A stretch of 64,000 nt of DNA, from assembly GCA_041648915.1 (NCBI GenBank), contig JBAZOC010000001.1, positions 10,801 to 74,800 on the forward strand. Reading direction: 5' to 3'. The stretch is from Candidatus Omnitrophota bacterium. Lineage in GTDB: Bacteria > Omnitrophota > Gorgyraeia > Gygaellales > Profunditerraquicolaceae. Below the pieces are notes generated by a model, which searched no databases, had not been told where the DNA came from, and saw only the letters and a program-made list of their open reading frames with translations. Of this stretch, positions 1 through 64,000 are shown in pieces. Position 1 is the first letter of the stretch. Each line of letters begins with the position of its first letter. A program made the translations under genes and the position numbers.

Positions 1-46
1 GAAGATAAAGAAGCCCGGGCAATAAGCCCGAAAACAGTTAAAGTAG

Positions 47-595
47 ATGGAAAAAACTGCATTAAGAATTAGAAAATACGGAGACCTTACCTTAAGAAAA
101 AAGGCAGGCCTAGTCAAAAAAATTACTCCTGACCACCGGGATATTTTAAGCGCTATGGCCCGGCTTATGTATGCTGGCGAAGGGATAGGCCTGGCCGCTG
201 CGCAGGTAGGCCTGGACCAGGCCATGATTGTGGTGGATATCGGCAAGGGGCTTTATAAAGTCGTGAATCCTAAGATTGTAAAAGCCCAAGGTACACAGGT
301 TAACCTGGAGGGGTGCCTGAGCGTTCCCGGGATATGTATTAAGGTCAAACGCGCAAATAAAATTAAAGTAACCGGGCTGGATGAAAACGGTGAGCCTTTA
401 AACCTAGAAGCTGAAGGGCTTCTGGCTTGCGTATTCCAGCATGAGATAGACCATCTCAAGGGCCGGCTTATCGTAGATTACGCGTCTTTTCCGGAGAAGA
501 TCAAAATCGCCAGGACCCTAAAAGAACTAAAGAAGAAAGCTGAAGATGAGAATTTGTCAGAACCAACAAAAAAATCTTGCGAATTGCAATTGTAG
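47..595 (+). CDS. def: peptide deformylase
   Basis: 182-aa ORF. The translation shows the three PDF motifs [16 protein letters not shown] and HEIDHL. Confidence 0.93.
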
Positions 596-743
596 TTATG
601 CGCCTTGTGAGAAGAAAGGCATATGCTGTGAATGCGTCGCCTATCACCGTAGCCGGCAGGAACTACCCGCTTGTTTTTTCCCTCCTGGATTAGAGAAGAC
701 CTACGACCGTTCGGTAAATAATTTCCTAAGGATAAAAAAATGA
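546..743 (+). CDS. small cysteine-rich protein (DUF6485-like from memory; function unknown)
   Basis: 65-aa ORF with a dense Cys/His pattern, [22 protein letters not shown]. The first patterned Cys codons (from 585) lie before the def stop at 595, so some overlap with def is unavoidable. Confidence 0.5.
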
Positions 744-1612
744 ACCGCCTTCCGAGTTGGCTAAAACAGGATATTCCGGATACCTTGGCTTGGGAGACAG
801 CCGGCAATATTGCCGGCCTGGGTGTGCATACTGTTTGCCAGCAGGCTTTATGCCCGAACATAAACGCTTGTTTCGCAAGGAGGCAGGCTGCCTTTATGCT
901 CCTGGGAAAATATTGTACGCGGCATTGCAGGTTCTGTAATATTTCAGGGGATGCTTTAAGATTGTTTCAAGAAGCATACCCGGATGAACCTGAGCGGATT
1001 GCCCGGGCAGTTAAGTTATTGGAGTTGAAATATGTGGTCATTACCTCGGTAACGCGCGATGATTTGGAAGATGGGGGCGCTCTTCAGTTTGTAAGAGTAA
1101 TAGAGTCAATTCGGAGCGCGGATAACACGGTTAAGGTGGAAGTTTTAATCCCGGATTTTCAAGGTAAGAGCGAGGCCTTAAGAAGAGTTGTTAATTCCGG
1201 GCCTTTTGTCTTAGCGCATAACCTGGAGACAATTGAGCGGCTTTACAGCGTAATCAGGCCGCAAGCGCATTACCGGCGTTCACTTAGGCTATTAGCCAAG
1301 GCAAAAGAATGGGGGAAGGGATTAATTACTAAATCTTCAATTATGCTGGGATTCGGCGAGACAAAAGAAGAAGTAGTAGCTATTTTAAAAGATTTACGTT
1401 CCAGCGGTTGTGATATAGTGACTCTAGGCCAATACCTGGCGCCTTCTTCCAAACATTACCCGGTAAAAGAATTTATTTCACCGGAACAATTCCGGGAATA
1501 CTCTGCGCTTGGGCTGGGTTTAGGATTCAAGGGTGTCCTCTCCGGGCCGAAAGTAAGAAGCTCTTATAAGGCCGAAGAATTAAGCCGGCCGGAGGTTTTA
1601 AGCTATGCATGA
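740..1612 (+). CDS. lipA: lipoyl synthase
   Basis: 290 aa. Has the auxiliary cluster motif CPNINAC and the radical-SAM motif CTRHCRFC. Start overlaps the previous stop by 4 nt. Confidence 0.93.
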
Positions 1613-2516
1613 CCTGATTATTATCGGGGCAGGCCCGGCAGGCCTTACTGCTGCGCTTTATGCCGGGAGGTTCAAGCTGGATACTTTGATTTTTGAGAAG
1701 ATGTCCACCGGAGGCCAGATACTGCTTTCGCCCACCATTGAAAATTATCCGGGATTTCCCGAAGGGGTCTCTACCTTTGAGTTGATGGATAGATTTAAGC
1801 AGCAGGTTGAAGCTTTAGGGGTGAATATAGAAGATCAAGAGGTGCTGGGAGTAGCACCTGACGGAAAGTTTTACCAGGTTAAAACGCCAGAAGGAGTTTT
1901 TAGCACAAAGGCACTGGTTATTGCCAGCGGCGCCCAGCCTAAAAAGCTTGGGGTAGAAGGCGAGGATAAGTTGACCGGCCGCGGCGTTTCTTATTGCGGT
2001 ACCTGCGACGGCCCTTTATTTAAGGATAAAGATGTTGTAGTCGTCGGAGGAGGCGACCGCGCGATTGAGGATGCCTTATTCCTGGCAGGCTATGCCAGCT
2101 CAGTGCACCTTATTCACCGTAGAAATGAATTTCGCGCCGCGCAGATTTTAGTAACTAAGGCGCAAGAAAACCCGAAGATAAGATTTGTCTTGGAGAGCGT
2201 AGTCGAGGGGATTAAGGGAGAGGATAAAGTAGAGGCAGTCCGGGTTAAGCACGCCAAGACACTGCAAGGTTCAGAGATAAAATGCCAGGGGGTTTTTATA
2301 TTTGTAGGCATAATCCCGAATACTGCCTTTATAAAAAATATATTGGAAACAGACGCGTTTGGGTTTATAATTACTGACCAGGCAATGCACGCCTCTAAAG
2401 AAGGGGTATTTGCCTGCGGAGATTGTGTGAGTAAGAGTTTATACCAGGTAGTCAATGCCTGCGGCGAAGGGGCAGTTGCTGTTAATTCTGCCCAGAAATA
2501 CCTCTTAAAATTATGA
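1605..2516 (+). CDS. trxB: thioredoxin-disulfide reductase
   Basis: 303 aa. Has the FAD motif GAGPAG, a redox-active CGTCDG (variant of CATCDG) and a second dinucleotide motif GGGDRA. Confidence 0.88.
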   Translation: MHDLIIIGAGPAGLTAALYAGRFKLDTLIFEKMSTGGQILLSPTIENYPGFPEGVSTFELMDRFKQQVEALGVNIEDQEVLGVAPDGKFYQVKTPEGVFSTKALVIASGAQPKKLGVEGEDKLTGRGVSYCGTCDGPLFKDKDVVVVGGGDRAIEDALFLAGYASSVHLIHRRNEFRAAQILVTKAQENPKIRFVLESVVEGIKGEDKVEAVRVKHAKTLQGSEIKCQGVFIFVGIIPNTAFIKNILETDAFGFIITDQAMHASKEGVFACGDCVSKSLYQVVNACGEGAVAVNSAQKYLLKL

Positions 2517-4306
2517 CGAAATTTCCCACGCATAACAAAAAATTAAAAGAATGGGTAGACCGGATGGCCAAGCTTTGCCAGCCGGAGGATATTGTCTGGA
2601 TTAACGGCTCAGCTACGCAGAGGGCAGCTTTAGAAAAAGAAGCCCTTGTACAGAGCGAATTAATTCAATTAAACCCGGAAGAACTGCCGGGTTGTTTTCT
2701 GCACCGTACTGCCGTTGATGATGTTGCCCGGACCGAACACCTCACTTTTATCTGTACCAAGAAAAAACATACTGCCGGCCCGACGAATAACTGGATGGCG
2801 CCCCAGGCCGCCTATAAAAAAGCTAAGGCTATATTCAAAGGCGCGATGGCCGGCCGTACGATGTATGTTATTCCTTTTTCCATGGGCCCTATAGGCTCAA
2901 GGTTCAGTAAGATTGGAGTTGAGCTGACCGACTCGCGTTATGTGGCTTTGAACATGCTGGTGATGACCCGCGCCGGCGAAGCGGTCTTAAGGCAGCTGGA
3001 AAAAGAAGATAATTTTACCAAGTGCCTGCATTCCAAGGCCCAGCTGGATATTAATAAGAGGCTGATCCTGCATTTTCCCGAAGATAATACCATTTGGAGC
3101 GTGGGTTCAGGCTACGGCGGAAACGTGCTCTTAGGAAAAAAATGTTTATCTTTACGTATTGCCAGTTATTTAGGGTTGCGGGAGCACTGGCTGGCTGAGC
3201 ATATGCTGCTTATGGGTATTGAAGAGCCTAACGGCCATATTGAATATATCGCCGCGGCTTTTCCCAGCGCCTGCGGTAAAACGAATCTGGCCATGCTTGT
3301 CCCTCCGGAAGGGCTGAAGGTAAAAGGTTATCGTATCTGGACGGTCGGTGATGATATATCCTGGATGCGCGTAGATTCAGACGGAGCACTTTGGGCAATT
3401 AATCCTGAAACAGGATTTTTTGGGGTTGCCCCCGGGACTAATTCCGAAACCAATCCCAATATGGTGGAAACCATCAGAAAGAATACCATTTTTACTAATG
3501 TCCTACTTAAACCTGATAAAACAGTCTGGTGGGAAGGTGCTGACGGCGAAATTCCTTCTGCTGGTATTGACTGGCGGGGCCGGCCTTGGGAGCCGGGATC
3601 AAAAGAGGCTAATGGAAAACCGGTTTTAGGTGCGCATCCGAACAGCCGCTTCACCGCTCCGGTTGCGAACTGCCCTTCAGTTTCATTCAGGTTAGAGCAG
3701 CATCACGGAGTACCCATATCGGCGATCGTCTTTGGCGGCCGCAGGCAACACCTGGCGCCTCTGGTTTATGAAACATTTAACTGGCAGCATGGGGTGTTTG
3801 CCGGCGCGACCATGGCCTCTGAACGTACAGCAGCCCAGGTCGGCGAGTTAGGCCAGGTGCGCAGAGACCCGATGGCCATGCTGCCATTTTGCGGCTATAA
3901 TATGGGGGATTATTTCCGGCATTGGTTGAATATGGGTAAACGTATGGCCAAGCCTCCGAAGATATTCCATGTTAACTGGTTCAGGACCGATGAGCAGGGG
4001 GAATTTTTATGGCCGGGGTTCAAAGAGAATTTAAGGGTCCTGGAATGGATCCTGGACCGCTGTAACTCCCGGGTGGGGGCAGCTAAGACCGCGATAGGTT
4101 ATGTGCCGTACCAGGCGGATATTGATATAACCGGCTTGCATTTAGCGCCGGGCGTATTGGAGAAATTACTTGAGGTGCGTAAAGATAACTGGCTGGAAGA
4201 ATTAAAAGGTATTAAGAGGTTTTTTAGCCAGTTTAAAAAAGATTTACCTTGCGAATTGTGGCAGGAATATAACGCCCTCCAGAAACGCCTTAAATCCCAT
4301 GAATAA
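2513..4306 (+). CDS. pckG: phosphoenolpyruvate carboxykinase (GTP)
   Basis: 597 aa. Has the kinase-1a loop AFPSACGKTN and GTP-PEPCK-like sequence along its whole length. Confidence 0.93.
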   Translation: MTKFPTHNKKLKEWVDRMAKLCQPEDIVWINGSATQRAALEKEALVQSELIQLNPEELPGCFLHRTAVDDVARTEHLTFICTKKKHTAGPTNNWMAPQAAYKKAKAIFKGAMAGRTMYVIPFSMGPIGSRFSKIGVELTDSRYVALNMLVMTRAGEAVLRQLEKEDNFTKCLHSKAQLDINKRLILHFPEDNTIWSVGSGYGGNVLLGKKCLSLRIASYLGLREHWLAEHMLLMGIEEPNGHIEYIAAAFPSACGKTNLAMLVPPEGLKVKGYRIWTVGDDISWMRVDSDGALWAINPETGFFGVAPGTNSETNPNMVETIRKNTIFTNVLLKPDKTVWWEGADGEIPSAGIDWRGRPWEPGSKEANGKPVLGAHPNSRFTAPVANCPSVSFRLEQHHGVPISAIVFGGRRQHLAPLVYETFNWQHGVFAGATMASERTAAQVGELGQVRRDPMAMLPFCGYNMGDYFRHWLNMGKRMAKPPKIFHVNWFRTDEQGEFLWPGFKENLRVLEWILDRCNSRVGAAKTAIGYVPYQADIDITGLHLAPGVLEKLLEVRKDNWLEELKGIKRFFSQFKKDLPCELWQEYNALQKRLKSHE

Positions 4307-5192
4307 AGAGGTAGTATTAAATACGGATTTTAAAGAGTTGCAGTTATTCCGTAAGGGTAAAGTAAGGGATGTTTATGATTTGGGGGATAAACTCCTGATC
4401 GTTTCAACGGACAGGATATCCTGTTTTGATGTGGTTTTGCCTTGCGGCATACCTTATAAGGGAAAAGTTTTAACCGCGCTATCCTGTTTCTGGTTTGATT
4501 TTCTAAAAAATATAATGCCTAACCATTATATTAGCGCGGATGTGGATAGCTACCCGCCGGAGTTAAAAAAATATAAAAATGCATTATCCGGGCGTTCCAT
4601 GCTGGTAACTAAGAGTAAGCCTTTTGCGGCAGAGTTTATTGTCAGGGGCTACCTGTCGGGCTCAGGATGGAAAGAATACCAAAAGCAACAGTCTGTTTGC
4701 GGGATAAAGCTTCCTGAGGGCCTTGAGGAATCCGCCAGGCTCCCGGAAGTTATTTTTACGCCTTCTACTAAAGCCGAGACGGGACATGATCAGAATATTA
4801 GCCGGGAATACATAGACAAGTTAATCGGTAAGGAAGCTGTGAATGAAATTGTCCGGTTAAGCGTGGATATTTATAAGCAGGCAAGCGAGCATGCTTATAA
4901 ACAGGGGATAATTATTGCCGATACCAAATTTGAGTTCGGCTTGCAGGATAACAAAATCATTCTCATTGACGAAGTACTTACTCCGGATTCCTCACGTTTT
5001 TGGCCGTTGGATACCTACGTTGCCGGCCAGGCCCAGTCTAGCTTTGATAAACAGTTTGTGCGCGACTATCTTGAGGGGTTAAACTGGAACAAGATTCCTC
5101 CGGCGCCTAGGCTGCCGGAGGAGATTATTTTAAAAACCTCCCAGAAGTATCTGGAGGCCTACCATAAGTTAACCGGAAGAGAGCTTAAATAA
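4299..5192 (+). CDS. purC: phosphoribosylaminoimidazole-succinocarboxamide (SAICAR) synthase
   Basis: 297 aa with SAICAR-synthase-like motifs GKVRDVY and ADTKFEFG. Confidence 0.92.
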   Translation: MNKEVVLNTDFKELQLFRKGKVRDVYDLGDKLLIVSTDRISCFDVVLPCGIPYKGKVLTALSCFWFDFLKNIMPNHYISADVDSYPPELKKYKNALSGRSMLVTKSKPFAAEFIVRGYLSGSGWKEYQKQQSVCGIKLPEGLEESARLPEVIFTPSTKAETGHDQNISREYIDKLIGKEAVNEIVRLSVDIYKQASEHAYKQGIIIADTKFEFGLQDNKIILIDEVLTPDSSRFWPLDTYVAGQAQSSFDKQFVRDYLEGLNWNKIPPAPRLPEEIILKTSQKYLEAYHKLTGRELK

Positions 5193-5194
5193 GA

Positions 5195-6196
5195 ATGAGG
5201 GTTTTTAAAAAAATATTATCCGTATTATTAAGAATAACCGTAAGCGTTGTTTTACTGGTCCTTTTGTTCAAGTTCAACAAAATCGATATCAGTAATTTGA
5301 TAAATGATATAAAAGGAGCGGATAAGGCGCTTTTAGCCGTAGGCTTTATAATCTACTTTTTGGTTTATTTCCTCGGATTTTGGCGTTGGCATATGCTGCT
5401 TAAGGCAGCGGGTATCCATGCCCCTTTAAAGAGGCTGCTGGTTTCATTTTCCGGGGGAGTTTTTTTTAGCATTTTTCTGCCTTCTACCATCGGCGGGGAT
5501 ATTGTCAAAACTGCCGATCTTGCCGGACATACCCGTAAAACTAAAGAGGTTATCGCTACGGTCCTGCTGGACAGGCTAAGCGGTTATATCGGCCTGGTCC
5601 TGGTAATTTTACCTGCCCTCTTATTAGGCAGGGAGATGGTGCGGGATAAAGTTGTTACCTCGTCGGTCGCCGTCATCGTTATTCTGTTGATCGGTATCCT
5701 CCTGGTTTTATTCAATAGATTTATCTATTCCCGGATTACCAAATTCCTCACTGCTCCGGGAGCGGGAAAGATCAAAGAGACGCTTAGTGATTTACATAGC
5801 GAGATCCATATCTTTCGCCATCACAAAAAATTGATCGCCTACAACCTGATTTTGTCTTCTTTTATCCAGCTTATCGCGCCGTTAAGCGCTTACTTTATCG
5901 CCCTCTCTCTTGGCGTAAAAATCAACTTTCTTTATTTCTTGGTTTTCCTGCCGATAATCGGGGCGATCACGTTGCTTCCTATAGCTATAGGCGGCCTGGG
6001 CCTGAGAGAAAACCTTTTTGTAGTTTATTTCGCCAAGGCTGGAGTAATCAAACAATTAGCCGTAGCTATGTCACTCTTATCATTCTCTTTTGTCGTAATT
6101 TACGGAGCAGTGGGAGGCATAATCTATGTCCTTACAGTACATCATCGACGGGTACAACATAACCAACCATCCCGCATTCATAAAGTTAATCCCTAA
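5195..6196 (+). CDS. polytopic membrane protein, UPF0104 / lysylphosphatidylglycerol-synthase-TM-like (flippase-like)
   Basis: 333 aa with about 8 hydrophobic segments. Has the N-terminal KxxLxxLLRI pattern typical of the UPF0104 family. Confidence 0.6.
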   Translation: MRVFKKILSVLLRITVSVVLLVLLFKFNKIDISNLINDIKGADKALLAVGFIIYFLVYFLGFWRWHMLLKAAGIHAPLKRLLVSFSGGVFFSIFLPSTIGGDIVKTADLAGHTRKTKEVIATVLLDRLSGYIGLVLVILPALLLGREMVRDKVVTSSVAVIVILLIGILLVLFNRFIYSRITKFLTAPGAGKIKETLSDLHSEIHIFRHHKKLIAYNLILSSFIQLIAPLSAYFIALSLGVKINFLYFLVFLPIIGAITLLPIAIGGLGLRENLFVVYFAKAGVIKQLAVAMSLLSFSFVVIYGAVGGIIYVLTVHHRRVQHNQPSRIHKVNP

Positions 6197-6614
6197 GAAA
6201 TTTTTTGATTCACGCCTTGCGCTTATTCAATTTATCAAAATGAGCGGACTCTTCGCCAGCCCTAATAATAAATGCCTGGTTGTTTTTGATGGCTATGCGG
6301 ACTCTGGCCTGGATAATCTGGAAGCCGGAAATATTACGGTAGCTTTTTCCCGGCGCCTGAGCGCCGACGAACGCATTAAAAGACTGGTGGAGTTAACCAC
6401 CGCCCCGAAGAATATTATTGTTGTTTCGGACGATAAGGAGATCAGGTTTTTTGTGCGTTCCTGCGGAGCAAAATCCATGAGCGTGGAAGATTTTCTCGGG
6501 GCGCAAGAGAAAAAACGCCGGCCGCCAGGAAAAAACCCGCCCCCCGAGATAGAGCTCAGTTATACTCAGATGCACAAAATCAATGAGGAGCTAAAGAAGC
6601 TATGGCTTTCCTGA
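6126..6614 (+). CDS. NYN-domain (YacP/Rae1-like) putative ribonuclease
   Basis: 162 aa. N-terminus YIIDGYNITNH matches the YacP-type xxDGYN catalytic start. A GGGAGG RBS at 6112-6117 lies 8 nt upstream of the ATG. Confidence 0.7.
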   Translation: MSLQYIIDGYNITNHPAFIKLIPKKFFDSRLALIQFIKMSGLFASPNNKCLVVFDGYADSGLDNLEAGNITVAFSRRLSADERIKRLVELTTAPKNIIVVSDDKEIRFFVRSCGAKSMSVEDFLGAQEKKRRPPGKNPPPEIELSYTQMHKINEELKKLWLS

Positions 6615-7357
6615 AATTTTTAGGTACTGCCGGAGCGCGTTTTGTGATGATTGAGCAGCTCAGGTCATCCGGAGGTATCTGGGTTTGCCACCAGGATACC
6701 AATGTGTTAATTGATCCCGGCCCGGGGAGCATCGTGCGTTGCGCATCGAGCAGGCCAAAGTTAAACCCCCTTAAGCTAGACGGCATAGTCCTTACGCATC
6801 GCCACCTGGACCATACTAACGATATCAATGTGATGATTGAGGCGATGACCGAAGGAGGTTTTAAAAAGAGGGGCATAGTCTTTTGCCCGGCTGATGCGTT
6901 AAGCGAGGATTCCATTATTCTCAGGCACGCCGTTAATTTTCCCGAGAAGATAGAAATATTGGAAGCGGGCAGGGATTATAAGGTAGGAAATTTTGCATTT
7001 AAGACCTCCATGCGCCACATTCATCCGGTGGAGACTTTCGGCCTGAAGTTTAATTTAGGGGATACGGCCGTGGGTCTACTTACGGATACAAGGTTTTTTA
7101 AAGAGCTGGAAGATTTTTACCAAACCGATATATTAATCATGTCCGTAGTTTTCTTTGAGCCGCGTCCGGGTATTGACCACCTTTGCCTAAGTGATGCCGA
7201 GGAGATTATCCGCAGCTGTAAGCCCAAGCGGGCCATCTTGACGCATTTCGGTATGACTATGCTCAAGGCTAAGCCGCATATCCAGGCAGAATCCCTCACC
7301 CGGCGTCTAGGCATTAAAGTAGAAGCAGCTTATGACGGGATGTGCCTGACTTTATAG
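6602..7357 (+). CDS. MBL-fold metallo-hydrolase
   Basis: 251 aa with the HxHxDH motif as THRHLDH. Start overlaps the NYN gene by 13 nt. Confidence 0.75.
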   Translation: MAFLKFLGTAGARFVMIEQLRSSGGIWVCHQDTNVLIDPGPGSIVRCASSRPKLNPLKLDGIVLTHRHLDHTNDINVMIEAMTEGGFKKRGIVFCPADALSEDSIILRHAVNFPEKIEILEAGRDYKVGNFAFKTSMRHIHPVETFGLKFNLGDTAVGLLTDTRFFKELEDFYQTDILIMSVVFFEPRPGIDHLCLSDAEEIIRSCKPKRAILTHFGMTMLKAKPHIQAESLTRRLGIKVEAAYDGMCLTL

Positions 7358-7447
7358 AATTATTGTTACTGAGAGCAGATGCTTATCTCCGCTCCTGCAC
7401 TAGATTAGTGCCGGAGCAGGAAAAAGTTGCATTAATAAAACTTTTTC

Positions 7448-7476
7448 TTGACATAAACTTATGCTTATGATAGAGT
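7448..7476 (+). promoter_or_regulatory. sigma70-type promoter candidate (TTGACA-17 nt-TAGAGT)
   Basis: TTGACA at 7448-7453 and TAGAGT at 7471-7476. A strong AGGAGG RBS follows before the ATG at 7516. Confidence 0.45.
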
Positions 7477-7515
7477 TAAACAAAATTAGGCAACACTAAC
7501 CAAAGGAGGTGCAGG

Positions 7516-8193
7516 ATGAGCAGTTGGCAAGTAGTTTTGCTAGAACCAGCCAGGAGCGTCCTTGCTCAAATAGGGCAGTTTGTAACGAACATTCTGTTAG
7601 TGCTTATTATCCTTATTGTCGGCTGGGTCATCTCTAAGTTGATCCGGACAGTGGTGACCAAGGCTTTAAGGATGGTTAAGATTGATGAGCTCTCTGACCG
7701 TGTGGGATTGGAAGCTTTGTTGGAAAAGGGCGGCATCAGTTACTCCCTTTCGGAGTTAGTCGGGATAATCTGCTACTGGTTGGCGCTTTTAGTTACTTTC
7801 ATGGTTGCGATCAATGCCATCGGCCTGACTATAGCCGCAGATCTATTGAATAAAGTAGTACTCTATATACCTAGCGTCATTGCCGCTGTATTTATCCTGG
7901 TCTTAGGTATGTTTGCCGCTACGATACTAAAGAATATAGTCATTACGGCAGCTAATAATGCCGGGCTTAGCCAGGGGAAGGTTTTGGCTAGAATTGTGGA
8001 AGTGATTATTATTCTTTTTGCCGTATTCGTGGGTTTAGAACAGCTTAATATCGGTATCCGTATCACCGAGTTGACCCTGGGAATAGGCCTGGCCAGTTTA
8101 GGTTTGGGTTTGGCTTTGGCTTTTGGCTTGGGCTGCAAGGATATTGCGGGTAAATTTATGGATGATTTTGTAAATAAGTTAAAGAAGAAATAG
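7516..8193 (+). CDS. membrane protein with repeated conserved-TM-helix segments (MscS-associated type), function unknown
   Basis: 225 aa with about 5 TM helices. Repeated helices resemble the conserved TM helix repeat seen in mechanosensitive-channel relatives. Confidence 0.45.
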   Translation: MSSWQVVLLEPARSVLAQIGQFVTNILLVLIILIVGWVISKLIRTVVTKALRMVKIDELSDRVGLEALLEKGGISYSLSELVGIICYWLALLVTFMVAINAIGLTIAADLLNKVVLYIPSVIAAVFILVLGMFAATILKNIVITAANNAGLSQGKVLARIVEVIIILFAVFVGLEQLNIGIRITELTLGIGLASLGLGLALAFGLGCKDIAGKFMDDFVNKLKKK

Positions 8194-8218
8194 GTAGATG
8201 TTTTTAGCGGTAGATAAA

Positions 8219-8262
8219 CAAACCCCGCACTTTTTAAGTTAAAGTGCGGGGTTTTTATTTTT
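8219..8262 (+). terminator. intrinsic terminator
   Basis: Stem CCCCGCACTTT (8223-8233) pairs with AAAGTGCGGGG (8241-8251) and is followed by a T-run. Confidence 0.85.
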
Positions 8263-8297
8263 GGAGCTATAGGGGGTAAGAGCAGGAGTATAATATA

Positions 8298-9806
8298 ATG
8301 AAATATGATGCGCTAATCATAGGTGGTGGATTGGGAGGGCTTACCGCCGCAGCTAAGCTGGCCAGGGAAGGTAAGAAGGTTTTGCTAATTGAGCAGCACA
8401 CTATGCCCGGCGGGTGTGCAACGGCATTTAGACGCGGGAATTACACAATGGAAGTAGGGTTGCAGCAGACAGTTTTGCTTTATGATAGTATTTTGCGGAA
8501 AAGAATATTCCATGAATTAGATATTCTTAATAATATTGAATTCATACCTATTCCTGAATTTTACCGCTTTATTAGCGAGAAGGTTGATATTGTCATACCG
8601 AACGATTACCTGAAAGCCGAAGCCGAACTCATTGAGCATTTTCCTTCCGAAGAAAAAGGAATAAAAAGTTTTATAAGTATTACTAGAAATATGCTCAAGG
8701 AATATGAGAGGCTGCCTAGAGAGACGTGGAAGCGATTACTCTGGGTGCCCCTGATCCCCTTTCTTTGTCCCACGCTGGCCCGCTACTATTATGTAAGCGT
8801 AGGTAAATTCGTAGACACAGTTATAAAAAATGAAGATTTGAAATTGGCCTTGCTTGCTAACTTAGGCTATTATCATAATGATCCTTATACCCTGCCATTA
8901 TTATTTTTTGCGATAGCGCAAGGGAGATTCTATCTTGGTAAAGGCCGCTATATAAGAGGCGGTTCGTATAAGCTTCCTGAATACCTGTCCGGATTCATAA
9001 AAAAATTTAGCGGGGAAGTCTTGCTGGGGCATTTAGTGACAAAAATCCTGGTTGAAAATAAGAAGGCGGTAGGGATAGAATATATAAAGAAAGAAGGGGG
9101 CGGGGAAGCGAAAAGAGCTTATGCCAAGGTCATTATTGCAAATGCGAGTATTCCTAGCGTTGCCCAGGAACTCCTCCCGGATAAGGAAGCAGGGATACTT
9201 AAGCGGAAAATTAAGAAAATGGAGCACGCCTGCTCTTTGCTGACTATTTTTTTATTTTTTAAAAAGCCGGCAAAAGATTTCGGCTGCAGGAATTATTGCA
9301 ATATTTTTTTGAGCCCTCAAGTAAAGTCATTAGGCGGGATCAATTTAGATAGGAGTGTCGCAGAAAAGAGCTTTGCGTTCGTGGATTACGGCCAGATTGA
9401 TTCACAGTTGGCTCCGGCAGGCAGGGGCGTCGGGGTGATTCATACGGTTGATTATCTTAAAAATTGGTTGAATTTGAGCGTTGATGAATATAAGGCCAGG
9501 AAAGAAAGAGTTGCCCATGATTTTATAGAGAGGCTAAACGGAATTTTCCCGGGCATAAAAGAAGGGATAGATTTCTATGAAGTGGGCACTCCAAAAACGA
9601 TTAAGCGCTATACTTTAAATCCTTCGGGGACCGCCTATGGCTTTGCGCAGATCCCGAGCCAGTCTGGGGTAAAACGCATTAAGCATAAGTCGCCCATTAA
9701 GAATCTTTATTTTGCTTCTGCCTGGACCAGGCCCGGCGGAGGATTTACGGGCGCGGTCTTAAGCGGTTATTGCTGCGCAGAAGAGGTATTGAGGAAGTAT
9801 AGATAA
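8298..9806 (+). CDS. FAD/NAD(P)-binding oxidoreductase, phytoene-desaturase (CrtI) family
   Basis: 502 aa. N-terminal dinucleotide fold DALIIGGGLGGLTAA followed by IEQHTMPGGC. C-terminal GGGFTGAVLSG is typical of COG1233 enzymes. Confidence 0.75.
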   Translation: MKYDALIIGGGLGGLTAAAKLAREGKKVLLIEQHTMPGGCATAFRRGNYTMEVGLQQTVLLYDSILRKRIFHELDILNNIEFIPIPEFYRFISEKVDIVIPNDYLKAEAELIEHFPSEEKGIKSFISITRNMLKEYERLPRETWKRLLWVPLIPFLCPTLARYYYVSVGKFVDTVIKNEDLKLALLANLGYYHNDPYTLPLLFFAIAQGRFYLGKGRYIRGGSYKLPEYLSGFIKKFSGEVLLGHLVTKILVENKKAVGIEYIKKEGGGEAKRAYAKVIIANASIPSVAQELLPDKEAGILKRKIKKMEHACSLLTIFLFFKKPAKDFGCRNYCNIFLSPQVKSLGGINLDRSVAEKSFAFVDYGQIDSQLAPAGRGVGVIHTVDYLKNWLNLSVDEYKARKERVAHDFIERLNGIFPGIKEGIDFYEVGTPKTIKRYTLNPSGTAYGFAQIPSQSGVKRIKHKSPIKNLYFASAWTRPGGGFTGAVLSGYCCAEEVLRKYR

Positions 9807-9838
9807 TAAAAATTCATATTTGGGTCTGCGGTTTAAAG

Positions 9839-10240
9839 ATGAGTATTGAGAAAAATTTCGTTATTATGTTTTTTATCATCTGGTGCATTCTGGTATTTGA
9901 GCCCATAATACGTCAGGTGCAGGAAACATTTACCTTTTTACTTCCCGTTTATTCTTTAAGCCTGGAAGAGAAGCACAACCTAATTGACGGAAAATTTTAC
10001 AATTTTGTAAAGTTATGCGTAGCGAGCATCCAGGAGAATGAAAGTATAATATTTAAGGTCATCCCGCAGGAACCCGATTTTAGGACACCCGATTGGCTAC
10101 TTAAGGAATACCTGATCGGTAGATTGTCTTATTTTCTTTATCCCCGGAAGATATTACGGGAGCAAGACCTAAGCGGAAAAGCTCAATATATTATGCTATT
10201 TGATACCAATGCCAAGACTTTAAAACTCAGTAACCGTTAA
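9839..10240 (+). CDS. hypothetical N-terminally anchored protein
   Basis: 133 aa with a single N-terminal hydrophobic helix. I recognise no motif. It fills the gap between flanking genes on the same strand. Confidence 0.4.
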   Translation: MSIEKNFVIMFFIIWCILVFEPIIRQVQETFTFLLPVYSLSLEEKHNLIDGKFYNFVKLCVASIQENESIIFKVIPQEPDFRTPDWLLKEYLIGRLSYFLYPRKILREQDLSGKAQYIMLFDTNAKTLKLSNR

Positions 10241-10249
10241 GGGCACAGG

Positions 10250-11632
10250 ATGATTTTTCTTAAATTTACATTAGCTGTTTTGAGCATAATAATTACGGGC
10301 TACGCCGGGTTAAGATTATTTACCGGACCCAGGAAAGAACTGCCGCTGGGAGAAGTTTTGTGCCTTTCTTGGGGAATGGGCGTAGGGTTTGTGGGGCTGG
10401 AAGGTTTTTTATTAACGCTCTTTAAACATCCGCTTAGCTTAGGCTATCTGCTATTTTTTCAAATCGTTTTTATCATCTTTGTGGCCTTGAAACTCAAAAG
10501 AGGCTTTTGCTGTTGTTGCACTGCGTCCTGGTATAAGCAGAAGATTTCCTATTCGCCCTTAGCGGTATTTTTACTGGTTATAATCATAGTGGAAATAGCT
10601 TATGTATTCCTTAAGGCATCCAGTCTTCCTTTTAGTGCCTTGAATTGGGATGCCTGGGCCAGCTGGGGCTTTAAGGCTAAGATTTTTTTTCAGGAAAAGG
10701 CTTTTCCCGTGCAGTCCTGCGTCGTATTCCCCGGCTTTGCCCATCCCGATTATCCGGTGCTCATTCCATTTGCAGAAGCATATATTTATTTTTTCCTGGG
10801 GCAAATACATGAACCGTTAATAGGATGTTTTTGTTCTTTTTTCTACGCAGCGACGGTCATTTTATTTTATTATCAGCTCAAAAGGCGGTTCAAAATTGAA
10901 TTCGCCCTGGGCGGCAGCCTGGTTCTGGCTACTATCCCGAGCCTAGTCAATCTGGCTTCCACCGCTTATATGGATGTGCCGCTTGCCTTCTATATCACCG
11001 CCGGTAGCCTGTATATCTGGAGGTATTTAAAGGAAAAAGATAATTTTTGCCTTATAATGGGTGCTTTTTTTACGGGACTGGGGATGTGGGTAAAGAATGA
11101 AGGGTTTGGTTTTTGGGTAGCTTTAGTTTTGAGCTGTTTAGCGATCTGCCTCTGGTTTAAGTTAGATATCCATAAAAAAAAGTTTCTTTCCGCAGTTGCA
11201 TTTATACCGGCATTAATTTATTTACCTTGGTTATTATTCAAATGTTACTTTAAGCTGGGAGTTACTTATTTCCAGGGCCCGGCGGCTGGGAATTTATTGG
11301 ATTTAATAAAGCAGCGGCTGCCTATGGCTTTAGAGATCTGGATAAAGCGCGGTTTAGATATAGGAAGGTGGAACATCTTCTGGGTAGGTTTTATTATCGC
11401 CCTGCTATGGTTTTTAGTAAGGCCCAGAGAAAAACTAGCCTGGTTCTTATTGTTTATTGTTGTTTTGCAGCTGTTTTTTTATTTTATTATCTATATTATC
11501 TGGCCGATAAGCCTGGCGGATTTGGAATTACAAATCTTTAACTCCGTAGATAGGCTGCCGCTGCAACTGGTAACGCTAGTCTTATTTTTTATCTGTTTAC
11601 AAATAGGAGAAAAATGGAGGGTCAACCCTTAG
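10250..11632 (+). CDS. polytopic membrane protein, GT-C/ArnT-PMT-like putative glycosyltransferase
   Basis: 460 aa with more than 10 TM segments. A loop reads NWDAWASWGFKAK...HPDYPVLIP, reminiscent of GT39/PMT_2-type enzymes. The assignment is by resemblance only. Confidence 0.45.
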   Translation: MIFLKFTLAVLSIIITGYAGLRLFTGPRKELPLGEVLCLSWGMGVGFVGLEGFLLTLFKHPLSLGYLLFFQIVFIIFVALKLKRGFCCCCTASWYKQKISYSPLAVFLLVIIIVEIAYVFLKASSLPFSALNWDAWASWGFKAKIFFQEKAFPVQSCVVFPGFAHPDYPVLIPFAEAYIYFFLGQIHEPLIGCFCSFFYAATVILFYYQLKRRFKIEFALGGSLVLATIPSLVNLASTAYMDVPLAFYITAGSLYIWRYLKEKDNFCLIMGAFFTGLGMWVKNEGFGFWVALVLSCLAICLWFKLDIHKKKFLSAVAFIPALIYLPWLLFKCYFKLGVTYFQGPAAGNLLDLIKQRLPMALEIWIKRGLDIGRWNIFWVGFIIALLWFLVRPREKLAWFLLFIVVLQLFFYFIIYIIWPISLADLELQIFNSVDRLPLQLVTLVLFFICLQIGEKWRVNP

Positions 11633-13065
11633 GGAATTTTTCCCATATTGATTTTAAGCAGGCGCGTAGCGCACATTGGGACGGGCTTAGCCGTTTCCGG
11701 GATAAACAAGGGGGATGGGGAGGGTATTATCACCGGCGCTTGGCAGAAATATACAGGTTTAGCGTTAGGCCTAATCAGCGTGTCTTAGAAATTGGCTGCG
11801 GCTACGGAGATCTATTAAGCGCATTAAAGCCAAGTCTGGGCGTAGGGGTGGATTTTTCCGAAAAGATGCTGCGCCAGGCGCAGGTGCGCCATCCAGAGCT
11901 TCATTTTATACAGGCGGATGCGCAGGAATTCAGTATTAACGCACAGTTTGACGTAATTATTCTTTCTGACCTGGTCAACGATTTGTGGGATGTCCAGAGT
12001 GTTTTTGAAAGATTGCATTTAGTGTCCACGCCTCAAACGCGGGTTATTTGTAATTTTTACAGTAATCTTTGGATGAAACCGCTGCAGCTAGCCCAAAATT
12101 TCAAGGTGGCCCAGCCCCTGCTTCCCCAAAATTGGTTGACCCGGGAGGATATAACAAACTTATTCTATCTTGCTGATTTTGAGGTTATCCGTTCCTGGAG
12201 GGAGATTTTATGCCCTTTGCCGGTTCCTGTCCTTAAGGAGCTTGCTAACCGTTTTCTGGTAAAATTTTGGCCATTTAGTATTATGGCCCTGACCAATTTT
12301 ATCATAGCGCGGCCCAAGCCGCGAAATCTGGCTGCCGTTAAGCAGGCGTCTGTCTCGGTGATCATCCCTGTGCGGAATGAATCCGGGAACATTGCGCAGA
12401 TATTTGAACGGATGCAGAAAGAAACAGGAAAAGAAACAGAGCTTATTTTTGTAGAAGGGCATTCTACGGATAATAGTTTTGAAGTTATCCGTAAATACAT
12501 TGCGGATTATCCGGACTTAAAGTGTAAATTGTTCAAACAGGAAGGGAGAGGCAAGGGTGAAGCAGTGCGCCTGGGTTTTGCTAACGCCAGCGGGGATATC
12601 CTGGTGATTTTAGATGCTGACCTGACGGTTAGCCCGGAAGACTTAAGGAGATTCTATGCATGCCTTTTTACCGGTAAGGCTGATTTTGTGAACGGTGTCC
12701 GCCTGGTTTATCCGTGGCAGCAGAAAGCTATGCGTTTTTTAAATCTATTAGCCAATAAATTTTTCAGTATTGTTTTTTCCTGGCTCATCGGCCAGCAGAT
12801 TAAAGATACCCTCTGCGGGACAAAAGCGCTCTGGCGTAAAGATTACCTTAAGATAGCGGAGAACCGCAGGTATTTTGGGGATTTTGACCCCTTTGGGGAT
12901 TATGACCTTATTTTCGGCGCAGCGGCTTTAAATCTTAAAATAGTGGATCTGCCGGTACGCTACTACGAGCGTCAATACGGTAAGACTAATATCCGCAGGT
13001 GGCGGCATGGCTGGCTTCTTTTACGCATGGTATTTTTTGCTGCCAGGAAGATTAAATTCATATAG
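11614..13065 (+). CDS. fusion protein: class I SAM methyltransferase (N-terminal) plus family-2 glycosyltransferase (C-terminal)
   Basis: 483 aa. Methyltransferase motif I is LEIGCGYGDLL. The GT2 part has VSVIIPVRNE and the DxD motif ILDADL. The C-terminal hydrophobic tail is WLLLRMVFFAA. Confidence 0.75.
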   Translation: MEGQPLGNFSHIDFKQARSAHWDGLSRFRDKQGGWGGYYHRRLAEIYRFSVRPNQRVLEIGCGYGDLLSALKPSLGVGVDFSEKMLRQAQVRHPELHFIQADAQEFSINAQFDVIILSDLVNDLWDVQSVFERLHLVSTPQTRVICNFYSNLWMKPLQLAQNFKVAQPLLPQNWLTREDITNLFYLADFEVIRSWREILCPLPVPVLKELANRFLVKFWPFSIMALTNFIIARPKPRNLAAVKQASVSVIIPVRNESGNIAQIFERMQKETGKETELIFVEGHSTDNSFEVIRKYIADYPDLKCKLFKQEGRGKGEAVRLGFANASGDILVILDADLTVSPEDLRRFYACLFTGKADFVNGVRLVYPWQQKAMRFLNLLANKFFSIVFSWLIGQQIKDTLCGTKALWRKDYLKIAENRRYFGDFDPFGDYDLIFGAAALNLKIVDLPVRYYERQYGKTNIRRWRHGWLLLRMVFFAARKIKFI

Positions 13066-13106
13066 CAGAATTATAAAAAGCAGTGTATGATTCAAGGGTT
13101 TAAAAA

Positions 13107-13343
13107 ATGGAATTTAAACTAAAGGCTGAGTTTATTGAGCTGGATAATATGTTAAAGATTCTGGAGCTGGTCAGGTGCGGGGCTCAAGCCAAGCAGGAGG
13201 TACAGGCAGGTTTAGTCCGGGTTAATGGATTGGTGGAGGCGCGTATCCGCCGGAAACTTCGCTCAGGGGATTGCGTGGAATTTAACGGCCGCAAGATTAA
13301 TATTATTGCCTGGAAAAATAAAAAGCAAGCGGGGGTCATGTAG
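13107..13343 (+). CDS. S4-domain RNA-binding protein (YbcJ-like)
   Basis: 78 aa. GLVRVNGLVEARIRRKLRSGDCVEF is typical of small S4 proteins. Confidence 0.7.
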   Translation: MEFKLKAEFIELDNMLKILELVRCGAQAKQEVQAGLVRVNGLVEARIRRKLRSGDCVEFNGRKINIIAWKNKKQAGVM

Positions 13344-13392
13344 GAGCAGATTATATGAAAAATTGTATTAGACCTGTAATTTAACTTAGGCT

Positions 13393-14535
13393 ATGAAAGA
13401 AGGTATAAAAAAAATCTGTATCCGTACCTTCGGCTGCCAGATGAATATAAGAGATTCGGAAGTTATCTGCGGCCTATTGGTAAAGGCGGGTTATCAAATT
13501 ACGGATGACCCGGACCGGGCAGATATTATTATCTTTAATACCTGCTCGGTACGCCAGCATGCCGAGGATAAGGTCTGGAGCGAAGCAGGAAGGTTTAAGC
13601 ATGGCAAGATTGTCGGCGTAGTGGGCTGCATGGCTCAAAATTACGGGCAGGAAATTTTTGAACGCTCGCCTAATGTCAGCTTTGTGATCGGGCCGGCTGA
13701 TATCGAAAAAATTCCGGGCATTATTACCAAACTCAGCAAGGATAAGGCCATCTTTGAAAGAAAAATATTTGAGACAGACGGGCAGTCCCGGCCCGAAAAG
13801 ATTTATCACACTAATTTTTACGCAGATAAAAAACATGCTTTCGTAGTTATCTCTGAAGGCTGTTCTAATTTCTGTTCCTATTGCGTGGTGCCTTACGTAA
13901 GGGGCCGTTTGCATAACCGTAATTATGAAGATATCCTGAAAGAGATCCAGGGGGCCTTAGAAAAAGGGATAACCCGGTTTACTCTTCTTGGCCAGAACGT
14001 AAATGCCTATAAGTATGACAGTCTGGATTTTATCAGGCTTTTAAGGCTGATTGACGCAATTGAGGGGGTGGAGGAATTCAGTTTTGTTACTTCCCATCCC
14101 AGGGATACTTCGGTTGATTTATTTAAAGCGATAAACGATTCGGGAAAGCTAAAAAAATACCTGCATCTTCCGGTACAGTCCGGTTCAGACAGGGTGCTAA
14201 AGCTGATGAAGCGCGGTTACTCCAGAAAGTTTTATTTGGATTTAGCGGATAATTATCGTAAAATTGTCAAGGCAGGCGCCTTGACTACCGATATAATCGT
14301 GGGGTTCCCTACGGAAAACGAAGAGGATTTTAAGGATACTTATGATTTGGTCAAAGCTATCCGTTTTGATGCTGCTTATATATTCAAATATTCCCCGCGG
14401 TTACGCACCGAAGCTTTCCGGATGGCGGATACAGTGCCAAAAGGAGAAAAAGAAAGAAGGCACCGGGTGATTTTAGAGATGCAGAAAGAAATATCCCGTA
14501 AAATAAAAAGGCAAAAATATGAAAAACCCGAATAG
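13393..14535 (+). CDS. miaB: tRNA-2-methylthio-N6-dimethylallyladenosine synthase (MiaB-type methylthiotransferase), lacks the TRAM domain
   Basis: 380 aa. Has the UPF0004 motif TFGCQMNIRDSE and the radical-SAM motif EGCSNFCSYCVVPYVRG. The ORF stops about 45 aa after YSPR, with no TRAM-like segment. Confidence 0.8.
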   Translation: MKEGIKKICIRTFGCQMNIRDSEVICGLLVKAGYQITDDPDRADIIIFNTCSVRQHAEDKVWSEAGRFKHGKIVGVVGCMAQNYGQEIFERSPNVSFVIGPADIEKIPGIITKLSKDKAIFERKIFETDGQSRPEKIYHTNFYADKKHAFVVISEGCSNFCSYCVVPYVRGRLHNRNYEDILKEIQGALEKGITRFTLLGQNVNAYKYDSLDFIRLLRLIDAIEGVEEFSFVTSHPRDTSVDLFKAINDSGKLKKYLHLPVQSGSDRVLKLMKRGYSRKFYLDLADNYRKIVKAGALTTDIIVGFPTENEEDFKDTYDLVKAIRFDAAYIFKYSPRLRTEAFRMADTVPKGEKERRHRVILEMQKEISRKIKRQKYEKPE

Positions 14536-15304
14536 AATAAAGAAATTTTATGCCTTAGGCTGTTTTTTTGCTCTTTTATTTTTTACCGCTAACTGTTATG
14601 CCTTGAATTTGGATAACCTGAAAGCCAATCTTATTAAAGGTGATTACCAGGCTGCCATAAATGAAGGAGAAAAGCTTGTTGTTCAGGATCCGCATTCAGA
14701 TGAGCTGTATTATCTTTTAGGGCTTTCTTATTTAAAAGCAGGGGATTATCTGCGCTCCGCGGGTACCTTTGAGCTCATTATCCAGGAATTCAGCGGCTCC
14801 CGGTTTAAAGAAGAAGCCAGACTCGGCTTGGGCGATGCCTACCTTTTAAGGAATGACCTGGCCAGGGCCGAGGAGTCTTACCATGAACTGCTTAAGAGCA
14901 ATCCGGATACCCGGCTCAAAGCCCAGCTTTTTTACCGCTTAAGTGAGATTAGTTTTAAGCAAGGCGAGGCTGATCAGGGCCAGGATTATTTGGCCAAATT
15001 AAAAGAGGACTATCCTTTAAACCCGGAAGTCAGGCAGAACAGGGATATCTGGCCGGTTGAAAAAAATAGCCCTGGTTTTTATTATTCTGTCCAGGTCGGC
15101 GCGTTCTCTAATCCTAGAAATGCGGCTCAGTTGAAGCAAAAATTACTAAGCAGCGGTTACCCCGCGTATATTGAAGAAGCGCCTGGCCCGGCCGGCTCAA
15201 AAAACTACCGGGTGAAGGTAGGAAAGTTAAATTCCCGCCCGGAAGCAGAAAATTTGAATAAAAAACTTAAAGCGCAAGGTTACCCCACCAAAATATGCCC
15301 TTAA
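14519..15304 (+). CDS. secreted TPR-repeat plus SPOR-domain (peptidoglycan-binding) protein
   Basis: 261 aa. Has a signal peptide ending NCYA, TPR-like repeats, and the C-terminal SPOR pattern YYSVQVGAFSNPRNA...YRVKVGKLNSRPEAE. Confidence 0.75.
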   Translation: MKNPNRIKKFYALGCFFALLFFTANCYALNLDNLKANLIKGDYQAAINEGEKLVVQDPHSDELYYLLGLSYLKAGDYLRSAGTFELIIQEFSGSRFKEEARLGLGDAYLLRNDLARAEESYHELLKSNPDTRLKAQLFYRLSEISFKQGEADQGQDYLAKLKEDYPLNPEVRQNRDIWPVEKNSPGFYYSVQVGAFSNPRNAAQLKQKLLSSGYPAYIEEAPGPAGSKNYRVKVGKLNSRPEAENLNKKLKAQGYPTKICP

Positions 15305-16215
15305 AAAAAGTAATCTTTCTCGTCGGGCCAACCGGAGTAGGCAAAACCAGGATTGCTGTTGAGCTGGCCGTAAAAATCAACGCCGAAATCATCTCCTGCG
15401 ATTCCATGCAAATCTATAAAGGCATGGATATAATTACTGGCAAGCCGCAAGCCTTTTTAAGAAAAAAGATAAGGCATCATCTTATCGGCACGGTGCTGCC
15501 GAAAGAGGAGTATAATGTTTCTAAATACCGGCAGGAAGCCCTGAAGAAAATAAAAGAGATTATTGAAAAAGGCAAGACCCCGCTTTTTTGCGGAGGGACA
15601 GGGCTGTATGTTTCTATTCTTCTGGACGGTATTTTTAAAGCCAGGGCGCAAAACCTTGCCCTGCGCAAAAAACTTTACCGGCAGTTGGAGAAATATGGCC
15701 GGAATTATTTGTATAAAAAGCTAAAGCGCCTTGACCGCCAGGCAGCCAAGAATATCCATCCTAATGATGTTAAGCGCACTATCCGGGCTTTAGAGGTCTT
15801 TGGGGCTACCGGAAAACCTATCTCGGAACTGCAGAAGGAAAGGGAGGGCTTAAGTAAATATTATGCTCTAAAGATTTTTTGTTTGAATATGGAGAGGAGC
15901 GCTCTTTATCAAAGAATTGACGGCCGCGTAGACAAGATGTTCAGGGCCGGCCTGCTTAAGGAAGCCAGGAGGCTGCTGAATAAAAAATTAAGTAAGACCA
16001 GCCGCTATGCCATCGGCCTAAAGGAGTTGGCAGGGTATTTTGCAGGCAGGTATGATTTAGCCGAGGCCAAGCGCCTGATAAAACGTAACAGCCGGCATTA
16101 CGCCAAGAGACAGCTGACCTGGTTCAGGAAAGATAAGCGTATACAATGGTTTAATATCCAGGGTAAAGATACGCCAGCGCAAGTAGCAGGGAGATTATGG
16201 AAAGAGCTTTATTAG
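15295..16215 (+). CDS. miaA: tRNA dimethylallyltransferase
   Basis: 306 aa with P-loop GPTGVGKT and a C-terminal [10 protein letters not shown] motif. Confidence 0.92.
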
Positions 16216-17456
16216 TTACTCTAGGATTTAAGAAGGATAAAGGAGATAGGCGCCTGGAAGATTCTGCGGTTGAATTAGAGGAATTAGCTTCTGCCTGCGC
16301 AGTAGAGGTAGTGGATAATATTACCTGTCTTTACGATAAACCTACGCCGGATCTTTTTATCGGAAAAGGCAAGGCCCAGGAATTAAATTTAATCGCCCAG
16401 GAAGAGAACGCGGATACCATTATTTTTAGTAGTGAGCTTTCCGGTACCCAGCAGCGTAACCTGGAAGGCGTAATCGCTAAAAAGACTATTGACCGCACGC
16501 AGCTAATCCTGGATATATTCGCCCGGCGGGCAAAAAGCCCTGAAGGCAAACTTCAGGTTGAGCTTGCCCAGTTAGAGTATCTTTTGCCCAGGCTTACGGG
16601 TAAAGGTATTATTCTATCGCGTTTAGGCGGCGGAATCGGCACACGCGGCCCGGGAGAGCAAAAGCTGGAGGTGGACAGGCGGCGCATCAGGAAAAGGATA
16701 GACAGTTTAAAAGTTGATTTAAAAGGGTTAATGCTGCACCGCCAGGTTATGCGTAAAAGGAGAAAGGGGAATGCTCTTTTTGCTATAGCTCTGGTTGGTT
16801 ATACCAGCGCAGGAAAATCTACGCTTCTTAATGCTCTTACTAATGCCGGGCAGATTGTCTCCGGGAGACCTTTTACCACGCTTGATCCTATAGCTAAAAA
16901 TATCCAGCTACCTAACGGCGAGAATGTGGTTATATCTGATACCGTAGGGTTCTTACGCGACTTGCCGCATCAGCTTATCGAAGCGTTCAAGGCCACCTTG
17001 GAGGAGGTGGTTCAGGCGGACCTTTTAATCCATGTCTTAGATGCCAGCCATCCCAATGTTTATGAGTATAATAAGGCGGTATTTACGGTTTTAAAAGAAA
17101 TAGGCGTAGAGGATAAGCCTGTCATTACCGCTTTAAATAAAACCGATCTGCTGAATGATAAAATGTGGCTGGAAAGATTAAAAGAAGATTTTCCGGAATC
17201 CGTAACTGTATCCGCTAAGTTAAAAACAAACCTGGAGGCCTTACTTGAAAAAATAGGAAACAGTTCTTCAGGAAGGATGCTTCAGGTAGAAGTTTTAATT
17301 CCCCATAGCCGGATGGATCTTATAGATCTATTCTACCGCCAGGGGAAAGTTAAAGCTATAAAATACCTGCAGGAAGGGATAAAAGTGCAGGTTAATTTAC
17401 CAAAAATACTTTATCATAACTTGCTGCAAAAAAAAGAGATAAAATCAATCTATTAG
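16197..17456 (+). CDS. hflX: GTPase HflX
   Basis: 419 aa. Has the HflX N-domain with [11 protein letters not shown]1 motif [14 protein letters not shown] and NKTD. Confidence 0.92.
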
Positions 17457-17484
17457 AATACTTAATAAAAATTATTAAATATAC

Positions 17485-17513
17485 TTGACAAAATAATTAG
17501 TCTATGTTATACT
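17485..17513 (+). promoter_or_regulatory. near-consensus sigma70 promoter (TTGACA-17 nt-TATACT)
   Basis: TTGACA at 17485-17490 and TATACT at 17508-17513. AAGGAG RBS at 17539-17544 lies before the ATG at 17550. Confidence 0.6.
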
Positions 17514-17549
17514 CTTCCTTGAAGATAGGCTAAAGGCTAAGGAGAGAGC

Positions 17550-17810
17550 ATGCCTCTGTTTGATATTCAAATCAGTCAGGATGAGCCGGTTTATGTTATA
17601 AGCGTGGCAAGCAGGTTAGTAAGTTTACCGGTCTGGACCCTGCGTCAACTGGATAAGGCCGGTATAGTGCGTCCGAAAAGAATCGGGAAAAAAAGCAGGC
17701 TCTATTCGCTTAAAGACATTAGAAAGCTGGAATATGTCCACTACCTTATGGAAGACAGGCATGTAAATATCCATGGTATAAAAATAATCATCGCTAGAGA
17801 AGAGGAGTAG
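17550..17810 (+). CDS. hspR: MerR-family heat-shock regulator, HspR-like (short form)
   Basis: 86 aa. YVISVASRLVSLPVWTLRQLDKAGIVRPKR...RLYSLKDIRKL...NIHGIKIII follows the HspR pattern YVISVAA..QTLRxYD..GLVxPxR..RRYS..DI..L...NLAGIKRII. Confidence 0.7.
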   Translation: MPLFDIQISQDEPVYVISVASRLVSLPVWTLRQLDKAGIVRPKRIGKKSRLYSLKDIRKLEYVHYLMEDRHVNIHGIKIIIAREEE

Positions 17811-17827
17811 TTTTTTTTAAGTTTTAA

Positions 17828-17854
17828 TTAGCACTCTTCCTGGGCAAGCGCTAA
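17828..17854 (+). promoter_or_regulatory. CIRCE-like inverted repeat (candidate HrcA operator)
   Basis: TTAGCACTC-N9-AAGCGCTAA, compared with the CIRCE consensus TTAGCACTC-N9-GAGTGCTAA. The left arm is perfect and the right arm matches 7 of 9. Confidence 0.6.
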
Positions 17855-17863
17855 ATTTTGGTC

Positions 17864-17891
17864 TTTACAAAAAAAGTAACTATGTTAAAAT
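17864..17891 (+). promoter_or_regulatory. sigma70-type promoter candidate for hrcA operon (TTTACA-16 nt-TAAAAT)
   Basis: TTTACA at 17864-17869 and TAAAAT at 17886-17891. Confidence 0.45.
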
Positions 17892-17899
17892 AAGTCTTT

Positions 17900-17922
17900 A
17901 AACATTAAAGCACTTTAAGTTT
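17900..17922 (+). promoter_or_regulatory. palindrome in hrcA leader (candidate second operator)
   Basis: AAAC-A-TTAAAG-CA-CTTTAA-GTTT. The core is a 6+6 bp perfect inverted repeat with 4-bp flanking complementarity. It lies between the predicted -10 and the ATG at 17938. Confidence 0.35.
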
Positions 17923-17937
17923 TGGGGAACGCTTGAG

Positions 17938-18681
17938 ATGGTAAAAAATGTTGATCATGATTCAAGAAGGCGGGCAGTTTTAAGCGCAACGATAGATAAG
18001 CATATCCGGCAAGCCAACCCTGTCGCCTCCGAGGATATTGCAGAGTATTTTGATTTAAGCCCGGCCACAATAAGGAATATCTTCGCGGAGCTGGAAGATG
18101 CAGGTTACCTTACGCACCACCATACTTCCGGAGGCAGGATCCCCACGGATAAAGGCTACCGCTATTACGTTGATTTTCTTGTTTTACAGATGAGCCTCCT
18201 GGAGGGAGAGAAGAATAATATTATCCGGGAATTTAGAAAGGAAATCCGGCGCCTGGAAGACGCCTTAGAAGAGACATCCGGGCTCATCTCCCAGATTACG
18301 CATTACGCGGGAATAGTTTCCTTCCTGGGCTGGCAGGATAAGATGTTTTATAAAGGCTTAAGCTGTATTTTGGACCAGCCGGAGTTTAAGGACTCGCAGA
18401 AGATTAAGCTGCTTATTGAACTTATCGAGGATAAGCGGAATATTTTAGAGATCATTAACCGCGATTTTAATGACCGGGTCAAGGTTTATATCGGTCATGA
18501 ATTAGGCCGTCCGGAGATGGAGAATTGCTCCCTGGTTGTTTCGAGTTACCGCCGTAGAAATAAACCGCAAGGACGCCTGGCGGTTTTAGGTCCGGTGCGC
18601 ATGGAATACAGCCATATTATTCCGGCGCTGGAGTATATCTCAGAGGTGTTAAGCGAGGCATTGGAGAATATTGAACAATGA
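17938..18681 (+). CDS. hrcA: heat-inducible transcription repressor HrcA (short, 247 aa)
   Basis: The N-terminal winged-helix region has RRRAVLSATIDKHIRQANPVASEDIA and SPATIRN, followed by SGGRIPTDKGYRYYVD. It sits at the head of grpE-dnaK-dnaJ. Confidence 0.85.
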   Translation: MVKNVDHDSRRRAVLSATIDKHIRQANPVASEDIAEYFDLSPATIRNIFAELEDAGYLTHHHTSGGRIPTDKGYRYYVDFLVLQMSLLEGEKNNIIREFRKEIRRLEDALEETSGLISQITHYAGIVSFLGWQDKMFYKGLSCILDQPEFKDSQKIKLLIELIEDKRNILEIINRDFNDRVKVYIGHELGRPEMENCSLVVSSYRRRNKPQGRLAVLGPVRMEYSHIIPALEYISEVLSEALENIEQ

Positions 18682-19202
18682 ATGAACCTAAGCCGAATAA
18701 TAAAGAAGAGAAGACGGTCTCTTTGAAAGAATCCGAATATTTGAAATTAAAAGAAGATGCGGATAAGGTAAAAGAGCTTACGGATAAGGCCTTACGCTTA
18801 CAGGCGGACTTTGAAAATACGCGTAAGCGCCTGGAAAAGGAAAAACAGGATTTTGTAAAGTTTGCGAATGAGGGGATTATTCTGGAATTATTAAATGTCC
18901 TGGATGATCTGGAGCGCAGCGTGAGCCTCGCCGAAACACACAAGGATGATTTAACGGTTTTTCTTAAGGGTGTGGAAATGATCCTGGCCCACCTCTATGA
19001 AATGCTTAAGGAGTACGGCTTAAAATCTATTGAGGCGGAAGGAAAGATATTTGACCCGCATTATCATGAAGCATTGCTGCAAATTGAAGATAAGGATTTG
19101 CCTGAACATACGGTAGTAGAGGAAATGCAGAAGGGTTATTTGTTGAATGAGAGAGTAATTAGAACAGCGAAAGTAAAAGTTTCTAAAAAAACAGGAGGTT
19201 AA
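18678..19202 (+). CDS. grpE: nucleotide exchange factor GrpE
   Basis: 174 aa with [13 protein letters not shown] and a C-terminal [14 protein letters not shown]. Confidence 0.92.
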
Positions 19203-19204
19203 CT

Positions 19205-21100
19205 ATGGCTAAAGTTATCGGTATTGACCTGGGGACATCAAATTCAGCGGCAGCGGTTATGGAAGGCGGCCGGCCGGTGATTATCCCGTCGGCTGAAGGC
19301 GCGGGAGTTGCTTCGGGAAAGGCATTCCCTTCTTACGTTGCTTTTACCAAAGACGGCCAGCGTCTGGTTGGCGAGCCGGCGCGGCGCCAGGCAGCGATTA
19401 ATGCCGAAGGCACGGTCCAGGCAGCTAAACGCAAAATGGGCACAGACTTTAAATTCAAGGTTTTCGGTAAAGAATACACGCCGCAGCAGATATCGGCGTT
19501 TATTTTGCAGAAAATCAAACAGGATGCCGAAGCCTATCTGGGAGATAAAGTCGAGGAGGTAGTAATTACCTGTCCGGCTTATTTTGACGATAATCAGCGT
19601 CAGGCAACTAAAGATGCCGGAGAGATTGCCGGGTTGAAAGTCCTGCGGATTATTAATGAGCCTACGGCGGCCTGCCTAGCTTATGGCTTGGAGAAGGCCC
19701 AGAAGTCCCAGAAGATCATGGTTTTTGATTTAGGCGGCGGAACTCTGGACGTAACCATAATGGAGATGGAACAAGGTGTATTCCACGTGCAATCGACTTC
19801 CGGGGATACGCAATTAGGCGGCACGGATATGGATAAAGTGCTGCTTGAATATATCGCCGGGCAATTCAAGCGCGAAACAGGCATAGACCTGATGAATGAC
19901 AAGATGGCGGTGCAAAGAGTCCGCGAGGCCGCGGAAAAGGCCAAGATTGAATTATCTTCGACGGTGAGCACAGATATAAACCTGCCATTTATTACCGCGG
20001 ATGCCCAAGGCCCCAAGCATTTAACTATGTCCATAACCCGGGCAAAATTGGAAGACCTTGTTTTGCCGATCATTGAACGCTGTAAACATCCGATGGAACA
20101 GGCGTTGGGCGATGCGAAGCTAAATGCTAAAGAGATAGACCGGATCATTATGGTCGGCGGACCTACGCGGATGCCGATAGTGCAAAAATTTGTAGAGGAC
20201 TATGTAGGTAAGAAGATTGAGCGCGGGGTTGATCCTATGGAATGCGTAGCTTTAGGTGCCGCAGTCCAGGCTGCGATTATCAAGGGTGATGTCAAGGATG
20301 TCCTGCTGCTCGATGTGACTCCGCTATCTCTAGGTATAGAGACGCTGGGGGGAGTAAATACAAAATTAATTGAAAGGAATGCTTCTATTCCCACGCAAAA
20401 GAGCCAGGTATTCTCTACGGCTGCGGATAACCAGACCGCGGTAACTATCCGCGTCTTGCAGGGTGAGCGGCCGATGGCTGATGATAACGTGGAACTGGGA
20501 AGGTTTGATCTGGTAGGTATTCCTAGCGCGCCCCGCGGCGTTCCGCAGATTGAAGTGAAATTTGATATTGACCGCGATGGCATTGTGCATGTTTCCGCTA
20601 AAGACTTAGGCACGGGTAAGGAGCAGTCCATCCGCATCACTGCGCCTAAGAAATTATCTAAAGAAGAAATTGATAAAATGGTTAAAGACGCCGAGAGGTT
20701 TGCTGCGGATGACACCAAGAAGAAGGAAGAAATAGAAACTATTAATCAGGCAGATAACCTGGTTTATGCCACCGAGAAATCCTTGAAAGACTATGGCGAT
20801 AAGGTATCGCAAGCCGAGCGCGCCGATATTGAGGCCAAGGCTAATGATTTAAAAGCCGCTATAAAAGATAAAAATGTAGAGAGAATCAAGAAAGGGATGG
20901 AAGATTTAGGCCGCGCTTCGCATAAGTTGGCAGAAGAGATTTATAAACAGGCTGCAAGTAAAGGGCAGTCGCAGCAGGGGCAGGCGGCAGGCGCCGGCGC
21001 GGATGCCAGCCAGGGCCAGGCTTCCAAGGAGCCCAAGGAAGACAAAAAAGAAGATATTATTGACGCAGATTTTAAGGAAGAAGACGGCGATAAAAAATAA
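19205..21100 (+). CDS. dnaK: molecular chaperone DnaK (Hsp70)
   Basis: 631 aa with [18 protein letters not shown] and a full Hsp70 layout. Confidence 0.98.
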
Positions 21101-22206
21101 TGTCAGCGGCTAAGCGTGATTATTATGAAATATTGGGCGTGCATAAGAATGCCAGCCTGGATGAAGTAAAAAAGGCCTATCGTGAACTAGCCTTAAAATT
21201 TCATCCTGACCGGGTGCCGCATGAACAGAAAAAAGAGGCCGAAGAAAAATTCAAGGAGATCTCTGAATCCTATGCCGTTTTATCCGATTCACAAAAACGC
21301 GCCCTCTATGACCAGTACGGACATTCCGGAATAGACCAAAAATACGCGCAGGAAGATATTTTTAAGGGAGCGGATTTTAGCAGCGTCTTCCGGGACCTGG
21401 GCGATTTTGGCCTGGGCGGAGGGTTGTTTGATGAGATATTCAGTGATTTAGGCTATGATTTCTTTGGCGGCAGGTCAGCCCGCGCTTCCGGCGGCCGGCG
21501 GAACAGGGGAAGAGACCTGCAGATTTCTGTCAGTATCACTTTAGAAGAGGCAGCTATAGGTACGGAAAAAACAATCACGGTGCCGCGCTACGAAACCTGT
21601 CCTGTTTGTTCGGGCACAGGCGCCAGGCCCGGGACAAGAAAAACCACCTGTCCTCAATGTAAAGGTTCAGGGCATACGGTTGTCGGCTCAAGAGGTTTTT
21701 TTATACAGCAAACCTGTTCCCGCTGTTCGGGAGAGGGAGCAGTAATACAATCCCCTTGTCCGGAATGCCGCGGCGAAGGCAGAACCAAGATAACCCGTAA
21801 GATAAAAGTGAAGATTCCCGCCGGGGTAGATACGGGTTCTCACTTAAGGGTACGCGGTGAAGGTGAGGTGGGGACCGCCTCCAAAGGGGATTTATATGTT
21901 ATTATAGAAATAATGCCGCATTCTGTTTTCCAGAGGCATGGTAATGATATCTTAATCGAGGTAGGCCTAAATTTGAGCAAGGCTGTGTTGGGCGGAGATA
22001 TTATTGTTCCGACGCTTAAAGGCAGGGCGGATATGAAAATTCCCGCGGGTACGCAAACAGGCAGTATTTTTAGGCTTAAAGCTAAAGGTATCCCGGATGT
22101 GCATGGCCGGGGCATAGGAGATGAATTAGTCAGGGTAAACGTAGAAATCCCCAAAAGGCTTACACCGGAACAGCGCAGGCTCATAGAAGAGTTTAGCCGC
22201 CTTTAG
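21100..22206 (+). CDS. dnaJ: molecular chaperone DnaJ
   Basis: 368 aa. Has a J-domain with HPD, a G/F region, and four CxxCxG zinc motifs. Confidence 0.96.
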
Positions 22207-22216
22207 GCATAAGCCA

Positions 22217-22244
22217 TTGACAGGGGTAATTTTACTGATAAAAT
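22217..22244 (+). promoter_or_regulatory. sigma70 promoter candidate (TTGACA-16 nt-TAAAAT, TG-extended)
   Basis: TTGACA at 22217-22222, TG at 22236-22237 and TAAAAT at 22239-22244. Confidence 0.5.
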
Positions 22245-22278
22245 AAGAAACCTCTGGATAAAAATTAAGGAGAAATTA

Positions 22279-22548
22279 ATGCCGACCTATGAATACGAAT
22301 GCAGGAATTGCAATAAGGTTTTTGATATATTTCAAAAGATTACCGATAAACCTATTGAAAAATGCCCTAAGTGCCATAAGAAAGTCAGCCGGCTTATTGG
22401 CGGCGGTTCGGGTATAATCTTTAAGGGTGCAGGATTCTATGCTACGGATTACCGTAAATCTTCCGCTAAGCATATTTCTCCTAAAGGGAAGTCCGGGGCC
22501 TGCCCCTCTAAAAACTCAGAATGCAACAGTTGTCCGCATGCCCGTTGA
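22279..22548 (+). CDS. FmdB-family zinc-ribbon protein
   Basis: 89 aa. MPTYEYECRNCNKVFD...CPKCH is the canonical FmdB/CxxC zinc-ribbon start. Confidence 0.75.
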   Translation: MPTYEYECRNCNKVFDIFQKITDKPIEKCPKCHKKVSRLIGGGSGIIFKGAGFYATDYRKSSAKHISPKGKSGACPSKNSECNSCPHAR

Positions 22549-22554
22549 CAGGCA

Positions 22555-23847
22555 ATGATAAAAATTAAACCTTTCCAAGCGGTTTTTTATAATCAGGAAA
22601 AGATCAAAGACCTATCTGCCGTAACCTGCCCTCCCTATGATGTAATTTCGCCTCGGCAGCAGGATTATTACCACAAGCTTAATCCTTATAATTATATCCA
22701 TATACTTTTAGGCAAAGATATATCCGGTGAAGATAAATACGACCGGGCCGGCCTGCTGTTTAAGCATTGGCTCAAAAACAAGATTCTCATCCAGGATACC
22801 CATCCGGCAGTATATTTTTACAGTCAGCAGTATAATATTAAAGGAGAAAAGAAGACCCGTTTAGGGTTTATTGCGCTTTTGGGGCTTGGCGATAAGGATG
22901 CTCCAGTGTTCGGCCACGAGCATACGCGGATAGAGGCAAAGGAAGACCGCTTAAACCTTATCCGTAAGGTTAATGCTAATTTAAGCCCGGTATTCATTAT
23001 TGCTAATGATCAGCAGCGGGTTATCCAGCGTTTATATGAGCAATATGCCAAAGATAAGCCGGCATTTATGGAGGCAAGGGATTATGAGAAAACTCTGCAT
23101 AGGATATGGAGGATAGATGCACCCGTAGCGCTGAATATGCTGCAGTCAGGGATGCGGAAAGAAATGGCCTTTATCGCGGATGGACACCATCGCTACGAAG
23201 TCGCCTGTGTTTATAGGGATGAGTGGGAGAAGAAGCTCGGGGATAAACTTCCGGAGGAGTCAAGTTTTAATTATACCCTGGCCTATTTTACTAATACCGA
23301 CCAGCGCGGGTTATCCATACTCCCCCTGCACCGCCTGTTAAGACTGGAAAAGGGAATAAATTTAGAAAAGCTTATCCCGGCGTTAAAAAATTATTTTGAT
23401 GTTGAGGAAGTTAAGGATAAAACCCGTTTTTTCTTCCTGATGGCCAAAGGCGGCCGCGCTGAACATCTCCTGGGGATGTATAAAGATAAAAAATACCGTT
23501 TACTGCGCTTAAAAAATATTAAAATATTGGATAAGTTGCTCAATGATAAACCTGAAGCATACCGCTCGTTAGACGTGGCTATTTTGAATCATATTATATT
23601 TAATGATATACTGGGGTACGCGGGAACAGGTAAAGATAACCTTAACTATAGCCCCAATGCGGAGGAATTCATCGTGTCGGCAGATAAAGACCCTTCCAGT
23701 ATCGCCTTTTTTTTAAATCCGGTAAAGATAGAACAAATTATGGCGGTAGCCCTGAGTGGCAATAAAATGCCGGCGAAATCCACCTATTTTTATCCTAAGG
23801 TTCTCTCGGGTTTGCTGGTTAACAAGCATACAGCGGAAGGAGAGTAG
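22555..23847 (+). CDS. DUF1015-family protein
   Basis: 430 aa. N-terminal IKPFQAVFYN...CPPYDVIS and FIADGHHRYE match my recollection of DUF1015. Confidence 0.7.
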   Translation: MIKIKPFQAVFYNQEKIKDLSAVTCPPYDVISPRQQDYYHKLNPYNYIHILLGKDISGEDKYDRAGLLFKHWLKNKILIQDTHPAVYFYSQQYNIKGEKKTRLGFIALLGLGDKDAPVFGHEHTRIEAKEDRLNLIRKVNANLSPVFIIANDQQRVIQRLYEQYAKDKPAFMEARDYEKTLHRIWRIDAPVALNMLQSGMRKEMAFIADGHHRYEVACVYRDEWEKKLGDKLPEESSFNYTLAYFTNTDQRGLSILPLHRLLRLEKGINLEKLIPALKNYFDVEEVKDKTRFFFLMAKGGRAEHLLGMYKDKKYRLLRLKNIKILDKLLNDKPEAYRSLDVAILNHIIFNDILGYAGTGKDNLNYSPNAEEFIVSADKDPSSIAFFLNPVKIEQIMAVALSGNKMPAKSTYFYPKVLSGLLVNKHTAEGE

Positions 23848-24687
23848 ATGGCGCTCTTCGGTAAGCCAAAGTATACGATTGTAAGAGTAAAGAAGAAAGA
23901 GATACCCGATGGACTATGGACTAAATGCGTAGAATGTTCCGAAACCCTTTACAATAAAACTATTGAGGAGAACCTTAAGGTTTGTCCCAAGTGCGGGTAC
24001 CATTTTTCTCTGAGTGCCTACGAGAGGGTAGCTATGCTTCTGGACAAAGATACTTTCCGCGAGTACGATGCGGATATGCTCTCCGCAGACCCCCTGGATT
24101 TTAAGGGGCCTAAGACTTATAAGGATAAGCTCGCTCAAGACCAGCAGCTAACCGGCTTGAAAGATGCGGTTATTTCGGGCGAAGGATGGCTGGATGGCCG
24201 AAAGACCGTTATTGCAGTTACCGATTCGCGCTTCATTATGGGTTCGATGGGTTCGGTAGTAGGAGAAAAAATAACCCGGGCTATTGAAACGGCGATTAAA
24301 AACAAGCTCCCCGTGGTTATTATTTCTGGATCAGGCGGCGGGGCAAGGATGTATGAAGGGATGCTCAGCCTTATGCAGATGTCCAAGACCTGCGCGGCCT
24401 TAAGCCGCCACCACAACGCGGGCCTGGCGTATATTTCCGTACTTACTAATCCGACTATGGGCGGAGTGATGGCTTCTTTCGCCGGAGTAGGCGATATTAT
24501 CATTGCCGAGCCCCGCGCGTTAATCGGATTTGCTGGCCCGAGGGTGATTGAACAGACGATAAGGCAAAAGTTGCCCTCTGGATTCCAGCGTTCGGAATTT
24601 TTACTTGAACACGGGCTTATTGATATGATTGTGCAGCGTAAAGATTTAAAGCTCACTTTGAGCCAATTACTTGATTATTTAAGTTAA
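23848..24687 (+). CDS. accD: acetyl-CoA carboxylase carboxyltransferase beta subunit
   Basis: 279 aa. N-terminal zinc ribbon CVECSE...CPKCGYH and a GSMGSVVGEK carboxyltransferase core. Confidence 0.92.
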   Translation: MALFGKPKYTIVRVKKKEIPDGLWTKCVECSETLYNKTIEENLKVCPKCGYHFSLSAYERVAMLLDKDTFREYDADMLSADPLDFKGPKTYKDKLAQDQQLTGLKDAVISGEGWLDGRKTVIAVTDSRFIMGSMGSVVGEKITRAIETAIKNKLPVVIISGSGGGARMYEGMLSLMQMSKTCAALSRHHNAGLAYISVLTNPTMGGVMASFAGVGDIIIAEPRALIGFAGPRVIEQTIRQKLPSGFQRSEFLLEHGLIDMIVQRKDLKLTLSQLLDYLS

Positions 24688-24739
24688 ATTTAATATAATT
24701 ATACTAAGCTACTCTTAACCAAACATAAGAAGGAGAAAG

Positions 24740-25843
24740 ATGGCACAGGTCAGCTTGAATAACGTCTGTAAGGTTTTTGCGGGCAACGTAAAAGCGGTAG
24801 ATAATGTAAATATAGGCATTGAAAATAAAGAGTTTATGGTCCTGGTCGGCCCCTCCGGATGCGGAAAATCTACGACCCTGAGGATGATCGCCGGCCTGGA
24901 GGATATAAGTTCGGGGGATATCTATATAGGCAATAAGAAGGTGAATGACGTCCCGGCAAAAGACAGAGATATTGCCATGGTCTTCCAGAATTATGCCCTT
25001 TATCCGCATATGACCGTATTTGAAAATATGTCCTTTGGCTTGCGCCTGCGGCGCATGCCGAAAGGAGAGATCGCCCAGCGGGTAAATGAGGCCGCGGATA
25101 TACTAGGCATAAAGAAATTATTACGTCGCCGGCCCAAGGAACTTTCCGGAGGCGAGCGCCAGCGGGTAGCCGTGGGAAGGGCGATTGTGAGGAAACCAAT
25201 GGTTTTTTTGTTTGACGAGCCCTTAAGCAACCTTGATGCTAAGATGCGCGTCCAGATGCGCACCGAAATCCATAAACTGCATATCCGGCTCCAAACTACC
25301 ATAATCTATGTTACGCATGACCAGATCGAAGCTATGACTATGGGCGACCGGATCGCGGTGATGAAGGACGGCCTGCTGAACCAGGTTGCCGATCCAATTA
25401 CTGTTTACGACCATCCTAAGAATAAATTTGTAGCCGGTTTTATCGGCTCCCCGCCGATGAATTTTATGTCAGGGAAAATTATCAAGAAAGACGGCCGGCT
25501 CTATTTTGATGAAGGCAAGATCCAGGTCAAGCTGGTTGATGATATGCGCCAAAAGATGAATGCCTATATCGATAAAGAAGTGATCTTTGGCCTACGCTCC
25601 GAAGATATTTATGATAAGCTTTTTGTCTCTGAAGCGCCGCCGGAAAATATCGTGAAAGTCAACTGCGAGGTTTACGAGCCTATGGGTTCGGAAGTTTACC
25701 TTTATTTAAATACCGGAAAGCATACTTTTATTGCCCGCGTAGGCGCGCATGACCGGCCCAAGATCAACCAGGATATGGACCTTGTCTTTGATATGAGCAA
25801 GGCCCACTTTTTTGATAAAAATAGCGAAGAGACGATTGTTTAA
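24740..25843 (+). CDS. ABC transporter ATP-binding protein, MalK/UgpC/MsiK-type (sugar importer ATPase)
   Basis: 367 aa. Walker [10 protein letters not shown], signature LSGGERQR, Walker [12 protein letters not shown], and a C-terminal regulatory TOBE-like domain. Confidence 0.9.
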
Positions 25844-25858
25844 CGGAAAAATATTCCT

Positions 25859-27160
25859 ATGGCCATTTTTTCTTTAGGAAAAAATTTTCCCCTCAAAGTT
25901 ACTGCCTGCGTAATTTTATTCCTGCTCCTTTATTTTATCTTTCCCTTAAATCTTGCCAGGTTCATCAGTCCGCACAACCTGAAATATCTTTTTCTATTCT
26001 ATTTGGTTAATATTGTTATAGTCTGCTATATTTTAAGAAAAAATTTCGCCGCAAAATACTCCCTCGATTCGCGCGCCCAGGAGGTCCAGGAAAGATTTAA
26101 TCTCTTAAGCGTGGAATATTCCAAGGAAAATAAAAATAATATTGCCCTGAAAGAAAAATACAGGCGTTACAACAGTTTAAAGAGCATACTGGAAGAGATA
26201 AATAAAAGCCTGGATTTGGACACGGTGGCGGATGCCTTTGCCTCTGAAGCGTTCTCGCTTATCGCAAACAATCAAGGAGTCTGCGTGTTATACCTGGTAG
26301 ATAACCAGACCCAGAAGCTCGTGCTCTTTAAGGCTAAGCGGCAGGACTCTGGCTTGGTCATTAAAGCCAAGGAGGGGAATATTTTTGATTTATGGGTGTT
26401 AAGGCATAATAGCCCTTTATGGGTGGAAGACATTAAGAATGATTTTCGTTTTGACCCCGAGAAACTGAAGCTTCAGGACACCCGGCCTGTCTCCTCGCTC
26501 ATCGCCGCGCCATTTATCAGCGAAAATAAATTTTTAGGTATCATCAGGCTGGATAATCTGGATAAGTATTTTTTTTCCCAGGATGACCTAAGGTTCCTGG
26601 TTTCTGTTTCTGACCTGGGGGCGGTGGCCTTAGAAAATAGCGAGCTTTTTAAGAGAACGCAGGATTTAGCCATACATGATGCGTTGACCTCTCTTTACAC
26701 AAAAGGTTACTTCGCCGAACGCCTTAAAGGGGAGTGCAAGAGGTGCACCCGGCAGAAGATGCCCTTATCCCTGTTGATGCTGGATATCGATTTATTCAAA
26801 AATTATAACGATAAATTCGGGCATACCGCCGGCGATATTGTGTTAAAAAAAGTAAGCCAGATTATTACCAGTTTCCTGAATAATTTCAACCCGATCATCA
26901 GCCGTTTGGGAGGAGAAGAGTTCTGTGCTATTATTGCCGGCCTGAATAAAGAAAGCGCTCTAGGGGTCGCGGAAAAGTTGTGCCGCAGGATAGAAGAGGA
27001 AAAGATAATATTACGCCGCGAAGAAAGCCATATTACCGTATCCATAGGGGTGGCTACTTTTCCGGCTGACGCTACCGAGGAAGATGAATTGCTCCAGCGG
27101 GCGGATAAGGCAATGTATAAGGCTAAGCAAAAAGGAAGGAACCAGGTATGCTCTATTTAG
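25859..27160 (+). CDS. membrane-anchored GAF-GGDEF diguanylate cyclase
   Basis: 433 aa. Two N-terminal TM helices, a coiled coil, a GAF-like region, and an intact GGEEF (RLGGEEF). No RxxD I-site is present. Confidence 0.8.
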   Translation: MAIFSLGKNFPLKVTACVILFLLLYFIFPLNLARFISPHNLKYLFLFYLVNIVIVCYILRKNFAAKYSLDSRAQEVQERFNLLSVEYSKENKNNIALKEKYRRYNSLKSILEEINKSLDLDTVADAFASEAFSLIANNQGVCVLYLVDNQTQKLVLFKAKRQDSGLVIKAKEGNIFDLWVLRHNSPLWVEDIKNDFRFDPEKLKLQDTRPVSSLIAAPFISENKFLGIIRLDNLDKYFFSQDDLRFLVSVSDLGAVALENSELFKRTQDLAIHDALTSLYTKGYFAERLKGECKRCTRQKMPLSLLMLDIDLFKNYNDKFGHTAGDIVLKKVSQIITSFLNNFNPIISRLGGEEFCAIIAGLNKESALGVAEKLCRRIEEEKIILRREESHITVSIGVATFPADATEEDELLQRADKAMYKAKQKGRNQVCSI

Positions 27161-28143
27161 GGGCGCTTATCCTGTCGACTATTTTAGCTACCCTGGTTTT
27201 AAAAAGGGTATTGCAGGGGGCTTTGTGCAAAAAAGAGGCCCATCTGAAAAACCTGGAATCCGAATACACGGTGCTCTCTGAAGAAAAGTCCCGGCTCAAA
27301 AAGGATAATCTGGATATTGAGGGGACAGTTAATGAAACAATAGCGCTTTATAACATAACTAAGGATATCTGTAAGACGCTTGATGAAAAGAAGGTATTCG
27401 CAATCTTTCGGGAACGCCTAAGTGACTATCTTAAAATAGGAGACTGCCGGTTTCTGGATAAAGATGCGGATTTGTCTTTTTATACGGGAAGCATGGTCTT
27501 TCCTTTAATTATCCAGCAGGATACGATTGGTTATCTCATCGCCAGCCAAATCCAAGAAGAAGATAAGGAGAGGTTCCAGATCCTCGCCCAACAGTTCTTA
27601 ATTGGGCTCAAAAGAGCGCTCCTTTATAAAAAAATGCAGGAATTAGCGATTACCGACAGCCTGACGCAGTTGTTCAGCCGGAGGCATTTTCTTGACCGCT
27701 TCGGTGAAGAGCTGAACCGGTCAAAAAAATTTAAATACAATTTTTCCTTTCTTATGGTTGATATAGATAAATTCAAAGAATTTAACGATAAATACGGGCA
27801 TTTGGTAGGTGACGCTATATTAAGAGAGGTTTCCCGGACCATTAAAGAGACTATCCGGCAGATTGATTTTGTAGGTAGGTATGGAGGGGAGGAATTATCC
27901 ATTATCCTGGTGGAAACGGATAAGGAGCAGGCGCGTTTTGCCGCAGAGCGTCTGAGGCAGGCTGTAGAAGCAAAAAATATCAGGGTATATGACGAGGAAT
28001 TAAAGGTTACCATCAGTATAGGTATAACTACTTTTTCCCGGGGCAGAGAGACAATAGAGCAACTTATTGAATCCGCGGATAAAGCCTTGTACGCGGCCAA
28101 GCAGGCAGGCAGGAATAGAGTCTGTGTGTATGCGCCAGAATAG
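27148..28143 (+). CDS. membrane-anchored GGDEF-domain protein (GGEEL variant, with RxxD I-site)
   Basis: 331 aa. One TM helix, a coiled coil, and a GGDEF domain reading RQIDFVGRYGGEEL. Start overlaps the upstream paralogue by 13 nt. Confidence 0.8.
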   Translation: MLYLGALILSTILATLVLKRVLQGALCKKEAHLKNLESEYTVLSEEKSRLKKDNLDIEGTVNETIALYNITKDICKTLDEKKVFAIFRERLSDYLKIGDCRFLDKDADLSFYTGSMVFPLIIQQDTIGYLIASQIQEEDKERFQILAQQFLIGLKRALLYKKMQELAITDSLTQLFSRRHFLDRFGEELNRSKKFKYNFSFLMVDIDKFKEFNDKYGHLVGDAILREVSRTIKETIRQIDFVGRYGGEELSIILVETDKEQARFAAERLRQAVEAKNIRVYDEELKVTISIGITTFSRGRETIEQLIESADKALYAAKQAGRNRVCVYAPE

Positions 28144-28215
28144 CCTTTCTTAAAGAATATCCCTTGTAGCTTTTAGATTTTTATGCTAACCTAACTGAAT
28201 ATTTGGCGTAATAGC

Positions 28216-28242
28216 TTGTTAGCCCTTATTTTTTGATATAAA
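28216..28242 (+). promoter_or_regulatory. extended -10 promoter candidate (TTGTTA-15 nt-TGaTATAAA)
   Basis: TTGTTA at 28216-28221, TG at 28234-28235 and TATAAA at 28237-28242. Confidence 0.4.
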
Positions 28243-28254
28243 ATAATCCTTGAT

Positions 28255-29178
28255 ATGGCCAAAAAATTTATTATTTGTATTGATTTAGGCGGTACCAACC
28301 TGAAAGTTGCCCTCCTGGATCTAAATTACCGAATAAAAGACAGGGAGATTTTAAGTACGCGCTCTTTTATGGAAAAAAATGACCTCATCCTGGGGATTGT
28401 CCATGCCGTAACCAGGTTTATTAAATATAACAATTTGAGTAAGGCACAAATCCTGGGCGTAGGTCTGGGATTGCCCGGTCCGATAGACGCCAAGAGCGGA
28501 GTAGTGCATTTTTTCCCCAATATTCCCGGATGGAAAGAAGTGGCTCTCAGGTATATTTTGAGGAAAAAACTCAGCCTGCCGGTATCCCTGGATAATGACG
28601 CCAAACTTATGGCCCTGGCCGAGCATAGGTTGGGGGCGGCCAAAGGTTACCGCAATGTTTTATGCATGACATTAGGTACAGGCATAGGCGGGGGACTTAT
28701 TCTCCATAATAAAATTTACCGCGGTTTTAATAACGCCGCCGGTGAAATAGGCCATTTACCGATTAATGAGAAAGCAGGCGCGCCTTGTAATTGCGGCAGG
28801 TACGGATGCCTAGAGGCGTATGTCGGTAATCAGAGGATTATTAAGGAAGCCAGGAGAGTTTTTAAGCGCAGTATTACCCTTGAAGAATTAAGCTGGTTAG
28901 CGGTAAAGCGTAACAAGCTGGCCATAGATATCTGGCGCAAAACAGGTAACCACTTAGGGTTTGCTTTAGCCGGGGTAGTAAACCTGCTGAACCTGGATGC
29001 TATTATTATCGGAGGCGGGGTTGCCGGAGCGGGTAATGTATTATTTGAAAGTATAAAACAGGCCCTGCGGGACCAGGCTATGGGCGTACAGGCTAAGCAT
29101 GTAAGGTTATTTAAGGCAAAATTGGGAAATGAGGCAGGTTTAATCGGCGCGGCGATAATGGTAAAGGAAGGTTTATAG
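28255..29178 (+). CDS. ROK-family sugar kinase (glucokinase-like)
   Basis: 307 aa. Has DLGGTN, GIGGGLI and the ROK zinc motif CNCGRYGCLE. Confidence 0.82.
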   Translation: MAKKFIICIDLGGTNLKVALLDLNYRIKDREILSTRSFMEKNDLILGIVHAVTRFIKYNNLSKAQILGVGLGLPGPIDAKSGVVHFFPNIPGWKEVALRYILRKKLSLPVSLDNDAKLMALAEHRLGAAKGYRNVLCMTLGTGIGGGLILHNKIYRGFNNAAGEIGHLPINEKAGAPCNCGRYGCLEAYVGNQRIIKEARRVFKRSITLEELSWLAVKRNKLAIDIWRKTGNHLGFALAGVVNLLNLDAIIIGGGVAGAGNVLFESIKQALRDQAMGVQAKHVRLFKAKLGNEAGLIGAAIMVKEGL

Positions 29179-29823
29179 ATGAAAATATTTATTGATACTG
29201 CGAACATCCAGGAGATAAAAGAGGCGGTTAGCCTCGGAGTGCTAGACGGAGTCACTACCAATCCCACCCTAATCGCCAAAGAAGCCCGGCCGGCCAAGGC
29301 ATTATTACAGGAGATTTGTTCTGTAGTTTCCGGCCCCGTAAGTGCGGAAGTAATCAGCTTAGATTCAGGCGGCATGGTAGAAGAAGCGCGCGCGCTGACC
29401 AAGATTGCCAAAAATATCGTAGTCAAGATCCCGCTGACGAAAGATGGAATAAGGGCAGTTAAGGTTTTATCTCAAGAAGGCGTGAAAACAAATGTTACGC
29501 TTTGCTTTTCGGCTAACCAGGCGTTATTGGTAGCTAAGGCCGGGGCAGACTATGTCTCTCCCTTTATCGGCAGATTAGACGATATCAGCCAGCCAGGCAT
29601 GGATTTAATCCGGAATATTAAAACTATCTATAATAATTACGGATTTAAGACCGAGATTATCGTGGCCTCGGTACGTAATCCCGTGCAGGTCCGGGATGCC
29701 GCGCTTATCGGCGCGGATATAGCTACTCTTCCTTTTAAAGTAATCGAGCAATTAATAAAACATCCGCTTACGGATATAGGGATACAGAGGTTTATCGAGG
29801 ATTATAGAAAGATACCGAAATAA
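29179..29823 (+). CDS. tal: transaldolase / fructose-6-phosphate aldolase (short type 3B)
   Basis: 214 aa. Has [18 protein letters not shown] and VKIP (Schiff-base Lys context). Confidence 0.88.
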
Positions 29824-32103
29824 ATGCTCAAGAAACTATCCTGCCTAGTTTTTATTTTAGTATTATCTTGTATTTCTACCTCCCGCGCCGAAGGAATCGT
29901 TAAAGCCGGTTCAAAATCTCAGCCGATGATCATTAACGGCGATAATGTGGAATATTCCGCCGATGCCCAGGAAGTAATTGCCTCGGGGAACGTGGAGATT
30001 ATCTCGGGGGATACAAAACTCACCTGCCAGAAGTTGACCGTGAATACGCAGACCAAGGAAGGTATAGCCTCCGGACACGCCAGGCTAGAGGATAAAAAGG
30101 GTATTGTTGAAGGTGAGAAATTAATTTATAATTTTCAGACCAAGACCGGAAGCATTATTGACGCGCAATTCCGGGCCAACCCTTTTTTCGGCAGGGCCAG
30201 GAGAGTAGATAAAGAGAGCGAGAAAGAGATCGTAGCCCACTATGGATACGCGACCACCTGCAGCTTTGACCGGCCGCATTACCGTATTAGTTCGAAGCAG
30301 ATAAACATTATTCCCCAGGAAAAGATTCAGACGAAAGACGATTACCTGTATCTGGGACCGGTCCCGCTGATGTATTTATCGCGCTTTAACCAGACCTTTG
30401 AAAAACCGCTTATGCACGTGAGTGTCCTTCCCGGGAAACGGAAAGACTGGGGGCCCTATCTGTTGAGCGAATGGAGGTCTAATATTAAAGATAATATCTA
30501 TGCCCGGATGTATTTAGATTACCGTAATAAACTGGGTTGGGCCGAAGGGGTGGGGCTAAATTATGCCAAGACGCTTATCGGTAGCGGAGATTTTAAATTT
30601 TATTACAGTAAAGAAAGGCCCAGTAGTGTCCCTGCAGGAGACCCTACGTCGTACCAGAGATACCTTTTACGTTTAAGGCATAAGTGGGATATTGACAACC
30701 GGACTAATTTTATCGCGGAAGTTTATAAAATCAGCGATGAAAAAAGGAAATATGATTCCCAGGCTAATATCCTCAAAGATTATTTCTACCGGGAATATGA
30801 GAAAGATTCTGAACCGCTGACCTACGCGTTGCTGCACCACAGTTTTACCTATTCCAGCATCGATTTTTTGGCGCAGATGCGCATCAACCACTGGTATGAT
30901 CAATTGGATAAACTGCCGGAAATAAAATATACGTTGCCCAGCATTAAATTGGGAGATACCCCGTTTTATTTTGAAAACTATACTACTTTTACCAGTTTTA
31001 ACAAGAAGGCCGCTACCGCCCCTGCCAGCCCCGATGACCTGACCGTTACCAGGCTGGACACGGTGAATAAGATTTCTATTCCCACAAAAATAGCGTTCCT
31101 GCGGGTCAGCCCCTTCGTGAAGGTCCAGGAGACTATTTATGATAAAAGCGCAACCGGTTCCAGTTTGCCGGCCAGGTCTATATTTTATGCCGGAGCCGAT
31201 ATCAGCACCAAGTTTTACCGGACATTTAACGTCCAAAGCAATGTTTTTGGACTGGATTTAAACGGTTTGAGGCATATAATTACGCCCACTATCGGGTATT
31301 CCTATAACCCGGAGCCTACTGTTTCCGCTAATAAATTACTGCAGATAGACGGCGTGGACCTGCTTGCTTCCAGCAATGCCGCAACCTTAGAGTTATCCAA
31401 TAAATTACAGACCAAGCGTAAAGACGCAGAAGGCAAAGAGGTCAGCGTTGACCTGGTGGATTTTATAGTCTCTACCACCTACGCCTTCAGCCCTCGCGTG
31501 GTCTACGGGGTTAGCCCCGTTATCTTAAATAATAATAGCGTTATCTATTCTGCTGACCCGGCTAATAAGAATAAATTGAACGGCGCTGCTTTTTCGGATA
31601 TTCTTTTTAAATGGAAGCTTCTGCCTTATTCCTGGCTCAGGATCGAAGGAGACGCTACTTATAAGCGCTCCAGGATTCCGGGTGAAGTATATTATGATAA
31701 TTATAATCATTTTTCCAATGTGAATTATGATATTAATTTTGATTTTTCTCCGGAGCGTTCATTCGGGATAGGCCAGCGCTATCAAAGGAAAGGCCAAAGC
31801 CAGATAACGGCAAGCTTTCAATGGCGGATTAACCCGAAATGGAAATTTTCCATATATCAAAGATACAATATGAAGCCTTACACGGATACCTCAATTTCAC
31901 CGAATGAACTCGTAGACCAGGGTACGCTTGAACAGCAGTACACGCTTTCCAGGAATATGCATTGCTGGGACGTAGACTTTACATTTGATACCCGGCAGAA
32001 TAACGGCAGCACTATCTATATAATTTTTAGGTTGAAAGCATTCCCAGAGAATGAGTTTAACATTAATCAAAGCTATAATCAGCCCAAGTCGGGTTCACAG
32101 TAA
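29824..32103 (+). CDS. lptD: LPS-assembly outer-membrane protein LptD
   Basis: 759 aa. Has a signal peptide, an OstA-like N-domain (INGDNVEY...ASGNVEI) and a long Tyr/Asn-rich beta-barrel region. Confidence 0.8.
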   Translation: MLKKLSCLVFILVLSCISTSRAEGIVKAGSKSQPMIINGDNVEYSADAQEVIASGNVEIISGDTKLTCQKLTVNTQTKEGIASGHARLEDKKGIVEGEKLIYNFQTKTGSIIDAQFRANPFFGRARRVDKESEKEIVAHYGYATTCSFDRPHYRISSKQINIIPQEKIQTKDDYLYLGPVPLMYLSRFNQTFEKPLMHVSVLPGKRKDWGPYLLSEWRSNIKDNIYARMYLDYRNKLGWAEGVGLNYAKTLIGSGDFKFYYSKERPSSVPAGDPTSYQRYLLRLRHKWDIDNRTNFIAEVYKISDEKRKYDSQANILKDYFYREYEKDSEPLTYALLHHSFTYSSIDFLAQMRINHWYDQLDKLPEIKYTLPSIKLGDTPFYFENYTTFTSFNKKAATAPASPDDLTVTRLDTVNKISIPTKIAFLRVSPFVKVQETIYDKSATGSSLPARSIFYAGADISTKFYRTFNVQSNVFGLDLNGLRHIITPTIGYSYNPEPTVSANKLLQIDGVDLLASSNAATLELSNKLQTKRKDAEGKEVSVDLVDFIVSTTYAFSPRVVYGVSPVILNNNSVIYSADPANKNKLNGAAFSDILFKWKLLPYSWLRIEGDATYKRSRIPGEVYYDNYNHFSNVNYDINFDFSPERSFGIGQRYQRKGQSQITASFQWRINPKWKFSIYQRYNMKPYTDTSISPNELVDQGTLEQQYTLSRNMHCWDVDFTFDTRQNNGSTIYIIFRLKAFPENEFNINQSYNQPKSGSQ

Positions 32104-32133
32104 TCCTATAACCTTAAGCAACAAGAGGGTATT

Positions 32134-33453
32134 ATGAAGATTGCGATTATCGGTTCCGGTTACGTAGGCCTGGTTACCGGAGCTTGTTTTTCCGAGTTAG
32201 GCAACAAGGTTATCTGCGCGGATAATGATATTAGAAAAATCAGCAGCCTTAAAAAAGGCTTAATCCCTATCTACGAGCCGGGGTTGGAGGAATTGATTGT
32301 GCGCAATGTCAGGAATAAAAGGCTCTTTTTTACCGCAAGCATTAAAGAGGCGGTTAGGTCCTCTGAGATAATCTTTATAGCCGTAGGGACTCCTCCTTTA
32401 GAAAACGGAGAAGCTGACCTTACGGGAATAGAAAATGTTGCGCATAGTATAGCCGTGAACTTGCCTGGCCGGCAGGCCGGCAGGCAGGGGTACCGGTTGA
32501 TTGTTGAGAAATCCACGGTGCCGGTCGAGACAGGGGATTGGGTAAAGCAGACAATAACGCATTATATTAAAGATAAGGCTAAATTTGATGTGGCTTCCAA
32601 CCCGGAGTTTTTAAGAGAGGGTTCGGCGATAGACGATTTTATGCATCCGGACAGGATTGTTCTCGGCGTTGAGTCCAGGAAAGCCCGGGATTTATTGATC
32701 GAATTATACCGGCCTTTTAAGGTGCCTTTGGTGATTACGAATATTAAATCCGCGGAGTTAATCAAGCATGCCTCCAACGCTTTTTTAGCTACCAAGATCT
32801 CTTTTATCAATGCCGTTTCCCAGATTTGCGATAAGGTCGGCGCGGATGTCGAAGAGGTGGCTAAAGGCATGGGGTTAGATAGAAGAATCGGCCCCAGTTT
32901 TTTAAAGGCCGGCATAGGCTATGGCGGTTCATGCTTCCCGAAGGACCTGGATGCGTTTGTGCATATTTCTGAAAAGACCGGCTATGATTTTAAGCTACTC
33001 AAGTCGGTAGCCACGGTCAATGCTGAGCAATTGAGCTCGGCCCTTAAGAAGATAAAAGATTCACTCTGGATAATTAAAGGTAAAACCATCGCTATCCTCG
33101 GCCTGGCTTTTAAGCCTAATACTGACGATATCCGTAATGCCCCGGCTTTAAGGCTAATCAAGATGCTGCAGGAGGAGGGTGCCAAAATCAAGATCTATGA
33201 CCCGCAGGCCATCAGTAAGGCTAAGAAGGTATTGGCTAAGGTTATTTTTTGCGCCGATGCCTATTCCGCCTGCCGTTTTGCGGATTGCCTTTTTATCGCT
33301 ACGGAATGGGATGAATTTAAGGAGCTGGATTTTAGGAGAATTAAGAAACTGCTTAAACGGCCGTTGATTGTCGATGGCCGCAACCTCTATGACCCGGAAG
33401 TTTTACGAAAATTAGGTTTTTCTTATATTAGCATAGGAAGAAAAAAAGTATGA
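32134..33453 (+). CDS. ugd: UDP-glucose 6-dehydrogenase
   Basis: 439 aa. Has IGSGYVGLVTG and the catalytic GYGGSCFPKD. Confidence 0.92.
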   Translation: MKIAIIGSGYVGLVTGACFSELGNKVICADNDIRKISSLKKGLIPIYEPGLEELIVRNVRNKRLFFTASIKEAVRSSEIIFIAVGTPPLENGEADLTGIENVAHSIAVNLPGRQAGRQGYRLIVEKSTVPVETGDWVKQTITHYIKDKAKFDVASNPEFLREGSAIDDFMHPDRIVLGVESRKARDLLIELYRPFKVPLVITNIKSAELIKHASNAFLATKISFINAVSQICDKVGADVEEVAKGMGLDRRIGPSFLKAGIGYGGSCFPKDLDAFVHISEKTGYDFKLLKSVATVNAEQLSSALKKIKDSLWIIKGKTIAILGLAFKPNTDDIRNAPALRLIKMLQEEGAKIKIYDPQAISKAKKVLAKVIFCADAYSACRFADCLFIATEWDEFKELDFRRIKKLLKRPLIVDGRNLYDPEVLRKLGFSYISIGRKKV

Positions 33454-34724
33454 AAAATAAACTTAAGATTGCCGTTGTGGGGTTAGGCTACGTCGGGTTT
33501 CCTTTAGCCATGGAATTTGCTAAAAAAGGAATTCCGGTAATCGGTATAGAGATAGACCCGGGCCGCCTCAAGGCGATTAAACGCCGGGAATCCTATATCA
33601 GTGATGTTTCCGGCAAGGATTTAAAAAATATGTTAGCTGCGGGAAAATTCAGCGCGACTGCGGATTTTGCCAGGCTAAAAGAATGCGCGGCGGTATTAAT
33701 CTGTGTCCCTACGCCCCTAAAGAGGAAAAACCTCCCGGATATCTCGTATATAAAAAATTCATTGCATTCCGTGGCCAGGCATATTAAGAAGGGGGCTTTA
33801 GTTGTTTTAGAAAGCACCACTTATCCGGGTACTACGGAAGAGGAGATATTGCCAATTTTCCAAAAACATAATTTAAGGCATGGCCGGGATTTTTACCTTT
33901 GTTTTTCGCCCGAGAGGATAGACCCGGGAAACCGAAGGTTTCCGGTGAATAAAATCCCCAAGGTAGTCGGGGGTATTAATGCCGAAGCTACGCGCCGGGC
34001 AGTTTCTCTCTATAAGCATATTATTGGTAAGGTAGTCCCGGTATCCAGCCCGCGGGCAGCCGAGACGGTCAAACTATTGGAGAATACCTTCCGGCTGATT
34101 AATATCGGTTTAATCGACGAGTTAGCGATGATGTGCCATAAGATGAAAATTGATATCTGGGAAGTAATCCGCGCAGCTTCGACTAAGCCTTTTGGTTTTA
34201 TGCCTTTTTACCCCGGGCCCGGGGTCGGAGGCCATTGCATACCTAAAGACCCGCTGTATCTATACTGGAAGGCTAAAAGTTTTGGTTTCCGCTCGCGTTT
34301 TATTAAGCTTGCTTCCGAAGTGATCAGCTCGATGCCTGAATACGTGGTTGCCAGGGTGAAGGAAGCATTCTTAATGAGAAATTTAAAGCTAAAGGGGGCC
34401 AGGGTTCTGGTCGTCGGAGCCGCTTATAAGAAAGACGTGAAGGACTTGCGCCAGTCTCCCAGTATGGAGGTACTTAAATGCCTGGAGGCTAACGGCGCAG
34501 AGGTCGCCTATTTTGATCCTTTGATCCCGTATCTTAAAGTTAACCGGATAAAATTAAAATCCATTGCTTTAAGAGGGAGTTCGCTGAGGAGATTTGATTG
34601 TATCATTATAGCTACAGACCATTCGGAGATAGACTATGGATATTTATTGCATAATGCCCGGCTGATCTTGGATACGCGTAATGTATATAAAGGAAGAGGC
34701 GGGGATAAGGTGCTAGTCTTATGA
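33450..34724 (+). CDS. nucleotide-sugar dehydrogenase (UDP-N-acetyl-hexosamine dehydrogenase, WecC/TviB-like)
   Basis: 424 aa. Has VGLGYVGFPLA and the catalytic GVGGHCIPKD. Confidence 0.8.
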   Translation: MKNKLKIAVVGLGYVGFPLAMEFAKKGIPVIGIEIDPGRLKAIKRRESYISDVSGKDLKNMLAAGKFSATADFARLKECAAVLICVPTPLKRKNLPDISYIKNSLHSVARHIKKGALVVLESTTYPGTTEEEILPIFQKHNLRHGRDFYLCFSPERIDPGNRRFPVNKIPKVVGGINAEATRRAVSLYKHIIGKVVPVSSPRAAETVKLLENTFRLINIGLIDELAMMCHKMKIDIWEVIRAASTKPFGFMPFYPGPGVGGHCIPKDPLYLYWKAKSFGFRSRFIKLASEVISSMPEYVVARVKEAFLMRNLKLKGARVLVVGAAYKKDVKDLRQSPSMEVLKCLEANGAEVAYFDPLIPYLKVNRIKLKSIALRGSSLRRFDCIIIATDHSEIDYGYLLHNARLILDTRNVYKGRGGDKVLVL

Positions 34725-35656
34725 GCAAGTTTTTAGTCACCGGAGGCGCGGGATTTATCGGTTCGCATATAACCGAGAAACTGGTTAAGGACGGCCAGGT
34801 AGTGCGCGTCTTGGATAATTTCTCCAGCGGTAAGATCAGTAATTTAAAAGGGTGCCGGGACAAGGTGGATTTAATTAAAGGCGATGTTTGCTCTAAGACC
34901 GTCTGTATTAAAGCTGCCCGGGGTATGGATTTTGTCCTGCATCAGGCCGCTTTAAGGAGCGTGCCGGAGTCCATGCAGGAGCCTGGAAAGTATAATGCGG
35001 TCAATATCGGCGGGACGCTGAATATGCTGGAAGCGGCCAGAGAAAATAAGGTAAGGCGCTTTGTATTCGCTTCATCGAGCTCGGTATACGGAGATACCCG
35101 GAATTTTCCGGAAAAAGAGGAGTTTAGCCCCCAACCGATTTCTCCCTATGCCTTGAGTAAATTAGTTGGCGAATATTATTGCCATATTTTCAGCTGCCAG
35201 TATAATCTCTCTACGGTGGCTTTACGTTATTTTAATGTCTTCGGCCCGCGCCAGGCCCTGGATGATGAATACGCGGTAGTTATCCCCAGATTTATTAACC
35301 GCATGCTAAGAAACGAGCCGCCGCCTATTTACGGTAGCGGCAGGCAATCGCGGGATTTTACTTTTGTCAGCAATGTGGTGGAAGCAAATTTATTAGCCGT
35401 CAAAAACAAGCGCTTAAAATCCGGGGTATTTAACGTTGCTTCAGGCAGGGATTATACTATTTTAGAATTAGTCGGTATTCTAAACAATATTCTGGGAAAG
35501 AAGCTGCGCCCGGTTTTCCTAAAAAAACGTCCAGGTGATGTTTTTAAGACACTCGCCGGCCTTTCCCGGGCAAAGAATATTTTAGGGTTTAGGCCAAAAG
35601 TTAATTTCGCCTCTGGTTTAGGCCTGACTGTAGATTACTGGAGGTCCAATGGGTAA
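34721..35656 (+). CDS. NAD-dependent nucleotide-sugar epimerase (TviC/WbpP-like)
   Basis: 311 aa. Has [10 protein letters not shown] and YxxxK as YALSK. Short-chain dehydrogenase/epimerase fold. Confidence 0.8.
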
Positions 35657-36575
35657 AAGAGTAGTTATCACCGGAGGCGCGGGATTTATCGGGATGCACT
35701 TATGCCGCAGGCTCCTGGAGGCAGGGTATAAAGTAGTTTGTATCGATAATTTTATCTCCGCATCCGCCGGAAGCTCGCGGCTTTTAAGCAGGGATAAAAA
35801 TTTTAATTTTATAAAACAGGATATCTGTAAATATATCGCTCTAGCCGGAAAGCTGGATTATGTTTTACACTGCGCTTCGCTTGCCTCACCCGAAGATTAC
35901 CTGCGTTTTCCGATCCAAACGCTTAAAGTAGGTTCTTTAGGCACGCATAATTCTTTAGGCCTGGCTAAAAAAAAGAAGGCTGTTTTCATGCTTTTTTCTA
36001 CTTCCGAAGTCTACGGTGACCCCTTAGTCCACCCGCAGCCAGAAAGCTATTGGGGCAATGTTAATCCTATTGGGGTGCGCAGTTGTTACGATGAATCCAA
36101 GCGTTTTGCCGAAGCTTTGACCATGGCTTATCATCGCCGGCATAAGTTAGATACTAGAATCGTCAGGATTTTTAATACCTATGGCCCGGGGATGCGGGTT
36201 GATGACGGAAGGGTAATTCCGAATTTTATTTATCAGGCCTTGCATAATAAGCCCCTGACTGTTTATGGCCGGGGAGGGCAGACCAGGAGTTTTTGTTATA
36301 TTGATGATTTAGTGGAAGGCCTCTACCGGTTAATGCTTGCTCCGGTAAATGAGCCGGTGAATTTAGGCAATCCTCGCGAGTTTACGATCATGCAGTTAGC
36401 CAGGTTAGTTTTGAAGATAACCGGCTCAAAAAGTAAGATTGTTTTTAAAGACCTGCCTCAAGATGACCCCCGCCAGCGTAAGCCCGACATAGGCAAAGCC
36501 AAAAAAGCCTTAAAATGGGAACCCCGTATTTCCCTTAGCGAAGGGCTCAAGAGAACCATTCCCTGGTTTAAATAG
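35649..36575 (+). CDS. UDP-glucuronate decarboxylase (UDP-xylose synthase)
   Basis: 308 aa. Has [19 protein letters not shown] and YDESKR, the UXS-type pattern. Confidence 0.85.
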
Positions 36576-36582
36576 GTACGTT

Positions 36583-36639
36583 GCACCTGCGCCTACTGTT
36601 GCAGGTGCTAAATGGGCTCCCTTAAGGGAGCCCATTTTT
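36583..36639 (+). terminator. two consecutive hairpins, the second a canonical intrinsic terminator
   Basis: First hairpin: GCACCTGC (36583-36590) pairs with GCAGGTGC (36601-36608). Second hairpin: AAATGGGCTCCC (36610-36621) pairs with GGGAGCCCATTT (36626-36637), followed by a T-run. Confidence 0.8.
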
Positions 36640-36652
36640 GAAAGCGCTTTCC

Positions 36653-36682
36653 TTGACAAGGGCCGTGTTTATATGTTATACT
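36653..36682 (+). promoter_or_regulatory. sigma70 promoter candidate (TTGACA-18 nt-TATACT)
   Basis: TTGACA at 36653-36658 and TATACT at 36677-36682. It lies inside the TTG-started ORF-track extension, which argues for the ATG at 36725 as the true start. Confidence 0.5.
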
Positions 36683-36724
36683 TTTAGCCATCCAACCCGG
36701 ATTTTAAAAGAAAGGCTTAACCTT

Positions 36725-37309
36725 ATGGTATTGAATATTTTAAAACAAATCAACTGGGTAGACATCTTTGTCTTCATCCTTATTCTGCGCGTATGTTTTA
36801 TCGCTGTTAAAAACGGTTTCCCTGCTGAGCTATTTAAATTCATAGGCACGCTGAGCGCAACTTTTTTGTCTTTGCATTATTATACAAATTTAGCACTTTT
36901 TCTAAGCAACTGGCTTTTTCTGGGGAAAAGAATACCTTTAGAGTTCCTGGAATTAATGATTTTTCTCGGCTTAGCAATATCCGGGTACGGCATATTTATA
37001 TTAATACGCAGCCTCTTCTCCAGGTTCCTCAAGATGGAGGCGGTCTCTGCTTTGAACAGATGGGGAGGGCTAGTTTTGGGTTTGGCCAGGGCAGCTCTTT
37101 TATCCAGCCTGGTTATGTTTGTGTTGGCCATATCAAGCGTAGGATATTTTAAGGAAAGCGTCAAGGAATCTTATCTAAGCCAACGTTTATTTTCGCTTGC
37201 CCCGGATGCCTATACCTGGATGTGGAATAGTGTTATAGCTAAATTCAGCGTAGCCGAAAAATATAACGCGGTTATTCCATCAATTAAAGAGGATTTTTCA
37301 AAAAAATAA
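36725..37309 (+). CDS. cvpA: CvpA-family membrane protein
   Basis: The start is trimmed to the ATG at 36725 (MVLNILKQINWVDIFVFILI), the usual CvpA N-terminus. The protein has 4 TM helices. Confidence 0.65.
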   Translation: MVLNILKQINWVDIFVFILILRVCFIAVKNGFPAELFKFIGTLSATFLSLHYYTNLALFLSNWLFLGKRIPLEFLELMIFLGLAISGYGIFILIRSLFSRFLKMEAVSALNRWGGLVLGLARAALLSSLVMFVLAISSVGYFKESVKESYLSQRLFSLAPDAYTWMWNSVIAKFSVAEKYNAVIPSIKEDFSKK

Positions 37310-38182
37310 GTGAAATTAACGCATTTTTATAACCTGGTTGTGAAATTTGGTGCTGAGCGCGATCCCCGGAAAAATAAGTCGGGGATAAAAGCATATCCAG
37401 ATACCGCCATACTTTATGGTGACCCCGGGACGCAGGTAAAGAAAATCCTCGTCGGTATTGATATGGAAGTGGGAGAGTTACTCCTGGCCGACAGGATCCG
37501 GCAGACGCAAGGGCTGGACCTGGTATTATCCCATCACCCCGAAGGCCGGGCCTATGCTTTATTGCATGAAGTGATGCAATTACAGGTTGACCTGTTCAGA
37601 CAGGCCGGGCTAGACGAAGATATTGCCCAAAAATTCCTGGATATAAGGAAGAATGAAGTGGAGAGAAAAATACTCCCCCAGAACCATACGCGGCCGGTAG
37701 ATGCTGCCCGGCTCCTGAATTTGCCTTTTATGTGCATGCATACGCCTGCGGATAATCACGTTTATTATTTTCTTAAGAAATTGCTGGCAGGGCGCAAGGC
37801 CAGGGTGCTTCAGGATATAGTAGATATTTTGTCGGAGGTGCCGGAATACCGGGAGGCTAAGAAGAATATGACTGGACCGCGCATCCTTGTGGGCTCGCCG
37901 AAAAGAGAAGCGGGTAAGATATTCTTTGAGCTGACCGGGGGAACGGAAGGGCCCAAAGATATTTTTGGCAAGCTTTACCGGGCAGGAGTAAGGACCTTAG
38001 TATCCATGCATTTAAGCGAAGAGCATCTGAAAAAAGTTAAAGAGGCTAATCTTAATGTGGTGATCGCCGGGCATATCTCAAGCGATTGCCTGGGGTTGAA
38101 CCTGCTCCTGGATAGGATTGAAAAAGAAGAAAGATTAGAGATTATTGGTTGTTCAGGTTTCCAAAGGATAAAGAGAGGCTAG
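37310..38182 (+). CDS. Nif3-like (YbgI/YqfO family) dinuclear-metal protein, divergent
   Basis: 290 aa with a GTG start directly after the cvpA stop. Has a HHPEG motif and MHTPADN. Its position next to dnaG-rpoD resembles the Bacillus yqfO context. Confidence 0.5.
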   Translation: MKLTHFYNLVVKFGAERDPRKNKSGIKAYPDTAILYGDPGTQVKKILVGIDMEVGELLLADRIRQTQGLDLVLSHHPEGRAYALLHEVMQLQVDLFRQAGLDEDIAQKFLDIRKNEVERKILPQNHTRPVDAARLLNLPFMCMHTPADNHVYYFLKKLLAGRKARVLQDIVDILSEVPEYREAKKNMTGPRILVGSPKREAGKIFFELTGGTEGPKDIFGKLYRAGVRTLVSMHLSEEHLKKVKEANLNVVIAGHISSDCLGLNLLLDRIEKEERLEIIGCSGFQRIKRG

Positions 38183-38184
38183 CT

Positions 38185-39954
38185 ATGCCCGGCCGTATTC
38201 CGGAAAATATATTGGATGATATTTTAGCCCGTGTGGATATTGTGGAGATTATCTCCGGGTTCCTGCCGCTTAAAAAGGCAGGCCGTAATTTTAAGGCCTG
38301 CTGTCCGTTTCATCACGAGAAGACAGCGTCTTTTATGGTTTCGCCTGACCGTCAAATCTACCATTGTTTTGGCTGCGGCGAATCCGGCAATGCCTTTAAG
38401 TTCCTTATGCGTTATGAACGCCTGGATTTCCCGGAAGCGGTAGAGGCCCTAGCGCGTAAGGCGGGAGTAGTTTTACCGAGAGATGAAACTCCGGGGGTTA
38501 AATCTGCAGGCTTAACTACGCAGATATACAGAATAAATGAATTGGCGGCAAATTTTTACAGCACTAACCTGAATTCACCCGCAGGTTTAAGGGCTAGAGA
38601 ATATTTATTAAAGCGCGGGATAAAGCCGCAGGCTATTTCTGCCTTGAACCTGGGATTCGCTTCGGATCATTGGGATGGCCTGCTTAATTATCTGCGGTCA
38701 AAAGGCGTAAGCCTCGGGCTTTTAGAAAAAGCCGGCCTGGTTATAGCCAAGGAGGGCGGCGGTTTTTACGACCGGTTTAGAAACAGGATAATTTTTCCCA
38801 TATTTGATATAAAAGGCCGGGTCTTAGGCTTTGGTGCCCGGGTATTAGATAACAGTTTACCCAAGTATGTCAATTCTCCCGAGACCGCTGTTTATACAAA
38901 AGGAAAAAATTTATACGGGTTTCATCTGGCCAGGGATGCTATTAGAGAAAATGATTGTGTGGCCATAGTCGAAGGGTATTTGGACTTTATCTTTCCGTTC
39001 CAGGAGGGCTTAAAGAATATTACTGCTTCTCTCGGCACAGCCTTGACTATAGAGCAGGCAAGGTTTTTAAAAAGGTACACCCATAATGTAGTTATGGTTT
39101 ATGATGCCGATACCGCCGGTGAATTGGCTACCTTGCGCAGCCTGGATATATTTATCGAGGAAGAGATGCACGTCAGGGTCGTATCTTTACCCGCAGGGTT
39201 TGATCCGGATTTATTTGTGCGCCAGGAAGGCGTAGGCGCCTTTAAGGAAAAGATAGCGCATGCCGAGAGCCTGTTTGATTATAAGCTTAAAATTTTAAAA
39301 TCCCGTTATAGCCTAAAGGAGATAGAAGGACGCGCTAAGATTTCTGGGCTGATGCTGGAGACTATCGCTAGATTTAAAAATGCGATTTTGAGATCTGAAT
39401 ACCTGAAGAAACTGGCTCAGGAACTGAATCTTAAGGAAGAGGCCCTGTTGGAGGAGATAAAAAGGGTTAAAACAGAAAAAATAAATGCGGATCTGCAAAG
39501 GAATCCCGCGCGTAAAACTCATAATGCTAACCCTACGGAGAAATTATTGATGTCGCTTATGCTGGAAGAAAGCGAACTGATTAACCGTATAAGGGAAAGC
39601 CTTAGCCCTAAGGATTTTCAGGATGAGCGGATATCCCGGATCGTTTCTCTCATGTTCAATCTGGTAGAGCAGGGTAAAGCCGTTGGCCCGCAAATATTAA
39701 TGAATTATCTTGGTGATGATGTGCTTGAGCTGGTTTCTGAATCCGTATTTTTAACGCAAAACGCACCGGCATCAGAAGCTCACCGGGAAAAGGTGGTCTG
39801 TGATTGTATACAACGCCTAAAGACCGAGAGGGTAAGATTAGAAAGGCAAAGGCTGCATGAGCAGATTAAGGTTGCCCAGCACGTCGGTGATGAGGAGCTC
39901 TTGAGCCGCCTTACGGAAAAATTTCATTGTTTAATTAAAAAGAAAGCAGGTTAG
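38185..39954 (+). CDS. dnaG: DNA primase
   Basis: The start is trimmed to the ATG at 38185 ([13 protein letters not shown]). Has the zinc finger [12 protein letters not shown]...[10 protein letters not shown] and a TOPRIM domain with EGYLD. Confidence 0.93.
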
Positions 39955-39956
39955 GG

Positions 39957-41486
39957 ATGAAAAAAAAGACATATGCTTCTAAGGACCTGGAAAAGATTAT
40001 CGCGTTAGGCAAGCAAAAGGGTTTTTTGACTTATGATGAGGTAAATAACCTTCTGCCCGAAGAGTTCTCTTCGTCCGACGATATGGACCATTTATTTGAG
40101 CTGTTGGGGAATGAAGATATACAGGTAGTGGAACACGAAGACGACAGAATTACGGATAAGGAGAATCCTGTTATTAAGGATGATCTTTTAAGCGAACAGC
40201 TCAAAGCGGAGGAGCGTTTTCTTCCGTTGGATGACCCGGTTAAGATGTACCTGAAGCAGATGGGTTCCATTTCGCTCTTATCCAGGGAGCATGAATTAGA
40301 GCTGGCTAAGAGGATAGAGGATGCCGAAGAAAAATTTAAACGCGCCGCCTTAAGCACAAAATTCGTGCGCCATGAGACAATAGCCGTAGCTCACGCTATC
40401 TTAGAGGATAAACTTAACCTGGAAGAACTGGTTAAGGAGGATCTTAAGATTAAAAAGAGTAATGTTGCGGCGAAGATGAAAAGAATTCTTAAGAAACTTA
40501 AAGCTACGCGCAGCAATAGCCTGGCCATAGACCTGCTCTTGGGTTTTAATTTTGTAACTTCCGTAATCGAAGCGGCCGTACGCAAGCTGAACAGCTTATT
40601 AAAAGAGCTGGAGCATATCAACCGCCAGGGCAGGCGTAATTATTCCAGGAAGCAGGAAATTTTAAAACAGCTCGGCGAACCCTACGCCAGGATTAAGGAA
40701 CAGATGCATGCGATTAAGTTAGCCAACCTTAAGTTTAACCGCGCTAAGAAAAAGCTGGTGGAGGCCAACTTAAGGCTGGTAGTGAGTATTGCCAAGAAGT
40801 ATACCAATAGAGGCCTTTCTTTCCTGGATTTAATCCAGGAGGGGAATATTGGATTAATGCGGGCAGTAGAAAAATTTGAGTATAAAAGAGGGTATAAGTT
40901 TTCTACTTATGCTACCTGGTGGATAAGGCAGGCAATTACCCGTTCCATAGCGGACCAGGCACGCACCATAAGGATCCCCGTACATATGACCGAGACAATC
41001 AATAAGATTATCCGATATTCGCGGATTTTTGTCCAGGAGAACGGCCGCGAGCCGTTGCCTGAAGAGATAGCTTATAAAATGCGCCTGCCCCAGGAAAAGG
41101 TAAAGACAATATTAAAGATAGCCCAGGAGCCGATATCTTTACAGATGCCTATCGGCGATGAGGGGGATACGCATTTCGGAGATTTTATTCAGGACAAAAA
41201 AGCAGTCTCGCCGGCAAACGAAACCGTTCGTTCCATGTTAAAAGAAGAAATGAATTCTGCCTTAGGTACTCTTACGGAAAGAGAAAAAAAGATACTGGTT
41301 CTGCGTTTTGGGATGCACGACGGTTCCAGCCGGACATTGGAGGAAGTAGGCAATATCTTCAGGGTAACCCGGGAAAGAGTAAGGCAGATAGAAGCCAAGG
41401 CCTTGAAAAAATTACGGCATCCTACGCGTTCAAGAAGGTTACGTACTTTTCTGGATATGACGCTTGCGCATCAGAGAGAATATTAA
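39957..41486 (+). CDS. rpoD: RNA polymerase sigma factor RpoD (sigma70)
   Basis: 509 aa. Region 2 has [37 protein letters not shown]. Region 4 has [20 protein letters not shown]. Confidence 0.96.
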
Positions 41487-41582
41487 TTAAAGCAGGGAGT
41501 GCTCATGTTGAGCCTTGGTAGCCTAGGGAGATAGGCAGTTTTCCTGACCAGGTAAAGCCGGGAGAGCTGCTTTTAATTTTTT

Positions 41583-44168
41583 ATGGAAGACAGCACGCAT
41601 TTTAATAAAGCCGAAGAAAGATTAAGCGACGAGATAAAGTTTTTACAGGTCCGCATTACGGAGCTGGAAAAGGCCGAATCCCGGCATAAGTTATTCGAGA
41701 AAGAAAACGAGCAAAAGCTGCGCGTTATTTTTGATCAGACCTTCCAATTTATTGGCTTGATGACTCCCGACGGAATCCTGGTAGAGGCTAATCGGACAGC
41801 TTTGGATTTTAGCGGCATTACGGCTGAGAGCGTCCTGAATAAGCCATTCTGGCATGCCCCCTGGTGGGCACATTCTACCCAACTGCAGGAAGATCTGCGC
41901 CAGGCTATAAAAAAAGCCTCCAGCGGAGAATTTGTCCGTTTTGAGGTAACACATCTGGATAAAGACGGCAAGGCCCATTATGTGGATTTTTCCATCAAGC
42001 CGGTAAGGGACCAGGCCGGTAAAATCATCTATTTGATTCCTGAAGGCCGCGATATCACCGAGCTAAAAGAAATAGCGGATAAGCTCGCGCGTTCCAGGGA
42101 AAGATACGCTAACTTGATAAATGACCTTCCGGTAGGCGTCTACCGTAATGCTCCGGGTATGCAAGGCCATTTTTTGGAGGCTAATCCGGCGATTGTGAAA
42201 ATGTTTGAAGCAGAATCAAAGGAAGAATTTCTTAAGCATAATGTCAGCGAACTTTATCAGCATCCCGCTGAAAGGGAGATAATCAGCGAAAAAATACTGG
42301 AGCAGGGTTTTGTAAAAAATGAAGAGTTGCAGTTGGTAACGCTTAAAGGCCATAAAATCTGGGGTTTGCTTAACGCAATAGCTAAAAAAGACGCGCAAGG
42401 TAACGTATATTTTGACGGTATTATAGAAGATATCACTGAGCGCAAAAAATACGAAGAAAAGCTGCGTGAGGCGCGCGCAGAATTATCCATCAGGGTCAAG
42501 GTAAGGACTGCGGAGTTGAGCCGGGCTAATGAGGAATTAAGAAAGGAGATAGAAGACCGTAAGAAGCTTAATGAGGCTTTTAGGCAGAATAAAATCTTTC
42601 TTTCCAATATCTTTAGTAGCATTCAAGACGGGATAAGTGTTCTGGATAAGGAAATGAATATACTCCTGGTGAACCCGTTTATGGAAAAGCTGTACGCAAG
42701 TAAGGCTCCTTTTTTGGGGAAGAAATGTTATGAAATTTATCAGTGTTCTAGCCAGCCATGTGAAAATTGCCCGGTCCTGGTAAGCTTAAAAACCCAGCAG
42801 TTGGCCTCAGCCGTAGTTCCTAGAAGAAGGGAAAACGGAGAAACTACCGGTTGGATTGAGCTTTACAGTTTCCCCCTCATCGATCAAGAAAATAAAGAAT
42901 TCTTGGGGGTGATTGAATATGTGCGGGATATTACGGATAAGAAAAAAGCCCTGGAGCGGGTAGAGATCTTAAACGAAGAACTCTTAAGGTCTAATAAAAG
43001 GTTACGGCAGCTCTCGCTTACTGATTCCCATACCGGGCTGTATAACCATCGCTATCTCCAGGATGTTATTGAGGCGGAATTTCACCGGGCCAAGCGTTAC
43101 GGCCACCCCTTAGCCGTCATAATGATAGACATAGATTATTTTAAGTCTATCAATGATGTCTATAGCCACCAGTTTGGAGACCTGGTCCTTAAACAATTTG
43201 CCAGGCAGTTGAAAATGATGATGCGCCGGTATGATATCATTATTCGTTCCGGTGGCGAAGAATTTATTATTATTTCTCCGGGCATAGATGTAGCTCAGGC
43301 CTTAAGTGTGGGCCAGAGGATTTTAGATACTATTCACTTATATAAGTTCGGAGATAAGCAACATACGGTTAAAATTAAATTAAGCCTGGCAGTGGTTTCT
43401 TATCCCGGAGATAAAGTGAATAGAGGTATGGGATTAATTAACCTGGCGGATCAGGTCCTGAATAAGGCTAAAGAGTCCGGAGGAAACAGGGTGTATTCAT
43501 CTTCAGACATAGGCAAAGGAAAGCATCCGGCTCTAGAGGTAAAGAATAAACCCTTGGGGATCAAGCTTCTCCAGGGGAAGATTGATAAGCTTACTAAGAA
43601 ATCCAATCAGAGCCTGGTTGAGGCAATATTCGCTTTTGCCAAAGCCATCGAATTAAAAGATCATTATACCGGCGAGCATGGCGAGGATACTGTCCGTTAT
43701 GTAACCGATATTTGCGATAAATTGGAATTAGCTAAGGATGAGATCGAGCTGATCAAGCAGGGAGCGGTTTTGCATGATTTGGGCAAGATTGGTATCAGCG
43801 AAAAGATTCTCTTAAAGAAATCCAAGCTGACTAAGCGTGAATTTGAAGAGATAAAAAAGCATCCCCAGATCGGCGCGGACATCTTGCGGCCAATCCAGTT
43901 TTTACGTAAGCTTATACCGCTTGTTTTCTACCACCATGAAAAATGGGACGGAACAGGATATCCCAGCGGCATAAAAGGGGAAGAAATACCTATCGGTGCC
44001 CGGATTATCGCTATTGCCGATGCCTACCAGGCTTTGACCAGCGACCGCCCCTACCGTAAGGCCTATTCCCAGCAAAAAGCGATTGCGATAATGAAAGAAG
44101 GCAGCGGCAAGCAATTCGATCCGAAAATCGTAGGCCTGTTCTTAAAGATATTACAGGCCAGAAGATAG
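41583..44168 (+). CDS. multi-PAS sensor with GGDEF (GGEEF plus RxxD I-site) and HD-GYP domains
   Basis: 861 aa with about three PAS modules. The GGDEF region reads RRYDIIIRSGGEEF. The HD-GYP domain has VLHDLGK and HHEKWDGTGYP. Confidence 0.85.
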   Translation: MEDSTHFNKAEERLSDEIKFLQVRITELEKAESRHKLFEKENEQKLRVIFDQTFQFIGLMTPDGILVEANRTALDFSGITAESVLNKPFWHAPWWAHSTQLQEDLRQAIKKASSGEFVRFEVTHLDKDGKAHYVDFSIKPVRDQAGKIIYLIPEGRDITELKEIADKLARSRERYANLINDLPVGVYRNAPGMQGHFLEANPAIVKMFEAESKEEFLKHNVSELYQHPAEREIISEKILEQGFVKNEELQLVTLKGHKIWGLLNAIAKKDAQGNVYFDGIIEDITERKKYEEKLREARAELSIRVKVRTAELSRANEELRKEIEDRKKLNEAFRQNKIFLSNIFSSIQDGISVLDKEMNILLVNPFMEKLYASKAPFLGKKCYEIYQCSSQPCENCPVLVSLKTQQLASAVVPRRRENGETTGWIELYSFPLIDQENKEFLGVIEYVRDITDKKKALERVEILNEELLRSNKRLRQLSLTDSHTGLYNHRYLQDVIEAEFHRAKRYGHPLAVIMIDIDYFKSINDVYSHQFGDLVLKQFARQLKMMMRRYDIIIRSGGEEFIIISPGIDVAQALSVGQRILDTIHLYKFGDKQHTVKIKLSLAVVSYPGDKVNRGMGLINLADQVLNKAKESGGNRVYSSSDIGKGKHPALEVKNKPLGIKLLQGKIDKLTKKSNQSLVEAIFAFAKAIELKDHYTGEHGEDTVRYVTDICDKLELAKDEIELIKQGAVLHDLGKIGISEKILLKKSKLTKREFEEIKKHPQIGADILRPIQFLRKLIPLVFYHHEKWDGTGYPSGIKGEEIPIGARIIAIADAYQALTSDRPYRKAYSQQKAIAIMKEGSGKQFDPKIVGLFLKILQARR

Positions 44169-44248
44169 CCGGATATAAATGTACCAAACATCAATAAAAA
44201 CTATTTCCATTTTCAATAAAAGAGGTATAATTAGGCGAAGGAGGAAAA

Positions 44249-44536
44249 ATGGAAATGAAAATTAGTAAAAGTGTCTTGGTGGTCATTATTTTAGTGGCGA
44301 TTTTGTTTTCATTCATTTCTTTTTCGATAGATAATATTCTTTGTAAAAACGTAGATGAGGTGACAAGGACGGGCCTCAGCAGGGTTATTCAACAGCAGGG
44401 CGCCGCGATTAAGCAGCTCATCGCTAAAGTCTTACAAGGGCAGGAAAAGCTGGAGGCACTCAGGAAAGATTTAGATATAACTAAGCAAAAGCTGGATAAT
44501 GTAACCATGAGGCTGGATGCCTTAACGGTTAATTGA
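44249..44536 (+). CDS. hypothetical membrane-anchored coiled-coil protein
   Basis: 95 aa with an N-terminal TM helix and a heptad-like C-terminus. GGAGG RBS upstream and a terminator downstream. Confidence 0.4.
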   Translation: MEMKISKSVLVVIILVAILFSFISFSIDNILCKNVDEVTRTGLSRVIQQQGAAIKQLIAKVLQGQEKLEALRKDLDITKQKLDNVTMRLDALTVN

Positions 44537-44595
44537 GGAACCTTCATAAAATAATCCAGGACGTTTGTAGAGCAGTTTTTAGAAATTCGGTATTT

Positions 44596-44629
44596 ACGGC
44601 AGGAAGAGATAATTTCCTGCCGTTTTTTT
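44596..44629 (+). terminator. intrinsic terminator
   Basis: ACGGCAGGAA (44596-44605) pairs with TTCCTGCCGT (44614-44623), followed by T7. Confidence 0.85.
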
Positions 44630-44660
44630 CTGCGGAGCACCGGGAGGATTCAACTATTTC

Positions 44661-46016
44661 ATGAAAAAGATAGCGTATTTATTAATTTTGCTAGTCTTGT
44701 TAGCAGTTTTCGTACTGGTAGGTAAAAACAAATTGGCGGCATTTTATTATAACCGCGGGGATGACTATTACGAGAAGCATTTATATAAAGAGGCAGTAAG
44801 TTATTTTAATAAATCGCTTAGGCTTAATCCTTCAGCTAGCGTGGCCCATTACGGTTTGGCAAACGCCTATGTCCAGCAAAAACTGGAAGATGCGGCGAGA
44901 GCGGAATATAAAAAGGCGCTCCAGCTGGATAGGCGCTTTATGTTGGCTTACGAGGCTTTAGCGGAGAGCTATATCCGGAGTAAGCTCTACCAAGAATCAA
45001 TGGCTATACTAAAAGAGGCGGAAGTTCTTTCCCCCGGTAATAAGAAGATCCAGGATTTAATGGATTATGCCTCTTCTAAATATATGGCCTATCTTTTAAA
45101 TACCGGTATCGACGCATTTTCGTCGGGAGAAAAAACAAAGGCGTATGAGTTACTCCATAAAGCGTTACAAATCGACCCGGATTTTATCTTTGCGCGTTAT
45201 ATGCTCGCCGATTTTTATTATATTGACCGTGATTATGAACCGGCTATAGCTTTAGCTGATGAAATAATCCTCCGGGATAGCAATTTTTTCCTGGCCTATA
45301 AACTGCTCGGAGACATTTATTTTAGGGAAGGAATTTTTGATAAAGCCGTTAGTGCCTATAGGAAAGCCTGGGCGTTAGACAAGAATGAGCCGGTCATCGC
45401 TAACAACCTGGGTCTGGCTCTGATGAACCTTGAGAACTACAGAGAGGCAGTGCCTTATTTAGAGGAAGCTTTAAGGTTAGATCCCGGTAATATAAATTTC
45501 CGTTATAGCTTGGCCAGTATATATAGGGACCAGGGAAGATTAAAAGAAGCTGTCCTAGAGTATGGAAACGTCATTAGCGCGCAGCCGGATTACCCCAATG
45601 TGCATAATGATTTAGGGGATATTTATACGCGGGAGGCTCGCCCGAAAGAAGCACTGAGCGCATACCGTCAAGAGATGGATCTTTGCCTGAATAAGCTTTC
45701 TGCTGATCCTTTTGATCCTGTTGCCTTGAACGATATAGCCCATGCTTATAATGGCGCCGGGGAATACAACAAAGCAAGAGAGTTTATAAATAAGGCATTA
45801 ATTATAAGTCCGGGATACCGGGAGGCATACTTGACCTTAGCCGCCATAGAAAGGAACCTGGGTAATCCCGCTAAGGCATTGGCAGCGTTAGAAAAAGCCA
45901 AGACATTAACCAGGGGTGGACAGTTTTTTATAGATCAAGCTATTTATGAGGTCAAGGCGCTAAAACTTCCCGTTGGGGTGAGATTAAAAAATGAGCCCTA
46001 CCTGAAAAGCCAGTAA
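44661..46016 (+). CDS. TPR-repeat protein with N-terminal membrane anchor/signal
   Basis: 451 aa with many 34-aa TPR-like repeats (AxxxYxxALxxDPxxxxA pattern throughout). Confidence 0.7.
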   Translation: MKKIAYLLILLVLLAVFVLVGKNKLAAFYYNRGDDYYEKHLYKEAVSYFNKSLRLNPSASVAHYGLANAYVQQKLEDAARAEYKKALQLDRRFMLAYEALAESYIRSKLYQESMAILKEAEVLSPGNKKIQDLMDYASSKYMAYLLNTGIDAFSSGEKTKAYELLHKALQIDPDFIFARYMLADFYYIDRDYEPAIALADEIILRDSNFFLAYKLLGDIYFREGIFDKAVSAYRKAWALDKNEPVIANNLGLALMNLENYREAVPYLEEALRLDPGNINFRYSLASIYRDQGRLKEAVLEYGNVISAQPDYPNVHNDLGDIYTREARPKEALSAYRQEMDLCLNKLSADPFDPVALNDIAHAYNGAGEYNKAREFINKALIISPGYREAYLTLAAIERNLGNPAKALAALEKAKTLTRGGQFFIDQAIYEVKALKLPVGVRLKNEPYLKSQ

Positions 46017-46053
46017 ATTCACGCTGGAATACCGGAATTTAATATTTTTTAAC

Positions 46054-46087
46054 TTGCAAAATAGGGCTAAAAATAGTAATATATAAT
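46054..46087 (+). promoter_or_regulatory. promoter candidate for tRNA pair (TTGCAA-17 nt-TAATAT, adjacent TATAAT)
   Basis: TTGCAA at 46054-46059 and TAATAT at 46077-46082. TATAAT at 46082-46087 is an alternative -10. Confidence 0.5.
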
Positions 46088-46098
46088 ATTAACTTTTA

Positions 46099-46170
46099 GG
46101 GCCCATAGCTCAGCGGTAGAGCAGGTGACTCATAATCACTTGGTCGGAGGTTCGAACCCTTCTGGGCCCA
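46099..46170 (+). tRNA. tRNA with CAT anticodon (elongator Met, or Ile2 if lysidine-modified)
   Basis: Hand-folded cloverleaf. Acceptor stem is GGGCCCA/TGGGCCC, D stem is GCTC/GAGC, anticodon loop is CTCATAA, T-loop is TTCGAAC. The G1-C72 pair argues against an initiator. No CCA is encoded. Confidence 0.88.
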
Positions 46171-46176
46171 GATTTA

Positions 46177-46253
46177 GGGCGATTGGCTCAGTTGGTTAGA
46201 GCGCCACATTCACATTGTGGAGGCCAGAGGTCCGAATCCTCTATCGCCCACCA
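46177..46253 (+). tRNA. tRNA-Val (CAC)
   Basis: Hand-folded cloverleaf. Acceptor stem is GGGCGAT/ATCGCCC, anticodon stem is CCACA/TGTGG with loop TTCACAT, T-loop is TCCGAAT. CCA is encoded. Confidence 0.88.
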
Positions 46254-46270
46254 TTAAATAGGGAGTAAAA

Positions 46271-46996
46271 TTGTCCACGGTTAATTTGAGGGAGCAGCTA
46301 AGCAGCCTGATAAAATTACAGACAGTAGATAGCGAAATATACGCTTTACGTTCCGAGAAATCCGCCAAGCCTGATGAGATTAAGGCTAGGGAAATCTCTT
46401 TTGAAGCCAAGAAAGCGCAGTTGGCGGAGTTAGAAAAAAAGTTATTGGAATTACAGAAGGAGAGGAAGGATAAGGAACTGGAGTTAGGTTCAAAAGAAGA
46501 GGCGGCTAAGAAGCTGCAGGGGCAGCTTTATGGGCTTAAAACCAATAAGGAATACCAGACGATGTTGCAACAGATACAGGACGCCAAAGCCGATGCCTCG
46601 ATTATTGAAGATAAGGTACTGGAGTTATTCGATAAAGCGGATGCGGCCAGGGGCGAAGTAGAAAAGGAAAAATTAAGGCTTAAGGAGGAAGAAAAAGTAT
46701 TTTTAACCGAGAAGAAAAAAATTGAAGACCGGGTTAAAGAGATAGATGACCGTTTAAGCCAGCTCGAGGCGCAGAGGAAACAGGCCATCCCGGAGATAGA
46801 CCCGAAGATCCTGAGCCAGTACGAGAGGATATTAGGCAGTCGCGAGGGCCTGGCCATAGTTATTGTCAAGGAGAACTCCTGCGGCGGCTGTAATATGTTT
46901 GTCCCTCCACAGGTGATCAATTTGATTAAAATGTATGAGCATATAATTACTTGCGAGATGTGTAATCGGATACTCTATATCAATGAGGGAGCTTGA
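46271..46996 (+). CDS. coiled-coil plus C4 zinc-ribbon protein (COG1579/DUF164-type)
   Basis: 241 aa with a TTG start and a GGGAG RBS. Has a long Lys/Glu-rich coiled coil and a C-terminal CGGCNM...CEMCNRILY zinc ribbon. Confidence 0.7.
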   Translation: MSTVNLREQLSSLIKLQTVDSEIYALRSEKSAKPDEIKAREISFEAKKAQLAELEKKLLELQKERKDKELELGSKEEAAKKLQGQLYGLKTNKEYQTMLQQIQDAKADASIIEDKVLELFDKADAARGEVEKEKLRLKEEEKVFLTEKKKIEDRVKEIDDRLSQLEAQRKQAIPEIDPKILSQYERILGSREGLAIVIVKENSCGGCNMFVPPQVINLIKMYEHIITCEMCNRILYINEGA

Positions 46997-47402
46997 AATT
47001 TACATTGACGGAGCGTCAAAAGGCAACCCGGGCCCTAGCGGTATAGGGGTGGTTATTTGCCGGGATAAGGAGACAATAAAAAATATCTCTAGTTATATCG
47101 GCAACGCTACAAATAATATTGCCGAATACACAGCCTTGATTTACGGGCTCCGGGAAGCATTGGTTTTAAAGGCAGAGGTGATTAAGATCAAAACAGACAG
47201 TCAGCTCCTGGCGCGCCAGTTGAATAAGGTTTATAAAGTCAAGCACCCGAATATAGCCGGGCTTTATAACCAGGCGTTGAATTTGCTGGCGGAATTTAAA
47301 GAGGTTTCGATAGAGAATATTCCGCGCGCAGAGAATACTGGTGCGGACAAATTGGCAACCCAGGCGATAAAGAAAGAATTAAAGAAGCCTGCCTACTGGT
47401 AG
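46983..47402 (+). CDS. rnhA: ribonuclease HI (RNase H-like, short type)
   Basis: 139 aa. Has the catalytic pattern IYIDGASKGNPG, NNIAEYTALIYGL, TDSQLL and NTGADKLA. Confidence 0.85.
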   Translation: MRELEIYIDGASKGNPGPSGIGVVICRDKETIKNISSYIGNATNNIAEYTALIYGLREALVLKAEVIKIKTDSQLLARQLNKVYKVKHPNIAGLYNQALNLLAEFKEVSIENIPRAENTGADKLATQAIKKELKKPAYW

Positions 47403-47445
47403 GTCTAGCTGTCGGTAGACAGGCAGGAGTGTTCTTTTAAAAATA

Positions 47446-47804
47446 GGGCAGGTAGAGTGTGGCCGCCCCAGGCTTTATAAGCCCAAGGGGAGGAAAGTCC
47501 GGGCTCCGGAGGATAACGCAGTAGGGTAATGCCTACCCGGCAGGTTAATCGCTTGCCGAGGATAAGAGCCACAGAGACGAGTAGCAGTCGAAGACTGCGA
47601 GATGAAACGCGGTAATCTCTGCGTGGAGCAAGGCGAATAGGAGATAAAGTCCCTTACCCAGGGCGCGCGCTCATCCGGCGCGTTATTTAAATCTCGGGTA
47701 ATAAGCTGCTTGAGCTCTGATAGCAACATCGGAGTCGAGAGGAATGGTCACTTTTCGATGCGCATACTCGCATCAAGACAGAACCCGGCTTATTTTATCT
47801 GCCC
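47446..47804 (+). ncRNA. rnpB: RNase P RNA (bacterial type A)
   Basis: The universal P4 5' strand GAGGAAAGTCCGGGCTCC is at 47490-47507. The 3' strand ACAGAACCCGGCTTA is at 47778-47792. The ends GGGCAG and CTGCCC can form P1. Length is about 359 nt. Confidence 0.9.
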
Positions 47805-47833
47805 TTTTTAAATTAAACATAAGGAGGAAACAA

Positions 47834-48580
47834 ATGTCTGGTCATTCTAAATGGAAGACGAATAAAGGAAAAAAGATGGCGGCGGACGCCAAAAAGGGAG
47901 CGACCTATACTAAGATAATTAAGGAGATTACAGTTATTGCCCGTGAGGGCGGCGGAAATCCGGACAGCAACCCGCGTCTGAGAGCGGTCATGATGAAGGC
48001 GAAAGAAGCAAATATGCCTTCAGATAACGTGAAGATGGCGATTAAGCGCGGCACAGGCGAATTACCGGGCGTAGTCTACGAGACCTGCATGTATGAGGCC
48101 TATGGCTCCGGTGGGGTAGCCATGATGATTGAAGTGCTCACGGATAATAAAAACCGTACGAGCGCCGAAATTCGTAATATCATGTCTAAGAAAGGCGGGA
48201 GTTTTGCCGGGGCCGGCTCAGTGAGCTGGATGTTCACGATGAAGGGTTATTTCCTGATTGAGAAGTCCCAGGCTAAAGAAGACGAGCTGATGAATATTGT
48301 CTTGGATGCGGGAGCCGAGGATATGAAGTCGGATGAGAAAAATTATGAAGTGTTTTGCCCTCCGCAAAATTTTGAAAAGGTAAAACAGGCCCTTGAGGCC
48401 AAAGGTATTAAAACCCAGGATGCCGAAGTCACCATGATCCCTTCTTCTACGGTTAAATTGACCGGCAACGATGCTAAGCAGTTATTATCTTTGATCGATA
48501 CCCTGGAAGAACATGATGACGTAGAGCATGTCTACGCCAACTTTGATATACCGGATGAAGTAATGGAGAGTATGGCCTAA
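47834..48580 (+). CDS. yebC: YebC/PmpR-family transcriptional regulator
   Basis: The start is trimmed to the ATG at 47834 (MSGHSKWKT, the canonical YebC start), with an AAGGAGG RBS at 47821-47827. The ORF-track extension from 47744 runs into rnpB. Confidence 0.9.
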   Translation: MSGHSKWKTNKGKKMAADAKKGATYTKIIKEITVIAREGGGNPDSNPRLRAVMMKAKEANMPSDNVKMAIKRGTGELPGVVYETCMYEAYGSGGVAMMIEVLTDNKNRTSAEIRNIMSKKGGSFAGAGSVSWMFTMKGYFLIEKSQAKEDELMNIVLDAGAEDMKSDEKNYEVFCPPQNFEKVKQALEAKGIKTQDAEVTMIPSSTVKLTGNDAKQLLSLIDTLEEHDDVEHVYANFDIPDEVMESMA

Positions 48581-48591
48581 AGAAGAATAAA

Positions 48592-49074
48592 ATGCAGATA
48601 CTGGGGATTGACCCGGCTTTGACCATTACCGGATACGGATTAATTCAGGCCCGGGGCAATAAGCTGTCTCTGGTCGAGGCAGGAATAATTTCTACTTCCG
48701 CCAAGGAAATAATCACGCGGCGCCTGGATAAGCTATACCATTGTATTGTAAAATTAATATCCGAGACCTCTCCTGATGTTTTGGTCTTGGAGAAGATCTA
48801 CGCGCATTACCGCCATCCTGCTACGTCTTATATCTTAGGCCAGGCGCGCGGAGTGATCTGTTTGGCCTGTGCTACAAAAAATATACCTTTAGCAGAATAT
48901 GCGGCTACGCGGGTCAAGAAGGCAGTGGTGGGAAAGGGTTTGGCCTCCAAGGCGCAAGTGCAGAGGATGGTGGCAGGGTTGTTAGGTTTAAACAGTTTAC
49001 CCAAGTATATGGATATTACGGATGCTTTAGCTTTAGCTATTACCCATAGCTATATGGTGAGGCCAAAAGGATGA
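48592..49074 (+). CDS. ruvC: crossover junction endodeoxyribonuclease RuvC
   Basis: 160 aa with ILGIDPALTITGYG and a C-terminal DITDALALAITH. Confidence 0.92.
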   Translation: MQILGIDPALTITGYGLIQARGNKLSLVEAGIISTSAKEIITRRLDKLYHCIVKLISETSPDVLVLEKIYAHYRHPATSYILGQARGVICLACATKNIPLAEYAATRVKKAVVGKGLASKAQVQRMVAGLLGLNSLPKYMDITDALALAITHSYMVRPKG

Positions 49075-49697
49075 TTTCCAGGATATCGGGAAAGATAATT
49101 GAAAAAGGAAATAATTATCTAGTGGTGGAGACCAACGGACTGGCTTACCAGGTTTTTGTCCCGACTACCGTAATGCAGCGCATAGGTGAATCTTTGGCAG
49201 CCGACGGTTCAATCTGCTTGCAGACTTTTCACTACCTCCAGTCTGATGCGAATAAGAGTATCCCTGTTTTAATCGGCTTCCTGAACGATATAGAAAAAGA
49301 TTTCTTTGAAATTTTTATTACTGTTTCAGGCATAGGCCCGCGCGCGGCGCTTAAGGCGCTGAATAAGCCGATATCTGAAATTGCCCGGGCAATAGATGAA
49401 GAGGATCTAGTTTTTTTAAAAGCGCTTCCCGGCATAGGCGAACAGAGGGCGAAAGAAATCATCGCCAAGCTTCAGAATAAAATCGGCAGGTTCGGCCTGA
49501 TCCAGGACCGTAAGGTAAAAGAAACCTCGGTTAAGGCCAAAGATATCAGCGAAGAGGCCTTAGCCGTCCTTTTACAGCTAGAATATAAACGGTCGGAAGC
49601 TTTGCAGATGATTAAAAAATCCCTGGAGGCCTCCGCTGACATTAATACAACCGAGGAGCTTTTAAATCGGGTTTATAAACAGAGAAAATCGAGATGA
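49071..49697 (+). CDS. ruvA: Holliday junction helicase subunit RuvA
   Basis: 208 aa. Has MISRISGKI, HhH motifs SGIGPRAAL and LPGIGEQRA. Confidence 0.9.
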   Translation: MISRISGKIIEKGNNYLVVETNGLAYQVFVPTTVMQRIGESLAADGSICLQTFHYLQSDANKSIPVLIGFLNDIEKDFFEIFITVSGIGPRAALKALNKPISEIARAIDEEDLVFLKALPGIGEQRAKEIIAKLQNKIGRFGLIQDRKVKETSVKAKDISEEALAVLLQLEYKRSEALQMIKKSLEASADINTTEELLNRVYKQRKSR

Positions 49698-50314
49698 ATA
49701 CGCAGGATAACCGCAAGTCCGTCATTGAGGCTTTGTTGCTGGCGAGCGAGAAGCCCTTACCTTTAGAGCAAATAAGGGTTGTTTTGGATAATCTGGATGC
49801 GCTTGAGGCGCGCCGCTTAATCGCAGAGTTAAAACTTGAATATGAAGAGGCTAACCGCGGTATACGCATTGCCGAAATAGCCGGCGGTTTTCAGATGATC
49901 ACCGCGGCTTCCTTCGCGCCTTTCTTGAGAAAATTATTCAAAGACCGTAACGCCGAAAAAATATCCAAGCCGGCTTTAGAGACACTGGCGATTATCGCTT
50001 ATAAGCAGCCCTTGACCAGGGTAGAAATAGAATTATTGAGAAATGTCAATGTTGACGGAGTAATCAAGAGTTTATTGGATAAGGACCTTATTCGTATCGC
50101 AGGAAGAAAAAAAGCCCCTGGAAGGCCATGCGTCTATGGCACGACCAGGAGGTTCCTGGAGCATTTCGGGTTGAAGTCATTGGAGGAGCTGCCTAAAATA
50201 GAAGAATTTTCGGCGTTGGCCGAAAAAAAAGACCTCGTTGATATTGCCTTAGAGGGAGAAAAGAAAGCGGAGGCTTTAGATGAACCTCAAAAACTTACGC
50301 AGGAAAATAGATAG
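49694..50314 (+). CDS. scpB: segregation and condensation protein B
   Basis: 206 aa with IEALLLASEKPL, LETLAIIAYKQPLTRVEIE, GRPCVYGTT and FLEHFGL. Confidence 0.88.
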   Translation: MNTQDNRKSVIEALLLASEKPLPLEQIRVVLDNLDALEARRLIAELKLEYEEANRGIRIAEIAGGFQMITAASFAPFLRKLFKDRNAEKISKPALETLAIIAYKQPLTRVEIELLRNVNVDGVIKSLLDKDLIRIAGRKKAPGRPCVYGTTRRFLEHFGLKSLEELPKIEEFSALAEKKDLVDIALEGEKKAEALDEPQKLTQENR

Positions 50315-51335
50315 TTTAGATAAAAAGATAATCCAGCTTTTGAATGCCCGCGCCAAAATTACACTGGATATCGCCGGCGTGAAGTCCAAAAGTGGCCGGA
50401 GTATTTATGTGCCTGAACGCGAAAAAGAAGTCTTAAGGAAGGCAGCTTTTTTAAGCAGGGGGCCGTTGGCCATAAAAGCCCTGGAAGCGATATACCGCGA
50501 AATCATGTCTTCCAGCCTGGCCCTGGAAAAACCTTTGAAGATAGCCTACATGGGCCCGGAGGCATCTTTTAGTAATTTGGCGGCTTTAAAGAGATTTGGC
50601 TCGCAGGTAAGTTATGTAGCTTGCGCAAGCATCGCGGAAGTATTTTCAGATGTCGAGAGGGAAGCCAGCGATTACGGAGTTGTCCCGGTGGAGAATTCTA
50701 TCGAAGGGGCAGTGACACATACTTTGGATATGCTGGTAGATGCAGACCTGAAGATCTGTTCGCAGATAATTCTGGATGTAGCGCACAACCTGCTAGCCAA
50801 ATCCGCCAAGGATAAAATCAGGCGGGTATATTCTAACCCGCAGGTCCTGGCGCAATGCCGTATATGGCTGCAGGAAAATTTACCTAAGGCCGAGCAGATT
50901 GAAGTCTCCAGTACTACGGCCGCAGCCAGGATAGTCGCAAAAGAAAGAAATAGCGCAGCCATAGCTTCATTATTAGCGGGTAAAGTTTATAAGCTAAAGG
51001 TAATGGCCCGCGATATTGAAGATTCACCGCACAATATTACCCGTTTTTTTGTTATTGGCAAAACCGATGCGGGTAAGACCGGGAGGGACCGGACAGCTAT
51101 CCTTTTCTCCATTAAGGACAAGGTAGGGGCGCTTCACGATATGCTGCTTCCTTTTAAGAAATATAAGATTAACCTGACCAAGATTGAGTCCCGGCCATCG
51201 AAAAGAAAAGCCTGGGATTATTATTTCTTCGTGGATTTAGTTGGTCACCAGCAGGACAGGCGGATTCAAAAAGCGCTGCGGGAGTTAGAGAGCAAGTGTA
51301 AATTCTTGAAGATATTAGGGTCATATCCTATTTAA
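50280..51335 (+). CDS. pheA: bifunctional chorismate mutase / prephenate dehydratase
   Basis: 351 aa. Has an N-terminal CM helix (LRRKIDSLDKKIIQLLNARAKI), a PDT domain, and an ACT domain with TKIESRPS. Confidence 0.9.
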   Translation: MNLKNLRRKIDSLDKKIIQLLNARAKITLDIAGVKSKSGRSIYVPEREKEVLRKAAFLSRGPLAIKALEAIYREIMSSSLALEKPLKIAYMGPEASFSNLAALKRFGSQVSYVACASIAEVFSDVEREASDYGVVPVENSIEGAVTHTLDMLVDADLKICSQIILDVAHNLLAKSAKDKIRRVYSNPQVLAQCRIWLQENLPKAEQIEVSSTTAAARIVAKERNSAAIASLLAGKVYKLKVMARDIEDSPHNITRFFVIGKTDAGKTGRDRTAILFSIKDKVGALHDMLLPFKKYKINLTKIESRPSKRKAWDYYFFVDLVGHQQDRRIQKALRELESKCKFLKILGSYPI

Positions 51336-51349
51336 GGAGGCGGCAATAA

Positions 51350-52450
51350 ATGCGCGAGTTAGTCCGTAAAAATATATTAGGGGTTACTGCTTATACCGCC
51401 GGTAAGCCTATTGAGGAAACTAAAAGGCAACTGGGTTTAAGGGATGTTATCAAGCTGGCCTCAAATGAGAATCCGTTCGGGGCTTCCCCCAAGGCAGTCA
51501 AGGCCATACGCAAGGAAGCCTCCGGCATAAACCGTTATCCGGATTCCCAGAGTTTTTATTTAAAAAAGAAGCTGGCCAAATTATTAAGCCTTACGCCGGC
51601 TAACTTTGTTTTAGGTAACGGTTCCGACGAGCTGATTGACGTAATTATTAAGACGTTCGTTGAGGACGATGAAAATATTATAACCTCCGAGACTACTTTT
51701 CTGGAGTACGGAATTGTCGCTGCGGTGAATAACCGCCAGGTAAAACGCGTTCCTTTGCGTTATTTTAAATATGATCTGGAATCGATCAAAAGAAAGATTG
51801 ACCGAAAAACCAAGTTGATCTTTATCGCTAATCCCAATAACCCCACCGGCACCTATGTGACCAGGTTCGAGCTGGATGATTTTATCCAAGATTTACCGGA
51901 TAATATATTGTTAGTTATGGATCAGGCGTATGATGTTTTCATTGACGTAGACGATTTCCCCCGGGCCCAGGATTATTTTAAGCATAAAAATATGATTATA
52001 CTGAATACTTTTTCCAAGGCCTATGGCCTGGCGGGTTTGAGGTTAGGGTATGCTATCGCGGATGCCGAATTAGTAAGTTATCTGGAAAGGGTGAGGCAGC
52101 CTTTTAATATTAACTCCCTCGCCCAGACAGGGGCATTGGCTGCGCTGGAGGATAAGGAATTTTTACGTAAGACTAGGTCTATGGTGCTGGAAGGCAAGAA
52201 TTATCTTTACGATAACCTTAAAAAACTGGGCCTGGCCTATGTTCCGAGTGTCGCTAATTTCCTTCTGGTGGATGTGGGGAGGGAGAGTTTTGAATTTTTT
52301 TCTAAGATGTTGAAATTCGGGGTGATTGTACGCGATATGAAACAATATGGTTTAAAAAATTTCATCCGCGTAAGTATCGGGACAAAAAAAGAAAATGAAA
52401 GATTTATCAGGGTATTGAAAAAAATCCTCAAGGGGAAGGAGAAAGCATGA
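51350..52450 (+). CDS. hisC: histidinol-phosphate / aromatic aminotransferase
   Basis: 366 aa. Has LASNENPFG and the PLP-lysine context [14 protein letters not shown]. Confidence 0.88.
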
Positions 52451-53463
52451 TTATTGTTTTAAGGCCGGACGCCACAGACGGGCAAATAGACCATATAATT
52501 GAGAAAGTAAAAAAATTAGGCTTAACCCCGCATGTCTCTAAAGGTACCGAGCGCACGATTATCGGAGTGATCGGCCCGGAAGATGTATTGCGGGTTACCC
52601 CCGTAGAAGTATTTCCCGGAGTAGAAAAGGTCATTCCGGTCCTGGCCCCTTACCGGCTTGTTTCGCGGGAGTTTCAAGCTGCAGATTCGGTTATTGACTT
52701 AGGCAAAGGGGTAAAAATAGGCGGGAAAAAAATAGCAGTTGCCGCCGGCCCTTGCGCGATTGAGGATAGCGATACCTTACGTAAGATTGCCGTGAGCGCC
52801 AAGAAGGCAGGAGCAACGGTTTTACGCGGGGGTGCGTTTAAGCCGCGCACTTCGCCTTACAGTTTTCAGGGCTTAGGCGAAGAAGGGCTTAAGGTATTAA
52901 AGCAGATAGGCACGGAGCTCAATCTCGTAACCGTAAGTGAAGTAATGGATACCCGGGATGTGGGCCTGGTTGCTGGTTACGTGGATGTTCTGCAGATTGG
53001 CGCGCGGAATATGCAAAATTTCAACCTCTTGAAAGAAGTAGGCCTGGCTAAGAAGCCGGTATTGTTAAAAAGGGGCTTATGCTCAACGGTAAAAGAGATG
53101 CTTATGTCTGCCGAGTATATATTATCCGGAGGAAATTTTAATGTCATACTCTGCGAGCGCGGCATAAGGACATTTGAAGATTCTACCCGGAATACCCTGG
53201 ACATAAGCGCGGTGCCGGTAGTTAAACAACTTTCGCACCTGCCGATCATAGTGGATCCGTCGCACGCTGCGGGCAAATGGGGGCTGGTCGGGCCGCTCTC
53301 TAGAGCAGCGGTTGCTGTCGGCTCAGACGGCCTGATTATTGAGGTGCATAGTGCGCCTGAGGAGGCCATGTCTGACGGCGCCCAATCCTTGCTCCCTGCG
53401 AATTTCGCGAGTCTGATGCAGGAGTTAAAAATTTTAGCTAAGTCTATAGGAAGAGAGATTTAA
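52447..53463 (+). CDS. aroF: 3-deoxy-7-phosphoheptulonate (DAHP) synthase, type I-beta with N-terminal regulatory domain
   Basis: 338 aa. Has an N-terminal ferredoxin-like segment, then [18 protein letters not shown] and DPSHA. Confidence 0.88.
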
Positions 53464-54293
53464 TGCCTTTATTCAATAAAGTTGCGGTTATCGGGACAGG
53501 TTTAATCGGCGGTTCGCTGGCCCTGGTTATCCAAAAGGAGAAGCTGGCTAAAGAAATTGTCGGAGTGGCCCGGCACCAAGCAAGCCTGGATTTAGCGGCA
53601 AGGAATAAGGTCATTAACCGGGGTGCGCTTGCGCTTGATATTATTAAGGGCGCGGATCTTTTGATTTTAGCTGCTCCGGTTGATAAAATCATCAGCTTAA
53701 GAAAGAAGATCCTTAAATACGTAGGCAGGAATTGCATCGTTACGGACGTCGGAAGCACTAAAGAAAAAATAGTTTCTCTTTTAGGCAGGTCCTTCCCGTA
53801 TTACCTGGGCAGCCACCCTTTAGCCGGTTCAGAAAAGCGGGGCGTCAGCTCCGCGCAGGCCGGAATTTTTAAAGGCACTTTGTGCATCTTAACCCCTACT
53901 TTAAAGACGCCGGGAGTGGCAATGAAAAAAATTAAGGCATTATGGAAAAAAGCAGGAGCAAAAGTTATCTGTTTATCCCCCAAGGAACACGACCGGATAC
54001 TCTCTTTTACCAGCCATCTTCCGCACGCCGTTGCTTTTTCGCTCATTAACGCTATCCCCGGAGATAGTTTAAAGTTTTCTGCCAGCGGCCTCAAAGATAC
54101 CACGCGTATAGCTGCTTCCGATGCCTTACTCTGGCAGGGCATTTTTCTAACCAACCGGAAGAATCTGCTTAAGGCCATAGCTGCTTTTGAAAAAAAGTTA
54201 TTGAAAATAAAATCCGCAATCAGCAGGAATGATAAAAAGGCACTTAGGGGTATTTTAGCCTGCGCGCGAAAGAAGAGAAACAGTTTAGAATGA
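53463..54293 (+). CDS. tyrA: prephenate dehydrogenase
   Basis: 276 aa. Has IGTGLIGGSLAL, DVGSTK, SHPLAGSE and SHLPH. Confidence 0.85.
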   Translation: MPLFNKVAVIGTGLIGGSLALVIQKEKLAKEIVGVARHQASLDLAARNKVINRGALALDIIKGADLLILAAPVDKIISLRKKILKYVGRNCIVTDVGSTKEKIVSLLGRSFPYYLGSHPLAGSEKRGVSSAQAGIFKGTLCILTPTLKTPGVAMKKIKALWKKAGAKVICLSPKEHDRILSFTSHLPHAVAFSLINAIPGDSLKFSASGLKDTTRIAASDALLWQGIFLTNRKNLLKAIAAFEKKLLKIKSAISRNDKKALRGILACARKKRNSLE

Positions 54294-54946
54294 TTATTGC
54301 TATAGACGGTCCCGCAGGTGCAGGGAAAAGCACAGTCGCCAGACTGGTCGCCCAATCGCTCAATTTCCTTTATATCGATACCGGTGCTATGTACCGGGCA
54401 CTGACCCTGAAGGCCCTGGAAGAGAGGGTAGATATAAAGGATTCCCAAAAGGTAACCGAGCTTGCTTCTCATACCGAGATCAGTTTATTTAATGACCCGC
54501 AGGCTCCGCTGAAGGTGTTATTGGACGGACGCGACGTAACAAATGCAATCCGCCAGCCGCGCATTACGAGCTTTGTTTCGGAAATAGCCAAAATCAAAGA
54601 GGTGCGTAAAATAATGGTTGAACTGCAAAGAAAGCTGGGAAACGAGGGTAATGCCGTGCTGGACGGCCGCGATATCGGCACAGTGGTTTTCCCGGAAGCA
54701 GAAAAAAAGTTTTATATTGATGCGGATTTTAAAGAACGGGTAAACCGCAGGCATAAAGAAGCGCAGGGCTTGGGCCAGGAATTAACCTTAGAGGATGTAG
54801 CTGCGGATTTAGCCAACCGTGACAGGATAGATTCCGGACGCGTAGTCGCGCCGCTTAAGCAAGCCGAAGATGCTGTTTATGTGGATACGACAAAACTTAG
54901 CATTGAAGAAGTAGTTAATAAGGTCTTAGGTTTTATCCATGGATAA
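54290..54946 (+). CDS. cmk: cytidylate kinase
   Basis: 218 aa with IAIDGPAGAGKST and YIDTGAMYRA. Confidence 0.93.
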   Translation: MIIAIDGPAGAGKSTVARLVAQSLNFLYIDTGAMYRALTLKALEERVDIKDSQKVTELASHTEISLFNDPQAPLKVLLDGRDVTNAIRQPRITSFVSEIAKIKEVRKIMVELQRKLGNEGNAVLDGRDIGTVVFPEAEKKFYIDADFKERVNRRHKEAQGLGQELTLEDVAADLANRDRIDSGRVVAPLKQAEDAVYVDTTKLSIEEVVNKVLGFIHG

Positions 54947-56735
54947 AGCGCTTATTCGTAACTTCAGTATCATCGCCCACATAGATCACGGTAAATCTAC
55001 CCTGGCCGACCGTATTCTGGAATTAACCGGGGCGGTAGATAAGAGGCATAAAGGTACCCAGCTCCTGGATGATATGGATTTGGAGCGTGAGCGCGGAATT
55101 ACTATCAAGGCCTCCATGGTCAGGTTATTATACCGGGCGCATGACGCTAAAGATTATGTTTTAAATTTAATTGATACGCCCGGCCATGTGGATTTTACCT
55201 ATGAGGTTTCTAAATCCCTGGCTGCCTGTGAAGGGGCCGTGCTGGTAATAGATGCCAGCCAGGGGATCGAGGCCCAGACCGTAGCTAATTATTATCTGGC
55301 CCTGGAAAGCAACCTGGAGATCATTCCCGTTATTAATAAGATAGACCTTGTTGCCATAGATTTACCCAGAGTTAAAAAACAGATTAGCAGTGTTTTAGGC
55401 TATAAAGAAGAAGATATAATCTTGGCTTCGGCTAAAGACGGCAGCGGTATTGAAGCTATCCTGGAAAGGATAATCCAGGTAGTCCCGGCGCCCCAAGGCG
55501 CAGAGAACCATCCCTTAAAGGCCCTGGTTTTTGATTGCCGTTTTGACGCTTATAAAGGCGTGGTAGTTTTTGTCCGGATTACCGACGGAAATATTACAGC
55601 GCAAACGCAGCTTAAGATGATGCATTCAGGAGAGGTTTATAAAATTGAAGAACTGGGAGTCTTCCAAAATCTAAAATACTCGGCGGTAGATTCTTTGTCC
55701 TGCGGTGAAGTAGGTTATTTTACGGCGAATATCCGCGAGGCCAGGGAGATTATTATCGGCGATACGATAACCGATGTTAAAAACCCGTGTGCGGATGTCT
55801 TTCCGGGTTACCGCAGGCCTAAGCCGCTGGTCTTCTGCGGTATATACCCGGTTAATCCGGGCGATTTTCCGGAACTGCGCGACGCTATGGATAAATTAAA
55901 ATTATCCGATGCCTCCTTTGTCTTTGAGCCGGAAAATTCACAGTCTTTTGGTTCGGGTTTTCGCTGCGGTTTCCTGGGCCTTTTGCATATGGAGATTGTC
56001 CAGGAGCGCCTGGAGAGAGAGTATGATTTAAATTTAATCCTGACTGTTCCGAACGTAGTCTACCGGGTAATAAAAAATAGCGGAGAAATATTGGAAGTGG
56101 ATACGCCGGCCAAGTTACCTGCGGAGCAGGAAATCCGCCAGGCGCAGGAACCCTATGCCAGCTTGTTGATGATTATCCCCGTAGAATCAATAGAAGGAGT
56201 TTGTGATTTTACCAAGTCCAGGAGAGGGATCTTTCAGTCAAACGAGTACTTAAGCGAGGACCGGGTTAAGCTGACTTTTAGTATCCCGCTTTCCGAGATT
56301 ATCGTGGATTTTTATGACCGGATGAAATCCTTGACCAGGGGGTATGGGTCATTGGACTATGAGTTTAAAGATTACCTGCCTACAAAGCTGGTGAAATTAG
56401 ATATACTTTTAAACGGACAGATTTGCGATGCTTTTTCATCCCTGATGTGTAAGGATAGAGCATATTCGCGCGCTCAGGCTTTGTGCAATAAGCTTAAAGA
56501 GCTCATCCCGCGCCAATTATTTGAAGTTTCAATACAGGCGGCTGTGGGTAGCCAGATTTTAGCCGCGCAGAAGATCCGCTCGGTCGGTAAGCACGTTACG
56601 GCCAAGTGTTACGGCGGGGATATTACCCGTAAGCGCAAGCTTTGGGAAGAGCAGAAAAAAGGCAAGAAGCGCCTTAAACAATTCGGGAAAGTAGAAATTC
56701 CCCAGGAAGCATTTTTGGAGGTATTAAAGATATGA
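54939..56735 (+). CDS. lepA: translation elongation factor 4 (LepA)
   Basis: 598 aa. Has IRNFSIIAHIDHGKSTL, DTPGHVDF, NKID, and the LepA C-terminal domain. Confidence 0.97.
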   Translation: MDKALIRNFSIIAHIDHGKSTLADRILELTGAVDKRHKGTQLLDDMDLERERGITIKASMVRLLYRAHDAKDYVLNLIDTPGHVDFTYEVSKSLAACEGAVLVIDASQGIEAQTVANYYLALESNLEIIPVINKIDLVAIDLPRVKKQISSVLGYKEEDIILASAKDGSGIEAILERIIQVVPAPQGAENHPLKALVFDCRFDAYKGVVVFVRITDGNITAQTQLKMMHSGEVYKIEELGVFQNLKYSAVDSLSCGEVGYFTANIREAREIIIGDTITDVKNPCADVFPGYRRPKPLVFCGIYPVNPGDFPELRDAMDKLKLSDASFVFEPENSQSFGSGFRCGFLGLLHMEIVQERLEREYDLNLILTVPNVVYRVIKNSGEILEVDTPAKLPAEQEIRQAQEPYASLLMIIPVESIEGVCDFTKSRRGIFQSNEYLSEDRVKLTFSIPLSEIIVDFYDRMKSLTRGYGSLDYEFKDYLPTKLVKLDILLNGQICDAFSSLMCKDRAYSRAQALCNKLKELIPRQLFEVSIQAAVGSQILAAQKIRSVGKHVTAKCYGGDITRKRKLWEEQKKGKKRLKQFGKVEIPQEAFLEVLKI

Positions 56736-57310
56736 CGAAAAAAAAGAAATCGGCCTTACGCGAATGGATAGAGGCAGCGCTTTTTGCGGCTTTCCTGGCC
56801 TTCTGCGTTATCCGGCCGTTTATTGTGCAGGCTTTTAAAATTCCTACCGGTTCTATGCGCCCTACGCTCCTGGAAGGCGATTTAATCCTGGTGAATAAAT
56901 TTATTTACGGGGCCAAAATACCTTTTACGCATTTAAGGCTGCCGGCGCTAAGGCAGCCGAAAAGAGGGGATGTGATTGTTTTTATATATCCTGAGGATAA
57001 AAATAAAGATTTTATCAAAAGGTTAGTGGCCTTACCGGGAGAAACGGTAGAGATTAAAAGCGGCACGATTTACGTTGACTCCCGGCCTCTCGCGGAACCT
57101 GTTTTTAATAACCGGTATTATTATAACCGGGGAGACTTTGCCCAGGAATATGAAAAGGTCGTCGTGCCGCAAGACAGTTATTTTGTTCTCGGGGATAATT
57201 CCGGCTCTTCCAGGGATAGCCGCTATTGGGGGTTTGTGCCGGCAGACAATATTCTGGGCGAGGCAGTAGTTATCTACTGGCCGCCGCTACGCATAAGAGT
57301 GATTAAATGA
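56732..57310 (+). CDS. lepB: signal peptidase I
   Basis: 192 aa. Has GSMRPTL (catalytic Ser), KRLVALPGE and GDNSGSSRDSRYWG. Confidence 0.9.
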   Translation: MTKKKKSALREWIEAALFAAFLAFCVIRPFIVQAFKIPTGSMRPTLLEGDLILVNKFIYGAKIPFTHLRLPALRQPKRGDVIVFIYPEDKNKDFIKRLVALPGETVEIKSGTIYVDSRPLAEPVFNNRYYYNRGDFAQEYEKVVVPQDSYFVLGDNSGSSRDSRYWGFVPADNILGEAVVIYWPPLRIRVIK

Positions 57311-57870
57311 ATATCGCAAATAAAATCTCGACTTTCAGGATCCTGAGCGTCCCATTTTTTATCGCCGCTTTGGCTTACTATTCGCCGCAGAGAAATTATC
57401 TCAGGTTTGTCGCCTTAGGGATTTTCATTCTCGCGGCTATTTCGGATGCCGCAGACGGTTATATAGCCAGGAAATCAAAGCAGCAGTCCAAAGCCGGGCT
57501 TATCTTGGATCCTTTAGGAGATAAATTACTCTTAATGAGCGCGTTTATCTGCCTATGCGTTAACAGTAACCTGGCTTTAAGGTTTCCGCTCTGGGTCATT
57601 CTTGTCGTGGTCAGCCGCGATGTGATCATAATTTTAGGGGCGGTGGTCGTCTATATCGTAAAGCAAAACATTAATATTATACCTACCTATTGGGGTAAAT
57701 TAACGACCCTTTTCCAGATACTGGCGATTATCTCGGTTTTACTGCAATTAAAATTTTCTCCGTTATTTTGGTGGCTGGCGGTTATCCTTACGGTTATTTC
57801 AGGCGCAGTTTATATAAATAGGGGGTTTATTATACTTTATGCTTTGGACTCTCCTCGGAATAGTCATTAG
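57307..57870 (+). CDS. pgsA: CDP-alcohol phosphatidyltransferase (PgsA-like)
   Basis: 187 aa. Has the motif DAADGYIARKSKQQSKAGLILDPLGDK (DGx2ARx8Gx3Dx3D). Confidence 0.78.
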   Translation: MNIANKISTFRILSVPFFIAALAYYSPQRNYLRFVALGIFILAAISDAADGYIARKSKQQSKAGLILDPLGDKLLLMSAFICLCVNSNLALRFPLWVILVVVSRDVIIILGAVVVYIVKQNINIIPTYWGKLTTLFQILAIISVLLQLKFSPLFWWLAVILTVISGAVYINRGFIILYALDSPRNSH

Positions 57871-58462
57871 TTACTTAGTCGGCTCTATCCCTACGGCCTA
57901 TATTTTCGGCCGGATGATCAAGAAAACCGACATCCGTAAATTCGGCTCTGGCAATGTGGGGGCGACCAATGCCCTTAGGCTTTTAGGCAGGGGCTGGGGG
58001 TTAACTGTTTTGGGGCTGGATATCCTAAAAGGATTCCTGCCGGTAGTAATTTTATCCAGCGCCATAGGGGCCAGTGCTAATGTGCCTCTGGAATCATTCT
58101 GTATCATCCTTGGTTTAAGTTGTATCTGCGGGCATAACTGGACCATCTTTTTGCATTTTAAAGGAGGCAAGGGAGTAGCTACAACTTTAGGAGTTTTAGC
58201 GGGGCTCTCCGTCAAGATAGCCGGTTTAAAAATTATCTTGGGAATAACTATTTTAATCTGGTTAACCGTCTTTATTATCAGCAGGACCATTTCCTTAGCC
58301 TCGGTATTAGCGGCTTTAAGTTTTCCCTTATTAACGGTTTTATTCAGGCAATCTATGGGCTTAATTCTTATAGTGACGCTTTTAGCTGCATTCATCATCT
58401 TCCGCCACAGATCCAACATCAAAAGAATCCTCAGCGGCCAGGAGCCTAAACTAAACTTTTAA
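57839..58462 (+). CDS. plsY: glycerol-3-phosphate acyltransferase PlsY
   Basis: 207 aa with GSGNVGATN and KGGKGVAT. Confidence 0.92.
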   Translation: MLWTLLGIVISYLVGSIPTAYIFGRMIKKTDIRKFGSGNVGATNALRLLGRGWGLTVLGLDILKGFLPVVILSSAIGASANVPLESFCIILGLSCICGHNWTIFLHFKGGKGVATTLGVLAGLSVKIAGLKIILGITILIWLTVFIISRTISLASVLAALSFPLLTVLFRQSMGLILIVTLLAAFIIFRHRSNIKRILSGQEPKLNF

Positions 58463-58570
58463 AAATAAGCGTTTCTTTTGTCCTTTCCCCAAAGACCTCG
58501 CGCAACTAAAAAAACTTAATCAGGGTTGCTCAGGTTAAGAAACCGCTTTCTTTTTTGCCCCCGCTACCCC

Positions 58571-58599
58571 TTGAAAACACCGGGTTTGGCGTTTATACT
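58571..58599 (+). promoter_or_regulatory. sigma70 promoter candidate (TTGAAA-17 nt-TATACT)
   Basis: TTGAAA at 58571-58576 and TATACT at 58594-58599. This predicts a leader of about 100 nt to the ATG at 58704. Confidence 0.5.
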
Positions 58600-58650
58600 T
58601 TCTTAGAAATAGAGAGTATTCTATCCCCACCAGCCACAAGCAGGGGATGA

Positions 58651-58680
58651 GCCGGGTTATCTTAGTTTAGATAGCCCGGC
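58651..58680 (+). other. 12-bp hairpin in the leader of the 110-aa ORF
   Basis: GCCGGGTTATCT (58651-58662) pairs with AGATAGCCCGGC (58669-58680): 11 Watson-Crick pairs plus 1 G-U, with loop TAGTTT. No T-run follows. A second small stem, TCCCC (58624-58628) with GGGGA (58643-58647), lies just upstream. Confidence 0.6.
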
Positions 58681-58703
58681 GTAGATTCAAGGGGGTTGAA
58701 AAG

Positions 58704-59036
58704 ATGCGCGATCTATTGTTCAAAAATTTGACTTCTAATGACCGCAGGAGGAAAATAATTACCAGCTCTGAAGTTGTAGACAAACAGGGCGTCTGCAGCA
58801 CTATCCACCGGCATTTTATCTGTATGGTTAAAGAGATAGGGCCGGGGAATAATATTGCCAAGCCTGCGCCGTATCTTTATGTGCTTAAAAATCATAATAC
58901 CAGAGAACAAAGGGAAAAGTTTTTTTGTAAAATAAAGGGGAGTATTTGCGCGGTAAATAAAGGCAGATTATTTTTAATTGTCTTTATGCATTCTCTCAGG
59001 ATAGACCTCGTAGCTAAGCCGCAACAGGTATGCTGA
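58704..59036 (+). CDS. hypothetical small basic protein (110 aa, 5 Cys), no family recognised
   Basis: The ORF has a GGGGG RBS 8 nt upstream and its own promoter candidate. It occupies an otherwise non-coding 677-nt gap. I could not place the sequence MRDLLFKNLTSNDRRRKIITSSE... in any family. Confidence 0.45.
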   Translation: MRDLLFKNLTSNDRRRKIITSSEVVDKQGVCSTIHRHFICMVKEIGPGNNIAKPAPYLYVLKNHNTREQREKFFCKIKGSICAVNKGRLFLIVFMHSLRIDLVAKPQQVC

Positions 59037-59101
59037 TCGCAATCCCATTGTTTCTAACAGGTTACGACAATTTCTAGCTGCACTTAGCTAAAAAAATTTC
59101 G

Positions 59102-59129
59102 TTGACAAGGCGAAGAACTCATATATAAT
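59102..59129 (+). promoter_or_regulatory. consensus sigma70 promoter (TTGACA-16 nt-TATAAT)
   Basis: TTGACA at 59102-59107 and TATAAT at 59124-59129. The predicted TSS is only a few nt before the ATG at 59140, and no Shine-Dalgarno sequence is present. Confidence 0.55.
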
Positions 59130-59145
59130 AAAAATATATATGAGT
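59117..59145 (+). promoter_or_regulatory. perfect 11-bp inverted repeat spanning the -10 box and the start codon
   Basis: ACTCATATATA (59117-59127), a 7-nt spacer, then TATATATGAGT (59135-59145). The right arm contains the ATG at 59140. Confidence 0.6.
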
Positions 59146-61917
59146 AAAAAAATCCCTGTTTTAACCTTTCTGTTTTTCTTCCTTTTGCTGATTTTTCTTC
59201 TCCATGCTTCTTTGGCCTCTGGCGGGGGAGCTGAATATTTATGCGAGCTGGGGGTTAATTTCTATGGCCTGGGGAAATATGATAAGGCTTTAAGTGAATT
59301 TAACAAGGCTTTGATAGTTGACCCCGGGAACGAGGTTGCCAAGCAATACATCGCTGAAATTTTTAAACAAAATTTAGAGCCGCCGACGCCCGCCCCCCAG
59401 GCAAGAGCCCCGCAAGGCCCAGCGTCTGATTCCAGAGCCTTCAGTAAGGACGAGGTAATGGACCAAGCTATGGATAGACTCAAGCTGGAAAACTTACAGA
59501 GCGATGATGTGGCTAATTATAACTTTTCCGGCGCCCAGCCTTTTAAAAAAGATGAAAAACAAGGCTTGAAAGCCGGGCCGTTTAGGATTAGCGGAGAGAG
59601 CCGGATTGGTTTTGGCGTTACTGCGGATGATTTTATCTGGAAAAGGGCTAATTTCAATTTAAATGAACGCTCCCAAAGTTGGCGTATGAATTCCACTGCC
59701 GCGTTTAACCATAAATTCAATACTTATGATCCGGCAATCTATGATTCATTAAGTCTGAATGTTGACACCGACAACGAAGAAGGGTTTAATTTCCATACGA
59801 ACCTGACAGTTGACCCGTGGAGCTTTACAGGTAAGAGCAATAAGATTACGCTTACAGACGGTAGCGGTGACACTGCCGATATGCAGTTGTATTATTGGTC
59901 AAATACCGGTTATACGGTCGATAGTAACGTCTACACATCTAATGGCGATACCATCAGCCTTCCGGAAATGAAGGTCTATAATGGCGTAACTAAATCTACC
60001 AGCATTACCTCTAACCGTTATGGAGATACCTACACAATCCCTTCCTTAAAGATTGAACGCCAATTCCAGCCGTTACGCGAGATATGGCTGGACTATACTA
60101 ATGACCAGATGAAAATCCGGGCATTTCCTATGGGCTATCAGGACCAGGCTTATACTTCGGATGACCCCTTACATATTACTAATCACGGGATCTGGTGGAA
60201 AGACAGCAAATGGCTGCGTAAATATACCGCCGGGACTTATAACTCAACCGATACCACTCCCAGCTATACCCGGGGCCGCTGGGACGATTCGCTCTCCTTC
60301 TTGTCAAAAGATTCTACCGGCAAGTATCTGACGGCATTAAGAGGGTTCGCTTTCAATTTTCAACCCGATACCGTTACTTCTTTTGATGCCACTGTTGCTA
60401 CGCCTAAACATCTTTGGCAGGAATACGGTGAAGTGGATAATATTATAGCCGTGGCCAGGGCGAAACACTATTTTACGGATAACTTTATGGTCGGAGGCAC
60501 TTTTAGCAGCCGTACGGGTTTTGTCAGCGGTACCAAGCAAACGATCGACAGCCAGAATTTTGTGGGAGGTGTGGACTTGGGATATGAATTAGTGGATGGC
60601 TTAAAGGCCCAGGCCGAAGTTTTAATTTCTAATTCTAAATACGATATGAATAATTCTACTTATAAGACAGATAGCCGCGGTAACGCCTATTTTTTCTCAC
60701 TTGTCGGCCGCTATCCGCAGAAAAGCATTATGGATTTAAGTAACGGTTATGACAGTATAACTATGGATAAGGATGAAAGTTTTTTCTTAAAGACTAAACT
60801 CTATGGCGCCCATATGGATAAGGGCTTTGATTCGGCGCTTTCGGACTTTCATAATACCCGCCAGGATGTTTTTTGGTCAAGGCATATACATTTCCGCAAG
60901 GTCTTGGATTATTATGCTGCGGGCATGGAAAAATTCGGCAGCAATTGGGGCGAACTTAATGCTACCCGTATCGGAGACGGTATTGATGTCGGCAGGAATA
61001 CCTTAGGTTTTCGCATTGAAAGCATTTGGGATGAAAAGTTCGCCAACCTCCTGGATGTGCGTAACGTGCATAATACCAACGGCAAATTCGTTGAGAATGT
61101 AGTCCGTGATGAAGCTACCGTAAAAGTTACCGATAAGCTTACGGCTAAAGGCTTAGGCCTATACCAAAAGATGCATAAGACGGTCGGCGGGGTGGATCCG
61201 TTTGTATACGACGGGAACACCGGAGAGTATTATTTGAATGATGCCGTGAAAGACGGAGAAGACCCTTCGATCAAGACCGGCTCAATCGGTTTAAATTACG
61301 ATTTCTTCGATTGGTTAAGCTTGAACGGCGTGTATGAACGCACTAATGATTATACGATAGCCTATGATAATTTTCCGCAAAGCGTCCTGCTAAACAACAC
61401 TACGTTATACGGGACCTATTATAAGAACGGGGAACTTTACCGTTATATATTGCCTTTTCTTTATGATCAGGGTATTTTTCCTCAAGCCCCGTACGAATTC
61501 TATAATGTCTTCAAGTGCGGGTTAAGGATAGCGCCTACGGAAAAATTTGAAATATACGTTGATTATGCGTATAACGAATTTAAAGCCGCGTCATTAAATT
61601 CCGAAGGAATGAACCATGTGGGCCTCGAACTTGCTTATATGCCGACAAAGAAATTTGGCATGGTCTTTAAATATATTTACTCGCGTTCTCAGAATATTGA
61701 CCGTATGCTGGACGGGAACGACAAGATGTATAGCCACCATAATTTTTCCAATGAATTCAGGTATATGCCGTCAGAAAATGACGAGTTCATTATGCAGTAT
61801 GGCGTGGGAGATGCCTATTCTATCAGCAACCTTTCTTCGAATGACCCCTATGGCGGAACTACCCTTACCCTGGATACGCAGCATATCATCCGCGCTTATT
61901 ACCGCCACAAGTTCTAA
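59140..61917 (+). CDS. large outer-membrane beta-barrel protein with N-terminal TPR-like motif and Pro-rich linker
   Basis: 925 aa. Signal peptide ends ASLA-SG. A TPR-like segment reads GKYDKALSEFNKALIVDPGNEVAKQYI. The linker is PPTPAPQARAPQGP. Then comes about 800 aa rich in Tyr, Asn, Asp, Gly and Thr with an alternating pattern. The C-terminus YYRHKF ends in an aromatic residue, the OMP beta-signal. Confidence 0.6.
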   Translation: MSKKIPVLTFLFFFLLLIFLLHASLASGGGAEYLCELGVNFYGLGKYDKALSEFNKALIVDPGNEVAKQYIAEIFKQNLEPPTPAPQARAPQGPASDSRAFSKDEVMDQAMDRLKLENLQSDDVANYNFSGAQPFKKDEKQGLKAGPFRISGESRIGFGVTADDFIWKRANFNLNERSQSWRMNSTAAFNHKFNTYDPAIYDSLSLNVDTDNEEGFNFHTNLTVDPWSFTGKSNKITLTDGSGDTADMQLYYWSNTGYTVDSNVYTSNGDTISLPEMKVYNGVTKSTSITSNRYGDTYTIPSLKIERQFQPLREIWLDYTNDQMKIRAFPMGYQDQAYTSDDPLHITNHGIWWKDSKWLRKYTAGTYNSTDTTPSYTRGRWDDSLSFLSKDSTGKYLTALRGFAFNFQPDTVTSFDATVATPKHLWQEYGEVDNIIAVARAKHYFTDNFMVGGTFSSRTGFVSGTKQTIDSQNFVGGVDLGYELVDGLKAQAEVLISNSKYDMNNSTYKTDSRGNAYFFSLVGRYPQKSIMDLSNGYDSITMDKDESFFLKTKLYGAHMDKGFDSALSDFHNTRQDVFWSRHIHFRKVLDYYAAGMEKFGSNWGELNATRIGDGIDVGRNTLGFRIESIWDEKFANLLDVRNVHNTNGKFVENVVRDEATVKVTDKLTAKGLGLYQKMHKTVGGVDPFVYDGNTGEYYLNDAVKDGEDPSIKTGSIGLNYDFFDWLSLNGVYERTNDYTIAYDNFPQSVLLNNTTLYGTYYKNGELYRYILPFLYDQGIFPQAPYEFYNVFKCGLRIAPTEKFEIYVDYAYNEFKAASLNSEGMNHVGLELAYMPTKKFGMVFKYIYSRSQNIDRMLDGNDKMYSHHNFSNEFRYMPSENDEFIMQYGVGDAYSISNLSSNDPYGGTTLTLDTQHIIRAYYRHKF

Positions 61918-61918
61918 C

Positions 61919-64000
61919 TTATTCCATATAGATATCAATCATATCAAACTGGCAGGACCTTGCGCGTTGTGCGTAAGGTGAGGGGATAACGGAGGAGTGG
62001 ATTACCACAGGTTTCTCTTTATTCCTAAGGACAATTTGCATAATCTGCGCCGCATTTTTTCCAAAGGTATTCTTTCGTCCGGGATTATAATAAGTCACCC
62101 TAATCTTGCTCAAGAAATTAAAACTGTATTCGCCTTTTTTGTTGAACAGCCAACCGCTCAGCCGGGGGCTGAATTTTAACTTTAGCTCGTTATGATCTAA
62201 GAAGAAAGGGGCTAAGCCCGTATTCATCGTCAGCCATAGCTCTAAGAATTCAGCAGTTGAGCCGGAGAGCCGCGCGACAAAACCGTTTCCGTGCAGTTTA
62301 GGATCGCTAAACGCGCTGCTTACCAGGAAAGATGAATTTTCCAGAATACTTCTTCCATAAATTTTAGGTTTCTGAAAAGGTATCAGCGTATCTTTAAACT
62401 CCGCGTAAAATTCTTCATTCAGCCCGGCTTTTAAGAGTTCCAGCAGGTATTTATATTCCATATGCAGCCAGATAGATTCATTTTCCAGCCAGCCAGGAGC
62501 AAATACCCGGCACCTGCCGATTTCTTCGGACATTGCGTTTAAGGAGGCGGTGACCTTATACATCTTAAGTTTTTTGTCAAAAAGGGCGCTCTGTTTTGTC
62601 CCCTGGTGGATGAGCCTGGCCTGAGCCGGGTTGCCTGCCAGGCGCAGGGCGTGCACCTGGGTCTCTAAAAATAAAGGGAGACGGGTTTGTCTGAATTTAA
62701 GCGGTTTTATAAAATGCTCATTTAAATTTTCATAGGCAACTGCCTCGTTTATAAAATACCCGTAGTAAACCTTTTCTTTCTCATTCCAGGCTTGGGATAT
62801 CCCCAGCTCAATCTTTTCTAATAACGTATCAAGAATACCCGTTATTTGGGAAGCAGGGATTTCTGATTCTTTTCCGCTCACCCCCATTTTTGTCATACTG
62901 CGGTAGTTTTCCTTCAGGGAATGCGTTTGGTCCCACCAGGTATAATCATCCATGGTTTTATTCAGGTAAGCGCAGGTCAGGCCGCTGAGCTGGCTTAAGA
63001 AAGAGTAGATCTCCTCGCAGACGCTTAGTTTTTCCAATCCGGTTTTTTGCAGGGCCTCTTTAATAAAGAGCGCCAGGCGTTTTAATTCCAACGTCTCGCA
63101 GAGCGATGAACCAAAGAGCGCGGGCAAGCCGTTAAGCGCATCAAACCAGTTGGGTTTGTTTGCTTCCATCTCTACGCCTACGCCGAAAGGGTCAAGCGAA
63201 GCGAATTTATTGCTCAGGAGGCAGAGTAGCTTATTAGCCAGCGTTGTGCTATAAATTTCACCCTGGCCGAATTGTGTCCTGACAATATGGGGAAGCTCTT
63301 TACGTTTGCGCAGCATTTCTTTTTTGGCGTTGTCGCAGGTGACCGCGTGCAGCTGGCGGGCTTTAGCGTTATAGAGGACGCATTTTTCGTTACGCGGCCT
63401 GACCACTTCGGAATTATCAAAAAATGTAAAGTTCCGGTTAGCAAAGACTATTTCGCTTAATTTTTCCGGGTAAAGCTTCAGGTAGCTATCCAGCAGGTCA
63501 AGGTTATAATGCCAGTGGTCGCTCCAGTAGCCTTCGCCGTGTTCAGCCTCGTGGGTTTTTAGCGCCGAGGAGATGACCAGGTCCAAAAATTCATCATAGG
63601 AAATATTGAGCGGGATCTTCCTTTCTTCAATAAACAGGATGACTTCACCCGGGGTAAAGGGTTTGCTGAGGAAGGTAATTATACGCTCGAGGTTTTTCGC
63701 AGCGCAGGATGATTGCAATTTTGTTTTAAGGCCGCTGCTGTCCTTAAGGATGAAACTTGTGCCCTTGACCACAAGCGGGTTAAAGCCGTCCAACTGGATT
63801 AGATTGAAAAGACTGAGCACATTTTCATCTTTTATTTCAGGGTGAAACCATATATCGTTCCTGCGGTTCTGATTTAAATCCCGATAGTTGCCATTGCCTT
63901 GAGAAAAGTAAGTAGGTGCAAGCTGGAATTTATTATAGTCGCGTTCAAGATCGCCGTGTTTACGGGAATACAGGTAAAAGGTCTGGCCGGATTTGAAAGT
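61919..64000 (-). CDS. large (alpha/alpha)6-barrel glycoside phosphorylase/hydrolase-like protein (GH94-superfamily-like), 5' end outside window
   Basis: The reading frame stays open to position 64000. The M at 63820 in the ORF track is an internal GTG. Upstream in-frame residues read ...QGNGNYRDLNQNRRNDIWFHPE.... The motifs GNYRDxNQN, GYWSDHWHYNLDL, NWFDALNG and ENESIWLHMEY resemble cellobiose-phosphorylase-type catalytic domains, from memory. Confidence 0.5.
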   Translation of the reverse strand, partial: TFKSGQTFYLYSRKHGDLERDYNKFQLAPTYFSQGNGNYRDLNQNRRNDIWFHPEIKDENVLSLFNLIQLDGFNPLVVKGTSFILKDSSGLKTKLQSSCAAKNLERIITFLSKPFTPGEVILFIEERKIPLNISYDEFLDLVISSALKTHEAEHGEGYWSDHWHYNLDLLDSYLKLYPEKLSEIVFANRNFTFFDNSEVVRPRNEKCVLYNAKARQLHAVTCDNAKKEMLRKRKELPHIVRTQFGQGEIYSTTLANKLLCLLSNKFASLDPFGVGVEMEANKPNWFDALNGLPALFGSSLCETLELKRLALFIKEALQKTGLEKLSVCEEIYSFLSQLSGLTCAYLNKTMDDYTWWDQTHSLKENYRSMTKMGVSGKESEIPASQITGILDTLLEKIELGISQAWNEKEKVYYGYFINEAVAYENLNEHFIKPLKFRQTRLPLFLETQVHALRLAGNPAQARLIHQGTKQSALFDKKLKMYKVTASLNAMSEEIGRCRVFAPGWLENESIWLHMEYKYLLELLKAGLNEEFYAEFKDTLIPFQKPKIYGRSILENSSFLVSSAFSDPKLHGNGFVARLSGSTAEFLELWLTMNTGLAPFFLDHNELKLKFSPRLSGWLFNKKGEYSFNFLSKIRVTYYNPGRKNTFGKNAAQIMQIVLRNKEKPVVIHSSVIPSPYAQRARSCQFDMIDIYME

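Follow-up and report, generated by a model that had tools for sequence, protein, structure and literature searches.

A probable three-gene envelope glycosylation module of Omnitrophota, next to an exchangeable flavoprotein gene

Do four closely spaced genes that look like an envelope operon in Candidatus Omnitrophota really serve one pathway? They lie in a single stretch of 64,000 nucleotides (the window) and encode a flavoprotein (A), a small membrane-anchored protein (B), a polytopic membrane protein (C) and a methyltransferase fused to a family 2 glycosyltransferase (D). A sequence-only reading had treated them as a four-gene unit, with the flavoprotein at its head and a lipid-linked sugar as its currency. 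Comparative synteny backs three of these genes (B, C and D), not four, and these three constitute a conserved unit in Omnitrophota whose probable role is to put a sugar on the cell envelope.

Gene order and spacing

All four genes are on the plus strand: A (8298-9806) encodes 502 aa, B (9839-10240) 133 aa, C (10250-11632) 460 aa and D (11614-13065) 483 aa. The ORF coordinates confirmed the intervals given earlier, namely gaps of 32 nt (A-B) and 9 nt (B-C) and an overlap of 19 nt (C-D), and the family assignments of the four proteins held in Pfam/NCBIfam and profile searches. Since homologues of every one of them were found in databases, all four are real genes. The strong terminator noted upstream of the cluster is also present: an intrinsic hairpin after an MscS-like gene (8220 to 8254 or 8264, plus strand), with a 14-bp stem, 7 GC pairs and a T-run, whose sequence is kept in the relatives L006 and L171.

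Tight linkage, by contrast, lost its value as a sign of an operon. The roughly 60 genes in the first 62 kb of the window are all on the plus strand, with a median intergenic gap of 0 and 68% of the gaps no longer than 35 nt, clearly unrelated neighbours included; close spacing is thus the norm along this DNA and is no evidence of an operon.

The flavoprotein and its slot

Protein A is a CrtISO/CrtD/RetSat-like FAD oxidoreductase. It matches Pfam Amino_oxidase (residues 12-498) and NAD_binding_8, carries the FAD-binding Rossmann motif GGGLGG (residues 9-14) and has a CrtI-type fold over its full length, CrtI (4dgk) aligning over residues 6-493; the best PDB relatives are this structure and gamma-carotene desaturase (4rep). 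It thereby has the full-length architecture of the CrtI, CrtISO, CrtD and RetSat flavoproteins but differs from them in score, falling far below every carotenoid-enzyme cut-off in NCBIfam (125.8 against 238 bits for TIGR02734, 188.9 against 587 for TIGR02730, 158.2 against 550 for TIGR02733). It differs as well in its lipid-type company, for the genes that recur beside 80 homologues encode acyl-CoA ligase, DUF2141, Kup and a PfaA-like PKS rather than carotenoid enzymes. With 1752 homologues at 45-66% identity in many phyla, found across anaerobic bacteria and archaea and in some cases fused to an FNR-like domain, this CrtISO/RetSat-like family is very widespread.

Had all four genes formed one pathway, what A desaturates, saturates or otherwise alters before glycosylation might be a carotenoid- or hopanoid-like lipid, the sugar in its lipid-linked form or the carrier lipid itself. 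The gene does run in the same direction as B, ends 32 nt upstream of it and has no terminator in between, and a precedent exists in the pathway to decaprenyl-phosphate-arabinose, where the flavoenzyme DprE1 tailors a lipid-linked sugar donor (see PMC11127046). Against this stands, besides the local norm of spacing, the gene order of relatives. In four close relatives that have the same gene backbone (L006, L171, L170 and ERZ1426815), with D 77-94% identical, the position of A is occupied by a heavy-metal P-type ATPase of about 699 aa, and this replacement is seen where D is 94%, 81% and 77% identical; where the supposed head of the operon stands, with its presumed action on a carrier lipid, the closest relatives have a gene for a metal transporter. 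In DNA alignments with close relatives, homology stops at about 8268 and returns at the start codon of B (9839), with clean breakpoints on both sides, so that A sits in a swapped cassette (8269-9838, plus strand) for which they have no homologous DNA.

Synteny in other genomes had been named beforehand as a point on which the link would turn, and nowhere else does A stand beside B, C or D. It is missing from the 12 other contexts of the B-C pair, no relative of B, C or D occurs within 10 kb of A homologues at any of 80 loci, and A was found at not one of 80 D-family loci. The ATPase replacement, the clean breakpoints and this lack of co-occurrence mark A as functionally unrelated to its neighbours: it is an unrelated gene swapped into a variable slot between the conserved terminator, which is the left border of that slot, and B. 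A single four-gene pathway is accordingly very improbable, and by gene order it already appears largely refuted.

The conserved genes B, C and D

Judged from gene order, the conserved core of the module is B together with C. In 13/13 contexts, down to 25% identity, B is the gene immediately before C, and D or an unfused GT2 lies beside or near C in 12 of these 13, the exception being the P0044 contig. The fused form of D occurs in the window and in six further contexts (L006, L007, L170, L171 and two ERZ1426815-type contigs), the arrangement with the 19-nt overlap being kept in all close relatives, and a separate GT2 directly flanks the pair in L003, L172 and L005 or stands close to it in L001 and L009. 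Other, larger Omnitrophota clusters have separate methyltransferase and GT2 genes beside the B-C pair.

The single hydrophobic stretch of protein B (residues 6-24) is an N-terminal membrane helix; after it comes a small alpha/beta domain whose side of the membrane charge analysis does not decide. No Pfam or NCBIfam match was obtained, only 28 relatives were found among 1.84 billion representatives, and the model (pLDDT 94.9) has no fold match in the PDB (best E 0.04, TM 0.30). Small flippases of the GtrA type have about 120 aa and four transmembrane helices; B, with its single helix, is not of this kind. Strict gene adjacency, together with one case of a GT2-B fusion protein (P0307), suggests that B is an obligatory partner of C, and as C itself lacks a soluble domain, B may serve to stabilise it or to bind the acceptor. 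PIG-M and PIG-X, a GT-C mannosyltransferase and its single-pass stabilising partner, likewise pair a GT-C enzyme with a dedicated single-pass membrane protein. That system is eukaryotic, however, B and PIG-X are alike neither in sequence nor in fold, and the contact between B and C is read from adjacency only.

Protein C is all-helical and polytopic. Its AF2 model (pLDDT 90, pTM 0.92) gave, in a Foldseek search of the PDB, 22 top matches that were all GT-C enzymes (AftA, STT3, Pmt4, AglB, ArnT, PglB and ALG12), at modest E-values of 5e-3 to 0.1 and TM-scores of 0.42-0.48, and the GT-C-like character for which a structure prediction had been asked was thus borne out. Sequence similarity is fainter: a profile search against solved GT-C structures returned no sequence-level match and PMT_2 was hit weakly (22.4 bits, cut-off 26.1), while most homologues match PMT_2 (precomputed PF13231) and those of L170 and L171 also PF02366 (PMT). 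D134 is invariant in 36 sequences; this residue (in WDAW), HPDYP, K282/E284 (in KNEG) and R435 show little or no variation. By a positive-inside reading of the topology, the conserved polar residues are all predicted to be periplasmic, which makes a periplasmic active site plausible. Going by the modelled fold, we regard C as a GT-C-fold transferase that would act outside the cytoplasm.

The fold is common to C and to ArnT (GT83), PMT (GT39), AftA and STT3, with weak sequence similarity to PMT_2, and like them C has an invariant Asp, a candidate counterpart of the catalytic Asp of ArnT or PglB, in a long loop that is predicted to be periplasmic and contains juxtamembrane helices. In C, however, the Asp stands at the start of a juxtamembrane helix that comes after helix four, not helix one, with about three additional N-terminal helices before the loop; the C-terminal periplasmic domain is lacking, and the WDAW, HPDYP and KNEG motifs are the family's own.

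Protein D is bifunctional. A class I SAM methyltransferase (residues ~45-192, nt 11746-12189, plus strand; Pfam match) is joined by a hydrophobic linker (residues 214-232, nt 12253-12309) to a DPM1/ArnC-like GT2 domain (residues 247-483, nt 12352-13062) that was recognised by Pfam/NCBIfam and by profile search of the PDB. The GT2 had been credited with a C-terminal hydrophobic tail, but the linker is the only hydrophobic segment of D, the C-terminus has a short amphipathic stretch, and D contains no transmembrane domain. The claim that the fusion lies outside known systems was overstated in that the family is large, common and highly conserved (55-65% identical across phyla, with the SAM and DAD motifs invariant). 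No characterised member was found.

The question is then what D makes. It might be a cytoplasmic tailoring enzyme, resembling the methyltransferase-glycosyltransferase WsaE or the terminator WbdD, whose two activities add a sugar to an elongating undecaprenyl-diphosphate-linked glycan and methylate that sugar, a chain-terminating methyl-sugar cap being one example, while C with B uses another donor. The missing transmembrane domain would suit such an enzyme, as would its scores, which fall far short of the equivalog thresholds for AglJ, ArnC and DPM: the best NCBIfam match, AglJ, reaches 96 bits against 325 and ArnC 48 against 529, and no equivalog cut-off is exceeded. Further methyltransferases (a ~256-aa type in 33 loci, an FkbM type in 9) and a GDP-fucose-synthase-like epimerase are moreover frequent near members of the D family, as in O-antigen-type clusters.

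Yet the four best solved relatives of the GT2 domain, DPMS (5mlz, 2.7e-17, matched mainly in the nucleotide-binding half and with the DAD motif aligned) and then three ArnC entries (to 1.5e-14), are all polyprenyl-phosphate glycosyltransferases, and the ER..G motif of D aligns with the C-terminal motif of ArnC. The conserved 19-nt overlap also ties D to the gene of a GT-C enzyme, a class that needs a lipid-phosphate donor, and the D family is enriched beside GT-C proteins, a neighbour with at least 8 TM segments occurring in 32/73 loci as opposed to 17/79 in a control set (9/40 of these neighbours match PMT_2 and 3/40 YfhO). Human DPM1 and the catalytic domain of mycobacterial Ppm1 have no transmembrane domain of their own, in which D is like them, whereas GtrB, ArnC and archaeal DPMS do have one; from DPMS, DPM1 and Ppm1, D differs by its N-terminal methyltransferase and its scores below equivalog thresholds. 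We therefore consider a tailoring role quite unlikely, and take D, as far as such homology can tell, to resemble the polyprenyl-phosphate sugar synthases.

Proposed function and acceptor

On balance, we favour the view that B-C-D (9839-13065) is an Omnitrophota-specific extracytoplasmic glycosylation module that uses a lipid-linked monosaccharide donor, A being unrelated to it. The two-step logic already perceived in the sequence finds support in the GT-C fold of C, in the GT2 domain of D, nearest to DPMS and ArnC, and in the linkage of GT-C and GT2 genes at almost every related locus. By homology, the first step would fall to the GT2 domain of D, which would load polyprenyl phosphate with a hexose taken from a nucleotide sugar, on the cytoplasmic side of the inner membrane. 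We infer that the fused methyltransferase most likely methylates this sugar, whether on the lipid-linked intermediate or before it, on the precursor. A putative flippase would turn the donor across the membrane, and on the periplasmic side C, with the single-pass, novel small-domain protein B as its obligatory partner, would transfer the sugar, possibly a methylated one, to an envelope acceptor. Sugar, methylation target and acceptor are all inferred.

No flippase of the GtrA, SMR or MATE type is encoded in the cluster (8.2-13.1 kb). An LPG_synthase_TM/flippase-like protein (5195-6196, plus strand; PF03706 1e-40, TIGR00374), whose gene lies 2 kb upstream, is a speculative candidate for the missing component; it is syntenic only inside the clade of the window and does not occur beside B-C pairs elsewhere.

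For the acceptor, an LPS-core-like glycolipid is the most likely choice, given the company of GT9 heptosyltransferase-family, Wzy_C and ManC genes in related loci (L003, L005, L008, L009 and L172). The same mechanism could instead serve protein, in PMT/TMTC-like O-glycosylation of envelope or secreted proteins: C and its homologues match the PMT_2/PMT families of protein O-mannosyltransferases, the fold search with C also hit Pmt4 and Pmt1/2, and D adjoins PMT_2+TPR proteins in L007 and in other phyla, TPR domains being typical binders of proteins. C itself, however, carries neither a TPR nor a MIR domain, the best TM-score and rmsd among its full-length fold matches belong to ArnT, which is a lipid A transferase, and the GT9, Wzy_C and sugar-nucleotide genes around related B-C pairs are typical of LPS and surface-glycan assembly. 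A protein acceptor thus seems rather unlikely to us, and a glycolipid remains our preferred one.

Similar logic is known from three-component periplasmic glycosylation: the GtrA/GtrB/GtrC-type, ArnC/ArnEF/ArnT and CsbB/GtcA/YfhO systems and the GT136 pentofuranose system (PMC11127046). As in these, the GT2-type enzyme is predicted to charge polyprenyl phosphate with a monosaccharide for an extracytoplasmic GT-C-fold transferase, the two genes being tightly linked. The Omnitrophota module differs in that no flippase gene is recognisable in it, its GT2 has a SAM methyltransferase fused to it and no transmembrane domain, and its GT-C protein, which is devoid of a soluble domain, is accompanied in every context by B.

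These differences give rise to a bolder and doubtful thought, to which we attach little probability: B and C may be a new two-subunit GT-C glycosyltransferase, in which the novel-fold, single-pass B supplies the acceptor-binding part outside the membrane that others carry in cis, and the D family may make a methylated polyprenyl-phosphate sugar. If this were true, it would amount to a previously undescribed, common route by which O-methyl sugars reach the envelope glycoconjugates of bacteria.

Gene layout and the variable slot

Four open reading frames on the forward strand make up the locus: A (8298-9806, 502 aa), a full-length CrtI/CrtISO/CrtD-like FAD flavoprotein; B (9839-10240, 133 aa), a single-pass protein of no known family; C (10250-11632, 460 aa), a polytopic protein whose PMT_2 match lies below threshold (22.4 vs. 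a cut-off of 26.1); and D (11614-13065, 483 aa), a class I SAM methyltransferase joined to a GT2 domain. In this Omnitrophota metagenome-assembled genome they are annotated (MFA4989166-69, A to D) as NAD(P)/FAD-dependent oxidoreductase, hypothetical protein, GT39 family protein and glycosyltransferase. The gaps of 32 nt (A-B) and 9 nt (B-C), the 19-nt overlap of C and D, and the terminator upstream of A (8220-8254, a 14-bp stem followed by a T-run) all agree with the sequence-only reading, and family scans of all four proteins bore out its family calls.

That reading had also taken the close linkage of the genes as a sign of an operon. The spacing proved uninformative, because close packing is general over the first 62 kb (1-61917), where the forward strand carries all of the approximately 60 genes, neighbouring genes lie a median of 0 nt apart and 68% of the gaps are at most 35 nt; unrelated genes stand equally close, e.g., in the run of purC, a flippase-like gene, NYN and MBL, and in that of miaB, SPOR, miaA and hflX. 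Gene order and close spacing in this genome are, therefore, no evidence for a common function. Opposite-strand genes begin only at 61919, and the cumulative GC skew climbs steadily over 1-61917. An Rfam scan detected neither a riboswitch nor another RNA element in the cluster or its vicinity; elsewhere, at 46099-46250 and 47446-47808, the window encodes two tRNAs and an RNase P RNA of bacterial class A, whose 3' end is overlapped by a long open reading frame (47744-48580).

Comparison with relatives was more telling. The window and four relatives, whose D proteins share 94%, 94%, 81% and 77% identity with that of the window, share a backbone of purC, LPG_synthase_TM, NYN, MBL, MscS-like gene, terminator, a variable slot, B, C, D and miaB. 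In all four relatives the slot is occupied by a heavy-metal P-type ATPase of about 699 aa. In DNA alignments with two related loci (the slot lies at 8269-9838 in the window, at L171:4104-6254 and at L006:5435-7588), homology continues past the terminator to about 8268 and restarts exactly at the start codon of B, and A is thus a clean cassette replacement. The flavoprotein, which had been regarded as the leader of an operon, owes this position to an accident of gene order. Support for the swap comes from synteny only; the base composition of A is unremarkable (GC z -0.8, GC3 z -1.4) and was rejected as a sign of horizontal acquisition. A second variable slot lies 3' of D, where a patatin gene is found in contig ERZ1426815 and an S4_2 gene is variably present.

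The four-gene arrangement did not recur elsewhere: an A homologue was found in none of 12 other B-C contexts, relatives of B, C or D in none of 80 genomic loci around A-family genes (10 kb flanks), and relatives of A near D-family genes in none of 80 loci. The A family itself is large (1752 matches below 1e-10, 45-66% identity), with its best matches in Nitrospirota (64-66%, vs. 51% for another Omnitrophota member) and further members in Dehalococcoidia, Patescibacteria, Heimdallarchaeota, Desulfobacterota, Chlorobi, Bacteroidales and cyanobacteria; A scores far under every equivalog cut-off (TIGR02730, 189 bits vs. 587). Its relatives keep lipid-like company. A PfaA-like polyketide/PUFA synthase adjoins them in two Nitrospirota loci and one Dolichospermum locus (L014:2178-9716, L022:2247-9548, L050:5478-9863), an acyl-CoA ligase does so in 19 Bacteroidales loci (L049-L089), with DUF2141 close by in 12 loci, and in some members (P0137, P0141, P0159) an FNR-like NAD-binding domain is joined to the flavoprotein. 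These neighbours and fusions suggest a family of lipid or polyene oxidoreductases, very widespread in anaerobes. A literature search for bacterial enzymes of the RetSat type yielded no usable result, and the carotenoid-like appearance of A gives no basis for deducing the chemistry of a lipid carrier.

The conserved pair of B and C

The proposal that the 460-aa protein C has a GT-C fold was supported by its predicted structure (pLDDT 90, pTM 0.92), which is all helical and devoid of a soluble domain. Neither sequence nor profile searches of the PDB matched C, and it was recognized by fold comparison only: the 22 best fold matches are GT-C enzymes throughout (AftA, STT3, Pmt4, AglB, ArnT, PglB, ALG12), at modest E-values and TM-scores of 0.42-0.48. 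D134 of a WDAW motif, an HPDYP motif, K282/E284 (KNEG) and R435 are invariant in the family; judging from the model helices and the positive-inside rule, C would have 13 transmembrane helices, with all of these residues predicted to be periplasmic. A CCCC stretch (residues 87-90, 10508-10519) falls in a predicted cytoplasmic loop of low model confidence; it is conserved in the closest relatives only and was rejected as a family motif.

C homologues occurred in Omnitrophota only, and directly 5' of the C homologue, separated by a few bases or overlapping it, a small gene with no Pfam match was present in 13 of 13 contexts. This gene is a relative of B by tblastn in loci L001-L009 except L005, where it aligns weakly, and by profile in L172 (28% identical); for the P0044 contig (25% identical) and for ERZ1426815 the gene tables show an upstream gene of 136 aa and 139 aa, respectively (no Pfam match), which in P0044 agrees with B in size and position. 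When 1.84 billion representatives were searched exhaustively with phmmer, only 28 relatives of B came up, one of which is a GT2 carrying B at its C-terminus. B and C are the conserved core of the locus.

The model of B (pLDDT 94.9) shows a long N-terminal helix, which includes the membrane segment, and after it a small alpha/beta domain. The idea of B as a detached periplasmic domain of the ArnT type was dropped, since a fold search with this model among solved structures gave no meaningful match. The positive-inside rule is ambiguous for B (charge +1.8 before the helix and +1.5 after it).

Around the B-C pair, the more distantly related Omnitrophota clusters carry GT9 heptosyltransferase-family genes, Wzy_C, ManC and radical SAM enzymes, together with separate methyltransferases and DPM1-like GT2 genes that are not fused. 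The window clade's fusion D is therefore a compact version of a recurrent gene set. Five larger clusters (L003, L008, L009, L001, L172) show, within about 8 kb on either side of the C homologue, a mix that is unusual for a surface-glycan locus: GT9-family genes, Wzy_C, additional PMT_2 paralogues and methyltransferases stand beside a TPP-dependent E1 alpha/beta dehydrogenase pair and several radical SAM enzymes, SPASM and B12-binding types among them. In L008, C is followed directly by a 106-aa methyltransferase fragment (L008:9362-9682; 38% identical to D residues 38-115) and then by a B12-binding fragment; the methyltransferase fragment resembles a copy of D that has decayed or been rearranged.

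The methyltransferase-GT2 fusion

D had been described as a GT2 with a C-terminal hydrophobic tail and as a fusion outside known systems. The first description did not survive, and the second was overstated: the sole hydrophobic segment (residues 214-232) is the linker between the two domains, and at least 8000 candidates scored in the D family, every one at E < 1e-10. All of the 120 matches listed are full-length fusions of 465-500 aa; among them the closest relatives are 76-94% identical and the remainder 61-65%, and those with a source name, the closest relatives aside, belong to Chloroflexota/Anaerolineae or Planctomycetota. With at least 600 matches from a metagenome scan, D is not peculiar to this locus. 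The SAM-binding motif and a DAD motif are invariant in the family, and the best solved relatives of its profile, DPMS (2.7e-17) and three ArnC entries, are all polyprenyl-phosphate glycosyltransferases. A literature search for a methyltransferase-GT2 fusion gave nothing usable.

The neighbourhoods of D in other phyla fit the same glycosylation picture. A class I methyltransferase of about 256 aa, which shares 51% identity with one from an Omnitrophota B-C cluster, lies 3' of D in 33 of the 48 metagenome loci with downstream sequence (e.g., L107:10661-11431), in most cases on its strand; other recurrent neighbours are FkbM-type methyltransferases, in 9 loci, and a GDP-fucose-synthase-like epimerase, in 12. 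A large polytopic membrane protein stands within 3.5 kb in 32 of 73 loci, vs. 17 of 79 in the A-family control; among 40 such proteins, 9 matched PMT_2, 3 matched YfhO and 7 carried TPR repeats.

A candidate periplasmic glycosylation system

With folds, family relationships and synteny established computationally, the best-supported reading of B-C-D is a periplasmic glycosylation system of the three-component type, a class defined for GtrABC and relatives (PMC11127046). In the mechanism that we infer, D would put a sugar on polyprenyl phosphate and would probably methylate that sugar, the donor would then be exported by a putative flippase, and C would transfer the sugar outside the cytoplasm, with B, presumably in contact with it, as obligatory partner. 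Judging from the surrounding genes, the acceptor is probably an LPS-like glycan. The sequence-only reading was half right: its two-step GT2/GT-C logic is supported by the GT-C fold and the DPMS/ArnC relatives, whereas the lead given to the flavoprotein fell with the synteny of the slot. B and the methyltransferase domain of D are the uncharacterized parts of an otherwise known type of system.

Three-component systems are also characterized by a flippase, and no flippase gene was found within the cluster. LPG_synthase_TM was considered for this role and rejected beyond speculation, because its synteny is limited to the window's clade. Its open reading frame overlaps that of NYN/YacP by 71 nt (6126-6196), as it does in a relative (L006:3351-3421); either the overlap is genuine or the NYN start codon was called too early.

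Omnitrophota are an uncultivated phylum whose cells are often very small or host-associated, and to our knowledge their envelope chemistry is essentially unknown. A conserved pair of a GT-C protein and a small partner inside LPS-type clusters suggests a lineage-specific surface modification in this phylum. Moreover, the methyltransferase-GT2 fusion occurs in abundance in Chloroflexota and Planctomycetota as well as in many metagenomes, and assigning its function would annotate thousands of genes.

Follow-up and report, generated by a model that had tools for sequence, protein, structure and literature searches.

Autogenously controlled leaders of small RNA-binding proteins, such as the ribosomal-protein L4/S10 attenuator and the cspA 5′ UTR “cold box”, are described systems that resemble the locus presented here, a 110-aa gene of Candidatus Omnitrophota with its upstream region, in several respects. 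A small basic protein is encoded behind a strong promoter that has a conserved element upstream, and a conserved, structured 5′ leader lies near the transcript start; control would be exerted by a terminator hairpin in certain lineages and at the ribosome-binding site (RBS) in the rest. One difference is that the 110-aa protein is neither ribosomal nor a cold-shock domain protein: it has no Pfam match, and an hhalign comparison with CspA gave nothing. For the Omnitrophota leader, rRNA mimicry and protein binding would both be putative. The TRAP/trp leader, PyrR and LicT-RAT offer a second parallel, with a GC-rich hairpin and a U-run ~40 nt before the regulated ORF and, in the case of TRAP, a small all-beta protein that corresponds to the candidate effector here. 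However, the Omnitrophota leader lacks GAG/UAG repeats, no antiterminator/terminator alternative was identified in it, and the U-run is missing in about half of the leaders, including that of the window (the whole 64,000-nt stretch of DNA that was analyzed). The 110-aa candidate effector would also act on its own gene and not on a biosynthetic operon.

Other comparisons concern the protein, the gene layout or the RNA motif. In the leviviruses MS2 and PP7, the coat protein binds an operator hairpin, and the likeness lies in an antiparallel beta sheet presumed to bind a hairpin whose loop bases are invariant. The PP7 coat dimer is among the better yet weak structural matches (TMq 0.45, E 0.02), which at a TM-score below 0.5 is no fold match; coat proteins have C-terminal helices, and the 110-aa gene has no viral context. 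ToxIN, a type III toxin-antitoxin (TA) system, shares the layout of promoter, RNA, terminator and small ORF, but the Omnitrophota RNA has no repeats, the gene occupies a fixed housekeeping position with phylum-wide vertical inheritance, and the protein has no similarity to ToxN. Orphan riboswitch candidates, the small hairpin motifs of Rfam, likewise combine a short conserved motif, found with a single gene family, and an expression platform that varies. The Omnitrophota motif differs from these in matching none of the 4227 Rfam models, in its very small core and in having no ligand candidate.

A conserved gene beside plsY

The Omnitrophota, uncultivated and ultra-small bacteria of wide distribution, are known biologically almost exclusively through their genomes. 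In the window, a 677-nt gap (58463-59139) separates the PlsY gene, with its stop at 58462, from a 925-aa OMP gene that starts at 59140. The initial annotation had placed a single small ORF in this gap, and one substantial ORF was indeed located there, encoding 110 aa on the + strand (58704-59036). The proposed GGGGG RBS was also found, reading as a Shine-Dalgarno-like sequence at 58691-58695 (+), 8 nt 5′ of the ATG. The description of the ORF as an orphan, on the other hand, was wrong because homologues occur throughout Candidatus Omnitrophota, to which essentially all members of this uncharacterized family belong. The family comprises 635-663 homologue clusters at 90% identity (141 at 50%) and is syntenic throughout the phylum; when a profile of the diverse alignment was searched against a set of 5.8 billion proteins, the best 120 matches were close relatives only. 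Conservation of the ORF in related genomes, suggested earlier as a check, was clear: the reading frame is unbroken in all 80 species loci compared, median dN/dS is 0.085, and entropy at codon positions 1, 2 and 3 is 0.85, 0.60 and 1.50. Judged from these sequence comparisons, the ORF is a genuine gene under strong constraint.

The gene has an ordinary composition and a fixed, apparently single position on the chromosome across the phylum. In 70 of 71 species plsY lies a short distance upstream, in the order lepA-lepB-pgsA-plsY, and it remains the upstream neighbor even for family members at 19-25% identity. This single place beside plsY throughout the phylum argues that the 110-aa protein must do something central. 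The OMP gene, with which the ORF had been linked in the initial annotation, is downstream in only 37 of 70 species and absent from that position in the other 33, so that plsY and not the OMP gene is the invariant neighbor. In one lineage the neighbor is gpsA. A literature search returned nothing on the 110-aa protein, nor on any Omnitrophota RNA motif.

The encoded protein

The protein (12.7 kDa, without a signal peptide) is strongly basic, as had been noted, with a pI of 9.98 and 20 K+R vs 8 D+E. It had been proposed as a nucleic-acid- or metal-binding regulator with two spaced Cys pairs. These pairs are present in the window species, in CSTIHRHFIC and CKIKGSIC (with Cys at C31, C40, C75, C82 and C110), but relatives have not kept them: most close ones have R in place of C31, Y replaces C40 and C82 in the wider family, and the 46-member alignment has no conserved Cys column, with Y as the consensus at 40 and 82. 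Because the pairs are not conserved, a metal site is unsupported, and a Cys/His metal-binding regulator with four ligands in two pairs was rejected. The nucleic-acid-binding half of the proposal is plausible. The conserved basic/aromatic residues are R2, F6, K7, N8, R36, H37, F38, K62, F73, K78, F94 and H96.

No family could be assigned to the protein, in line with the earlier reading. The best Pfam match was DUF7181 (E = 0.21, 12 bits vs a cut-off of 27), and Pfam searches with 46 diverse members gave a single sub-threshold match, of the distant member P0190 to the predicted RNase PBECR3 (23.4 bits vs a cut-off of 30). NCBIfam, PHROGs and PADLOC yielded nothing consistent for the family, and E-values in a search of PDB sequences were at least 0.88. 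By these sequence searches, the protein is a member of no family described in Pfam, NCBIfam, PHROGs, PADLOC or among PDB sequences.

Structure prediction and a Foldseek search, also suggested at the outset, were carried out for the protein. An AlphaFold run on 26 close sequences gave one confident model of five and an uninformative Foldseek result, and a run on the 46-sequence alignment was used instead. The resulting model (pLDDT 95.2, pTM 0.79) has six long antiparallel strands and no helix. A fold match was taken to be a Foldseek E-value below 1e-3 with a TM-score above 0.5 to the confident model. Against PDB, the best E-value was 1.7e-3 and none of the matches listed exceeded a TMq of 0.45; against BFVD, the best E-value was 1.1e-3, and the top TMq of 0.55 belonged to a 258-aa target with E = 0.02. 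The model thus predicts, with confidence, a fold that has no solved relative in the databases searched (PDB and BFVD).

Several resemblances were pursued and rejected. The segment KGSICA...IVFMHS looked like RNP1/RNP2 of a cold-shock domain, but hhalign against E. coli CspA gave a probability of 0.2% and there was no PF00313 match. An internal duplication of two three-strand halves is visually suggestive, but the hhalign probability for the N half against the C half was 0.3%. A BECR/RelE/barnase/colicin E5-like RNase was rejected on the grounds that only one of 46 members had a match, itself sub-threshold, that the model is helix-less, and that Foldseek returned no RelE/barnase match.

Promoter, upstream box and leader RNA

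A promoter of the gene’s own, TTGAAA-17-TATACT, had been proposed at 58571-58599 (+). A scan scored it, as a sigma-70-type promoter, at 10 of 12 matches, with a predicted start at ~58606, and 69 of 74 species have the conserved pattern TTGnnn-16..18-YAKAMT before the ORF. These sequence data support a separate transcription unit for the 110-aa gene under this predicted promoter. Upstream, at 58538-58551 (+), is a 14-bp near-palindromic box (AGAAACCGCTTTCT) centered at ~-61.5 from the predicted transcription start. Its core, CGYTTWC, accompanies 66 of the 69 promoters and precedes the -35 element by 26 nt in 59 species and by 27 nt in 7; many species have a perfectly palindromic version of the box (AGAAAGCGCTTTCT), readable on both strands. 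The combination of box and promoter occurs once in the 64-kb window, which holds no second box, for example near the lepA-plsY genes. The idea that the box is a general promoter element was rejected because neither the window nor the related loci have it at any other promoter.

The two leader hairpins of the initial annotation were both located, and both are conserved. P1 (58624-58647, +) has the stem UCCCC (58624-58628)/GGGGA (58643-58647) and a 14-nt loop that opens with the conserved ACCAGCCAC. P2 (58651-58680, +) is a GC-rich inverted repeat with arms at 58651-58662 and 58669-58680 around a 6-nt loop, its 12 pairs being 11 Watson-Crick and one G.U. The predicted leader of 101 nt folds at -37.4 kcal/mol (z = -4.57), a stability equaled by none of 200 shuffles. 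The front of the gene carries both a dedicated promoter box and, as shown below for P2, a covarying RNA leader.

Evidence for the RNA structure came from a covariance-model alignment of 50 leaders. Across species, P2 is an 11-13-bp stem (GCCGGGUUGCC/GGCAACCCGGC), and its 11 aligned pairs are 99.4% paired, with 6 of the 11 changed on both sides. None of 500 shuffles equaled the observed values, slid registers were 25-61% paired, and the G.U pairs of P2 are compatible with the + strand only. The leader is a structured RNA whose P2 pairs are kept by compensatory changes. In the same alignment the 4-bp stem of P1 is 97% paired and nearly invariant, and because of this near-invariance covariation neither supports nor refutes it. 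The P1 consensus is CCCC-aCcAGCCAc...GGGG, where upper-case bases are present in at least 90% of 49 distinct sequences, and inserted hairpins are tolerated in the loop in some species. P1 is, in the alignment, a CCCC/GGGG stem that presents a near-invariant, single-stranded ACCAGCCAC.

The leader also proved to co-occur with the ORF, part of another check suggested initially. All full-match covariance-model hits lie directly upstream of the ORF on the same strand. A pattern scan of metagenomes gave 119 matches. The ORF follows immediately in 82 of them, another 5 are truncated, unrelated GC-rich DNA accounts for 31 chance matches, and the remaining one is a true motif that lacks the ORF; motif and ORF thus occur together in 82 of the 83 true matches with enough downstream sequence. 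Even a member at ~22% protein identity (L207) retains the P2 module upstream, and the leader is not recognizable in ~15 of 75 species that have the gene and promoter. One metagenomic locus, L182, has kept the box, promoter, P1, P2 and a U7 run and has lost the ORF; RNA and protein are therefore separable, and the RNA may also act independently.

Searches of Rfam (4227 models) gave no match with E < 0.6 at 58300-59300, only RNase P RNA and two tRNAs in the whole window, and no match in 15 related loci. The two-hairpin leader is described in no database searched. The locus yields two concrete objects, a 12.7-kDa protein and a ~60-nt leader RNA absent from Rfam, which are candidates for Pfam and Rfam entry. 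The leader contains no tandem RNA repeats, and neither a pseudoknot nor a multistem junction is evident in the leader alignment. Mutual information gave one extra pair, between loop position 9 of P1 and the P2 pair 67/123, as a possible tertiary or pseudoknot partner of the P1 loop; since the variants fall nearly all in one clade (with exceptions), the correlation was read as phylogenetic. A small ORF in the P2 loop behind AGGAGG was dismissed, as inspection of the loop found no start codon.

Possible modes of control

The initial annotation stated that the hairpins are not terminators. This is true in the window, where neither hairpin is followed by a T-run (P2 is followed by GCGUAGAUUC) and a terminator scan finds none, but it does not extend to the relatives, since a U-run follows the large hairpin P2 in 58 of 121 related leaders, with a median distance of 39 nt to the ATG. 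Most of the U-run leaders have P2 loops longer than 20 nt. The other 63, like the leader of the window, have no U-run and place P2 6-92 nt (median 22) from the ATG. A second promoter would not fit into the short distance from U-run to ATG, and expression in those lineages would therefore occur only via read-through of P2, which points to attenuation. Two species (L054 and L061) have P1 only, and the 3′ arm of P1 is the Shine-Dalgarno sequence itself, suggesting translational control. The minimum-energy structure of the window leader pairs the RBS GGGGG with the P1 CCCC. A general anti-Shine-Dalgarno model built on this pairing was rejected: GGGG occurs in the RBS of only 10% of relatives, and duplex energies barely beat shuffles. 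No conserved antiterminator pairing was found, and the window’s CCCC:SD alternative is not conserved among relatives.

The explanation favored here, tentatively and on sequence evidence, is that the leader regulates the gene in cis, as an attenuator or by controlling translation, and that it is probably bound by the gene’s own basic product. Under this model, the leader would act in cis as a regulatory element. In the U-run lineages, about half of the total, the gene would be expressed by read-through of P2, that is, by attenuation. In the two P1-only species, control would be exerted at translation, with the P1 3′ arm doubling as the Shine-Dalgarno sequence, and in the window species the P1 CCCC could pair with either its GGGG partner or the GGGGG RBS. 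The effector would be the encoded basic beta-sheet protein, an RNA-binding protein in this case, binding the invariant P1 loop and/or P2. Control would thus be autogenous, as in ribosomal-protein and cold-shock leaders. Against this, a regulator that binds DNA and controls its own gene would fit the palindromic promoter box just as well.

Similar features could be produced by a riboswitch in which the invariant P1 loop senses a small molecule or ion and either P2, a terminator in half of the lineages, or the RBS is the expression platform; the protein’s function would then be tied to the ligand, possibly in glycerol-3-phosphate/phospholipid metabolism given the neighbors plsY and gpsA. The invariant single-stranded nucleotides, the confinement of the motif to one gene family, and its coupling to a terminator in some lineages and proximity to the RBS in others, a variation typical of riboswitches, are all consistent with this model. 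However, we consider it unlikely: the conserved part is tiny (a 4-bp stem and ~9 loop nucleotides) and shows no evident pseudoknot or multistem junction, no alternative pairing between putative aptamer and terminator was found, and P2 is conserved in sequence as well as in pairing, which one would not usually expect of an element that serves only as expression platform. The P1-P2 unit could instead be primarily a stand-alone small RNA, trans-acting or protein-sequestering, with the ORF expressed by terminator leakage. The retention of promoter, hairpins and U7 run in L182 and the U-runs in 58 of 121 leaders fit this model, as does a second promoter-to-terminator RNA unit nearby in 14 loci, which shares a GCCRCG box and an AGCCGGRUUGnC terminator hairpin. 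It is nonetheless improbable, since every true motif except that of L182 precedes this ORF, and in the window and the other leaders lacking a U-run the RNA is simply a 5′ UTR.

It has also to be considered that the protein binds DNA, as a transcription factor or nucleoid protein that acts on the box of its own promoter and possibly controls membrane-lipid genes, with hairpins that only stabilize the mRNA. The palindrome AGAAAsCGCTTTCT serves this promoter alone, at a constant distance (26-27 nt) from its -35 element, and distant members without the RNA motif (L086 and L208) still have it; the basic protein and the invariant plsY adjacency are likewise compatible. This model is doubtful given that the protein has no helix-turn-helix or other known motif and no Foldseek match to a DNA-binding beta protein, that the window has no second box, and that the invariant P1 loop and covarying P2 would be left unexplained; moreover, we take the box to resemble LacI/CcpA-type operators, which would make it a site for a separate regulator. 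A type III TA-like pair, with a small basic RNase-like toxin behind promoter, structured RNA and terminator-like hairpin, would account for that gene order and for the sub-threshold PBECR3 match of P0190. Such a pair is very improbable in view of an RNA without tandem repeats, a phylum-wide gene of ordinary composition with a fixed position (70 of 71 species) and a dN/dS of 0.085, a helix-less model unlike the barnase/RelE-type fold and without such a Foldseek match, 45 of 46 members without a PBECR match, and no PADLOC match of note. Still harder to credit is a Cys-based metal-binding small regulator functionally paired with the downstream OMP gene: the five cysteines of the window sequence and the OMP gene in 37 of 70 species would suit it, but no Cys is invariant in the wider family and 33 of 70 species lack the OMP gene downstream.

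If autogenous control is correct, the protein would represent a new class of RNA-binding protein; if it is not, the leader would be a new orphan riboswitch or small-RNA candidate. A more speculative extension, with little likelihood of being correct as a whole, is that the protein is the first example of a new RNA-binding fold and recognizes a module of GCCRCG box and AGCCGGRUUGnC hairpin both in its own leader and in the second, stand-alone small RNA that some genomes encode nearby. This would constitute a phylum-specific protein-RNA circuit of the sponge/target type, anchored to plsY and gpsA (the first phospholipid-synthesis step). The leader sequence CCAGCC(A/G)CG presumably resembles, with a 3-nt deletion and as a lead only, the 530 loop of 16S rRNA (CCAGCAGCCGCGG).

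A conserved small gene following plsY

The small ORF (58704-59036, + strand; 110 aa) is the one substantial ORF in a 677-nt intergenic gap (58463-59139) that follows genes for LepA (54939-56735), signal peptidase I (56732-57310), CDP-alcohol phosphatidyltransferase (57307-57870) and PlsY (57839-58462; Pfam G3P_acyltransf, 1.8e-52). Among 5.8 billion proteins searched, 635 homologues were found, and an exhaustive profile search gave 141 family clusters at 50% identity. The best 120 of the 635 homologues are 105-137 aa long and 65-93% identical; all those that carry a name are called "hypothetical protein" and come from Candidatus Omnitrophota/Omnitrophica genomes. The frame is unbroken, at 108-118 aa, in 80 species-representative genomes, 65 of them labelled Omnitrophota/Omnitrophica and the others carrying generic or odd labels with the same synteny. 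At the first, second and third codon positions the entropy is 0.85, 0.60 and 1.50, the median dN/dS is 0.085 (52 pairs with unsaturated dS), and composition is ordinary relative to the surrounding region. This conservation marks the small ORF as a genuine and broadly conserved gene. The initial annotation had called it an orphan, which the homologues, clusters and preserved frame contradict; it had also proposed checking relatives for an intact frame and purifying selection, and the outcome favours a gene.

The upstream neighbourhood is nearly constant: plsY is found no more than 900 nt upstream in 70 of the 71 species with sequence sufficient to judge. Downstream, the 925-aa, TPR-containing gene (the OMP gene, next after the small ORF in the window, from 59140) is found in only 37/70 species, a large minus-strand gene follows directly in 13/70, and something else in 20/70. 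Even distant members, with 19-25% identity to the window protein, come directly after plsY in gene order, and in one case the gene lies between plsY and gpsA. The meaningful linkage is therefore with plsY, and not with the OMP gene to which the small ORF had originally been tied.

A promoter box and a covarying leader RNA

Every sequence feature first described at the locus was found: a promoter (TTGAAA-17-TATACT, 58571-58599, by scan), a GGGGG ribosome-binding site (58691-58695), a 12-bp hairpin termed P2 (arms 58651-58662 and 58669-58680) and a smaller UCCCC/GGGGA stem termed P1 (58624-58647). The claim that the small ORF has its own promoter gains support from relatives, with a predicted sigma-70-like promoter 5' of it in 69/74 species. 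Upstream of the -35 element, 66 of these 69 promoters carry a CGYTTWC core at a distance of exactly 26 nt (59) or 27 nt (7). The corresponding box is near-palindromic in the window (AGAAACCGCTTTCT, 58538-58551) and in many species a perfect palindrome, AGAAAGCGCTTTCT, matching both strands; its centre is at about -61.5, taking the start at 58606. Box and promoter occur together only once in the 64-kb window, and other box matches in related loci are chance occurrences inside coding sequence.

For the predicted leader of 101 nt the folding energy is -37.4 kcal/mol (z = -4.57); the opposite strand folds less stably (-30.7 kcal/mol). No Rfam family matches the gap region, which holds no tandem repeats. 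Both hairpins are conserved among relatives. P1 has a CCCC/GGGG stem and a loop opening with aCcAGCCAc (upper-case bases at least 90% conserved in 49 distinct sequences), with an additional hairpin inserted in the loop in some species. P2 reads GCCGGGUUGCC...GGCAACCCGGC; its loop ranges from 4 to about 60 nt and frequently includes AGGAGGAA. In a 50-sequence alignment, the 11 pairs of P2 are 99.4% paired and six change on both sides; 0/500 shuffles came up to any observed measure, slid registers are only 25-61% paired, and the numerous G.U pairs are compatible with the + strand only. Covariation is silent on P1 because P1 is nearly invariant.

With a covariance model derived from six compact example leaders, full-length matches lay solely directly upstream of the small ORF, on the same strand. 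An exact scan of public metagenomes for the leader pattern gave 119 matches: 82 with the small ORF directly downstream, five cut by a contig end, 31 arising by chance in unrelated DNA (55-72% GC, without P2) and one true motif lacking the small ORF (locus L182). The motif is present in some form at about 60/75 species-level loci and absent in about 15; the P2 module and the preceding GCCGCGG are still found 5' of a family member whose protein is about 22% identical.

A basic all-beta protein and its possible control

The protein is strongly basic (pI 9.98; 20 K+R vs 8 D+E), with no hydrophobic N-terminus on inspection, and matches nothing in Pfam, NCBIfam, PHROGs, PADLOC or PDB sequences. AlphaFold2, given a diverse 46-sequence alignment, predicted six long antiparallel strands (2-10, 16-27, 30-45, 57-65, 70-85, 88-104) and no helix, with pLDDT 95.2 and pTM 0.79 (all five models 93-95). 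Foldseek with this model found no match at E < 1e-3 in PDB or BFVD; TMq was at most 0.45 among the PDB matches listed, and the sole BFVD match above TM 0.5 was a 258-aa target (TMq 0.55, E = 0.02). These results suggest that the predicted fold has no solved counterpart in the PDB/BFVD libraries. All runnable tests placed neither protein nor leader RNA in a described family, in keeping with the original failure to assign one. Conservation falls on basic, aromatic and polar residues: R2, F6, K7, N8, S11, E23, G29, R36, H37, F38, P56, K62, F73, K78, G79, S80, F94, H96 and L98.

The unit is probably a cis-regulatory leader before a small nucleic-acid-binding protein, an architecture common to ribosomal-protein leaders, the cspA 5' UTR and TRAP/PyrR-type attenuation. 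A U-run follows P2 in 58/121 P1+P2 leaders (homologous leader RNAs), with the ATG a median of 39 nt further on; this leaves too little space for another promoter, so the gene in these lineages would be expressible only by read-through of P2. The other 63, including the window, have no U-run, and the ATG is a median of 22 nt from P2. The initial annotation's statement that the hairpins are not terminators thus holds in the window, where a scan of the gap region found no terminator-like site, but may not hold for the relatives with U-runs. In two species with P1 only, the Shine-Dalgarno sequence itself makes up the 3' arm of the hairpin. The leader may accordingly be linked with termination in certain lineages and with initiation of translation in others, with the invariant P1 loop as putative recognition element and P2, conserved in sequence, perhaps also part of it. 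The most economical effector would be the gene's own basic all-beta product, and such autogenous control is proposed tentatively. In the minimum-energy fold of the window leader, the P1 CCCC pairs not with its P1 partner but with the GGGGG ribosome-binding site; this latter pairing is not conserved in relatives and was rejected as a general mechanism.

Several other explanations are each less probable. That the RNA acts alone as a small RNA is favoured by the U-runs after P2 and by L182 (~5100-5400 of a metagenome contig), where lepB-pgsA-plsY is followed by the box, the promoter, the P1-P2 RNA with U7 and then the OMP gene, a second terminator hairpin lying between RNA and OMP gene. The small ORF is absent there and the RNA whole, pointing to a natural deletion that spared the RNA; a stand-alone role is nevertheless unlikely. 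Retention of the promoter box even in distant members without the RNA motif favours autoregulation by DNA binding at this palindrome, which may resemble LacI/CcpA-type operators; this reading is as unlikely as the small RNA, and so is a riboswitch. A type III toxin-antitoxin-like pair is very improbable. Least probable is the metal-binding role first suggested from paired cysteines, since the alignments show no conservation of these: most close relatives have R in place of C31, and the wider family has Y at positions 40 and 82.

Conserved families of unknown function are common in uncultivated phyla. Here, synteny across the phylum, strong constraint, a confidently predicted fold with no solved analogue, a promoter box dedicated to this gene and a covarying RNA motif missing from Rfam combine into an unusually well-defined, testable target.

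A second RNA and neighbouring features

One less likely possibility is that the protein represents an RNA-binding fold of a new kind and has a second RNA as partner. In genomes without the OMP gene at that place, a second RNA unit of ~95 nt, from promoter to terminator, lies downstream of the small ORF (L046 ~4390-4530; L053 ~3590-3730; L018 ~2050-2200; L034 ~4745-4905; L082 ~2790-2895; also L029, L038, L041, L110, L148, L155, L158, L159, L171 and L179). It is absent from the window and has no Rfam match. Its promoter is CTTGACAAA-17-TATACT, followed by AAUCCGGC, a hairpin with a GGAGGUA loop, UGCCACGG, a spacer, AGCCGGAUUGAC...GUCAAUCCGGC and a U-run. The 5' AAUCCGGC is a candidate for pairing with the terminator 5' arm, and a GCCRCG box and the terminator hairpin sequence are common to this RNA and the leader.

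In some species a ~110-aa ORF with PilZ-type motifs (RRxxxR and D-I-S-A-N-G, by eye) follows the small ORF (L053 3240-3570; L034 4372-4710). A distant member (L087 5600-5800) has, in the 400 nt separating plsY from the ORF, two direct copies of a ~65-nt unit, ..AACCTG(A/G)CAAATCTTCC(A/G)C(G/A)C..GATCCGCT.CGG..GAAA.CA.GTTAGA...

The 925-aa gene in the window is preceded by a promoter of perfect consensus sequence (TTGACA-16-TATAAT, 59102-59129), and an 11-bp perfect inverted repeat, ACTCATATATA/TATATATGAGT (59117-59127 and 59135-59145), covers its -10 element and ATG (59140). It lacks a Shine-Dalgarno sequence, and the predicted start gives a 5' UTR of ~4 nt and a nearly leaderless mRNA. The minus-strand gene (61919-64000, -; 633 aa as listed) adjoins the OMP gene or the small ORF in many species; its frame is open to the window edge and its homologues, without a Pfam domain, are ~1070-1085 aa, so it is cut by the window end and not truncated. 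Elsewhere, the window holds a bacterial class A RNase P RNA (47446-47808, 151.9 bits) and adjacent tRNA-Met (CAT) and tRNA-Val (CAC) genes (46099-46253).
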